Below, in pieces: positions 1 through 64,000 of a stretch of 64,000 nucleotides of DNA. A program made the position numbers and the translations under genes. Within the stretch, counting starts at the first letter, position 1, and each line of letters starts with the position of its first letter. The stretch is from the human T2T-CHM13v2.0 reference genome, Homo sapiens. Below the pieces are notes generated by a model. The model worked only from the letters and a program-made list of their open reading frames with translations, had not been told where the DNA came from and searched no databases. The DNA lies in the NCBI RefSeq assembly GCF_009914755.1, contig NC_060935.1, one strand, 5' to 3'.

Positions 1-1461
1 TGAAACCCCTTATTCTGCTCTTTCTCCCCTTCTCACTACTGCTATTGAGTAGTCTTAAAAAAAAAAAAAAAGGACAGCAGGCAGCCATTAACAAGAATGA
101 GCTTTGTATGGGCAAGGAAAGACGTCTGTGATGTTACTAAGTTAAAAAAATAAACATGTAAAACAGCATACCTAATGTGATCTCATTTATATTTGTGCAA
201 ATATGTGCTAATATATACATATTATGTACGGAAAAATGGAAAAGTGTTGGAGTAATATATGTTAAACTGTTAACAGGAATTGCCCCTCAGAGATCAAATG
301 GCAGGAGAACTTTATTTTCCATGTAAGCCATTTATATAATTTTGAATTTTTCAGTTATTTATTGAGTTAATAATTTTTAAAAATGTACTTTAAAAAGTCT
401 TTTTAAGTTCTCCTGATTAGACTATGCAATCTTGGCCAGCAAAATTTAAAGTTTAAAAGTTTACCTTTGCATCTTCACTTGAATTATTTGTGAAAAGCAG
501 AGAGGAACTAAATTTCTAGGCATTTCCAAGACAGATGGGGATGCCTCTTAAAGAACAAGTCACATAGTAGAAGATTTTAGCAGGACAGAAGTCACTGGAA
601 CCTGAACCAAAGGGCTTCCCGACTTCCTGGAGATGGTGAGACCCTCTGGTAACTAATCAGAAAGCTGTCAAGAGGAAATAGTAAAAGTACTAGGAAGCTG
701 AAACCACCTACCGAGCAATGGGCTAGAATATAACACTCAGAAGGGTTACTTACTCCTTTTCTTACAAATAAATTACAAAGGTTGTACTTTTCGTTTTTTT
801 AAAAATCGATTATTCAGAAGGGGGATATATTTCTTGAAATCACAACAAAGGTCAATACTGTTGAGATGACAATTACATCTGTTGAGATGGCAAGAATATA
901 AACTAATGATAGGACAGGTATCTTGCCAACATAGTCTCTGCATTTAAGGAGTTATAGAGTTAAGGAGTTATAGAGATACATCTTAATTACTCATTTTCAC
1001 CTCATTTATCTGGAAAACAACTTATTCAGCAAATGTGATTGTCAGATGCAGCTGAGAACTAGAAACTAAGCATCATTGTCATCCTTATCAAGCCTTTAGT
1101 TAAGCAGCTAGCATATAGGTCTCAGAGCCTAAGATTCAGGAGTCCTAATTCAGAAAACTGTTACAGTAGGGTGGGTGAGTGACGAGTGATATTACAAAAG
1201 GATCATTTCAAGTGGCAGGGAGGTGTAGTGGAGACACCTGATGTGGGCAGGACACACCCAGGCTCTACCCTGAGACCTCCTAGCTGGGAGATCTGGAAAA
1301 GTCCTTAATTATGAGAGCCTCAGCTCTCCTGCGAGGATGAGGGTCGATGACACATGTAAGGCCCAGCAACAGGCCGGGCAATGACACAGAACTTTGTGTT
1401 CATCCAGGAGCCGCAGCCCCCACCACTTACCCTTCTCTGATCAGGTCTCTGTCACCTGCCT

Positions 1462-1875
<414 letters not shown>

Positions 1876-3083
1876 TTGAAGAGCAGAGAGAAAACTCCAA
1901 GATATACCACTGTGTATTTCCGAGGTGTTCAAAGGGGCTCAATAGGGGAGTTGTGGAGGCAGCCAGCCCTGACAGGCTGAGGGAGAAGGAAAGCCAGTCT
2001 TCCCTAACACTCTGGCTCCCTAATGCATCTCCAGGGGTCAGCATCCCATGCACCCCATTTCAGTTGGGACCTCACTCTTGTTCCTGAGCTCAGCACTGCA
2101 CTTGCCACAGCTCCCTCAACAGCTGGGGACAGGCTCATCGGGTGCTGGCCTGCAGTTCCCTGAGGTTAGGTAATTTGCCCAATGTCACGGTAAGTGGCTG
2201 AGCAGAGATTCAAAACCGAGTACTTTTCACTGTCCTAGTAATGAGCCAGGGAAGTTTGCAGAAGGTGAGGAAGGGAAAGGCACTCATTTAAGGTGGGGCA
2301 TAAATAACAAGATTTTAAAAGTGTGGGAAAGGGAGGAAGCCCAATCTCAGCTGAGAGAAAACTAGGACGACCCAGGAAGGCAGGAGGGATCCAAGACTCC
2401 TCAGATTTGGGACTTGGTGATTAAGAAGTGCAGGGTGGCCATGGGATAAGGAAGCTGACAGAGTGTGGGGCAGGGTGGGGGCAGGGCAGAGGCAGAACAG
2501 GACCCACGAGGATGTTCAAATAGGGCCATGACATGATCTGAACTGGGCTTCTGGAAGGACGGTCTGGCAGAATTCATAATCTTACCATTTACATACATCA
2601 CATGTACTGCCCTGGGCCCCTAACAGGTGCTTGCTCTTTGGGAGAACCTAAGGCTGGAGCCTAAACAGCCGGGAACAGCTAGTGGTGCCCTGCATCCCCT
2701 GGCCACCCTGTGCCAGCCTCTGAGAGAAGGGGTAGTAAGAAGTGGGCATGTGTAGGGCAGGTCTGCCCAAGACCGCAAGATCGTTCGTTATAGAGAGAAT
2801 TGTTGTCCTATTCATCTCAGAACCCCCAGTGCCCAAGACAGGGCCTGACACTTTGTAGATGCTGAAAATATATTTGCATGAATGAACAAATGGTGACATG
2901 TGTGCCCTGCCTGTCAAACTGTTGCCAACCAGGAGAGAGCAGGAAAGGAGTATCTCCGCTGAGCTGAGGGTCACTGGATCTAGCTGGGGAAGGCGCTGGA
3001 GGGACCCCTTTCCCAGCCCCAAGTCTGCTGAGAGTCAAACAGCTAGCAGGAGAAACAGCACAGGTTTGTTTTTCGGTTGGTTC

Positions 3084-3636
3084 TTTTTTTTTTTTTTTTG
3101 AGATAAGGTCTCACTACTGAGGCTGGAGTGCAGTGGGTGGGATCTTGGCTCACTGCAACCTCTGCGTCCTGGGCTTAAGCTATCCTCTAGCCTCAGCTCC
3201 TGAGTAGCTGGGACCACAGGCGTATTGGCCAGGCCCGGCTATTTTTTATTTTTATTTTTTTTGTAGAGATGGGGTTTTGCCATGTTGCCCAAGCTGGTCT
3301 TGAACTCCTGAGCTCAAAGCAGTCCGCCCACCCCGGCCTCCCAAAGTACTGAGATTACAGGTGTGTGCCATCACGCCTGGTAGTTTTTTGTTTTTTGTTT
3401 TGAGACACAGTCTTGCTCTGTTGCCCAGGCTAGAGTACAGTGGCGCAATCATGGCTCACAGCAGCCTCCACCTCCTGAGTTCAAGCAATCCTCCCACCTC
3501 AGCCTCCTTAGTAGCTGGGACAAAAGGTGTGCACTAGAGACAGGGTTTCATCATGGTGTTCAGGCTGGTCTCGAACTCCTGGGCTCAAGCGAACCTCCCA
3601 CCTCAACCTCCCCAAGTGCTGGGATTACAGGCGGCA
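3084..3636 (-). mobile_element. Two adjacent Alus (AluJ-like); the second lacks its middle linker
   Basis: Two T-tails and Alu consensus. Confidence 0.85.
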
Positions 3637-4194
3637 CAGTTTTAAGCCACAACTAAAATATCCATGTTGCTGCCCAACTCATGCCATTCTTGAAACACCT
3701 GCCTGCCAGTAATTTGGGAAACACAGCTTTGTGTATGAGGTCAATACAGCACCTCCAAGTAATAGCTTTCCTGTTTAGTGGTGAAGAACAGTGCTGATAG
3801 CTGCCCTGGGCACACAGTTCACAGGTACCCATACCTCCTGTGAGCTCAGGTGGTAATTCCCCCTCTCAGTGCCTGATTGCTCAGAAACCAAAGCTCAGCT
3901 CATCTTGGAGAGGGCTCACCATGATCTTTCTGTTTAATGGCCTTGGGAAGTCACCCAGATGTCAGCCAAACCCAAACAACGTAAACAGATGCAGGTTTAG
4001 GTGGAGGCTACCAGGCTGTTCCCCTTCATCAGGTTTCAGAATTTGTACCCAAACCAGGAAAATCACTCGAAAATGGCAACAGTCACCATTTCTGTCAGTT
4101 AACACCTGTTAGATATCAGATGTTATATTATACAATATTATCACAGCCCAGTGAAACCAATGCTGGGAAAGTTGACTGACCTGGGCCGTTATCA

Positions 4195-4880
4195 GACTGG
4201 CAAAGATGAAGAAGTTTGATAACATTATGTTGTCAGGAGTGCATGGAAGTTACTCTCAAACATTAGTGTGGTGATTGTAAATGGGTGGAACCTGCTTGGA
4301 TGGCATATGATGCAATCTGTAAAAATATTTAAATAGCACATACCTTTTGACCCAGAAATTCCACTTCTAATAATTTATCCTACAGATAAGATGGGCACAT
4401 AGATGCAGAGATATATGTGTCACTGTTGTCATGAAGCACAGTACAGTCAATTGTAGCAGCAAAAGACTGGAGATGCACCTGTGTGTTCACTGGTAAGGAA
4501 CCAGTTAAATAAAATATCAGTATTCATGTTTTGGGATATTACAAAAATGTTCAAAAGAATGAGGCAAATCTATATGTGTTGACATTAGATGATCTCAAAA
4601 ATAATGAAAAAAGTAGAGGGCAGAACAGTGTATAGAGAATGATTCCACTTAAATAAAGTAATTATATGTGTATACACACACAGTCACACATACACAGATA
4701 GACATACAGTTATCCATATAAATGCATAGAACATCTCTAAGTTATTCTAAAAACCAGAAGCTGTGGTTGTCTTTGGGGAGAATGGGTGTCTGGAATGGGA
4801 GAAGACTTTACATTTCACTCTATACTTTTTTGAACAATAGTAATATTTTAGCAAGTTTGTGAATTACTTAAAAAATAAAT
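4195..4880 (+). mobile_element. Old L1M (L1ME-like) 3' fragment
   Basis: CCTTTTGACCCAGAAATTCCACTTCT and AAAAGAATGAGGCAAATCTATATG motifs. Confidence 0.65.
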
Positions 4881-5319
4881 ACACTGTGACTGTAAAAATA
4901 CAAATACTGCATGCCAAGATTGAGTCTGAGCCTTAGATTCTTCACATTTGAAAATGTTTTTCACATATATACAATGGACAACCCCATGAGCATTACCTCA
5001 GTCTATGAAGGCAGGCAGGAGACTTGGACTAAAGCACTATGCTTTTCCCTTCCCGGGCACTTGCTTATTTGATCACTACTTTACAGATGAGAAAACTAAG
5101 GCTCAGAGACGTAAGTGTCCAAGTCTTTGCTAAGTAAAAATTCAGAGCTGAGACTGGAACCCAAGTCTCTTTTCATGGTCCCACAGATGCCCCTAATAAG
5201 GTAAGGCACTTGAGTATAGAGGTGGAGTTTTACATTTCTTTAATGTTTCCCAGAATAGCACATGGCTCAGTGCTGGCAAAGACTTGGGAGACAGATATGA
5301 CAAAAAGCAGAAGTCTAGA

Positions 5320-5960
5320 CCTGGGCTGTTCAATATGGTAGCTGCTAGCCACATGTAGCTGTTGAGCACTTGAAACTGACTAGTCCACACTGAGATGTAC
5401 TCTAAGTATAAAATGCACACCAGAATTTGAAGACTTAGTACTTAGTATGTTATACAGAATATAAAACATCTAATTAATAACTTGTTTTCCATTGATTACA
5501 TGTTGAGATGATAATGTTTCTGGATATATCAGGTTAAACCAAATATATATTCAAAGTCAATTTTACCTGTTTCTTTTTATATTTTTAATATGGCCACTAG
5601 AACATTTAAAATTACATACATGGATGGGCATGGTGGCTCATGCCTGTAATCCCAGCACTTTGGGAGGCTGAGGCAGGCGGATCGCCTGAGCCTAGGAGTT
5701 CAAGACCAGCCTAGACAACATGGCGAAACCCCATCTCTGCAAAAAATACAAAAATTAGCTGGGCATGGTGGCATGCACCTGTGGTCCCAGCTACTTGAGT
5801 GGCTGAGGGTGGGAGGATAGCTTCAGCTCAGGAGGCAGAGGTTGCAGTGAGCTGCATTTCAGTCTGGGTGACACAGTGAGACCCTGTCTCAAAAATAAAA
5901 TAGTATTACATATGTGGCTTGCATGTGAGCCTTGCATTATATTTCTACTGGAAAATGTTG
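5320..5960. mobile_element. MER33/MER3-type hAT-Charlie element interrupted by an Alu (5622-5900)
   Basis: CAATATGGTAGCTGCTAGCCACATGT...ATGTGGCT...ATATTTCTACTGGA. Confidence 0.65.
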
Positions 5961-6765
5961 GTATAAACTATCACTTCTCCAACCTCTTGCCAAGAAAACA
6001 AAACTTGTTCCTTTGAGATTGTTCCACACTCTCCTCTCTCAACAACGTGAGCTCTCTGTCCCCAGTCCTTTCTCTTCATTCTTTAAACATGTTGGCGCCC
6101 TTTACTGCAAGTTACAGCATCATCCTGTGTCCCTCCAGCATACCCGTGGACAGCCCATCCAGTGATCTCATCTACAGGCACATCCTCCCTCTAGTCATCC
6201 TCAGCCTCCACACCTTCTCTCCTTGTTTACTGTTCAATTCCTCCCCTTGGCCTCATCAGTCCTTCCACTCTGACTCCCTCTACTTTTCCCAATCCATCTT
6301 CCTCACTTCCCTCCCTACCCAGCCTCAGTTCCATTGCCCATCAGGATCCAAGGACTCCTGTCAATCTTTTCAACACCAGTACTTTCTGCCTTTTCATCAT
6401 ATCTACCTGGTAAGGCCCTAGTCCTGGGACTAACAATGTTCTACTCTTTCTCTGCCTGTACATGAGTAGCCAACCCTGCAAGAGAATGTCACCTGGCAGA
6501 CACTATTCAGCACAACAAAGCACACTGTTTCTAGGATAGACTCAAGATCACCAAACTCAACAGGGCCCCATCCTGCCAGACAATCTTACTGCATAAATTG
6601 ACACTTCCTTTTCCCACAGTTACTATACAGGCTCCCTCCTCTTCCTGGGATGCTGCTGACACTTCCTTCTGATTTGGTGGTAGCTCTGGCCCACCACACT
6701 CACCAGCTGTTTTTCCCATCTCTCTGGTTGCTGCTTCTCAGTATCTTTTGAGGGCTCATCCTCTT

Positions 6766-7831
<1,066 letters not shown>

Positions 7832-8299
7832 TACTCTGATCTGCCATTAAATCACAGAATTCCTTGAGCTTGATCCTAGGCCCTGTCCTTTATTCTTTAT
7901 TCTCTCCCTAGGTAATCCCATCTATGCATGCAGCTCTGAGTCCAGTTACTTCCAAATTCACATCACCAACACAACTGCACCTTTGAGTATCAGAATTATT
8001 AATCCAACTGTCTGCTTTGCCTCTGCACCTGCCAGTTGACAGGCACTTCAAAATCTACATCTTCAAAGATAAATTAAATGCACACAGAATTGAGTCTACA
8101 GCCATGACTATCTGGAAAGATACAGAACTTGGTAACACCTATTGGCTCCAGGGGGTAAGGAGGAGGAACTCGGTGGCTGGAGGACAAGACAGGGAGGCTT
8201 TTACAGATACATATTTTGAATTTTGGACTGTGTGCAAATACTACCTATTCAAACATAAGCAAAAACTAAAGAAGCAAATTAATTTTAAAATAAAACAAT

Positions 8300-9160
8300 A
8301 AATGTATAATCCCATCTCCCAGATTTGGTCGTCTGGTGTCCCCAACCTCAGTGAAAGGCTCTCCCAGCCAGTCAGCTCCACAGGACACCATCCTGACACC
8401 TTCTCCTTCCTCATCCACTACATCCCATCTGTCACAGGGTCCTGTCAATTTTACCTCCAACATGTAACTTGAATCTGATTTGTGTGCTCTTTCTTCTACC
8501 ATCACCCTAGTCCAAGCCACCAATTCATGAATGGTGACAATGGTCTCTCAATGTGCTTCACTATGCCTGCTTAATCCCCGCTAACTTACTGTCTACACAG
8601 CATCCTGAGTGATATTTTCAAAACTTCATTGTATTTTGTCACCCTCCTGTTTAAAACCCTTGTCTGGCTCTCCATTGCTCTAGGAATGAAGTCAAACCCC
8701 TTCAAAGGCTTGACTGGCCAGGTGTCATTTGGCTCCTGCCCATCACTTAGGCCTCAGCATCCTCAGCACGCCCTCATACCCTGAGATCCAGGCACACTGC
8801 CCTTTCTTCAGCCCCTTGGATTCATCTCGTTCTCTCACACTGCAGGGACTTAGCATAGGCTACTCCCCCTGCCTGCTCCCTCGTTTGCCTGTTAACCTTC
8901 ATTCATCCTTCAGATCTCAATCATCGCCTCTTCTGGGAAGTCTATCCCAACTCCAGGCTAGGTCAGGTCTCTTCTTGTATGTTTTCATAGCACTTTTCCA
9001 TCATAGTAACTATCACAGTTTGTAAGTATACACTTGTGTGGGTATTTGACATCTGTTCTCCCTTTAGACTGTAAGTTCCATGAGGGCAGGAGTTGCCTAT
9101 TTGGTTCCCTGTTGCAGCCCCAGAACTTTGCAGAGTACCTGGAACATGGATGAGAATTTA
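8300..9160. mobile_element. L2 fragment
   Basis: TAGACTGTAAGTTCCATGAGGGCAGG and other L2 3' motifs. Confidence 0.65.
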
Positions 9161-9320
9161 CGCTCAGTGACTCCCCTTATAGGGTTGTACATCTGATCTG
9201 GAGGTATGGGGTACAGAACCCAGGACTATGCCAAGCTGAGCACAGGATCAGAACTTTGGACTCCACAGCCAGTTCTTGTGTGACCCTTGGGATCCTATTT
9301 GCTTCCTTCTTTTTGCCTGA

Positions 9321-9668
<348 letters not shown>

Positions 9669-10514
9669 TGATCCTTCCGTCTAAACGTCCCTGTATCACA
9701 CACATGCATGTGCATGCACCCATGCTGCTACGTATGCCCTCATGCACACACAGCCCAGTTTCTGAGTTCCTGGCAAATGGGGCCACATAGAAAAGTAATC
9801 CCAGGAAATGTACCAGGGAAGCAAGGGCTTCAGAGGAAATCAGTCAAGCAGAAGTGGGTTCCAATATCGATCTGCCCTTTGTTAATATCATGACTTTGGC
9901 CAAGTCAGCTCAAAGTCACTGACTCTCTGTTCCTCATGTGTAAAACAAGGATGTCCATAGATACCTCACAGATCGGATATGTTAGAAAGAATTAAAGTGA
10001 ATGCAGTATGCCGAATGCTTAGCACAGTGCCCTCACCCCACAAATAAACAATAAATGGTAGGCACGGGTATACCAGGGCTATATGCCAGCCACACCCAGA
10101 AGAATCTTAGGACTAATCAGAAGATAATTCATGGTGTGCCTCAGGCTGTTGCAAACACACCGATAAAAAAAGGAATTTTTAAAATAAAACAGGTAAGCTG
10201 CTTCTCTGACTCTTAAGAGGAAGCTCAGCCAACTGCATGGCACAACTGATTCAGAGCAACGGGGGCCAAGAGATCTGCTGGTGGGTGCAGAGGGTGGCAC
10301 AGGAGGGCAAGATGCAGGGGGGTGGGGGTGGGAGTGTGCAGGGAAAGCCAGAAAAGGCCCTTCCCAATCCCTGCTGGGGAGAGCACATACAGTGGAGCCG
10401 AAAGACCCAGGTTCTATCTGGGCTGCACACGCTATAGCTGGGCGACTCTGCACAAACCCCTTCCCCTTTCCGAGCCACTTCGTGGCTTTTCTGTCAATGA
10501 TTCAATTTAAAAAA

Positions 10515-11150
<636 letters not shown>

Positions 11151-12078
11151 CCATACAGGTAAGAAAGCCTGACAGCCAAGAACAATTCCAGGGGCACAAG
11201 CCCTGATTCCAGACCAAGAGAATTCAGTCTCCTTCCACTCAAGAAGCATTTGGGGGAAAGACAGGGTCGGGGACCAACATTTAAGGAGCTCCTGCTCTTG
11301 GGCCCATGCTCCAGCTCCACTTAGGAGTCCCTAATGAGTGAATTCAGCTGCCCAGCCAGCAACGCCAGGCTCTTCTTACAGCCCGGCCCCTGCAGAAAGG
11401 GCCTTGAGAACCCGCTTGCAGTGATTGGCCCAAGGCTGATACCTGATCTGAACTGGGCCAATCAGATTCTCTGTCCCGAGAGTGTGAACTTAGGATGCGG
11501 GGCCTCTTAGACCCTGTGGTGGCCCCAAGAGACAGGCTGCTTCCTGGAGGCCACAGTAAGTGGAACAGAGAAAGCTGGTTCTGGCAAGAGGCTGTCGGGC
11601 AGCAGGAGAGACTGGGCTCCCGTGGCCCAGGGACTGCTGGGGAAAGGAGCTGCTGCCGTGGACACATATGGCTTCTGGGGTCCTGGTTCCAGGTCTAGGG
11701 AGAGGCCTGGCACCTCTGCCCCTGGCAGGTACCTCTACTTCCCTCTGAATACACTTTCCCTTGGGTGTCTCCTGCTGCTTAGAAGTTATTTGGCCTCCCT
11801 GAATCTGTTTTCTTCAGGCATAAAGTGGGAATAGCAACGCCTGCTTTGCATGGTTGTGAAAACTCAGAGTATGACACGCAGTAAGCACTCTCTATGAGGT
11901 GCATTAAAAAGAAATATTATCATAGTCCACCAGTGCCAGCTTGAGGAAGTGGGGCAGTGGCGTGATCAGGCCTGGTAGGGCATGGGTGGGAACTGCAGGC
12001 TACAGGTAAGGATGGAATCTAGGTAGTGGTTGGTTCCATTCAGACCTGCGCTCTACCCAAAGCTCCCGCCCTTTTTGC

Positions 12079-12495
12079 CTGTTATGGTTTGAATAGTGTG
12101 TCGCCAAAAAGATATGTTGACGTCCTAACCAGAACTCAGAACGTGACCTTATTTGGAGATAGGGTTGTTACAGAGGTAATCAAGTTAAAATGAGGTCATT
12201 ACAGTGAGCCCTAATCTAATATGACCCTTCTAAAAAGGAGACATTTGGATATAGAGACATACATGCACGTGGAGTGAGTGCCGTGTGAAGATGAAGGCAG
12301 AGATCAGAGGATGCATCTGCAAGCCAGGGAATGCCAGATTGCCAGCAAACCACCTGAAGCCAGGGAGCGACATGGAATAGTCCCTCTTACAGGCCTGAGA
12401 ACTAACCAGCCCTGCTGACACCTTGATCCCAGACTTCTAGCCTTTAGAACTTGGAGACAATGAATTTCTGTTGTATAAGCCACCCTAGCAAATGC
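12079..12495 (+). mobile_element. MLT1 (MaLR) LTR
   Basis: TGTTATGGTTTGAA...GTGACCTTATTTGGAGATAGGG...AATTTCTGTTG. Confidence 0.75.
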
Positions 12496-13148
12496 CCTTC
12501 TGTGGCTTTTATTTCCAGAAATAATTGTCCTCAGTTTTCTGATTGAAAAGGACTGAATCAGCTAATCTGTTGTTTTCAAAACTTGATTGTGCATTAGATC
12601 ATCTGGGGAAGGTTTTACAACATTCTCCTGGATCAATGAACTCAGCATCTGAGGGTGTGACCAAGGCCTCTGTGATTTTTTAAAACTTCCCATGTGTTTC
12701 CAGCGTGCATCAAGATTGATAACCACTGAGCTAATCCACACTGAGGTGTTAGCAGCTGAAGACCATTTATTAGAATTCCTTTACAGCAGGCACAACGCCT
12801 GAAGCCAAAGAACTATGTGAAAGAGCAGTGTTGGAGACACTAGGGACAGCTCTTTCAGGAAGACAGTTGGGGGAAATGGACTATTTCTGGCATCACTCAA
12901 ATTTTACTGTATCTGGCTAGTCCTATTTCTAGGGATGCTCTGGGGGCTTAGGAGGAAGAACAGGCAGGCAAAGTCATTCCATTTGCTCCCTCCACCCCCT
13001 TCAAAACTCTAACACAGTGGTTCTCAGCATTTGGCTCCATTAGAATCACCTGGAGGTGATCACGGAACTAGATTGCAGGGCCCGGTCCCCAGTTTCTCAT
13101 TCAGTAGGGTGAGGTGAGTCCTAAAAGTGCATTTCTAACAAGTGCTTC

Positions 13149-13784
13149 TGAGGCAGGAGAATAGGGTCTATAGGCAGGGAACTTAGGGCCCATTCATGCT
13201 GACTTCCTAAAGCTGAATCAAGAGAAAACACCAAGGTCTGGGGCAGGGAATCTGAGGCCAATTCATGATAATTTCCTAAAGTTAAATAAAAGGGAAAACA
13301 CCTGGGTCTGGGGGCAAGGAACCTAAGGCCAATTAACAAAAACGCAGTAAAGCTAAACCAAAAGGAAAAACCCCACCTTCGCAGGCCCAGAGGCTACTCT
13401 CTCTACACCTCTCCCCCTCTTCCAGGTCTCAGAGGGAAAGGGAGAGTGCCTTAGATTGGCCTCTGGCCAAGCATGGGTCATCTCTTTATCTGCATAGGCC
13501 ACCAATTCACTTCAGCCTTTAATTAGCCACGGACCTAATCCTTCATCCAGGTAAGGGGTAACCAACAGGGACTTCAAAAGGAGTACTTCTAACCCAGAAA
13601 ACATTGTAAACTCTGGCTCAGGCTGCCCCCACCCTGCAGAGTGCTTTCTTGCTGTAACAAATCCCTGCTTTTGCTGCTTCATTCCTGTGTTTCATTCCTT
13701 TGTTACTTCATGTGTTTTGCTGAATTCTTTGTTCAAAACACCAAGGACCTGGACAACTCACTCAAGGCTTTCCTTCTGGTAACA
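13149..13784 (+). mobile_element. MER51-family solo LTR inside a MER5A
   Basis: TGAGGCAGGAGAATAGGGTCT...CTGGTAACA; three ~70-bp internal repeats; CCAAT boxes. Confidence 0.82.
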
Positions 13785-15143
13785 CCTAGGTGATGCTTCC
13801 TTCACCCTCTTCAAAGCTCTAACACAGTGGTTCTCAGCATTTGGCTCCATTAGAACCACCTGGAGGTGATCACTGAACCAGATTGCAGGGCCCGGTCTCC
13901 AGTTTCTCATTCAGTAGGGTGACACTGCTGGTGGTCCCAAAACTGTACTTTTAGAACTTTGGCTGAAAGGATTCTGTAAGACCTCAGGGCGAAGAGGACA
14001 CCAAGGATGCCCTCAGGGTCCCAGGAGGCCAGGCCCTCCTCTCCTCTGACACTGCTCTGCTAACACCATACCTGCCAGGCAGGGGCTAGTCTGTGATGCA
14101 GCACTTCTTATCTTGGGGAAGGAAAGTTTTGGGACATGCAGTCATTAACAGAACCAGGGTCAATGGATCAAGAGTGAAAGGACACAGGTTCTGGTGAACG
14201 GAATTGAGGCAGTGCGTGTAGAACAGATGCATTCATGGATTCTAGAGTCAGACTAACTGGTGTTCAAAATTTAGCTGTGCCAGTAACAACTGTGTGAACT
14301 GGGGTAAGTGAGTTACCTTCTTTCAGCCTCTGTTATGGTACCTAGGAAATAAGGATAATATAATAGTGCTGTGCCCGCCTCCTGCAGCAGAATAAAGTTT
14401 AAATGAGACAATATATGTAAAGAGCTTATCAGTCTCTAACACTTGGTGATAGCTCAATAAATAGTAGGTATTATTAATGATAATTCTTTGAAGATGCACA
14501 GGCTTTTTTGGTAAGGTAATGATCTCCCCATCCTTGGGGGTATGTAAGCAGAAGCTGGAGTTGTACCAGGGATTAAAGCAGAAGATCTGAGACCGGGAGT
14601 GTTGGAGGAGGAGGCTGGTTCTTCTGCTCCAGATCACATAATGGAACTGGAATAAGCACTTGTAAACCTACGATTCACTTCTGAAGTGTGGCAAGACTGG
14701 GCGACCTGAAATTCTTTCCTGTGGAATTCCTTCTAGAATCTTCCTACCACACCTTTTCCAGGCACCAACAAGAGCCACCTTGCTGGAAAGCTGGACTGTT
14801 TTCTGAAAGACCACAGGGTATGTAAAAGCCACTGCCGTGATTCTGATCAGATGCCAAGGAAGCAAGGCATGACAGCAGCCACTGCCTCACCCTGCACCAG
14901 TGTGCAAGGGGTTGGGGAGCTGGCTGGGTTTGCCGTCTGCAAAGCTGGGTGGCAAGACTGAGTCAGGCCTGGGCCAGCGGCCAGCCTGGGGAACTAGAAG
15001 GTGCGGTCAGTAAATGTGTGTTGAATAGGAAGATAAGGGAGAAAATGAGGTGTTGTTATCTCCCAACAATTCTTTTGAGGGGATGTTATAGGATGCCTGA
15101 AGGTACTTGGAAGAGGGGTATAAAGTGATCAGAAGATCATTCA

Positions 15144-15432
<289 letters not shown>

Positions 15433-15479
15433 TCAGGCACATGCGTAACTGGATACCACAGGTTCGAGTAAATTCTCCT

Positions 15480-15815
15480 CCAGAAAAACTATTAGGCCAA
15501 TTCCTCTTTATCCTTTAAGGTTTCTGTTTAAACATCATTTCCTCCAGGAAGCCTTCCCCAATCCCTAGCACCAGGTTAAGGGTCCCATTTCTGTGTTCCC
15601 ATTGTTCCCTGTTTCTCTCCAGCAACACACTTATCCCTCTCTGTTGTAATTCCTCTTGATGAATGGTTCATCCTCCTCGATCTGCCGTCAGCTATGTGAA
15701 CACAGGGGTTGGTCTGTCTTGGTGACCATTGAATCCCCAGGGCCTAGCACAGTGCCTGGCACTGTGGACTTCTCATATGTACCTGAATGAATGAATGAAT
15801 GAATGAATGAATGTC
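15480..15815. mobile_element. L2 3' end with (TGAA)n tail
   Basis: CCTAGCACAGTGCCTGGCAC followed by (TGAA)7. Confidence 0.7.
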
Positions 15816-18800
15816 TTTAGGCAAGTCCCTCAACTTCTTTGAGCCTCAGTTTCTGCACCTATAAAATAAGGACTAATGGCATCTCGTTGCAGGCTAACTC
15901 TGAAGATGAATCAAAAGCAGCTGTTACAGTGCCTGTCATGAAGTGCTTGGTAAGCAGTCACAGTTATTATTGTCTTGTAATTGTTACTTATTAAGTTATA
16001 AAAAACTGAGGAGATACTGGCTTTTCATCTCTTCAGTTGGCTGGAGGCTATTATCAGTGATCTTTCTAAGCCACACATCTAGCTGTCTTCCCTGGCTCTG
16101 ACAGACCTCAGTAATCTGGTCCCAACTTTCTTTTCCATCTACATCTCCTATGACTCCTCACCCCCAATTCCAGTTGTACCAAACTACAGACCATCCCCCA
16201 CTGGGCCTTTATTCACTCAACCTCAGCTCAGCTCACCGCTTTCCCATTCTCAGGTTCCTGCTCACTCTTCAAGGCCCATCTTTAATGTCATCTCCTCTGC
16301 CAGGCCCCACTAGGCTCCCACAGCACAGCTCACACCAGCCTTCCACTCACGTTAGATGACTGACTGCCCATCTCCCCTGTTAGAAAGTGTGGCAGGTATC
16401 ACATTGTGCTTATGTCCGAATCACCAGCACACAGCAGTATGTGATGTGACTCATACAAGCATGGGCTGTGGAATTGAATTGACCTGACATAAGGGAGAAA
16501 GTTCTGGTTCAAGAACCTCTGAAATCCCATCCCGAAGTGCGTGGAAGCCTTGGTGGATGGGGAGAGGAGAGAGGAGCTCTGGTGTTCTGCTTTGAGGCAT
16601 TGGCTTTCAAAAAGAATGTGATCCAGTCCCAGAGTGAGTCTGGGGCAGGAATCTTGTATGAGTACAGAAGGGCAAACTGTCAGAGGAGCTTGACATTAGG
16701 TCCCCTTACCCGTGCCTAGTGCTGAAGGACCCACATCGCCCTTCTCCTCTGGCACTAATATAGGGGTCTACTGGAGGAATTATTCCAGCACCTTTCACCC
16801 AAGATGCAAAGCCTTCCCAAGCTCCAAAACCTTCCCAAGCTCCATTCCCTTAACCATCAGACAACTAGTTAGACTGCATACAAGGAAATTAACATGAGTC
16901 GAAAAGCCTGATTAAAGTAAAGAATGATCACCCCTTCTACTGGCCCACAAAGAGAAGGTGGTTGTCCTCACAGTTCGCCAGTGCTAAGAACTTTCTCTCT
17001 CTCTCCTTACCTGACTACCTCCTACGTTGCCATCAAGGCCTCTTCTTCAAGAAGCTCCTCCCATTCCAAACCGAGCTAACTGCCTTTCTCAGTGCCCCCA
17101 GGGCATCTGACAGCGAATCAGCTGCTTAGGTTTTGACTTACAATCCTTCAGTGCAGGGCCCCGCTGCTACCCCAGCTCTTGGCAAGCTGTTCCAGGCACA
17201 GTGCGTGCTCAGGAACCATTTATTGAGCCAAACCAGACTTCCCAGCAAAGCAGCCTTGTCTTCTGCCCTCAGCCTTGTGGGAAAGTATTTTCAGGCTTGT
17301 CAGGATAAAACCACAAAGACACAGGTGAGACTCTAAGACACAACGTTGGGTGTTCCGAGAACAGCAGGAGGGAGATGTGCTGAACCAGCTGTTTCCATAG
17401 GATCAGACTAATGGAGGGGAATGGTCTAGTCTAGTGCAGTAGTTCTCTGGCCACACATTGGAACCACTGAGGAACTTAAAAGCAAAACAAAACAGTGTCT
17501 GGGTCCTGCCCTCAGAGATAGTGATCTAATTGGTCTACAGCAGGATGTGGGCATCTTACTAGGTCCGTGTACACTCAGAGAAAGATGACCCCACATATGG
17601 GGCTTACATACACCACTGGGATTGGCATGGGCGCTGTCAGCTGAGGATTCTCTGCAGCAGGGCTCCTCTGGGGTCAGCATGGCACGGACCTGAACTGCCC
17701 CAGGGTGTGTCTCAGCAGAGAGAAAGCCTAGCATGCTCCCTTGACCAGCTGGACACATGGACAAAAAATGTCCTGTGCTCCTTTTACTGTCCAGTGTGTC
17801 ATTTTTCCTTTTCCTAAAAGGATGACGGGTAACTTCCCAGCCCAGCAAACCAGTTATAGGAGGGGCGAGTCATTTCCAACTTGAAACTTGTCAATCCCCA
17901 TCCCTCCCACTCTCATTCCCGCTGGATAAGTAATTACTTTCCAACTCCAAGCCCATTTTCCAGGGAAAATCCAGGTGCAGAGAAGCCAGCGTCTTGGGTG
18001 CACAGTGGGGCTCCAGCATCAGTGGGGTCTCTGAGTGGGGCAGTGGCTAAGTTCCCATGGGTGCATGCTAGGGCAACTTCCACTCCCTCTTCCCTTGCCA
18101 GGTCCCCAGAGGTATTGTGCACCTATTTTTTGAGCACCTGCTGTATGCCTCCAATTCTCTTCTCCACCCTGTCCTGCTGTACACACTTACTCATCTTTCA
18201 AGAGTCAACCTCACCTGCTCCATGAAGTGTTTTCTGACTCGCCAGGCAGGATGCCTCCCATGACTGGCAGAAGCAACACACATTCTCTTTGGAATAACTC
18301 AACTTCAATCCAGGCTGACAAAAATTGTATTAAAGCCTTTTTGTGGGTTTGTTTTAGAGACAGGGTCTCACTGTGTTGCCCAGGCTGGTCTCAAACTCCT
18401 GAGCTCAAGTGATCAAGTGATCCTCCCACCTCGGCCTCCCGCGTAGCTGGGACTGCAGGTGTGTGCCACTGTGCCCAGCTTCAAAGCTATTGATTTATAA
18501 CATGAATTCTGACTTTAGATATAGTAAAAGTTTTTTTTTGTTTTTTCCCAAAGAGTCTTACATCAGATAAGGGATGTAAGCTGTCCTTAGGTCCTGGGGA
18601 TAATGGAGAGGAGAGTCTCCTGGCCCTTGCCCCGCTCCTAGACCAGCAGGGAGCATACTCAGGAAGGCTCTTGGAGATCAGGAAGTAAGACATTTGTGTG
18701 ACTTTCCAGTTGACTCCAGCCCGCACCCCCAACAGCTTCAATTTTGTCTTTCAGGCATTTTCTGAGATGGGGAGGAAGTGTGTGTGCAGGGGTGCCCATC

Positions 18801-19083
18801 AGCCAGGGAGCTGGCACCTCTTCCATACGATGTGCGCATCACTAGCACTGCACACATCACCCTGTATGAGGAGTTTCTCTCCCCTGAGTGAGGGCTAAAA
18901 GCTGAAAGCTTAATTGTCCATCAGTGGGGTCTGGCTAAGTAAAAAGCAGCATATTTATATGATGACATATGTAGAGAAGTTGAAAGGAATGCACTTCCTT
19001 TATCAACATGGATAGAGCTAAAAAAAATTGGTGTAAAACTAAGTTGCTGAATAAACAGTACAGAATGAATGCATTTTTAAAAA

Positions 19084-19391
<308 letters not shown>

Positions 19392-20091
19392 CCATGATTG
19401 CATTTTTTAAAAGTACATTGGAAACTCACTTTTTTTCCAGTGGGTACATTTGTATGTATGCAAAAATATTTTTTATAAATCTGAAAGGACAGTGCAGAGT
19501 GAGACCACACCTCATGTGTCTCTGTTTGATCAGGGATCAGTGCACGGCCCACGGCAACATAGTAGGTGCTTCTAAGATGTTTGCCACATGGATGGCAGCG
19601 TTGGGCAGCTGCTGAGGACTTATGGAGTGATGGACCCAGAGTCTCGTGAAGGGCCTTGAGAGGATTCCTTCTATACTGGCTCCCTCCTCATCCCATCCGC
19701 CCCCACCTTCCACTAAGCCCAGAACCCACAGCTCCATTCTGGCTGTGGCATCCCTGGGTCTGTCCACTCCCTCCTCAGCTTCAGATTCAGCCCTAGCCCT
19801 GTTCCTCTATTTTTCTGAGGACTGGCCCCAGTGTGTATATGTGTGTGTGTTGGGGGAGCTGACTGTTACTTAGAAACTGGGATTGGAAAAAAGCAAGTTG
19901 ATTCTGGCCCAGGCCATTAACTAAACTATCCTACTATAGTCTTGGATCAAGTACTTCCGAATGAGAGGGAGCACTGGGTGGGTACTCGTGAGCCTGATGG
20001 CTAATGTACTGGGAAAGGACATGAACAAATGTTCTAGAAAGGTGCCTGGTCTGGTGGGGAGGCCTGCCAGCTTTCCGAGCCCGTAAGTCCT

Positions 20092-20440
20092 TGTCCTAGT
20101 CAGCTTGGGCTGCTGTAACAGATGACCATAGACTGATGTGGCTTAAACCACAGTTATTTCTCACAGTTCTGGAGAGGCTGGGAAGCTCAAGATCAAGGTG
20201 CCAGTTTTTGGTGAGGGCCTTCTTCCTGGCTTGCTAATATGCATTTTCTTGCTGTGTCCTCACACAGCTGGGAGGGAGAGCTCTGGTCTCTCTTCCTCTT
20301 CTTATAAGGACACTAATCCCATTATGGGATCCCACCTCAAGACCTCATCTAAACCAAATCACCTCCCTAAATCCCCTCCTCCAAATACCATCACATTGGA
20401 GGTTAGGGCTTGAATATATGAATCTTGGGAGGACCCATAC
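20092..20440 (-). mobile_element. MLT1A-type LTR
   Basis: GGGCTGCTGTAACA...TTATTTCTCACAGTTCTGGAG...CCAAATACCATCACATTGG. Confidence 0.75.
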
Positions 20441-21454
20441 ATTTGTAGGGGAAAGGTTTCAAAAGCAGGGTGTTTGGCATGCTTTAACTCAGACTTCAGG
20501 GTAAATAGTGAATATCAGAGGTTCTGGATGAAGCTTTTGACACAGGCAGAAGAGGTAGAGCATGCAGGGAACTGGTAGGAAGGAGGAGGCCTACTCTTCA
20601 TCATTATGACTGGCTCCAAAGCACAGGCTTCATTCAGGCAGGCACACATTCATTTAACGTCTTTTAAGGGCGCAGGCCCTGGCTAGCACTGGGCAAGTGC
20701 TAGGGACCCTGAGTTGAAACAGAGTGCTTGCCCTCCTGGAGCTTACTGCTGTCCATGAGACAGGTCTCAATGGAAAACTGCAAACTTTTACCTGGCCTCC
20801 AGGTTTTGCATGTGCCATTTTGTCTGGTACACCCTGCATTCCCTTTGTCCTGTCCCCCGAGCTGCTCCTACCCATCTGGCAGGTATGGGCAGGTGGGGCT
20901 GTTTTGGGGAAGTTTCCTCAAGTCTGGATTCTGAGACGCTAGGGCTTCTAGAACATGGCACCTCTTGCCTCTCAAGGCTTGCCATTGCAAGGCTGCCCCT
21001 CTTGTTTGCATGTCTGTCTTCTCCATGACACCTGAGCTTCCTGAGAACGAAACAGTGAACCACCATATCCTAGGTACCCACTGTGGCCTGCTTCCTGCAG
21101 GGAGAGGGTACAGTCAATGAGTGAGTGAATGAATGAATTATACGCTATTGCAAATGGCTGGTCCCTGAGCATGAGGGGTATCTGAACAGATGTGTAAGTA
21201 TGGTGATTAGAAACAAGTGATAAAGGTTTGAGAAATAATATAAAAAGCCACTGCAATGACAAACACACCCATCCACCTGCTCGAGACTAACAACCAACTG
21301 TTTTCTTGATCCATAGCTGCCAGAGGAACATGCCTCTGTCTTACTGGGTTTCTGAGATTTGCAACCTCTGCAGCTGGGTTCTAGCCAGAGAGGTGTAAAG
21401 GTCAAAAATGTTAGATCGTTCAGTCACCTTGTATAAGTTAACATAATATTATTT

Positions 21455-21783
21455 TTTCTCTCTCTCTCTTCTTTTCTTTTTCTTTCGCTTTGGAGAAGGT
21501 CTCATTCTGTTCCCCAGGCTAGAGTGCAGTGGCACAATCAGGGCTCACTGAAGCCTCAATCTCCTGGGCTTAAGTGATCCTTTCACCTCAGCTCCCCCGC
21601 CGCCCACCCCAGTAGCTGGGCCTACAGGCACAGGCCACCACACCCAGCTAATTTTTTCATATTTTTACTACAGACAGTTTGCCATGTTGCCCAGGCTGGT
21701 CTTGAACTCCTGGACTCAAGGGATCCGCTGGCCTCGGCCTCCCAAAATGCTGGGAATACAGGCATGAGCCCCTGCGATTGGCT
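21455..21783 (-). mobile_element. Alu (AluJ-like)
   Basis: Diverged Alu consensus. Confidence 0.85.
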
Positions 21784-22049
21784 TATAACATTTCTGTGCC
21801 TCAGTTTCCTCACTTGTGAAACAGGAATAAGAGTAGTTTATTAGGGTTGCCCTAAGGACTAAATGAGAGAGGTCTTGTAAAGTCTGAGGGATGGTGAATG
21901 CATAAATGCTTAATAAGTGCTGGCTCTTACTACAAGGCCTCTCACCTCCAGCGGCCCTGCTCTGTCATTCTCTAAACCTCAGTTGGCCCATGTGTAAGAT
22001 GGGAGTGCGAATGGTAATGATTAAATGAGAAAGTAAAACTGTGCTAAGA

Positions 22050-23030
22050 TCTGTTGTTTGTGTCCAAGAGAGCCTCTGGGACTACGCTTCGCATCCAGGC
22101 TCACCAGGCTGGGGATTCCGGGTCCGGCCATCCAAAGCAAATCTACTCAGTGCGCTGGTCGCGAGGACCACCTCCAGCCTGGGGACTTCAGGCCACAACG
22201 CCCAACCCAAACCCCAGAACCGTTTTTCTCACGGGAGCAGGCTGCTGTGGGTTCGTCTGACTGATAAGGAGGCCTGATTATTCTCCTGGGAGATGACCAG
22301 GAAGGCCATGGAGGGGTCCCCACAGTAGGGGGCGGCGCACGGACTGCAATCTGGTTATTCCAGGAAAAAGAAATAAAAAATGTTGCAGAGGCGGCGGCCA
22401 CAGGGCTGGGAGCCGGTTATCTCTGGGCCACCTTCCAGCTCTGATAACCGTAGGCCGGGCTCGCCGGGTGGGGCGGGCGCCCCGAAGTGGGCCGGGGCGC
22501 CGCGGCCGGTAGTCTCTGCTTTGCCCAGCCCCTCCCGCTACGGTCGGCGCCGGGTCTCCAGGCCTCGCCCAGCCCCACGAGGAAGCGGCGCGGTGCCTGC
22601 CAGCCGAGCTCACCGCGCGCCCTCAGCCGGACAAGGTGGGCGAGGGCCAGGGGGGCCGCTGCTAGACCCCGGGGCCCCGCCCGTGCCCCCCTACCCATTC
22701 CCGCTCCCCCAGCACCCGGGGCGTCCCCCGGAGCTTACTCTGCAGACAGCGGGCTGCGGCCAGGCAGAGGGCGAAGAGTCCTAGGGAGATGCCTCGGGTC
22801 TTCCTCCTCCCGCTGGGCAGAGGCCTCATGGGCGAGCCCGGGGCCTCGCGGGCCGGGGTGTGTGCTGGCCGCACCGCGCTGCAGCTCCTATGCAGCCTTC
22901 TCTCTTCCTCCGCCTCTGGCTGCCGCAGGTTCTTTAGGGCCAGATGCAGATGAGCTGGTTGTACTCTGGTTGAACCAGTTCCCAAGGATGGGGGGGCGGG
23001 CGGGGGGGTGTTGCGCGGGAGAGAATTAAT
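22050..23030. promoter_or_regulatory. VSTM5: CpG island / VSTM5 promoter and 5' end of intron 1
   Basis: Very high GC and CpG density relative to the rest of the window; GC boxes (GGGGCGG at ~22329, ~22470, ~22993); spans exon 1. Confidence 0.9.
22739..22829 (-). CDS. VSTM5: VSTM5 (V-set and transmembrane domain-containing 5) coding exon 1, signal peptide; phase-1 intron follows, exon 2 lies left of the window
   Basis: ATG at 22829 gives MRPLPSGRRKTRGISLGLFALCLAAARCLQ(S), recognised as the VSTM5 N-terminus; 91 nt end at the donor CAGA|GTAAGC (intron starts 22738); lies in a CpG island. Confidence 0.93.
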
Positions 23031-23320
23031 ATGGGAAGGAATGGGAATGCACAGACTCAGAGGTAAATAATGGCAAATAATGAGCAGCCTCCTTCCGTTC
23101 ACACCCATTTTACTGGTATTGATTCAAGGTTCGGCTGGATGCTAGGTGGCAGGAAGGAGGGAAAGTACTAGCTATTGCTTCAGGACAGAGCTAGTCATTG
23201 GCATCATGGGCAAAGGGAAGGCTTTTAGGAAAGTGAAATGACAGCCTGGAGTGAGAGGGATGAGGGGAGGGGGTGGGGAGACTCAGGCTGCCCTGATGGG
23301 AACCACTGCACAGTGATGAT

Positions 23321-23372
23321 ATCCATCCATCTATCCACCCATCAGTCCATCCATCCATCCCTCCATCCATCC
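23321..23372 (+). repeat. (TCCA)n degenerate microsatellite
   Basis: Direct reading. Confidence 0.8.
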
Positions 23373-23548
23373 AGGAAATGTTCACCAATCGCCTGCTTTA
23401 TTTGCACAGAGCCTCGCACATGGCAGTCACTCAAATAAACCGGTGGAATGAAGCTAGGCACTGTGTTAAGTGCTGGGGATACAAGGATGTGGGCACCTGT
23501 TTAGAAATCCTAGCAAGGGGTGGGGGCTGCAAAAAATGAGCAACCGCT

Positions 23549-23925
<377 letters not shown>

Positions 23926-24259
23926 TCAGTTTTGGTCCAAACTAGTCATGAAATTATATTTCACTTTGTCAAAACTAGAATTTCTAGCCTCACTTGCCAC
24001 AAGGGGTAGCAGTGTGACCCAGTGCTGGCCAGTGATATTTAAGGGGAAGTCTTTTTGAGGTGTTTCTGGAAAAGTTTTTGCTTTCCTCATAAAAAGGACA
24101 GCTAAGGCTGGGACTTCCCCTCCCCCTTTCTTTCTGCCTTGAAAACATTTATTCTGTTCAGATCTGTGGCATGTGTCTTGCATCCATTAAGTTACATAAA
24201 TGAATGCAAAAACCATCATGCTAAGTAAGGATGGTGGAGCAGGAAGATAGAAAGACCTA

Positions 24260-24601
<342 letters not shown>

Positions 24602-27513
24602 CTATCTCCTTCTGGTTTCTAAAGGAGATTTCTTGCCAATTCCGATGTGTTCCTGGTGAGGCCGACACTAGTGTTACCCTGCTGACTGGCTTGGGGTGGG
24701 CTTGTCAACCATGCTGTCCATTTGAAGTACCCTCTCTGCCAACCAAAGTATTTGGTTCAAGAATGGGCAGACAGGGCCATCAGCGTCTTCCCTGGAAATG
24801 TGTGGCCACTGCTGGCATACTAAAAATGGGATATGAACCTGGGGGTACTGGTGGACCATCTTGTCTGTCATGTGGAGAGGCCCTGGATTAAGAATGAAAC
24901 CAAGATGAGACAAACTGAGTGGGGAACTGAGGAAAGGGATAAAGGCCTAACTACACGGGTTGGGCTCTGGGATTCTGCATGGTTGGGTTTGCCATTTATC
25001 AGCAAATAAATGCCCTCTTTGACTCAGCAAATTTAAGTTGGATTTTTATGATATAAAATTGAGAACGCCCTGCTAAAGCAAGCAGTCTTCTTGACATTTT
25101 TCTGTTTTCTTTATTAGATGTAAAAGCCTTCAGGAATTACTTGCATTCATTTGTTTATCCATCAAACATCAAATCTGCCCCCATATCAGGCAATGTGCTA
25201 GGCACTGCAGCTCCAAAGATGAATAATAACTCATGATTCCTAGTCTCAAAATACTCACAAACTAGTGGAGACAAAATGATTCAAGTTGGGAAAGGCTTCC
25301 AGACACAGAGGTCTCTCCTGCTAAGGCTAAGTTGAGAGGAAACTGGCTGTTCTGCTTACTGCTGTGAACCCTGGAAATCTGAGACAGGTCTCAATTTAGA
25401 AAGTTTATTTTGCCAAGATTGAGGATGTGTGTCTGTGACACAGCCTCAGGAGGTCCTGAACACATGTGCCCAAGGTGGTCAGAGCACAGCTTGGTTTTAA
25501 ACATTTTAGGGAGACATGAGATATCAATCAACATATGCAAGATGAACATCGGTTCTGCCTGGAGAGGCAGGTCAACTTGAAGCAAACGTGGGAAGACTCG
25601 ATGCAGGAAGGGGTGTTCCAGGTCATAGATGGCTAAGAGACAAATGGTTGCATTCTCTTGAGTTTCTGATTAGCCTCTTCAAAGGAGGTAATCAGATATG
25701 CATTTATCTCAGTGAGCAGAGAGATGAATTTGAATAGAATGGGAGGCAGGTTTGCCCTAAGCAGTTCCCAGTTTGACTTTTTCCTTTAATTTAGTGATTT
25801 GGGGGCCCCAAGAATTTTTTTCCTTTCACTTTTCCCCCCTTTTCTTTTTAAAAATTTTTTTGAGAAAGCACTTTAGAAGAAACCGAGTCTCTGGGCTCAG
25901 ATTTCATTGGATCTCTCATGGCTTAGAATGGTTTATTCGTAGACAGGTAGGTGCCAAGTTATTAGGAAAGCTCATTATTAGCATGTTGTGAAGTCTCATG
26001 TCCTATGAAGAGAAAATAGGGGGAGGAAGGGAGAAAAGCAGCAAACTAAAAAATAATTCTGAAAAATTGATATAGGCCACATTATACTGTGTAGACAAGG
26101 ATGAGGCCAGTTTTCCCAAGGGCTTTCATTGGCTCCATCAGTCAAGTTTGATTCCTTAAAGGAAAGCACACCATTCCAGTCAAAGCCTTGGCAAAATAAC
26201 CAGTTTCTCCAATTTTGTCCTGTTACAAATGAAAACAGATTCTTACTGCACTTATGCAAATAAGTGTATTGTCATGAGTTAATAATGCTCACAAATAGTT
26301 TCCAAATTCTTTAGAAATCAAGTAGAGAGAAAACAAATATACTCCACATTTTATTCATAGGAGTATATTTTACTCAATTGTTAAAAGTTGTAAATAGCTT
26401 AAAAGTTTTCTTGACTCTGAAAAACAAAAGAAAGGATCAGCAATGTTTCAGTTGAAAAGATTACTTTAGACTTCTATTAGCTTAGTCCATGTAGATAATT
26501 TTTGTTATGTTTGGTATTCATGAACATGTTAGCTCTCTATGAGTCCTGAAAGTTTTCCTCTATTCTGATGTCACAATCTTCAAAGTTATCAGAAACCTGT
26601 ATTCAAGAGCACCTGTTAGAGTCATATAGCCAATAATAAAACCACCTCTTAAGAGGACCAACACAAGACAACAATTGTCTGTGGATGACAAAATGTTTTA
26701 GGGCAGCCATAGTCAAAGACACAATTGACAAGTAAATTCGTTACCTCTGTGGCACACAATAATTTAACATAACAGTTATTACTGATAATGTACACTAAGT
26801 CATATCAGAATTATAGGAGTTTTCCATAATTTTGTAACACATACCAATAATATATTTAAACAAATACAGCCCAAAGAAAACCAAGCAACATTTCATATTT
26901 GACAATCCTTCCTATAGCATTTATATGCCAAATAAATAAGCCATATATGTCATTTTTTGGACTTTAGGGTACCTATTAATAATATCTTACAGGATTAATT
27001 AGGTCAGAAAAAGACAGTTTATAATTTGATTTTGGAAAGTTTGTCAAATATCAAAGGTTTAAAACACTTTATAGCACAAAATAGGATTACAGGTCTTGTA
27101 AAATAAGTCATTCATTTAACCAAAGTGATAACTCAAGGATTTTTTTAAAAAGGCAAAAACCTTCCTTCTTTGAGAGATAAGACTTAATTTTCCAAATGAT
27201 AAGACCCAATGCAAACAGCATGAAGCCAATTAATTTTTTCAAAATTTTATAAACAATTATAAAATGTTAGCCTTGATCATAAGATGTAGCTTCCATAAGC
27301 CTTTTATAACCTTTATTAAGGAGTTGGTTAATGCTTCAAGAAAACCTTGTTAATCTGACACAGAGGCCCATATGCTAGTCTTGCATCAGTATGTCTTTGA
27401 CATTAATGGTTAATTTATAGAGAAACTGAATTTATTTTATCTCTTAAAAATCGGCCCTTATAATTTCACACTCTCACCTCTTCTGCAATACACCCTGGGC
27501 CTTGAGGAGTTGA

Positions 27514-27858
<345 letters not shown>

Positions 27859-28433
27859 TTGATTGACATCTTCTATGGGGCCTGAAAATGAGGCTTTAAT
27901 TGCAGTGTTTAAGATTTAGAAGGACTTTGTGTCCTTTTTAGACCCAGGAGTCAAAGTCCTGTAACTTAATGTCACAAGTACCTTAAAAGCACATACAGAA
28001 AAGTACACAGATGTAATAACCTTAATTCAAATTTTTTTTAATCTCAGTTTTTCCCTAAGCAAACCAAAACTCAATAATAATGGCATAGGAATTATTTTGA
28101 TAAAAAAACATAAAATCTGTTAGGCCAGTTACCAAAAGGCAAAAGAAAAGACCTTCTGTAGTGTACAGAATATTATGTTAGAAGGAAACATTTCCTTTAG
28201 ATGCTTAAGAAAATATTGTTAGCATCAACGCACAACAAACAGAACTTGAGGAAAAAAACTTACATGAGTTGAAAATGAGTTGAAGGAGAGCATTATTATT
28301 TTGAGCCTTTTAAAAGAAAGAAAAAGGTGGCCTTGTTATGTAAATAAAGTCCGTTCAGTAGTCAACGTAAAGAATCTTTGCTTTTTTTTTTTTTTCCTTT
28401 TTACTGGCCAAATACGGCCACCACCACACCAAC

Positions 28434-28435
<2 letters not shown>

Positions 28436-28464
<29 letters not shown>
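28436..28464 (+). repeat. (TG)n microsatellite
   Basis: Direct reading. Confidence 0.9.
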
Positions 28465-28467
<3 letters not shown>

Positions 28468-31086
28468 GGGGGGGGCAGAATTTAGCCACTTTAGAGGCCT
28501 TGTTCCCCATAATTTGAAATTTTCCTTCAGATTTGATCAAGTCAGATAGAGTTAATCAGAACCAGTGGGAAAAAGACCAAAACAACAAGAAAAACAGAAA
28601 CAAACAACAACAACAAAACAAGCAAAACAAATGATGGCACAACATATATGATAACTGAGCACTCTCATGGTAAGGAGAATTTATGACAAATTTGTTGTTA
28701 ATCTTAACTTTAGCTAAGACAAACCCTAATTCAATTACTTACCTAGGGATTGGTCTCAGACTGAAGACCGCTCTCTACCATTCTAGGAGCAGGAAAAAAT
28801 ACTAATCTTTCATGTTGGAAGCAAGCTCAAGCTCCATAAAGGAGTAACCTGCCTTCCATAATCATGGAAACAGGAAATCTTGCCTTCCTTATTGGAAGCA
28901 AATAAAACTCCAAGAAAGAGGAGATGTACAGCAAAACAAACTTTAGATCTCTATCAAATTTTGGGAGATCAGGGATTCTATGGATGTACTCTCAGACCTC
29001 AGGAAATTGTCCTCTTGGTTTGAGCCATAAAGTTAGCTTGTGCTGGTACCACACACCGATAGGAGATTTGTCAAAGGTCGGGGCATCTTCATGCAGAATC
29101 CCTTCATGGTTACCAAAACATGAATCCTGGAAATCTGAGACAGGTTTCAGTTAATTTAGAAAGTTCATTTTGCCAAGGTTGAGGATGAATGCCTATGACA
29201 CAGCCTCAGGAGGTCCTGACGACATGTGCCCAAGGTGGTCAGAGCACTGTTTGGTTTTATACATTCTAGGGAGACATGAGACGTCAATCAACATTTGCAA
29301 GATGTACATTGGTTTGGCCTGGAAAGGTGGAACAACTTGAAGCAAAGGCAGGAAGACTCAAAGTGGGGAGGGGGCTTCCTGGTCATAGGTAGATAAGAGA
29401 CAAATAGCTGCATTCTTTTAAGTTTCTGACTAGCCTCTCCAAAGGAGGCAATCAGATGTGCATTTATCTCAGTAAGCAGAGGGGTGACTGAATAGAGTGG
29501 GAGGCAGGTTTGCCCTAAGCAGTTCCCAGCTTGACTCTTCTCTAACTTAGTGATTTAAGGGCCCCAAGATTTATTTTTCTTTCACGCTGCCATATACCTG
29601 GCACCTGGCATCTGGCACATGGTAGATGCTTAATAACAATTTGTTAAGTGGATATAAGAATGATAAAAATGGAAGTCAGAAATGTAAGTTAGTGAGAAGG
29701 AAGATGCTCATGAGATAAAGAGCTGATAAATGTTGGAGTGACTCAGTGATGCTGTGATTTTGTGTCCTGCCTCTGCCTTCTCCAAGCTCTCTGGCTATGG
29801 AGAAGTGACATCAAGCCTCTGCACCTTTGAAGTGGTTGGACTGTACCAGAAATTATCTGTCCTGGCTGCACATTAGAAAAAACAAACAAACACACCATGG
29901 CTTGGGCCTTGCTCCAGTTCAATTGAATCAGATTTTCTGAGGGTGGGGCTGAGGCATGAGTGTTTTTAGAAAGCTCCCTGAATGATTTTGATGTGCAGCC
30001 AGGGTAGAAAACCACTGCTCTAGATTGGAGGCTTCTCACAGTCATGTGTGATGCCTTTTTAGGTCCAAGTTTATTATATCTTTTCTGTAGTATAGGATTT
30101 CATAGAGGGGAGGAAGGAGATCACATGGGTCCATTTAAGACATTGTATTTACCATTTTATTCATTCAACAAATATTAATTAAGTGCATACAGGATCTCAG
30201 GCACGGCAGGCACTAGCTGGTGGAGTCAGCGGGGGTGAAGGCAGGGAAGAGAGGTGTGAAAAGCAGATTGGGTCTGTATGCTGACTCCTCACAATGCTTG
30301 TTTTTTGCTGAAAGGATATAACTCAAGATTCATAATTAGTAGGAAATGTTGGCTCTTCCTTTGCAATCTTTGGCACACGCTGTATCCCTTAGGTATTTTT
30401 AACTCTTCTCAATAGTCAGCCATTCTGGAAAAAAACAACACCCACCAGTGTTTGTTTTCTCAAAATCCTAGGATATATTTCTCACTTCTAAGAGAAGTAA
30501 ATGGTGTCTGTTTATAGTGACCTAGCTTTATGACAGCTGCACATCCCCATGCATTTCTCCTTTTTGAGAACAGTCCTAATTAAAATATACTATTCTGTTG
30601 TTCCTGTAAGTACATTTGAATTTGTGAAAATATGCAAAATAGATCACCATATTCAGATGGCTCACAAGTTCTTAGTGCTTTCATCTTTCTTGAAAATATG
30701 TTTGTTGTTTATTATGGGATGTGTGTTATGGTGCCAAGCAGGTGGCTGAATTTCAAGGGGAACTTGTGTTGAATGCTACTGTATAGAAGACATACATGCA
30801 GTAAGGAAGTTTATACAAACCTTTGTTAAAGTTGTTCCTTTGGGCTTTTATGGTGCTATACAGCATGCTAAGTCTCCAAACTGAGCTGATTTGTATTCCT
30901 GACGTCATCCTGGAACCACGTGGAGGCCAAGCCTAGTAAAAGGAAAATGAGTACTAGGTGGTCACTAGTTCCTTCTCTGAACTCTGATGGTACAAAGTGC
31001 CTGAACCATGTGGCAGCCCGTGTTTAGTGTCTATAACCAGAAATCATGGTGATTGATGCATGCAAACCTTAGTTCCCCTATAAGGC

Positions 31087-33520
31087 TGTGAAAGCAAAAT
31101 ATCTTGGTGCCCCCAAATCACTAAGCTAAAGAGAAAAGTCAAGCTGGGAACTGTTTAGGGCAAACCTGCTTCCCATTCTATTCAAAGTCACCCCTCTGCT
31201 CACTGAGATAAATGCATATCTTATTGCCTCCTTTGGAGAGGCAAAACAAGCAAACATATAACTTACATGATTACTGAGCACTCTAATGGTAAGAAGAAAT
31301 TAAGACCGGCTGGTTGTTAATTTTAACTTTAGCCAAGACAAATCCCAATTCAGCTACTTACTTAGGGATGGGTCTCAGGCTGAAGACTGCTCTCTACCAT
31401 CTTAGGAACAGGAAAAAAAAAATTCATCTTCTCTGTTGAAAATGAGCTCAAACTCCATAAAGATGGAAGTTTACCTACCTTTCATCATCATGGAAGTAGG
31501 AAAAACTTGTCTTCCTTGTGTTGGAAGCAAGTAAAACTCCCCCAAAAAAGGGAATTGTACCACAAAGTTAACTTTAGATCTTGACCAAATTTTGGGAGAT
31601 CAGGGACTCTCTGGAGGGGGTGCTTCCAGGCCTCAGCAAATTGTCCTATTGGTTTGAGCCATAAAGATAGCTCAAACTAGTACCAAGCACCAATATATTT
31701 GTCAAAGGTCAGGGGCACCTCCACTCAGAATCCCTTTGTGGTTACCAGCATGTGAACCCCCCAAATCTGAGACAGGTTTTGGTAAATTTGGAAAGTTTAT
31801 TTTGCCATGGTTAAGGATGTGTGCCCATGACACAGCCTCAGGGGGTCCTGATGACATGTGCTAAAAGCTAACATCCAAGATGCGTGTGTGTTTAAAGGCC
31901 TTTGTGTTTTTATTTTTTTTTCTCTCCTAGGACCTTAAGCAAAAGTTTGTTTTTTCTCAGTTGGCTGCATTCTGTTTTCTTCATTTACTTCTGCTGTCTC
32001 TCCTTTCTCTTGCACCCTCTGCTGCATGATGGACCTAAACTAGTTTATAAAAGACTGGGGTTTCTTAAAGAAAATGGAGAAGGTGCCAAACTCCCTTTGG
32101 GAAAGAAACCTGTTTTTCCTTATGGAACCCAAAGAGTATAAGCAGACAAGTGTGTCTCAGCTTTTAAACTGTTTCCTTTTGTATTGTGTTACCTGATCTA
32201 CTGAATAAAATAGTTATTGCAACAGAGGCTACTCTTGGGTTCTTAAAGAAGAGTGCGGTTTAGACACTTAGAAATGTCTTTGTTTTAAGAAAGATTTTTT
32301 CTAAGTCCACTGTAAAAACATCACATGGTCTAGCTTCATAATAATTCTTCCTTTTTGGAAACCCCGGATTCAGTGTGGGCTCTCCCCAGAGCTCAGAGAT
32401 CCAGTTAAAAGACAGGTAGTCCCTATCTAAATAAAATTGGTCTCCTTATACAATCCTGATAGGTATTTATAATTTTATGTTTGATTTGGCATCCATCTTT
32501 AATCTTCCTCTAGCATACCAGAATTTTTCTCTCCATACCTTATGATGTAAATTTTGCTATTTGATTTTCACCAGAGTTGTTTTCTTTAATGTGCAAATTT
32601 AAAGCTATTTAGCTGACACTTGCCTAGGGTTATGAAATAGGTTATCAAGTATCTGAAAGTCTAAGATAGGGGAAAAAAAGGTTTTTATACATCTTTAAGA
32701 TGTACTTCTATCAGCATATCTAATATGTCTATGTATTTATGTGTGGTGCACACAATGTCTCACTACTGAAAATATATAAAAGAGCTCTAATTAATTGGCT
32801 TAAAGAAAAATAAAAGCACTTAATTCAAATACTTTATCAGAAAAATGAAAGAATAGCCAAATGTTTTGTCAAGATTACATGACTTAAGTAAAATCTTTAA
32901 TAAATAAGCTAGCTTTAAAATTATTGGTAAAGTAATATTAGAAATGCCTTAAGAATTACCAGCATACATTTCTGTTTGCATTTATTGATCAAGCAATTTC
33001 ATACTTATCCCTGCCAAATACTATAAGGTGTCAAGATTTGGCATAGAGTTTACAAAATCCAAAAGACTTTAAACAGAAAAGGGGGGAAATGTGAAATGAA
33101 AATATTTTGGGGTCCCCAAATCACTAAGTTAAAGGGAAAAATCAAGCCGGGAACTTCTTAGGGCAGACCTGCCTCCCATTCTATTCAAAGTCACCCCTCT
33201 GCTCACTGAGATAAATACATACCTGATTGCCTCCTTTGGAGAGGTTAATCTGAAACTCCAAAGAATGCAACAATTTGACTCTTAACTACCTATGACCTGG
33301 AAGTCCCCTCCCCACTTCAAATTATCCTGCCTTTTCCAGACCGAACCAATATTAATTTTACATATGTTGATTGATGTTTTGTCTTTCTAAAGTGTATGAA
33401 ACCAACCTGTGCTCTGACCACCTTAGGCACATGTCATCAGGACCTCCTGAGTCTGTGTCACAGGTGCGCGTCCTCAGCCTTGGCAAAATAAACTTTCTAA
33501 ATTAACTGAGACCTGTCACA
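31087..33520 (+). mobile_element. MER4-type element #2, rearranged (partial 5' LTR, inverted 31243-31861, internal part, 3' LTR 33090-33520)
   Basis: LTR start TGTGAAAG; PPT AGAAAAGGGGGGAAA before 33090; homologous to elements #1 and #3; flanks AGGC/TTTC do not form a TSD. Confidence 0.85.
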
Positions 33521-33872
33521 TTTCTGTATTTTGATATTGGGGGTAGTTTCATGGGTATACATTATGAAAATAAGTAATTCAAAATCTAAGCTGTTGGAAT
33601 TCTAAACTATTTTGAGCCTTAAAGGAATGTGAATTTCAGGGCCTGAGTCACATGACAGGCAGCTATAACCTAGAAAGTTGTAAACCTTAGTATCTCTGAC
33701 TATACAGAATCTTTTTCCTTACCTGCATTATTTTGTAAAATGCTGCAAATGGCTAAAGGGCACCAGGGAAGACCCCTTCCCTCTCCACTGTTGACTTTTA
33801 TTATAGATTAACCTCTCTCTTACCTTTCACACAAATATTTCATGATTGTCACATTGCCTTAAAATGGAATGT

Positions 33873-34031
33873 TATTCAACTCCTGGGTGATGGGTTCAAT
33901 CAATTATACTTCAAATCTAGGCATCATGCAATATACTTTTGTAACAAACCTGCACATGTAACTCCTTAATCTAAAATAAAAGTTAAAAAAAGAGGCACAC
34001 CCGCAAAATCATTCATTAAAACTTGGGGGAA
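33873..34031 (+). mobile_element. 5'-truncated L1PA/PB 3' end with extra tail
   Basis: GTAACAAACCTGCACATGTA...AAATAAAAGTT-A(n); 12-bp TSD AA(A/G)ATGGAATGT; TT/AAAA endonuclease site. Confidence 0.8.
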
Positions 34032-34069
34032 AAGATGGAATGTGAAATGTGCTTTTTTTCATTGGAAAG

Positions 34070-34451
34070 TGCAAGGCTCTTATATTGGTTCAAACCCAGA
34101 GAACACGCCAACAAACACAAGGCGGTGTGGAGCAACATGCTGTTTTAATGAGCACCCGGGTGCAGACAGGCTGAGGCCTAAAATGGCATCAGCCCCCAAA
34201 GTGAGGATGGGGCAGGGGTTTTATAGTCTCCTGTAAACAGGAAGTGTCCCAATCTGATGTAACTGCTATGTGGTACCCAGATGGCCTCTCTCTCTTGATC
34301 TCCAGAGGGAACGTGTCTTCCAGCCAGCTCTCTTCCTGCTTCTGCTATCTTGCTGACACACGCTGCAGGCACAAGGCCACTTGGGACTAGGCCTGAGGAG
34401 GGAGGAGTTATTCAGCCTCCCAAGCTTTCAGGCCCCCAGGAGAATCTTTCC
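34070..34451 (-). promoter_or_regulatory. 3' LTR of the HERVH48 provirus
   Basis: About 85-90% identical by eye to the 5' LTR; many differences are CpG transitions; terminal TG is mutated. Confidence 0.88.
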
Positions 34452-34519
34452 TTCCTGTGTGTTTGGTTATAGAAAAGGGAAAAGGGATGACTTTCTCAAT
34501 GGCACCTCGAAAAAAAGAA

Positions 34520-35812
34520 AAATATAATTTTTGGGGTATTCTTGAGAGACGGGTTGGTATCCATCGTGTCATTTGTAGCAGGAGCATCGTCTGTATTGTC
34601 TGGTGGTTAACTGTAGTTTCAACAAGAGTTTTAATGGCTTTTGTCATCAGTGGGATAATACAGCAGAGAAACAGGAGAAACCCAATGGTGAAGATTCCTG
34701 TCCCTACCAGAGTTTTAAATCCTCCTCAATTAGAGAGCCACGCCCTAGAAGGTTCGTTGGGTCTCATCCCTTCCAGATTTGGACTGGTACATGGCTTACT
34801 TTTCTGATGTTTGAAGTGATCTCTAGAACTGCTTTTTTGTTATTGTCTGTGTTAAGACAACAATTAGAGATATTAAACTTACCACAGACCCCACCCTCTT
34901 CTGCTAATAAGTAGTCTAGTGCTAGCATGTTTTGATAAATTGCCACATGCATTTGGTTTTGTTGTTGCGCGAGCATTTCCAGAGCTGAGGCGGTTTGGTT
35001 AGTGATTATCTCTAGAACAGCCTATAGTCTAATTATTCTATTTAGCATATATATAGGAGTGCAATAACCCCATGAACCATCCTCAGCCCAAGTGGCAGGG
35101 CTGTAATATTCAATGATCCATTGTGGAAGCCATTTGTCCTCTTGCCATCTTTGGCTTCCTTCTACCTTTAAGGATCATTTTTCTCTGTTTAGGTTATCAT
35201 ATACATGGACTCCAAGGGTGTTGCCCACCTGCTTTGGAAGTAAAAAGAATCCAGGTTTAATTGTGCATAGGAAACAAGTACTTTGCCAGTGATAAGGTAG
35301 TCATGAGTAAGCCTGGGTTCCACACATCCAAAAGAATCCATCAGGGGCAATCCATTGTAGGCTAGTGTTCATAGGATTGTCCCATAGTGCACTTAGGTGG
35401 GGGTATGTGGCATAAGGGTTAGTGGTGTTTGTACAGTACCAGGCCTTTTTGGACAAGACACAATCGAGGTAGCTTAAGTTAGAAGAAGACCAGGCTCTGT
35501 GGGGTAACGTTGGCCACCACTCTGCTGTGGAGGCATTGACTGTTAGGGTTTGGTGACAGGGGCTTTCACCTGTGGTGCGATGGGTTTCATCAGTCCGCTT
35601 GTGGGATATGCACACTGTCCTTCTTACTGGGTTGGTAAATGTCCAGGACTGCGGGCGTTCCTGAGGAGTGAAAGTGAGGCTGGGGTTTTGGGATGTTAGT
35701 AAGTAAGGGGGAAAGTCTATCCCATACCACGGCCACTGTTAACTCATATGAGCTCCCCCACATACCCAGCAATTGAACACATTCATGGTAAGCACGATGC
35801 ATTCTCCTAGAT
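34520..35812 (-). pseudogene. Remainder of env (SU C-terminal part and TM), disrupted
   Basis: CWVC (CxxC) motif near 35765; furin site NREK[R->stop] near 35175; immunosuppressive domain and CX6CC: [27 protein letters not shown]. Confidence 0.88.
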
Positions 35813-36304
35813 CTACAAACAGGTTTTTTCCTGGCTTGGGAAGGGAAATACCATGGGTGATTTGGGGGGAAGGAGTTGTTGGTTTTGGCTTTTGCTTTGG
35901 CTGTAATCTGTTCTCTTTATGTCCTCTAGCACTTGATTGTTTACTCCCCATTTTTGTCCAATTTTGGTGAAGCAAAGCCACTGCTTACCTTTTGGACATA
36001 TAGCCCCATCACAGCTGCCAGATACTCCTAGATTTTTTACTTTATAATAACTTTTCCCTGATTCAACACATTCCTCGATTAAGGTTCCATAACAGGATTT
36101 TTCTATACGAGTATGGTAAATAAAGGACTGTTGCATTTTTCTTCTGTAGTGGAAAGACTGATAACACTCACGGCAGCTCAGAGGGGCTGCTGTGGACAGC
36201 AGGGCAGCTACTGACAATATTAGCATTGTGGTGAGGGATATTCCTGTATTAAGACTTTTGGTTGTAAGTGAGGTACAGCAGGCAGTTGGGTAGATACAGG
36301 CCAT
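35813..36304 (-). CDS. Intact 163-aa suppressyn-like (ERVH48-1 paralogue) env N-terminal ORF; expression unknown
   Basis: MACIYPT...hydrophobic signal LILSVAALLSTAAP...CRECYQS...IEECVESGKSYYKVKNLGV...KQWLCFTKIGQ...VLEDIKR closely matches suppressyn as recalled; strong Kozak gaaATGG; frameshift at ~35911 adds a 32-aa novel tail. Confidence 0.6.
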   Translation of the reverse strand: MACIYPTACCTSLTTKSLNTGISLTTMLILSVAALLSTAAPLSCRECYQSFHYRRKMQQSFIYHTRIEKSCYGTLIEECVESGKSYYKVKNLGVSGSCDGAICPKGKQWLCFTKIGQKWGVNNQVLEDIKRTDYSQSKSQNQQLLPPKSPMVFPFPSQEKTCL

Positions 36305-36399
36305 TTCTAAAAGCAGGTGGTTAGTCTTCCCTGTGTTTTGGTTCTAAGAAAAATTTTTTTTGGTTAATTTAAGCTTGGTAGAAGAAATTGGCCTAGACA

Positions 36400-39300
36400 A
36401 ACACTTAGCTGTTAATGTTTCAGAGGAAGAAGTAGCCTTGGGGGTGAGTTTGACCCTGGTGCGATGGATCCAGTCGGGGAGTCCTTGGACTCTCACTGCA
36501 GTTGGCATGCTGAGTAGCACAGTGTAGGGGCCTGTCCACTTCGGTTGTAGTTTTTTGTGGGGTCAGGTTGGCAGATAAACACATCTGTGCCTGCAAGACA
36601 GTTGAGAGGACAAGGAGGTGTCAATAGGGAGAGGCATGGCCTCATTTGCTGCTTCACGAATGAAAGACCATGTCTGGATTAAGGATGGGAGGTAATTCCT
36701 GAGTGGCTCAGAATCTGGTAAGGGTGGAGGCCCTAAGACAAAAGTTCATCCATACACCATTTCAAAGTGACTATAAAAAGAGGGTGCCTTTGTTGTTGCG
36801 CAGAGTCTCATGACGGCAAAAGGGAGATTTTTTGTCCATGACTGGTGGGTTACTAGAGCCAGCTTGGTGAGTTGGGCTTTAAGGACAGAGCTGACTTTTT
36901 CAACTTTGCCTGAAGATTGAGGCTTGTAGGGTGTGTGGAAAACCCATTTTATTCCCAAGGATGTAGAGATGCCTTGGGTAATTTGGCTGTTAAACGCAGG
37001 CCTGTTATCAGACTGGATGGATGTTGGGAGTCCAAAATGGGGAATTATATACATGATGAGAGTTTGTGTGATGACATTTGCAGCTTCTGAAGTTGTTGGG
37101 AACACTTCTACCCACCCGGAGACTACCCTCTCAGACAAAAACTAGAAGATAGGGGAGCTATTTATCGGGTGGCATGTGAGTGAAGTCTACTTGCCAATCT
37201 TGCCCAGGTACCTGGCCTTGGGCTTGGTGGGTAGGAAGAGGCGGTGGCTGGAGGGAACCCTGGGGTGACATTGAGTGGCAGATAGAGCAGGATTGGGTAA
37301 TTTCTCGAACATGGCTGGAAAGGTGAGGACAAGTGAAAATGGGTGGAGAAGTTGCAAGAGAGGTTTGTAATCGACATGGAAAGAGTTGTGAAAGCTTTGG
37401 AGGATAGGGATTGTTTGAGAATGAGGAAGAACGAAGCACCCTTCCTTGACATACCATGGTCCTTGCTTTTGAAGGTTTTGGGCTTGAAGTCCTCCTTTTC
37501 TTCTGAGGAGTAAAGAGGAGAGAACAAAGACAGGGACGGAAACTGGCCTTGCACAGGTTGCAGGGCTACTTGTTTGGCTACCTGATCTGCTAGAGCATTT
37601 CCAGCCGATATAGGATTGTCTGGGGCTTGGTGGCCCCTGCAATGAATGATGGCAACTTTCTGTGGCAGTCTGGCAGCTTGAAGGAGCTTGCTGATGAGAG
37701 AGCCATTTATGACAGGGGTGTTTTTTGCAGTTACGAAACCCTGTTCTTTCCAGATGGATGAGTGTGAGTGCACTATGTGGAACGCATAACGAGAATCTGA
37801 ATATATGTTAATTTGTTGTCCGGCTGCTAGAGTGAGTGCTCAAGTGAGGGTGATGAGTTCAGCTTTTTGGGAGGTGGTTCCTAGGGGGAGCGGATTGGCT
37901 TCAATAGTGTGTGTGTGGGGTGACACTATAGCATAGCCAGCATGTCAGCGTCCTTGATGTAGGAAGGAGCTGCCATCTACAAACCAAGTAAATGAGGCAT
38001 TTGGAAGGGGTTAGTCTTTTAGGTTTGGAAAAGGTATAAGAAAGGTTTGAACAGTGTCTACATAGAAGTGTGCAGGGTCTTGGGAGGTAATAGCTTCAAG
38101 TAAGAGCATGGCTGGGTTTAAACAGGAGCTGGTTAGCATGGTGATTTGGGGAGTTTCTATGAATAAAGCATACAGTTGGAGGAGCAGTGAGGCAGAGATG
38201 AGACTTAGTACACTGCGGTGAGCTAGCATGTCTTTGATGTTATGGGTTGAATAAACTGTTAGGTTGGCATGAAGAGATAGTTTTAGGCTTTCAAGGGTGA
38301 AGACAGCAGCTGCCACCAGCACTTGGAGGCAGGCAGGCCATCTGAGAACTGTGGTTTCAAGCTGTTTGGAGAGGTAGGCAATAACCTGGAGGGTGGGTCC
38401 TTTGGACTGGGTTAGAACACCTAGTGCAACTCCATGCCATTTGTCGGTACACAGGGAGAAAGTTTTGGTGAGGTCTGGGAGGGTGAGGATGGGGGCTGAG
38501 ATGAGAGCCTTTTGGAGTAGACAGAAATGTTGGGTAATAGGCTGTGCTGGTTTTAAAGGCTCATGGAGAGGGCCTTTAGCAGCTTGGTATAAAGGTTTGG
38601 CAAGTAGAGCGAAGGAGGGAACCCAGAGCCTAAAATGTCCCACTAGTCCTAGAAAAGAGAGAATTTCTTGCTTAGTTTGTGGAGGTGGGAGGGACTGGAG
38701 GAGGGATATGTGGTCGGTTGTGAGCCCTCGGGTTTGCAGGGTAAGGGCTAGGCCTAGGTAGGTGACTGAGGGGGTGCATATTTTTGCTTTTTAAGGGGAG
38801 ATCTGATGCCTCTGCTCTGTCAGGAAGTTTAAAAGAGAGATAGTATGGGCATTCCAGTCTTTTTGAGAGGGGCTACACAGGAGCAGATCATCAACATAGC
38901 GAAGGAGAATGGATGGTTTTAGGGATAAGGTACAGAGGTCACAAGCAAGGGCATGTCCAAAAAGGTGGGGTTGTCTCTAAAACCTTGAGGTAGTACACAC
39001 CAGGTGAGCTGATGTGAAAGGTGAGTGTTGGGGTCTTCCCATGTAAAGGCAAAGAGGTCTTGAGAATCAGGGTGCAAAGGAATAGTGAAAAAAGCATCCT
39101 TTAGGTCTAGGACAGAAAAATGGGTGGTATTGGAGGGAATTGCAGAAAGTAAAGTGTATGGGTTAGGAACTACTGGACATACTGGGAGTACAGCTTGGTT
39201 AATGAGCCTGAGGTCCTAGACTAAGCAACAAGTTCCATCTGGCTTAACAGGTAGAAATGGTGTGTTAAAAGAGGAGTTTGTTGGATGGAGTAGGTGACTG

Positions 39301-39894
39301 GTGAGGAGGCAAGAAATGATAGGCTTTAGGCCTATAAGAGTTGCTTGGGGGATTGGATACTGCTTCTGTGATAGGAACTGGGTGGGGTTTTTAAGGGTAA
39401 TGTGGACAGGGGTGTGGTGTTTCATGACTGAGGGTGTGGAAGTATCCAAAACAGCAGGGTTAACTATGGATGGGGGATTAGGAAAGGCTGCATGTTTTAG
39501 GGTGGGAGGTTGGAGGAGTAGAAGAAAGCTAGAAGCACTGGAGGGGTCTGGGTGGAGGTGTTGGTACCATGGGGAACATGGACATGGAGAGTAGTGTGGA
39601 GTTTTGAAAGGATGTCTCTGCCTAGGAGCAGAGTTGGGCATGAGAGCAGGACTAAGAAAGAATGAGTGAAGGAAAAGGTGTAAAGGGAGCAGAAGAGTGG
39701 AGGGGTGGCTCAGGGTTTGGAGACTTGTCTATCAATTCCCACAACAGAGACTTGGGAGGACTAGGTGGGTCCTGAAAATTAGGTAAAGCAGAGTAGCTTG
39801 CCTCGGTATCAATTAAAAAACATACTGGCCTACTTGCCACCATCAGGGTTACCCTTGGCTCAGATGAAGAGATAGTAGTTGCCAGGGTGTCCAA
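36400..39894 (-). pseudogene. pro-pol remnant (protease, RT, RNase H, integrase)
   Basis: FLIDTEASYS (DTG->DTE); RYVDDLLL at ~38880-38902; FVDGSS near 37975; WQVDFTHMP; SIQSDNRPAF...YKPQSSGKVEK; fragmented into many short ORFs. Confidence 0.9.
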
Positions 39895-39899
39895 TCCAG

Positions 39900-41743
39900 G
39901 GCATCATCAGTATTCAGTGGCAAGGCCAATGAGATCCAAGTAGGAGGTTTTGGCTGGCTCAGGAAGGGATGGGGGTAGTCCTTCCAGAGGCCACTCACAG
40001 TCTGACTTCCAGTGGGGTCCTCCACAGAAGGGGCATGGCCTGATGTGCTTACCTGTGTTTGGGCATTGTCTGGACCAGTGGCCTTCATTGCCATACTTGA
40101 AACAGGTGCCAGGTGGAGGTGGATTACTAGGAGGCGTCCATGTGGAGCTGTGGCCCTGTGGGTGTGCAGGGCCATGATTGCAGAGGCCAGCATTTGAAAT
40201 TCTGCCTGTTTTTGCCTTTTATCTTCCTCATCACGATTGTTAAAGACTTTGAAGGCTAAATTAAGAAGGTCTTATTGTGGGGTTTGAGGGCCGTCGTCAA
40301 GCTTCTGAAGCTTGTGCTGGATATCAGGGGTGGATTGAGAGATGAACCGAAGGTTTAAAATAGTGGTTCCTTCTGGGCTGGCTGGGTCTAGGTTGGTATG
40401 TTTTCTCATGGCTTCAGTTAAACAAGAGAGGAAAAGGGCTGGGCTTTCATCAGGACCGTAGGTGATTTCTGAAAGTTTTTCATAGTTTACCGCTTTATGG
40501 GCACCCTTTTTGAGTCCTGCAAGGAGACACACAGTCATGTTGTCTCGATGGTGGTGCCCAGGGGCCCCATCTTGATAATCCCAATGGGGGTCCTGGTTGC
40601 AGACTGCCTCTATGCCAGTAGGCTGGGTAGGAGCCTGGTGATGAATTTTATCAGCATGCACCTGAGCTAGGGTCCAGATACAGTCCTGGTCTTCTGGGGT
40701 GAGGGTGGAAGAGAGGATAATGTAGAGGTCATGCCAAATTAGTTCATAAGAGTGGGTGAGGTACTGAAACTCTAATATAAGAGGTAGGGTCTTCTGGAAA
40801 TGAACTGAGTCTTTTGTTAATTTGAGAGAGATCAGTGAGGGAGAATGGAACATGAACTCTAATAATACCTTCAGTTCCTGCTACTTCCTGAAGGGGGCAC
40901 TCTAGCACATGTGCTGAAGTAAGGGTGGGGCATGGGCCAAAGATGGCACCTGAGCGAGTGTGGGTGGGAGAAAAGGAAGAACCTGGAAGTGGTTCCTGTT
41001 GAGGGTTTGAAGGGGAAGGGGGGTTGAGTTAATAGGCAGTGGAGGATAGATAGGGGCATAAGGTGGTGGGATGCGTTTATAGGCCTCAGGAGAGGGTGGT
41101 GGGGGAGGAGAATGGGTACAGGCAGTGCTAGAATTGTTCTGAGGAGAGGATGGTGTAGGAAGAGAAGTGCATACTCCTGGAGGGGGTGCTGGCTGGGAAG
41201 ATGATGGCTGGGAAGGTGGTGACTGATAAGATGGCAGCTGGGAAGATGGCGGCTGGGAAGATGGCAGCTGGGAAGACAAAGAGAAGGCTTGGGGGGTTAA
41301 AGAAGATGGTTGAGAGGGAGAGGTAGGGGCTGGGAGGGGTGGACAGCAGTCTGCTGGATCGAACAAGGAAAAAGGGGTAGGGTCAGGAGGAGAAGGCAAT
41401 CAGGGTGGTGAGAATGGAGGAGCAGGATTTGAACAGGTGAGCAAGAATTGCAGAGGTTTGGTTGTGATCTGAGTGCGAAAAAGGCCTGGACATAAGGAAT
41501 TTCTCCCCATTTTTCCAGTCGTTGGCAATAATTGCTTAAGTCAGTTAAAACTGTAAAGTCGAATGTTCCATTTGCGGGCCATTTGGACCCATTATCCAAT
41601 TCGTACTGTGGCCAGACTGAATTGCAAAAAAAAGACAAGATGCTTAGGGTGGATACCTTGCCTGAGGCCTAAGGTTTGCAGGGTTTTTTTATGATACAGC
41701 CTAGCAGGCTGTCCTTTGGAATGGAAGACAGGGAATTTCCCAT
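39900..41743 (-). pseudogene. gag remnant (MA, Pro-rich region with PPPY late domain, CA, NC)
   Basis: MGNS start at 41743; FCNSVWPQYELDNGSKWPANGTFDF; RIPPPYAPIY; CA fragment 40272-40853; zinc knuckle CFKYGNEGHWSRQC with Cys->Tyr; broken by frameshifts and stops. Confidence 0.88.
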
Positions 41744-42141
41744 AACGGAGGGTAGGCTTGGGAGAACAGGGAAAAGGAGACTGTCCTGGATGGCCAGAGG
41801 GAGATGATAAAAGGAGCAGTCATCACCGCTGCCTTTTTTGTTCCCAGAATGGGATCAAATGGCTTGGAGGTGTCCCCCTAAGACCAGATTATCAGCAAGT
41901 GCCTGGCACATGCTGGAACCTTCTTGGACCAACGTTGGATTTTTGTACTGGAGAAACCAAGAGAGGCTATGCAGGTTTCTGTTAACCAGGCTCGCAGGAT
42001 ACTTACCAGTAGGCAATATCAGTGACCGATGTGCGTGCACAGAGAGGCGACTGGAGGCTGAGGACCTTCCTTTGTCCAACTGCTGTGGCCTGCTCTCCAG
42101 GGTGGAGGAGTAGGTCCACAGGGGATGTGGACTGGAGCCCG

Positions 42142-42159
42142 TCCCAGGTTTTGGCAACA
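42142..42159 (-). other. Primer binding site for tRNA-Phe
   Basis: TGTTGCCAAAACCTGGGA vs TGGTGCCGAAACCCGGGA (15/18; two mismatches are CpG decay), 2 nt after the LTR end. Confidence 0.85.
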
Positions 42160-42161
42160 GA

Positions 42162-42550
42162 TGCAAAGCTCTTGTATTGGTTCGAACCCCGAGAACATGC
42201 CAACAAACAACACAAGGCATTGTGGAGCAACACGCTGTTTTAATGAGCACCTGGGTGCAGATGGGCTGAGGCCTAAAATGGTGTCAGCCCCAAGTGAGGA
42301 TGAGGCAGGCGTTTTATATTCTCCTGTAAACAGGAAGTGTCCTAGTCTGATGTAACTGCTACGTGGTACCCGGACAGCCTCTCTCTCTTGATCTCCAGGG
42401 GATCCATGCCTTCTGGCCATCTCTCTTCCTGCTTCTGCTATCTTTCTGATGCACGCTGCTGGTGCAAGTGGCCTTGTGCATTGGGACTGGGCCTGAGGAG
42501 GGAGGAATTATTCATCCCCCAGACTTTCAGGACCCAGGGAGAACCTTTCA
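42162..42550 (-). promoter_or_regulatory. 5' LTR of the HERVH48 provirus
   Basis: TG...CA termini on minus; TATAAAA near 42313-42319; ATTAAA near 42239-42244; aligns with 34070-34451. Confidence 0.88.
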
Positions 42551-45500
42551 GAAAGGAAATGAAAACCAGCTATACAGAAAACAATTGATTATAACTCATA
42601 AACGAGCCTTGTGTAGAAAATGCTATAATCTTGTTAAATTTATTTGCTTTCTGCCTATATGAGCAAGAATTTGGCTTTTAGCTTTGGAGCACTGACCCAT
42701 TTCTCTGGAATTTCTGCATCCCAGAATGGCTATTCCCAGCTTTTTGCTTGAATAAACACTTTAATAAAACTGGATTCTGACCCTTTTGATTATTCCAGGT
42801 TGACAATGTATATAACGAAACTCATCAAATTGTACACTCTAAATGGGTGCAGCTCACTTCACATAAATGAAACTTCAGTAAAGTTGACTTTAAAACCTGG
42901 GATGACAACTGTTAATGTGAGTGGGACAGGGCTACTTTAATCCTCTCGAACAGGATGAAATTTGTGCTGAGAACTAAATGATGAAAAGAATGTTCAAGTT
43001 GTAAGAAACAAAACAGTTCTAGCCCAAGAACACTCAAATATTTTCAATCCATGGAGAACAATGGGCAGGAAGCATCTGGCCCCTGATACAGTCAATGAGG
43101 AGGTACAATGCCTAAGGAGGACTTAACATCAAGAATAGACACCCCTAAAAGCTGTTATCATCGCCGTGCACTGGCAGTGCTAGACAGTGTCAGTGATAAA
43201 ATACTCTTCCCTGTTGGAGCAGAGAGCTTTTATACCAATGTTTCCAGTCATGGTCCACAGCATCAGAAATTTTTGCACAGCACATGGGCCATATTAATTT
43301 TTCTTGAGTACAGTGATAAATTACAGTTTTTGAATGTGACTTACAAGATTTTATCAACCCTATTTCTCTTGGGCAGTACTCCTTCATAACTTTTTTGTTA
43401 ACTTTTATTGAAATTAGTCTTGAACAGCTCAATTCCCATCTTGTGCATGAAATTCCCAGCTCATCCAGGGACCTGATGGTAATGCCAGGCCCTGATGCCC
43501 AACTAGCTCACAGTGCCAGATAAATCAGGAAAACTGTCTTTCTCATTTTTATGTTTGACTGAGAAATCTCTTGCTGACCATATTCTCAGGTAGGCATATG
43601 ACATTGTCCCCAGACCACATATCCAATACCTATCTCTAATTTTTGCCAATAAAGAAACAGACCTAAAGACAGAAAACCTGTCCATAATGGAAAAACTATG
43701 ATCAAAATTTAGGTTCAAACTTTGGATTCCCCCACAGTGCACCCACTATGCATTTATTGAGCACCTTCTATATAACCTTCTATATAACACAAGAAGAGAC
43801 AGCCCATAAAAGATGTAAAAGATATGGTTTCTGCTCTTGAGAATTATGCAGTTTTAGAGGCTAAGACTAAAAAGCATGAATAATACTAGGGAAATTTATT
43901 CAACGGTTACCAAGCACCTATTATGACAGGCACTGAGCTGGATATTGAGATAACTGAGGTGGATCAAGGGTTTACCATACAACCATCCCACTTCACACCT
44001 GTGTCTTATCTAACCCTTACAAAGGTGCTATTAACTGGTAATATTAGAATCCCATTATGCAGATAAGGGAACTGCTGCTAAAGAAATGTTAATAGCTTGC
44101 CAAAGGTCACACAACTAGCAAGTGGAAGACCTAGGTTTTTCCTGGGTCTGTCTGACTTCAAAGCCAGAGTAAGACAGACCCAGAGTCTTAATGAATGTGC
44201 TCCCCAGCCTCTTCATTATCAAGTAGAGAGGATACAAAGAGAGTAAACCTTGTGAATCCCCCAAATCTGAGACAGGTCTCAGTTAATTTAGAAAGTTTAT
44301 TTTGCCAAGGTTGAGGGTGTGCACCCATGACACAGCCTCAGGAGGTCCTGGTAACTTGTCCAAAGTGGTAAGAGCACAGTTTAGTTTTATACATTTTAGG
44401 GAGACATGAGACATCAGTCAGCATGTGTAAGATGAACATTGGTTCAGTCTGGAAAGCAAGACAACAGAAAGTGAGGAAGGCACTTCCATGTCATAGGTAG
44501 ATAAGAGACAAATGGTTGCATTCTTCTGGGTTCCTGATTAGCTTCTCCAAAGGAGGCAAGCAAAGATGCATTTATCTCAGTGATCAGATAGGTGACTTTG
44601 AATAAAGTGAGAGGCAGGTCTGCCCTAAGCAGTTCCCAGCTTGATTTTTCCCTTTAGCTTAGTGATTTGGGGGCCCCAAGATATTTTCCTTTCACATTTC
44701 CTCCCTTTTCTTTTAAAAAATATTTTGGAGACAGGATTTTAGAAGAAAATGAGTCTTTGGTCTCAGGTTTTGTCTGATCTCTCATAGCTAGGATGGTTTA
44801 TTTCTAGATGGGTGGGTTCCGAATTATTAGGAAAGTTCATCATTAGCAGGTTGTGAAGTCTCATGTCCTGTGAAGAGACAATGGGGGAGGAGAGGAGAAA
44901 AACAACAACAAACAAAAACAAAAAAAATCCTGGAGAAACCATATAGACTACATTACTCTGAAGTCCATACATCAGTAGGTGGGTATGAAAGTGGCTTATG
45001 TATGTAAACAGGTTGTTGTTATTTTCTTCTGAAATTTAAGTTGTCTAGCTTCAGTTCTCAGGACTTTAAGAAAGCACAGCTTAGTTTTCAGTGACTCCAA
45101 ATTTGGAAATGCGGCGAAAAAAAGAAGAAAAAAATTGAAAACATTATTTTGAAGACTTGTAGCCAAGAAAAATTAGAATTCAGTCCAAATTGTAGAAAAT
45201 AGTAAAAATAGAAAAACATTAGGAAAGAATAGAATCTAACAACAGGTATACTATAGTTTCTGAAACACAATTTTTCTCTCTCCAGTTTCCCATTTTTACT
45301 AAAGGCAAATCATGGTAGGGCTGGTTTGCTTTATTATAGTTGGCCTGATTATTTGTATATAGTACAGCAAGGATAATTATTTTTTACATAGGCTTTTAAA
45401 TTTGCTTTGATGGAACTTTGTTCTGTAGAAGGAATCTCAGATAAGACTTTTTTAAAGCTGAGCCCAGCCATGGATTTGTACCATCAAATACCTATCAGTT

Positions 45501-47073
45501 GGGTGAGCCTCTCCTCTTGAAGTTCCAAGATAAAATGTGGGTCTCCTAGGCCTGTCAGAAAGTGACATTCCTTACTTACCACAGGTCAGAACCCTGTACG
45601 GGGACTGTGTAGACCAGTATGAGGCCCGTTTTCCCAGGGGTTTTTATTGGCTCCACAAGTCAGGTTTAATTTCTTAAAGGAAAACACACCATTCCAGTCA
45701 AAGCATTGGTAAAATAACCAGTTTCTCCAATTGTGTACTGTTATAAATGAATACAGAGTCTTATTACACTTATGCAAATAACTGTATTGTCATAAGTTGA
45801 GATACTCACAAATAGTTTCCAAATTATCTAGAAATCAGGTAGAGAGAAAGCAAACATGCTCCAAATTTTGTTCATAGGAATATACTTTACTCAATTGTTA
45901 AAATCTGTAAATAGCTTAAAAGAAAAGTTTTCTTGACTCTGAAAAGCAAAACAAAGGATCAGCAATGTTTTAAGCAAAAAGTTAAAAAATTACTTCAGAC
46001 TTCTATTAGTTTGGTCCATGCAGTTAATTCCTGTTATGCTTGATATTCATCAACCTTTCAGGTCTCCATGAATCCTGAAAGTTTTCCTCTACTCTGATGT
46101 CACAATCTCCAAAATTATCAGAAACTTGCATTTAAGAGTACCTGTTAGAGTCTTGTAGCTGACTATAAAACCACCTTCTAAAGAGGTCAAAAACAAGACA
46201 GCAATTGTCTGTGGATGACAAAAAGTTTTAGGGCAGCCATAGTCAAAGACACAATTGACAAGGAAATTTGCTACGTGTGTGGCACACAATAATTTAACAT
46301 AACAATTATACCCTAAGTCATATCAGAATTATGGGAGTTTCCCATAATCTTGTAACACATACCAATAACATATTTAAACAAATACAGCCCAAAGAGAACC
46401 AAACACCATTTCATATTTCACCATGTTTTCCGTAAAATTTTTATACTAAATAAGCCAAACTATGTCATTTTTGGACTTTAGGGAGACTAATATATTAAAA
46501 GATTAATTAGGTCAGAAAAAGACATCATTTATAATTTGATCTTGAAAAGTTTGTCAAATATCAAAGGTTTAAAACACTTGATATCACAAAATAGGATCAT
46601 TCATTTAACCAAAGTGATAACTCAAGGATTTCAAAAAATAGGGAAAATACCTTCATTCTTTGAGAGAGGAGGCTTAATTTTCCAAATAATAAGCCCTAAT
46701 AAAAACAGCAGGATGCCAATTAATTTTTCAAAATTTTATAAAGTCTATAAAAGTTTAATCTTGACCATAAGATACAACTTGAAAGACTTTTATAACATTT
46801 ATTAAGGAATCAGTTAATGCTTCAAGAAAACCTTGTTAATCTGACCTAGGGGCCCATATGCTGGTCTTAATAGCAGTGTGCCTTTGACATTAATGATTAA
46901 TTTATAGAGAAACGTATCTTATTTTATCATTCAAAATCAGCCCTTACAATCTCATGAGTACATCTCTTCCATGATAGTCCCCAGGCCTTGAGTCAAATAG
47001 CTTTAATTTCTGGCCCTGTGTCCCTGGAATGTAGTTTATTTTTATTGGTGTCTTCTATTGGGACTGAAGATGA

Positions 47074-47473
<400 letters not shown>

Positions 47474-48178
47474 TAAAAGCATGTACAGAAAGATACAGAG
47501 ATGTTGTAACCTTAATTAAAAAAATATTTTCTCTTTACATAGAGATCAGTCTCTAGAAAGACCATTATAATTTTTCTTTAATTATAGACAACTTGATCTA
47601 AAAGTTTTTGATATAAAAGTTTTTGTTTATTTGTTTAATAAATCTAAATTCTCTTATTGTGAATTACATAGACAATTCATGAAATGCTTGGACTTTCTGG
47701 TTTGTCCTGAATATCCCTTTGTCTTAAACAACCAGTCATTCCACTCTAGGACTAAATTTACCATACAAGATTCTTTCTCATATGAAATTACTTCCCTTTA
47801 AGCTTTCTTACTAAAAACAAACAAACAAAAAACAAAAACCAAAAAGCCCTCTTTATTTCTACAACTTTCTTTACATCTCTCTTATTTCCTGGTTCCTTTT
47901 ACCTTGTTTTATACATGACCTTTAAATAAGCTTTGAATTAGACAAAAATTGTTCACCTTTTTAAAAGGACACACTTTTTTTTTTAAGAAAGAATGTTTTC
48001 CTACGGATATATTTTTATCGGTAAATACTCAAATAATGAAATTTCTACTATTTTATATAATGTTAGTTTCTAAATTATGAGTTTGTTTACAAGTATTTAT
48101 CTCATTACATTTACCTAATTATTTTAATCACTTACCTGGATTATTAATGAAAACTGCAATAGTCATCATTTAAATTTA

Positions 48179-48423
48179 TGAAACTTTAATTGCAAAATTA
48201 TAACTGAGACAGTGAAGAAGATCTGCCCTAACTGACTCCATCTTGCTTCTAACCTCCAAGCTGTTCTTGTTCATTCCTGGGCACAGGTCAAACTAACTTT
48301 GGAAGGAACTTCGTTTATAGTTTAATTTTGAAACAAAAATGGTAGCTGTCCTTTCCCAAAGCAAACTTCCTTACTGCCTGTGGACTAGACCACCTAAAAC
48401 AACAGGCTTAGAAGTTATGGTAA
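48179..48423 (+). mobile_element. LTR8 5' fragment embedded antisense in the MER4 internal region
   Basis: Aligns with 54096-54350. Confidence 0.8.
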
Positions 48424-49347
48424 TGTTTCTAAATTCTAGGTGTAGCTATTTTCATTAAACTAATATCAATATCTTATTTATTAAAAATTATACAAGTGAA
48501 GAACATTGTGTTTTGGGCTGGGTTTATAGTTTTGTAACCCCTATGCCAAATTTTGACACCTTGTATTATTTGGCCAGGATAAATATAAAATTGCTTGATC
48601 AATAAATGCAAACCAAAATGTATGCTGACAATTCTTAAGATGTTTCTGTTATTATTTCAAGAATAATTTTAAAGCTAGCTTATTTATTAAAGATTTTACT
48701 TAAGTCATGTAAACTTGAAAAAGCATTTGACTTGTCTTTTTTTTCTGATAAAGTATTTGATTTAAGCACTTTTATTTTTCTTTAAGCCAACTAATTAGAG
48801 CTCTTTTATATATTTTCAGTGGTGGAACATTGTGTGCACCACACATAAATATATACACATATTAGGCATGCTGATAGAAGTACATCTTATAGGTTCATAA
48901 AACCCTCCCTTTTTTCCCCTATCTTAGACTTTCAGATTCTTGATAACCTATTTTATAACCCTAGGCAGGTGTCAGCTAAATAGCCTTATATTTGCATATT
49001 AAAGGAAACAACTGTGGTGAAAATCAAGTAGCAAAATTTACATCATAAGGTATGGAGAAGAAAACTCTGGTATGCTAGTGGGAGAGTAAAGATGGATGCC
49101 AAATCAAACATAAAATTATGAAAATCTGTCAGAGGATTGTATAAGGAGACCAGTTTTATTTAGATAGGGACTTCTTATCTTTTAACTGGATCTCTGAGCT
49201 CTGGGGAGAGCCCATACTGAATCCTGGGTTTCCAAAAAGGAAGAATTATTATGAGATCAGACCACATGATGTTTTTATAGTGCACTTAAAATTTTTTTTT
49301 TTTAAAAACAAAGACATTTCTAAGTGTCTAAACTATACTCTTCTTTA

Positions 49348-49665
<318 letters not shown>

Positions 49666-50016
49666 CAAGAATATCTTGTGTTGCAATAATGATTTTAGTC
49701 AATAAATCAGGCCAAAAGGAAGCAGTTTAAAAGCTGAGATGAACTTGTCTGTTTATACTCTTGGGGTTCCATAAAGAAAAACAGGTTTCTCCCCTAAAGG
49801 GAGTCTGGCATCTTCTCCATTTTCTTTAAGAAACCCCAGGTTATTATAAACAAGTTTAGGTCCTTCGTGCAGCAGAAGTTGCAAGAGAAAGGAGAGACAG
49901 CAGAAGTAAATGAAGAAAATAGAATTCAGTCAACCGAGAAGAAAATAACTTTTGCTCAAAAAAAGACAAGGTCCTAGGAGAGAGAAAACAAAAACAAAAA
50001 CATGATCTTTTAAATA

Positions 50017-50019
<3 letters not shown>

Positions 50020-50058
<39 letters not shown>
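50020..50058 (+). repeat. (CA)n microsatellite
   Basis: Direct reading, ~19 units. Confidence 0.9.
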
Positions 50059-50059
<1 letters not shown>

Positions 50060-51558
50060 CTTGGATGTTAGCTTTTTGTTAAACTGACTTTAACCACTGA
50101 GCTCCTTAAAAAAATCTTCTAAAATCTTATTACCATATTTCAGCTAGGACAAATAGGCACTATTTCAGAAGTACCAAGTATCAAACCAGAAAGGTCTTGA
50201 TTTAGGAACCAAACCCAACCTGTCATGGTGGAAAAAATAATGCAGAACCTTAGCTATTGAACTGACCTGCAGTGTGGGGCAACAGCCATTGCTTTCAGTT
50301 TAGCGTGGCTCACAAAATGTTGGCCTTGTTATATAAATAAAATCCCTTTAGTAGTCAAAATCAAAATAATTAATCTTTCCTCTTTTTTTTTCTTTTTTTG
50401 GCCATTTTTCTTCCCCACCACACCACCTTTTTTGGTATGTGTTGGGGGAAATTTAACCATTTCAGAGGACTCGTTCCCCATAATTTGCAACTTTCCTTTG
50501 GACTTGAGTGAGTCAGATAGTGTTGGTAAAACCCAATGGGAAAAAGATTAAAAGAACCACAAAATCAGAAACATACAACAACAACAAAACTGTTAAGGAA
50601 AACAAACAATCACAAAACTTATATGATTACTGAGTACTCTTATGGTAAGGAGAAATTAAAACCAGCTGGTTGTTAACTTTAGCCAAGACAAAACCCCAAT
50701 TCAGCTACTTACTTAGGGATGGGTCTCAGGCTGAAGACTGCTCTCCACCATCCTAGAAGCAGGAAAAAAAACCTATCTTCCCTTTTGGAAGCCAGCTCAA
50801 ACTGCATAAAGGAGTTACCTGCCTTCCCTCATCATTGAAGCAGGAAAACTTGCCTTCCTTGTTGGAAGCAAATAAAACTCCCAAAAAAGGGAGTTGTATA
50901 GCAAAACAAACTTTAGATCTTGACCAAATTTTGGGAGATCAGGTCCTTTCTGGAGGGGGTGCTCCCAGACCTCAGCAAATTGTGCTATTGGTTTGACCAT
51001 AAAGTTAGCTCATGCTGGTACTAAGCACTGATAAGAGATTTGTCAAAAGTCAGGGGCATCTCCACTCAGAATCCCTCTGTGGTTACTGGAATGTGAGCCC
51101 TGAAAATCTGAGACAGGTCTCAGTTTATTTTTCCAAGGTTGAGGATGCACACCTGTGACACAGCCTCAAGAGGTCCTGATGACATGTGTCCAAGGTGGTC
51201 AGAGCACAGCTTGGTTTTATACATTTTAGGGAGACATGAGACATCAATCAACATATGTGAAATGAACGTAGGTTCAGTCCAGAAAAGATGGAACAGCTTG
51301 AAGCAAAAGCAGGACAACTCAAAGTGGGAGGGGCTTCCAGGTCATAGGTATTACAGGTGTGATACAAATGACACAAATGGCTACATTCTTTTGAGTTTCT
51401 GATTAGCCTCTCCAAAGGAGGCAGTAAGATACACATTTATCTCAGTGAGCAGAAGGGTGACTTTGAATAGAATGGGAGGCAGGTTTGCCCTAAGCAGTTC
51501 CCAGCTTGACTTTTCCCTTTAGTGATTTGGGGGCCTGAAGATTTATTTTTCTTTCACA

Positions 51559-52330
51559 GAACATTTCCATCAACCCCAAAAGTTTACTCTGTGCAGTCTA
51601 TTCTTTCCTCTGCCCTCAGCCCTAGGCAACCACTGAATTGTTTTATGTTAAGAGATTCATTTGCATTTTCTGGAATGTTATTGTCAGGCCTCTGAGCCCA
51701 AGCTAAGCCATCATATCCCCTGTGATCTGCACATATACATCCAGATGGCCTGAAGCAACTGAAAATCCACAAAAGAAGTGAAAATAGCCTTAACTGATGA
51801 CATTCCATGATTGTGATTTGTTCCTGCCCCACCCTAACTGATACGATATATTCTCCCCCACGCTTAAGAAGGTACTTTGTAGTATTCTTCCTTGCCCTTA
51901 AGAAGGTACTTTGTAATATTCCCCCCCACACTCAAGAAGGTACTTTGTAATATTCTCCCCACGCTTGAGAATGTCCTTTGTATGCCTATCCCAAACCTAT
52001 AAGAACTAATGATTATCCCACCACCCTTTGCTGACTCCTTTTTCGGACGCAGCCCACCTGCACCCAGGTGAAATAAACAGCCTTGTTGCTCACACAAAGC
52101 CTGTTGGTTGTCTCTTCACATGGATGCACGTGACAGTATATACATAGAATCACACAGCATTTAGTTTTTGTGTCTGGTTTTCTCCTGCCATCATGATTTT
52201 GAGATTCATCCACTATGTTGTGTGTATCAATATTGTATTCCTTGCTATTCCATTTTATGGATATAGTAGAGTCAGTGTATTCATTCATCTTTAATGAACA
52301 TTTGTGTTAATTTTAGCTTTTGCTTATTGA
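51559..52330 (-). mobile_element. Old L1M 3' region (upstream half), interrupted by LTR7
   Basis: Reverse complement ends ...AACTTTTGGGGTTGATGGAAATGTTC, a typical L1M 3' UTR; its continuation is at 33521-33564 plus 42806-42895 on the + strand. Confidence 0.75.
51682..52135 (+). mobile_element. HERV-H solo LTR (LTR7 family)
   Basis: TGTCAGGCCTCTGAGCCCAAGCTAAGCCATCA...GTGACA; tandem AAGAAGGTACTTTGTA repeats; CTATAAGAA and AAATAAA. Confidence 0.9.
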
Positions 52331-52829
52331 CATCAGTCTGTTTTATCATCTTCACTGCATTATTACTATCTGAAATTACTTTATTCATCTATTTGTTTAT
52401 TTACTATCTGAAATTACTTTATTCATCTATTTGTTTATATTTGACTTTCTTCTTTTCCCCAACTAAGCCAACAGGATCTCATTTTCTTGTTCTTCACTTT
52501 ATCTGCAGTGCCTGTGCATGATAGGAGCTCATGTGTGAACTAATTCCGGGAATTTCATTCCTGGGCTATACTTGAAGCATTCCTGAATTCATATACTAGC
52601 TATGGCATTATCGGCTTTGTGACCCTGAGCAAATTGCTTCACCTCGCTGAACTATGGTTACTTAATCTTTAAATTGAGTATTATCATACTAATCTCACCA
52701 GGTTGTTGTGAAGATAAAGGTGAATTTCTGACACTAGAAAGCCAATGCTGTCCTATCTGCCTTACCTGTAATGACTCATTTAGTCCTTTAATCAGTTAAT
52801 CAACCCCATGAATAAAGTACTATGATTTA

Positions 52830-53490
<661 letters not shown>

Positions 53491-54095
53491 TAGTAAGTGG
53501 CAGAGCTTCACTTGAGCCCAGGCTGTTTAGCTTATAAAACTCTTCTCCCCATCATTCTGTTATTCTGCTTCTCTATGCTATTAAATGAGATAGTATATGA
53601 AGTGCGTAGCACAGTATCCAACACATGCTACCTTCACAATAAATATTGTTTTTTTTCTTAGGTACAAAGTCATAGAGTGAGATGCCAAACATCTCACCAT
53701 TTACCTACACTTTTGGGATCATATATGAAAGGTTGTAGCAAGTAAAATTCAGTAGAATTTTGTAGATTGTGTGATATAGTATTATTTTCATCATCTTGAC
53801 ATTTTAATTTCTTGGGTTTGAGACATGATTATAAGCATGGGGAAGTGTGGTATGTTTGTCAAATAAATCAGTTTGACTTTATTTTTTTTGGTAAATTGGT
53901 TGTGAACAGTTGTTCATACTCATGTCCCAGAAAGGGTCTCCCAAGCCCATTATTGGGTCTGGCCTGAGAGTGAGGTCTAATCCTGAGAGTGGTCAGCCTA
54001 GCTTTGCAATTCACCAAGAACCACAGGGGACCAGTAAATATCAAAGGTATCAGTGTGGGACAGGTACCAGCCCTAAGGGATGGATCAGCTATTTT

Positions 54096-54786
54096 TGAAA
54101 TCCCCATTGCAAAATTATAACTGAGACAGTGAAAGAGATCTGACCTACCCAACTCCTTCTTGCTTCTAACCTCCAAGCTGTCTTTGTTTATTCCTTGGAG
54201 TAGGCTAAACTAACTTCGGGAAGAATTTAGTTTATAGTTTAAAACAAAGACAATAACAGCACTTTCCCAAAACAAACTCCTTCTTACCTGGGGACTAGAC
54301 TGCCTTTGTAGGATTAACAAATTAGCCATAAGATTAGAAATTATAGTTTAGGAGTCTTGCAGCTGGAGGCTACAAGATTCTTATCCTCCCTAAACTGCTT
54401 CTAGGATCAGTAGTTGAGATATTTTGCAGACCCTGCACTTGATGGATCAGTTGGCACCACCCAGATCCATAAACTGGCTCATCTGATTTTATGGCCCCCA
54501 ACCAGGAACTAACTCAGCACAAAAAGAGAGCTTCAACTTCCTATGATTTAATCTCTGACCCCATCAATCAGCACTCTTGACTCACTGGCCTTTCCCCACC
54601 CCCCAAATTATCCTTAAAAACTCTAATCCCCAAATGCTCAGGGAAACTGATTTGAGTAATAATAAAACTCCCACCTCCCACACAGCTGGCTCTGGGTGAA
54701 TTACTCTTTCTCTATTGCAGTTCCCCTGTTTTGATAAATTGGCTCTTTCTAGGCAGTGGACAACGTGAACTCATTGGGCAGTTATA
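54096..54786 (+). mobile_element. LTR8 solo LTR
   Basis: TGAAA...TTGCAAAATTATAACTGAGACAGTGAAAGAGATCTGACC start; ends GGGCAGTTATA; TSD TTTT. Confidence 0.85.
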
Positions 54787-55241
54787 TTTTCCAATTTGAA
54801 CCACACAGCACTCTGCTAAAAATAACTATTTGAGGATATTCTTAGAGCTACAGGCTGTGAACTCTGTTTATAGCCTGTTACCTGGTGGCCAATTGGGGAG
54901 AGGCCTTTGGATCCAGGGTGGAGCTAGAATGAAGGAAAAATGGGCTGGCTTTGCTCCCAGCATGCTGACCTTGGGGGAACTAGTATAAGCCGCACCCTAT
55001 CTTCTCTGAGACAGGTCGGGGGAAAAAGCAAAAGAATCACTCCTTTGGCCCTCTGGCAGCTTCCAGTCTCACTGGCAAGGTACAGCAGCTAACCAGGCCA
55101 GACCTCAGTTATAGAATAATATGTGAGAGAGTCCCAGGCACACAGCATGGCATCTCCAGGGCAGAGGGTAGGGAGAGGGTGTGACAGGGATGAAAAATAT
55201 TTTCCTGGAGTAGGTAAGTCTTGATTTTGACTGATCTGTCC

Positions 55242-55415
55242 CATGGCTGACTACATGTCAGTATGGCCTGAGCAATAGCACAAGTTTCATGCTCAGAGGG
55301 CCTCACATGCTTGAACTAATGTTCTGTCATTGCCATCTTGAAATTCTCAATAATTTTTTAGCAAGGGGACTTGCATTTTTATTTTGTATTGGGCACCACA
55401 ATTTATGTCCTGATC
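55242..55415 (+). mobile_element. MER91A-like hAT MITE
   Basis: GCTCAGAGGGCC...CTTGAAATTCTCAATAATTTTT...CATTTTTATTTTG. Confidence 0.6.
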
Positions 55416-55994
55416 ATCCTTAATAGGTTACTTCCAGCATGTATTACTTTTCCTCTGAGCATTTATTACTTTTCTTCCCAAACTTCTCTTTTAATCCTCA
55501 TCTCAGCTACAAATGCTTACTTCCTCCCTGTTCTTTGGACTTAAAACCTCAAGGCAGCTGTCATGCATGCCTCACCCTAGCCCTTGACACATAAATGATT
55601 CAAGACCTGAGGCTTATTCCTTTAAATAAGTCACTTACTCCTGATTCTCACCATTTCCAGAGCCATACACCTAGCTCAGACCTACCTTGTCTTTTGTCTA
55701 GTCTCTAGATCCTTGCTTCCTGGTGTACTCTAGGGACCTTGAGCATCAGCATAACTTGAGAGCTTGTTAGAAATACAAAACTTTGGGTCCCAGCCTAGAT
55801 CTGCATTTTGACAAAATCCTTAGGTGATTCTCATTCACTGGAAGTTTGAGAAGTCCGGTCAGTGGCTCTGGACTTTGGATTTATATTAAGATCAGCTGGG
55901 GAGATTTTTAAAATACAAATGATTAGGTCCCATCCTTAGAGATTCTGATTTAATTAGTTTGCATCAGTTTTTTTTTAAGCCCTTCCTTTTTACT

Positions 55995-56690
55995 TGTTTT
56001 AATCATCTATTTCCATGTAACAAATTACCCCAACACATGTTTATAATCTCACATTTTCTGTGGTTTAGGAATCCAGATGCAACTTACTAGGTCCCTTGCT
56101 TCAGGATTTCTCACAAAGTTGTAGTTAAGGTGTTGGCTCACGGGCTCTCACATGGCTGCAGTCTAGGTTCCACAGGGCAGGATCTGCATCCAAGCTCACT
56201 CAGTGGCTGTTGGCAGGATACAGGTCCCCACAGGCTGTTCACTTGAGGATATCTGTTCCTCGTTGACTGTTTACTGTTGGCTGATAAATCACCTTCAGTC
56301 CTTTGCACCAGGGGCCTCTTCAACCTGGAAGCTTGCCTCATAAGTCAGCAAGAGAGTCTGCTAGCAAGATGGAAGCTATGATCTTTTATAAGTCATTTAT
56401 GAAAATGATATTTATTACTTTTGGCATATTCATTAGAAGCAAGCCACTAGGTCCAGCCCATACTCTAAATGAAGGGGCTGGCTGGGTATGGAGGCTTATG
56501 CCTGTAATCCCAGCACTTTAGGAGGTGGAGGCAGGAGGATCGTTTGAATCCAGGAGTTAAGAGACCAGCCTGTGCCACACAGTGAGACCTTATCTCTCCA
56601 AAAAAAAAAAAAAGACATGGAGAGGCTCACACAAAAGTGTGGCTGCTAAGAGGTAGGGATGCCAGAGAACATTGTGGGAATTTGCCTATC
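55995..56690 (-). mobile_element. MLT1 LTR with an inserted Alu monomer (56477-56613)
   Basis: GTAACAAATTACCC...TTCTGTGGTTTAGGAATCCAG...CACTAGGTCCAGCCCA motifs. Confidence 0.65.
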
Positions 56691-56708
56691 CCATGACCCA
56701 GGTGGTTC

Positions 56709-57115
56709 TGTTACCAGTTGAAGGTGTCCAGGTTCTTGGTTTCTTGAACAAAGAATTGGACAAAATGCACAAACAAAACAAGAAAAGAATGAAGCAACAA
56801 AAGCTGAGATTTATTGAAAACAAAAGTACACCCCATAGGTGTACAGGCCTGAGCATTGGGGCTCAAGGGCTCCATTACAGAATTTTCTGGGGTTTAAATA
56901 CCTTCTAGAGGTTTCCATTGGTCTCTTGGTGTATATGCCCTATGTAAATGAAGATGACGAAGTAAAGTTACAAAGTCATTTACTCGGTGTATGCCCTATG
57001 TAAATGAAGAGGATATTTTCGGTAGTAGCTGAAGTGTTTCCATTTGATTTAGTTCTAGGAAGTCAGTGTGAATTGGCCTTATGTTCCCTGCCTCCAGACC
57101 TATTCTCCAGCCTCG
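56709..57115 (-). mobile_element. MER51-family solo LTR
   Basis: Reverse complement of the MER51 termini; TSD GTTC (56705-56708, 57116-57119). Confidence 0.82.
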
Positions 57116-57624
57116 GTTCAAATGTGTACCAGGGCTGAGAACCACTGCCCTAGAACAGGGACGTGAAGAAGCCCATCCCTTACCTTAACTCAAACTAAGT
57201 AGTAATGGAAGCTTGGAGTGATGAATGGGATTGTGAGGCTATATATGGGCTCTATGAGAAAAGTGCGGTAATTGAATCGTTATATCTGCCAAGGTTAAGG
57301 GATGTGGCAAATGTGGGATCTGTCATCCCCATCCCAAGTCTGGATTCTGCTAACCCAAATATAGGCTTTTAGAGTAGTCTAATAACTCTCTCCAGTCTCT
57401 CCTCATCCTTCAATAATAATACTTAAAAAAAACTTGCTTGCAACATCAATTGTTCTAAACCTCATTCTATGTCTTTCCTCAAATAATATTACAAATAATA
57501 GCTAATACCTTTTAAGGGCCTACTAAATGCTAGGCACTCTTCTGAGTGCTTTACATTTATTATACCATGTAACCTTACAAAAATTTTATGAGGTAAGTTA
57601 CTATTAATATCTCCATTTCCATAA

Positions 57625-58340
57625 GCCAAGAACAGAAAGATGAATGCTGCATGTTCTCACTCATATGTGGATTCTAAAAACGTGGATCTCAGAAGTAGAG
57701 TAGGATAGTGGTTATGAGAGCTGGGGAAGGGTAGGGGGATGGGTGCAGTACCCAGAGGTTAGTTATTGGATGCAAATTTTACTGCTAGATATGAGGAACA
57801 AGTTCTAGCTTTCTTTCTTTCTTTCTTTTTTTTTGTTGAGACAGAGTCTTGCTCTGTCACCCAGGCTGGAGTGCAGTGGCACGATCTTGGCTTACTGCAA
57901 CCTCCGCCTCCCGGGTTCAAGTATTCTCCTGCCTCAGCCTCCTGAGTAGCTGGGATTACAGGCATGCACCACCATGCCTGGCTAATTTTTGTATTTTTAA
58001 CAGAGACGGGGTTTCACCATGTTGGTCAGGCTGGTCTCGAACTCCTGACCTCATGATCTGCCCGCTTCGGTCTCCCAAGGTGCTGCGATTACAGGCGTGA
58101 GCCACCACGCCCGGCCAGTTCTAGCTTTCTATAGCACTGTAGGGTGACTATAATTAAGAACAATTTGTTGTATGTTTCAAATAGCAAGAAGAGCAGATTT
58201 TAAATGTTACCAGTACAAAGAAATAATGAATGTTTGAGGTGATGGATATGCTAATTATCCTGATTTGATCATTATACCTTGTATACATGTATGAAAATAT
58301 CACACTGTATCTCATAAATATGTACAATTACTAAATGTCA
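57625..58340 (+). mobile_element. L1MA 3' end interrupted by an Alu
   Basis: GCATGTTCTCACTCATATGTGG...GAGGTGATGGATATGCTAATTATCCTGATTTGATCATTATAC...AATTAAAATAA. Confidence 0.8.
57809..58116 (-). mobile_element. Alu (AluS)
   Basis: TSD AGTTCTAGCTTTCT. Confidence 0.9.
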
Positions 58341-59418
58341 ATTAAAATAATAATAAAAGCAACCTCCCCCATTTCTAATGAGGAAATTGAAGCCATGACA
58401 GTTTAATCATTTACCAAGATTACACAATTAGTTAGTGGCAGAACTGAGATTCACACCTACCTGGTCTGGCTCCAGAGCCCATGCTCTGAAATCACTAACT
58501 CAATGTAAAAACCCATTTCTACACACTTCCATTTATGTCTGTTATGGCATTACCATCTCTAATAGGGAAAAATTAGAAACACCATACTTTCCAACAATAG
58601 GGAGATGGTTAGGTATATTATGATATAGCTTTATGATGATATATAATATCCACTAAAAGGGATACTTTTCAAAGAATTTTAAAGATAGGGAAATGCACAA
58701 AATGATGTTAAGAGAAAAAGAAGTAGAATTAGACAAAGATTAAAAAAATAGATAGTGAGGGAAAGGAGGTGGGCACAGGATAAAGGAGTAGAGGGACAAT
58801 GAGAAAGAAAGAAAAAGGGGAAAAGATAAAGAAATAGGGTTAAGAAGAGGTGTGTGTTGGGGGGATACAAAAAAGACAGTGAAGTAGGGACAGAGAAGGG
58901 GAAGGATAGAGATGGAAGATGAAGACAGAAAGGAGACAAAAGAGAGGGAGAGACGCCAAATCCTTCCTATGCCGCCATCCATTAGGCAGCTTTTGAATGG
59001 CTCAGGACTGGAGCAAAACGCATTTGCCAGCGCGATCCGTCTATGCTCCTGATGGGGGAAGTAGAGCCAAGTTGTGCTGAGAGTATTCCTCATTAATATC
59101 AGAGACTCCAGCCAGCCTTAATGGTCTCTGAGCTGTGTGGGCTGCAAAGGGACTGGAGAGCTAACATGTGGGTTGGGCAGACACCAGGCTGTGCTCACAG
59201 AGATGGTGCCTCCTGGGGCCAATCTGAGGTTTGATGCCTGGCCGGGGCCTGGAGGCTGCTGAGTGATCTGGAGGGCATGGAGGAGTTCTTCTGAGGTGAT
59301 TGATCAAAACATGGTCAGTCCAGGTCCTCCTGGCCTGACCAGGATGACAAGCAGCCCCTGTGGGTGTGGTTAATGGTCAGAGAAAAGTGGCTTATGGTAG
59401 TTGTGTTATTTAAGAATT

Positions 59419-59734
<316 letters not shown>

Positions 59735-59997
59735 TCATGTTCTTTTGGTCAGTAACAAACACTGACCCTTGCCTGAATCCCACCTGTCCTCAAAAATCTC
59801 ACAATCCAGTTAGTGGGAGGTGACAATCAAATAAATTACGAATAAGACTAAAATATGTCCTTAAAGAGATAAATGCTGCAGCTTCTTCCAAATGTCAGGG
59901 ATTCAATGAAGATTTATTGAATAAATGCATGAATGAATGAATAAATGTTAATCTTATGTATCCAATAGGATTATTTATGAACAAATTCTTTGCATAG

Positions 59998-60331
<334 letters not shown>

Positions 60332-61556
60332 CCCAGTACAGTTTTTCTAAGTGAATGGCTGATTACATTTCACTGCAGAGAAAAATGCAAATACTCCTCA
60401 GGGAAGGAGCACTCCAGGCTGCTGTCACATACTGGTACTTTAGTATGAACTTAATTATGTAGTCTATTTTTGCTGGTATTTACAAATCATATTAGCTAGC
60501 GTTCTTCAATCTCCTATACATTCTATGAGATGGGTAGGGCTGGAATAATCATCAGTCATTATCTGCATTTACAGATGAAGAAATTGAGGGCCAGACAGGC
60601 TGGGTGTTACGCCCAACTGAAGTACTAAAGCCATGTACGTTAGTACATGAAGTACTAAAGAATGTAGGGCTCCTGATACCGAATCCAGTTCCTGTTCCCC
60701 TGTGCCATATGACTACCCTCAGGCTAGGTAATGGCCAGTGGAGAGAGCAGCTGAGGGTTTTGTGGGAAAGGATTGATGTTGGTGGAGGTGGGAACCACGT
60801 ACCAGGACCAATGTAGTAGCTTTATAAAACTATTTCACCTAACTATCACAACCACCTCATGAGATGAAAATTATTATCCCATTTTAAAGTCAAAGAAATA
60901 CAGAATCAAAAAAAGGTCAGAGCCAGGATTCAAGCCAGATCTGTTGCACTTCAAAGCTCACACTCTTTCCATTGCATCATGGTAATTTGCAATAATTTTG
61001 GAGAGAGAAAAGCAAAGTGATAACATCAAAGTTTCTGAGACCCTTCCAGCAAGTCGCGATTGCTCTGGGGTGGGGTGGGAGTGCCAGGGTAGAGATTGTG
61101 CATCTTCAGGCCTCAGGGACACTGGGATTTCTTCCCTGTGGGGCAAACACACTGGATTTTATCTGGCTTTTTTTTTTTTTCCTCCCAGAGATAGGAAGAG
61201 TGAAAGGTCCTCATTAGTTGGGGTAGCTGGGCTTCCAGGCAAATTCAGGGACAAACTAACTAATTAAGTTTAAGTTGGACAGGAAAGGGGAGAGGTTCTA
61301 AGGGAAAGGAAAATCTTTGCCCATAATTATCAAGGTAGATTTCTACTTCATGCCTGCAATAAATCTCTCTCTCTCTATATATATACCAATACCTAATCTA
61401 CATATATTTAATTTGTTCTATTTTTCTGGAGAACCCTGGCTGACAAACCTAGGTCCCATTCCATCTTTACTAATTAATAATCTGTGAACTTGGACACATG
61501 TCTTAACTTCCCTGATTCTTAATTTCTTGATCTGTAACAGAGATATAAACAATGCC

Positions 61557-62165
<609 letters not shown>

Positions 62166-62486
62166 TGACCTGTTCTTCCTCTGTGGACAGCCCTTCCAGC
62201 CCCTCCAGTGTCTGTGCCCAGTGGAACCTGTGGGAGCAACTCTGCAGCCCCAACCCCCAAAGGGATGAGAACTGGGCAGCCCTCTTTCCACTGAATGCTG
62301 CTGCTTCTAATCAGGCTTCCCTTCCTAGTTTCAACGGCCCCTCTGCCTTTGCTGTCCTTACATTTGAACATTACCAGCCTCCCACCATTCTTGGGGTATC
62401 ACCCTCTCTCATTCAGACCCTCTCTCATGTTATTTTAGCATTATGTTATCTGCCCTATGGTTTTCTTTTTAACTCTTTTTTTGTAC

Positions 62487-63256
62487 TGATACAGGAGATA
62501 GAAGGAAATTATTTGGGTAGATAGGGCAAAAGAGTCCCCGGCAAAACTTTTCTTCTAACAAAAAGCAGCTTGAGAAATTACTTCCTTTCTAACCACTCGC
62601 AGTTCAAAGAAATCACTTCTCTTCTAATAAAGACCAGCCTGGAAGATCGGGCTGTAAAACATAGATAAACAACTCTGGCATAAAGGGAGAGCTTCCAGGG
62701 TAATCACCAAACTTCACATACATATGATTGATCCCAGTAAAAACAGTGGGCCTTAATGAGCACATTCCTTTCCCTTTTTGAGCACACTAAGATAGGGAAG
62801 CTGGAAGCTTGCATGGTGGGGCAGATGCCTACAGCTGCAAGGAGGTACCTAGGACCAGGCATGGAAACTCCCCCTCCCCTTTTTAGCACATGCATGGTGG
62901 GAAGGAGATAAGCAACATGGAATAGTCCAAGGTAAGAACCAGCCTGCATGATAAAAGAGTGGGGTGGGGCTGCCAGAGGTTTCACTCCATGCAGATGGCG
63001 CACCTGGTCCTAACTGGTTTTTCATGCCCTATGAGATAAAGTACCCTCTCCCTACTAGCTCACTTATAAAAACCCTTACATTTTACTGCAGTACAGCAAC
63101 CCATTTGGGGCCCTTCTCCGAAGCAGAGAGCTATTCTTTTCCTTTCACCTATTAAACTTCTGCTTTAACCTCACCCTTTGTGTGTCCACATCCTTGATCT
63201 CCATAGCTGTGGGACAAAGAACCTTGGGTGTTATCCCAGACAACGAGGCTGCATCT
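62487..63256 (+). mobile_element. MER50 solo LTR
   Basis: TGATACAGGAGATAGAAGGAAATTATTT start; TATAAAA; ATTAAA; TSD GTAC on both sides. Confidence 0.82.
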
Positions 63257-63775
63257 GTACCACTGTCTTTGTAAATTCAATTGATGACACATTTAAACAT
63301 GACACACACAGAAAAATGCATAAAATATAGACATACAATTTGATAAACAATAAACACAAATGTATAAGTTACATAATTATGAAACAAATACCTATATTGC
63401 CATTGTCCAGGTCAAGAAATAGAATGTCTCCAGTGCCCCAGAGGTCCCCTTCAGATTCCAATCCCTTCCCTGACCCAGAAGTATTCATAATTGTGATTTG
63501 TATGGTAACTATTTTCTTGCTTTTCTTTGTGGTTTTAAGGTCTATTTATGCATTCCTAAGCTCCATAGTTTCACTGCACTTGTTTTATATCAATGGAATT
63601 ATATTTTTGTGATTTTTGCTTATGATGTTTTTGCATATGTGATTTTTTATGTATTTGTGTATGTTTATATCTTGCTTCTTTAGCTCAGTATTACGTTTGT
63701 AAGATTCTTCTATAGGGTTTTAAGTAGCTATAGTTCATTCATTTTTGATGCTATATAGGTAGACTCTCTTTATAT

Positions 63776-63995
63776 CAGGAGTGGCTAAACTATGGCCCAT
63801 GGGCCAAATCCAGCCAGTGGGCTGTTTTTGTATGGCCTGTGAACTAAGAATGTTTTTTACAATTATAAAATTTTAAAACAAACAACTCTCCACTGCTGCC
63901 CCCTAAAAAAGGCCAAAATATGAGGCAGACTACATATGACCCGAAATCCTATATCGTATTATCTGGCCCTTCATAAGAAAAGTTTTTCAACCCTG
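63776..63995 (+). mobile_element. MER58 hAT-Charlie element
   Basis: AAACTATGGCCCATGGGCCAAATCCAGCC...ATCTGGCCCTT...AAAAGTTT. Confidence 0.7.
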
Positions 63996-64000
63996 GCTGT

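What the first reader, a model, noticed from the sequence alone, without database searches (positions are those of the whole stretch)
35813..36304. Intact suppressyn-like secreted env ORF in an otherwise dead HERV-Fb/HERVH48 provirus
Seen: gag, pol and the rest of env are broken by stops and frameshifts, yet the first 131 env codons are open from a strong-Kozak ATG (gaaATGG). They encode a hydrophobic signal peptide and a Cys-rich domain. An apparent 2-nt loss at ~35911 (the shifted frame still reads EQITAKAKA) adds 32 novel residues and a stop, giving 163 aa with no TM domain. Known: suppressyn (ERVH48-1, ~160 aa, chr21) is a truncated HERV-Fb env that is secreted, binds ASCT2/SLC1A5, inhibits syncytin-1 fusion and restricts RD114/type-D-group retroviruses. 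Against my recollection of that protein the first ~130 aa are roughly 80% identical; this needs verifying. Inference: a paralogue beside VSTM5, truncated independently to nearly the same length, could be a second suppressyn-like ASCT2 ligand. Caveat: a ~130-codon open stretch can survive by chance, and longer ones occur in gag and pol here.
Basis: partly seen in the sequence, partly recalled or inferred. Interest (0 to 1): 0.8.

Follow-up and report, generated by a model that had tools for sequence, protein, structure and literature searches.

The report
Open suppressyn-paralogue ORF in dead provirus
A decayed ancient retrovirus copy next to VSTM5 still carries an open 163-codon reading frame closely related to the human placental protein suppressyn, but nothing found here separates it from a frame that stayed open by chance.

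Summary
On the minus strand, 36304 to 35813, an ATG in the context GAAATGG opens a 163-codon frame. Its first 131 residues are 83.8% identical to suppressyn, PDB 8OUI chain D, E 1.5e-70. A 2-nt deletion found only in this copy shifts the frame after codon 131, giving 32 unrelated residues and a stop. The frame lies in a near full-length HERVH48/HERV-Fb provirus with both LTRs and a target-site duplication.

The frame keeps the signal peptide, the six cysteines that suppressyn needs for ASCT2 binding, and the suppressyn-type splice donor and acceptor.

The functional reading is not supported:
- About a 0.3-0.4 chance of staying open, judged by this provirus's own density of breaks.
- Terminal-branch dN/dS 0.55 (0.18-1.79), equal to a broken copy on chr12. 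Suppressyn gives 0.28 (0.12-0.64).
- Orthologue-like frames of human-dead copies are also open in Old World monkeys.
- Independent frameshifts in several loci end on the same out-of-frame stop, so the similar length needs no selection.

Expression and ASCT2 binding could not be tested here. Verdict: a real, apparently undescribed suppressyn paralogue ORF, most likely a non-selected relic and a cheap lead.

The parts
42162..42550 (-). 5' LTR (MER48-type, 389 bp). It has a TATA-like box AATATAAAA at 42312-42320 and ATTAAA at 42239-42244.
   Evidence: Direct-repeat pair with the 3' LTR. Pairwise K2P 0.129 over 377 aligned sites, with 8 gap events. Aligned with the suppressyn 5' LTR on chr21. Sequence read.
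42551..42555 (-). Target-site duplication CTTTC, upstream copy. The downstream copy is at 34065-34069.
   Evidence: The flanks printed end and begin with the same 5 bases.
42142..42159 (-). Primer-binding-site-like stretch just after the 5' LTR. It resembles a decayed tRNA-Phe site, but that resemblance is recalled, not tested.
   Evidence: Sequence. The tRNA-Phe assignment comes from memory of HERV-F elements.
42007..42268 (-). Leader exon of RefSeq model LOC101060084. It ends at the splice donor CTG|GTAAGT (exon end 42007). No AG precedes its start at 42268.
   Evidence: Annotation supplied with the finding. Sequence. The donor context is conserved in the suppressyn provirus.
36347..41668 (-). 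Broken gag-pro-pol, in the order MA, p12 with PPPY, CA, NC zinc knuckle, PR, RT, RNase H, IN. It is in at least 15 pieces.
   Evidence: Gag_p30 E 1.2e-23, RVT_1 4.3e-10, RT_RNaseH_2 2.4e-11, RNase_H 8.1e-15, rve 9.5e-9 and MLVIN_C 1.3e-12 are above the curated cut-off. Gag_MA, zf-CCHC and a second RVT_1 piece are below it.
36321..36590 (-). Second RefSeq exon. The splice acceptor ...CTGTCTTGCAG|G precedes 36590. This is the env-type acceptor 286 nt upstream of the ATG. The model stops at a TAA in another frame, 17 nt before the ATG.
   Evidence: The acceptor is identical in 6 of 6 copies that cover it, suppressyn included.
36188..36304 (-). Start codon and signal-peptide codons 1-39, with hydrophobic core at residues 22-40.
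   Evidence: Residues 35-41 are identical to suppressyn. Suppressyn's signal peptide of about 39 aa was shown experimentally (PMC12293451; passages, section 3.2).
35912..36187 (-). Codons 40-131, homologous to the receptor-binding part of suppressyn. Cys 44, 47, 71, 79, 103 and 111 are kept, Cys95 is absent, and Cys98 is extra. A private 3-nt insertion gives K118.
35912..35917 (-). Site of the private 2-nt deletion that shifts the env frame. The aligner's placement is ambiguous by a few bases.
   Evidence: Present in 8 of 8 pairwise alignments. The shifted frame continues as env.
35813..35911 (-). Thirty-two out-of-frame codons (TDYSQSKSQNQQLLPPKSPMVFPFPSQEKTCL) and a TAG stop. A private deletion of about 34 nt lies inside.
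   Evidence: The same terminal ...CL stop is used by P0006, P0009 and P0015.
34452..35812 (-). Remainder of env (C-terminal SU and TM) in at least 6 pieces.
   Evidence: Open frames. Zero of 7 env-region frames hit Pfam at E 0.01 or better. The region aligns with the suppressyn provirus.
34070..34451 (-). 3' LTR (382 bp) with ATTAAA retained.

Best explanation
This is the 5' part of the env gene of a HERVH48 (HERV-Fb, MER48-flanked) provirus that entered the catarrhine germ line roughly 30-40 million years ago. [quoted passage not shown]

The first 131 codons (signal peptide plus the receptor-binding part of SU) have taken no stop or frameshift. A private 2-nt deletion in the indel-prone stretch that follows shifts the frame onto a pre-existing out-of-frame TAG, which gives 163 codons.

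The open frame is most likely a non-selected survivor of neutral decay. If the LTR-to-env spliced RNA is made and translated, the product would be a secreted protein of about 124 residues. That protein could well still bind ASCT2 as suppressyn does.

Shown: homology, anatomy, the private indels, the conserved cis elements, and the lack of a selection signal. Inferred: the age, neutrality, and everything about the protein's behaviour.
For: Identity and anatomy:
- 83.8% identity to suppressyn.
- The provirus is collinear with the suppressyn provirus at 87-88%.
- LTR pair K2P 0.129, with a CTTTC duplication.
- Retroviral domain order confirmed.

Chance is enough:
- My tally of about 21 breaks in about 2,253 codons elsewhere in the provirus gives P(131 codons open) of about 0.3.
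- The four broken full-length human copies show 8-9 breaks in the same 129 codons, for a summed branch length of 0.276. This copy's branch of 0.033 then predicts about 1 break, so P(0) is about 0.35-0.4.
- Two of 6 human copies that cover the ATG are open through codon 129. One of the two is suppressyn.

No selection signal:
- Terminal-branch dN/dS is 0.55 (bootstrap 0.18-1.79). The broken chr12 copy gives 0.55 (0.21-1.64). The positive control, suppressyn, gives 0.28 (0.12-0.64).
- The branch is equally short in the non-coding flanks. The ORF/flank rate ratio is 0.79 (0.40-1.48).

The similar length is a default outcome:
- Four of 12 aligned proteins, of chr11 type, chr12 type and suppressyn type, end on the same ...CL stop after different frameshifts.
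- Piliocolobus P0015, which matches the human-dead chr12 copy, is open for 172 aa.
- Other dead copies hold open frames of 254-303 aa.

Possible translational handicap: the putative 548-nt spliced leader holds four upstream ATGs. Two of them are absent from suppressyn's leader, and one of those two is private to this copy.
Against: - The gelada protein P0006 (NCBI 'suppressyn-like', 163 aa) looks like the orthologue of this locus. It shares I61 and D99, which occur in 1 of 9 human copies. It is open too, so the first 131 codons have stayed open in two lineages separated for most of the provirus's life.
- Human and gelada differ at only 11 of 130 residues. The chr12-type comparisons give 16-18 of 130, and so do the suppressyn-type comparisons. 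The difference is not significant (one-sided binomial p 0.22) and matches this copy's generally short branch.
- All six cysteines essential for ASCT2 binding are kept. The TATA box, splice donor, splice acceptor, start context and poly(A) signal are kept as well.
- RefSeq models the LTR-leader-to-env-acceptor intron with canonical GT..AG, which hints at transcription.
- The dN/dS intervals are wide, resting on about 13 changes on the branch. Moderate constraint cannot be excluded.
Confidence: 0.65

Rival explanations
1. It is a second, maintained suppressyn-like gene. An LTR-driven spliced mRNA yields a secreted receptor-binding fragment. That fragment occupies ASCT2 and thereby damps syncytin-1 fusion and/or blocks RD114/type-D-group retroviruses, perhaps in tissues other than placenta.
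For: - Complete signal peptide and receptor-binding homology region, 84.6% identical to mature suppressyn.
- Six of 6 essential cysteines kept. The one missing, Cys95, is the only dispensable one (PMC12293451, section 3.2 read).
- Splice donor and acceptor identical in context to suppressyn's provirus.
- Frame open in the probable gelada orthologue, and only 11 of 130 residues differ.
- The RefSeq exon junction matches env-type splicing.
Against: - dN/dS is not distinguishable from dead copies.
- Survival is explained by chance at about 0.3-0.4.
- The C-terminal 32 residues are frameshift junk that also carries a 34-nt deletion.
- An unpaired extra Cys98 and Cys162, and an inserted residue next to the conserved WGVN, could disturb folding.
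- There are extra upstream ATGs.
- Human RefSeq does not annotate the ORF as coding.
- The discoverers state that the full-length Fb1 coding sequence exists only on 21q22.3 (passage in PMC3598002).
- No paper in the library names this locus.
- According to passages of the Frank et al. preprint, suppressyn's antiviral activity was lost in several monkey lineages, so sequence similarity does not guarantee activity.
Confidence: 0.15
2. The locus is transcribed, but what matters, if anything, is the RNA or the LTR promoter activity (RefSeq LOC101060084). The ORF is translated at most incidentally and has no maintained role.
For: - RefSeq places a 4-exon model on this strand, with two exons that match the provirus leader and the env acceptor exon. 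It calls the model a pseudogene and ends it 17 nt before the ATG (annotation supplied).
- MER48 LTRs are known to drive a long non-coding RNA elsewhere (PMC4375928, search listing only).
- Upstream ATGs precede the ORF.
Against: - No expression data could be consulted here.
- No AG precedes the first in-window exon start (42268), so the support behind the model is unclear.
Confidence: 0.2

Closest known systems
Suppressyn (SUPYN, ERVH48-1, chr21q22.3; PDB 8OUI chain D)
   Same: - Same provirus family and the same part of env.
- 83.8% identical over 130 residues.
- Same signal peptide region and the same six essential cysteines.
- Same splice donor and acceptor contexts.
- No transmembrane part, and nearly the same length (163 against 160 aa).
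   Different: - Truncated by a private 2-nt deletion at codon 131 rather than by a stop at codon 161.
- The last 32 residues are unrelated.
- Cys95 is absent, and Cys98 and Cys162 are extra.
- One residue is inserted at 118.
- Two more upstream ATGs lie in the leader.
- dN/dS is 0.55 (not different from 1) against 0.28.
- No evidence of expression, secretion or ASCT2 binding.
NCBI 'suppressyn-like' predicted proteins of Old World monkeys (gelada P0006, Trachypithecus P0020, Rhinopithecus P0023) and Piliocolobus P0015
   Same: These are open N-terminal env frames of non-suppressyn HERVH48 copies, 152-206 aa long. P0006 is probably the orthologue of this locus and ends on the same TAG.
   Different: - P0006 lacks the 2-nt deletion and K118 and reaches the stop through a later frameshift.
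- P0015 and P0020 match the human chr12 copy, which is broken in human.
- None has been studied experimentally, as far as the library searches show.
The 1,507 human env-derived ORFs of Frank et al. (preprint 10.1101/2020.08.23.263665) and the ORFs of more than 80 aa in the gEVE database (PMC4885607)
   Same: This ORF meets their stated criteria (at least 70 aa with the receptor-binding surface domain; more than 80 aa). It is therefore probably already in both bulk lists (passages read).
   Different: Membership could not be checked. The preprint's supplements are closed and the journal version (PMC10542854) is not held. Neither text singles out this locus.
Soluble or truncated Env restriction factors in other mammals (cat Refrex-1 and mouse Fv4/Rmcf, recalled; cat EnvV2-Fca and mouse SUPYNL1, from listing and passages)
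   Same: The general idea is the same: an endogenous env fragment that blocks a receptor or a fusogen.
   Different: - They come from unrelated ERV families.
- Mouse SUPYNL1 is a 596-aa Env that binds SU subunits rather than the receptor.

Membership tests
Suppressyn-type secreted truncated HERVH48 Env | Sequence homology to the N-terminal SU of HERVH48/HERV-Fb env | tested here: met
   phmmer E 1.5e-70 to 8OUI_D. 109 of 130 residues identical.
Suppressyn-type secreted truncated HERVH48 Env | N-terminal signal peptide of about 39 residues | tested here: met
   Hydrophobic core at 22-40 with KD mean 1.94. Residues 35-41 identical to suppressyn. This is sequence evidence only. Cleavage and secretion were not tested.
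Suppressyn-type secreted truncated HERVH48 Env | Ends before the SU/TM cleavage site, with no membrane anchor | tested here: met
   Stop after codon 163. Maximum KD 19-residue mean after residue 45 is 0.24.
Suppressyn-type secreted truncated HERVH48 Env | The six cysteines required for ASCT2 binding and fusion inhibition (all mature cysteines except residue 95) | tested here: met
   Cys 44, 47, 71, 79, 103 and 111 are present. The requirement comes from PMC12293451, section 3.2. Extra Cys98 and Cys162 are present.
Suppressyn-type secreted truncated HERVH48 Env | Suppressyn's own C-terminal 30 residues | tested here: not met
   Residues 132-163 are out of frame and unrelated. Whether the tail matters for function is unknown. 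The published deletion constructs kept only one or two fragments each.
Suppressyn-type secreted truncated HERVH48 Env | Purifying selection on the ORF in primates | tested here: inconclusive
   Terminal-branch dN/dS 0.55 (0.18-1.79), equal to the broken chr12 copy. Suppressyn gives 0.28 (0.12-0.64). No orthologous primate DNA was available.
Suppressyn-type secreted truncated HERVH48 Env | LTR-driven spliced mRNA expressed in placenta or embryo | not testable with these tools
   The cis elements are present, and a RefSeq model uses the junction. No expression data were accessible.
Suppressyn-type secreted truncated HERVH48 Env | Binds ASCT2, inhibits syncytin-1 fusion, restricts RD114-type entry | not testable with these tools
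The structure paper (Khare 2024) is not held.
HERVH48 / HERV-Fb provirus (MER48 LTRs) | Two LTRs with a target-site duplication, flanking gammaretrovirus-like gag-pol-env | tested here: met
   LTRs 42162-42550 and 34070-34451, with CTTTC on both sides. Pfam domain order confirmed. 87-88% identical and collinear with the ERVH48-1 provirus.

The most novel reading that the evidence does not exclude
The chr11 frame is a second human soluble ASCT2 ligand, kept open since before the ape/Old World monkey split (it is open in gelada too). It is expressed from its own LTR in some developmental or immune setting. There it would add to, or substitute for, suppressyn in limiting syncytin-1 fusion and entry of RD114/type-D-group retroviruses. 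It would also escape detection by antibodies raised against suppressyn's C-terminus.
Probability: 0.12. Interest if true: 0.75.

Novelty: new member of a known kind. Interest (0 to 1): 0.35.

Why it matters
Suppressyn is the only human protein known to block syncytin-1 fusion by occupying ASCT2, and the only human env-derived factor shown to restrict a retrovirus group. A second copy with the same binding domain would bear on three things:
- how knock-down and antibody experiments on suppressyn are read;
- placental fusion control;
- the idea that the genome holds a reserve of env-derived receptor blockers.

If the frame is a neutral relic, as the evidence here favours, it is still a useful natural variant. 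It carries 14 substitutions and one insertion in the mature domain, and could be used to map which residues ASCT2 binding tolerates.

Tried and rejected
- **Structure prediction.** The AlphaFold2 model of the 163-aa protein, built on a 12-row alignment, had mean pLDDT 39.5 and pTM 0.27. It is unusable, so no fold search was run.
- **Pfam.** The ORF has no family hit, only a sub-threshold Herpes_US9 match at E 0.25. Zero of 7 env-region frames hit Pfam.
- **ORF against flank substitution rate.** This copy gives 0.79 (0.40-1.48). The suppressyn control gives 1.18, so the test cannot detect the known selected gene and carries no weight.
- **Complex prediction with ASCT2.** Not run. No ASCT2 sequence was available to the session without joining exons, and the reference option covers only bacteria, archaea and phages.
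- **Papers not held.** Khare et al. 2024 (suppressyn-ASCT2 structure) and Frank et al. 2022 in Science (PMC10542854) are not held. The contact residues and the envORF list could therefore not be checked. The bioRxiv supplements, including 'envORF genome annotations', are closed.
- **Short-contig ENA proteins.** P0002-P0005, P0007, P0008, P0010, P0016 and P0017 mix residues typical of different human copies. I read them as chimeric assemblies of repeats and rejected them as evidence for transcription or for ape orthologues.
- **Cluster of the window's own protein.** It holds 6 member sequences on 13 contigs, the longest 146.8 Mb. That may mean ape orthologues, but the members cannot be listed, so it was not used.
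- **Poisson comparison of human-gelada differences.** The 11 observed differences against a recalled neutral expectation of about 20 give p 0.025. I rejected this as evidence. The expectation is recalled and locus-independent, and this copy evolves slowly in its flanks too.

Full report
**What is there**

On the minus strand, an ATG at 36304 in the context AGAAATGGCC opens a frame of 163 codons that ends at a TAG at 35815-35813. A search of all solved-structure sequences finds suppressyn (PDB 8OUI chain D, 160 aa) at E 1.5e-70. Residues 1-131 align to suppressyn 1-130 with 21 differences in 130 aligned positions and one inserted residue (K118), which is 83.8% identity. The mature part, residues 40-131, differs at 14 of 91 positions. 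Pfam has no family for it.

The hydrophobic core of the signal peptide is kept, and residues 35-41 around the predicted cleavage site are identical to suppressyn. No hydrophobic stretch follows.

**The provirus**

The ORF is the start of env in a near full-length provirus on the minus strand.
- The LTRs lie at 42162-42550 and 34070-34451. Their K2P distance is 0.129 over 377 aligned sites, with 8 gap events. Both are flanked by CTTTC.
- Between them, 9 of 28 open frames hit retroviral Pfam families in the order MA, CA, zinc knuckle, RT, RNase H, integrase. Six are above the curated cut-off and three below. One further hit, to the unrelated family YhzD, looks spurious.
- The element is collinear with, and 87-88% identical to, the chr21 provirus that encodes suppressyn. 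The LTR plus leader are 80% identical.
- The LTR distance implies an age of roughly 29-43 million years at 2.2 to 1.5e-9 substitutions per site per year (the rates are recalled). That fits the catarrhine age Frank et al. give for the suppressyn provirus (passage).
- A table in PMC12228294 equates HERV-Fb with HERVH48I/MER48, at about 60 copies (passage).

**Copies in the genome, and how this one is broken**

A six-frame search of the window's own assembly gave 12 matches at E 0.001 or better among 29 scored candidates. They fall in nine loci, on chr11, 12, 21, 16, 8, 1, 7, 2 and 3. These counts are lower bounds. Six loci cover the ATG. Three are cut at the 5' side, at +140, +220 and +40.

In 8 of 8 pairwise alignments, this copy alone carries:
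- a 3-nt insertion at about +349 (K118);
- a 2-nt deletion at about +388 (window about 35912-35917);
- a deletion of about 34 nt at about +458.

The old frame goes on as REQITAKAKA... in 35590..35916.

Suppressyn has none of these three changes. It ends at a TAA, at the codon where the monkey suppressyn-like proteins P0011 and P0021 continue.

**Is the open frame more than chance?**

Three lines of evidence say no.

1. The provirus's own standard.
   - True-frame open stretches of 259, 225 and 202 codons occur in pol and gag, against 176 codons stop-to-stop here.
   - My tally from those two calls is about 15 breaks in 1,774 gag-pol codons and 6 in the 479 env codons after codon 131.
   - That is one break per about 107-113 codons, so P(131 codons unbroken) is about 0.3.
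2. The four broken full-length copies.
   - In the same 129 codons, chr12 has 1 stop, chr16 has 3 stops, chr1 has at least 1 frameshift, and chr7 has 3 frameshifts.
   - Their summed terminal branch length is 0.276.
   - This copy's branch of 0.033 then predicts about one break, so P(0) is about 0.35-0.4.
3. The copy count. Two of six copies are open, and one of those two is suppressyn.

Other dead copies also hold open frames of 254-303 aa.

**Selection**

I built no ancestral sequence. Terminal-branch dN and dS were estimated from Nei-Gojobori pairwise distances among the six full copies, with 1,000 codon bootstraps.

| Copy | dN/dS | Bootstrap interval |
|---|---|---|
| chr11 (this copy) | 0.55 | 0.18-1.79 |
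| chr12 (broken) | 0.55 | 0.21-1.64 |
| chr16 | 0.72 | 0.35-1.68 |
| chr1 | 0.45 | 0.19-1.21 |
| chr7 | 0.76 | 0.30-3.02 |
| chr21 (suppressyn) | 0.28 | 0.12-0.64 |

The method detects the known selected gene and does not separate this copy from dead ones. These branches include some evolution as a virus before integration, which pulls all values below 1.

This copy has the shortest branch everywhere, flanks included: 0.042 upstream, 0.033 in the ORF and 0.041 downstream. Its good preservation is therefore regional, not ORF-specific.

**Other primates**

The protein database returned 30 proteins at E 0.001 or better among 58 candidates.

- Gelada P0006 (NCBI 'suppressyn-like', 163 aa) shares I61 and D99, which among the nine human copies occur only in this one. 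I take it as the probable orthologue.
- P0006 lacks K118 and the 2-nt deletion, keeps the six essential cysteines, and reaches the same TAG through a later shift.
- Human and gelada differ at 11 of 130 residues. The human chr12 copy differs from Piliocolobus P0015 at 16 of 130 and from Trachypithecus P0020 at 18 of 130. Human suppressyn differs from the monkey-like proteins P0009 and P0011 at 16 and 18 of 130.
- The taxa of P0009 and P0011 are not given. I infer them from likeness to Cercocebus P0021.
- The lower count for chr11 is not significant (p 0.22) and matches its slow overall rate.
- P0015 is an open 172-aa frame at a locus that is broken in human. Open frames of this env segment therefore persist without any known function.

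**Why the lengths agree**

After codon 131 comes a low-complexity, A-rich stretch where every copy differs by small indels. About 100 nt further on lies a TAG in one of the alternative frames. Four of 12 aligned proteins (P0001, P0006, P0009, P0015), representing at least three loci, end on that same ...CL stop after different shifts. A product of 160-175 aa is thus the default outcome of decay here. It is not a sign of convergence.

**What the product would be if made**

The cis elements of a suppressyn-type mRNA are present:
- a TATA-like box and ATTAAA in the LTRs;
- the donor CTG|GTAAGT at 42007 and the acceptor TTGCAG|G at 36590, both matching the suppressyn provirus. The acceptor is identical in 6 of 6 copies that cover it;
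- the same junction in RefSeq model LOC101060084.

That RefSeq model is called a pseudogene, runs in another frame, and stops 17 nt before the ATG. No AG precedes its in-window start at 42268.

The putative 548-nt leader has four upstream ATGs. The one at -280 is private to this copy. The one at -204 is shared with three other copies and absent from suppressyn.

Sugimoto et al. 2025 (PMC12293451, section 3.2 read) showed that six of the seven mature cysteines of suppressyn are needed for ASCT2 binding, and that only residue 95 is dispensable. This ORF keeps the six, lacks Cys95, and adds Cys98 and Cys162. ASCT2 binding is therefore plausible but untested.

The structure paper that would give the contact residues is not held. 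My AlphaFold model was too poor to use.

**Literature**

- Four full-text searches found no paper that names this locus or a human suppressyn paralogue. The terms were suppressyn/HERVH48; LOC101060084, HERVH48_11q21 and variants; HERV-Fb2, ERVH48-2 and MER48; and VSTM5 with endogenous retrovirus.
- Sugimoto et al. [quoted passage not shown]
- Frank et al. list 1,507 env-derived ORFs of at least 70 aa, and gEVE lists ORFs over 80 aa (passages). This ORF meets those criteria and is probably in both lists. I could not see the lists.

**Verdict**

The inference of a second functional suppressyn is neither supported nor excluded. Every test available here is satisfied by neutral survival. I put neutral relic at 0.65, transcribed but not maintained as a coding gene at 0.2, and a maintained ASCT2 ligand at 0.15. 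It is an inexpensive lead, since one expression construct run beside suppressyn would settle binding. As it stands, it is an ordinary feature of a moderately decayed provirus.

Noticed in passing
window 41177-41276 (minus strand, gag p12 region): Five copies of a 15-nt tandem unit (family D2). On the coding strand they give a repeated Pro/Ser/Gln-rich pentapeptide next to a PPPY late-domain motif (frame 40902..41399).
   Followed up: no
L005 (chr8 copy) 201-1112 and 1699-2463; L002 (chr12 copy) 2439-3215: Other human HERVH48 env copies that are broken at the N-terminus still hold stop-free frames of 303, 254 and 258 aa.
   Followed up: partly
proteins P0006, P0015, P0020, P0023: Old World monkey genomes carry predicted 'suppressyn-like' proteins that match the human chr11-type and chr12-type copies rather than suppressyn itself. 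The chr12-type frame is open in Piliocolobus but stopped in human.
   Followed up: partly
proteins P0002-P0005, P0007, P0008, P0010, P0016, P0017: Proteins from short unnamed contigs (0.7-2.3 kb) are mosaics of residues typical of different human HERVH48 env copies. They are most simply read as chimeric assemblies of a repeat family.
   Followed up: no
window 36321-36590 and 42007-42268 (RefSeq LOC101060084): The model's last exon ends at a TAA in a frame that is neither pol nor env, and that frame holds an internal stop at 36420-36422. No AG precedes the exon start at 42268. What evidence the model rests on is unclear.
   Followed up: partly
window 36024 and 36100 region versus chr21 (leader positions -280 and -204 from the ATG): Suppressyn's leader lacks two upstream ATGs that this copy has. 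One of them is present in 4 of 6 copies and absent in suppressyn and chr7. Losing upstream ATGs may have helped suppressyn's translation.
   Followed up: no
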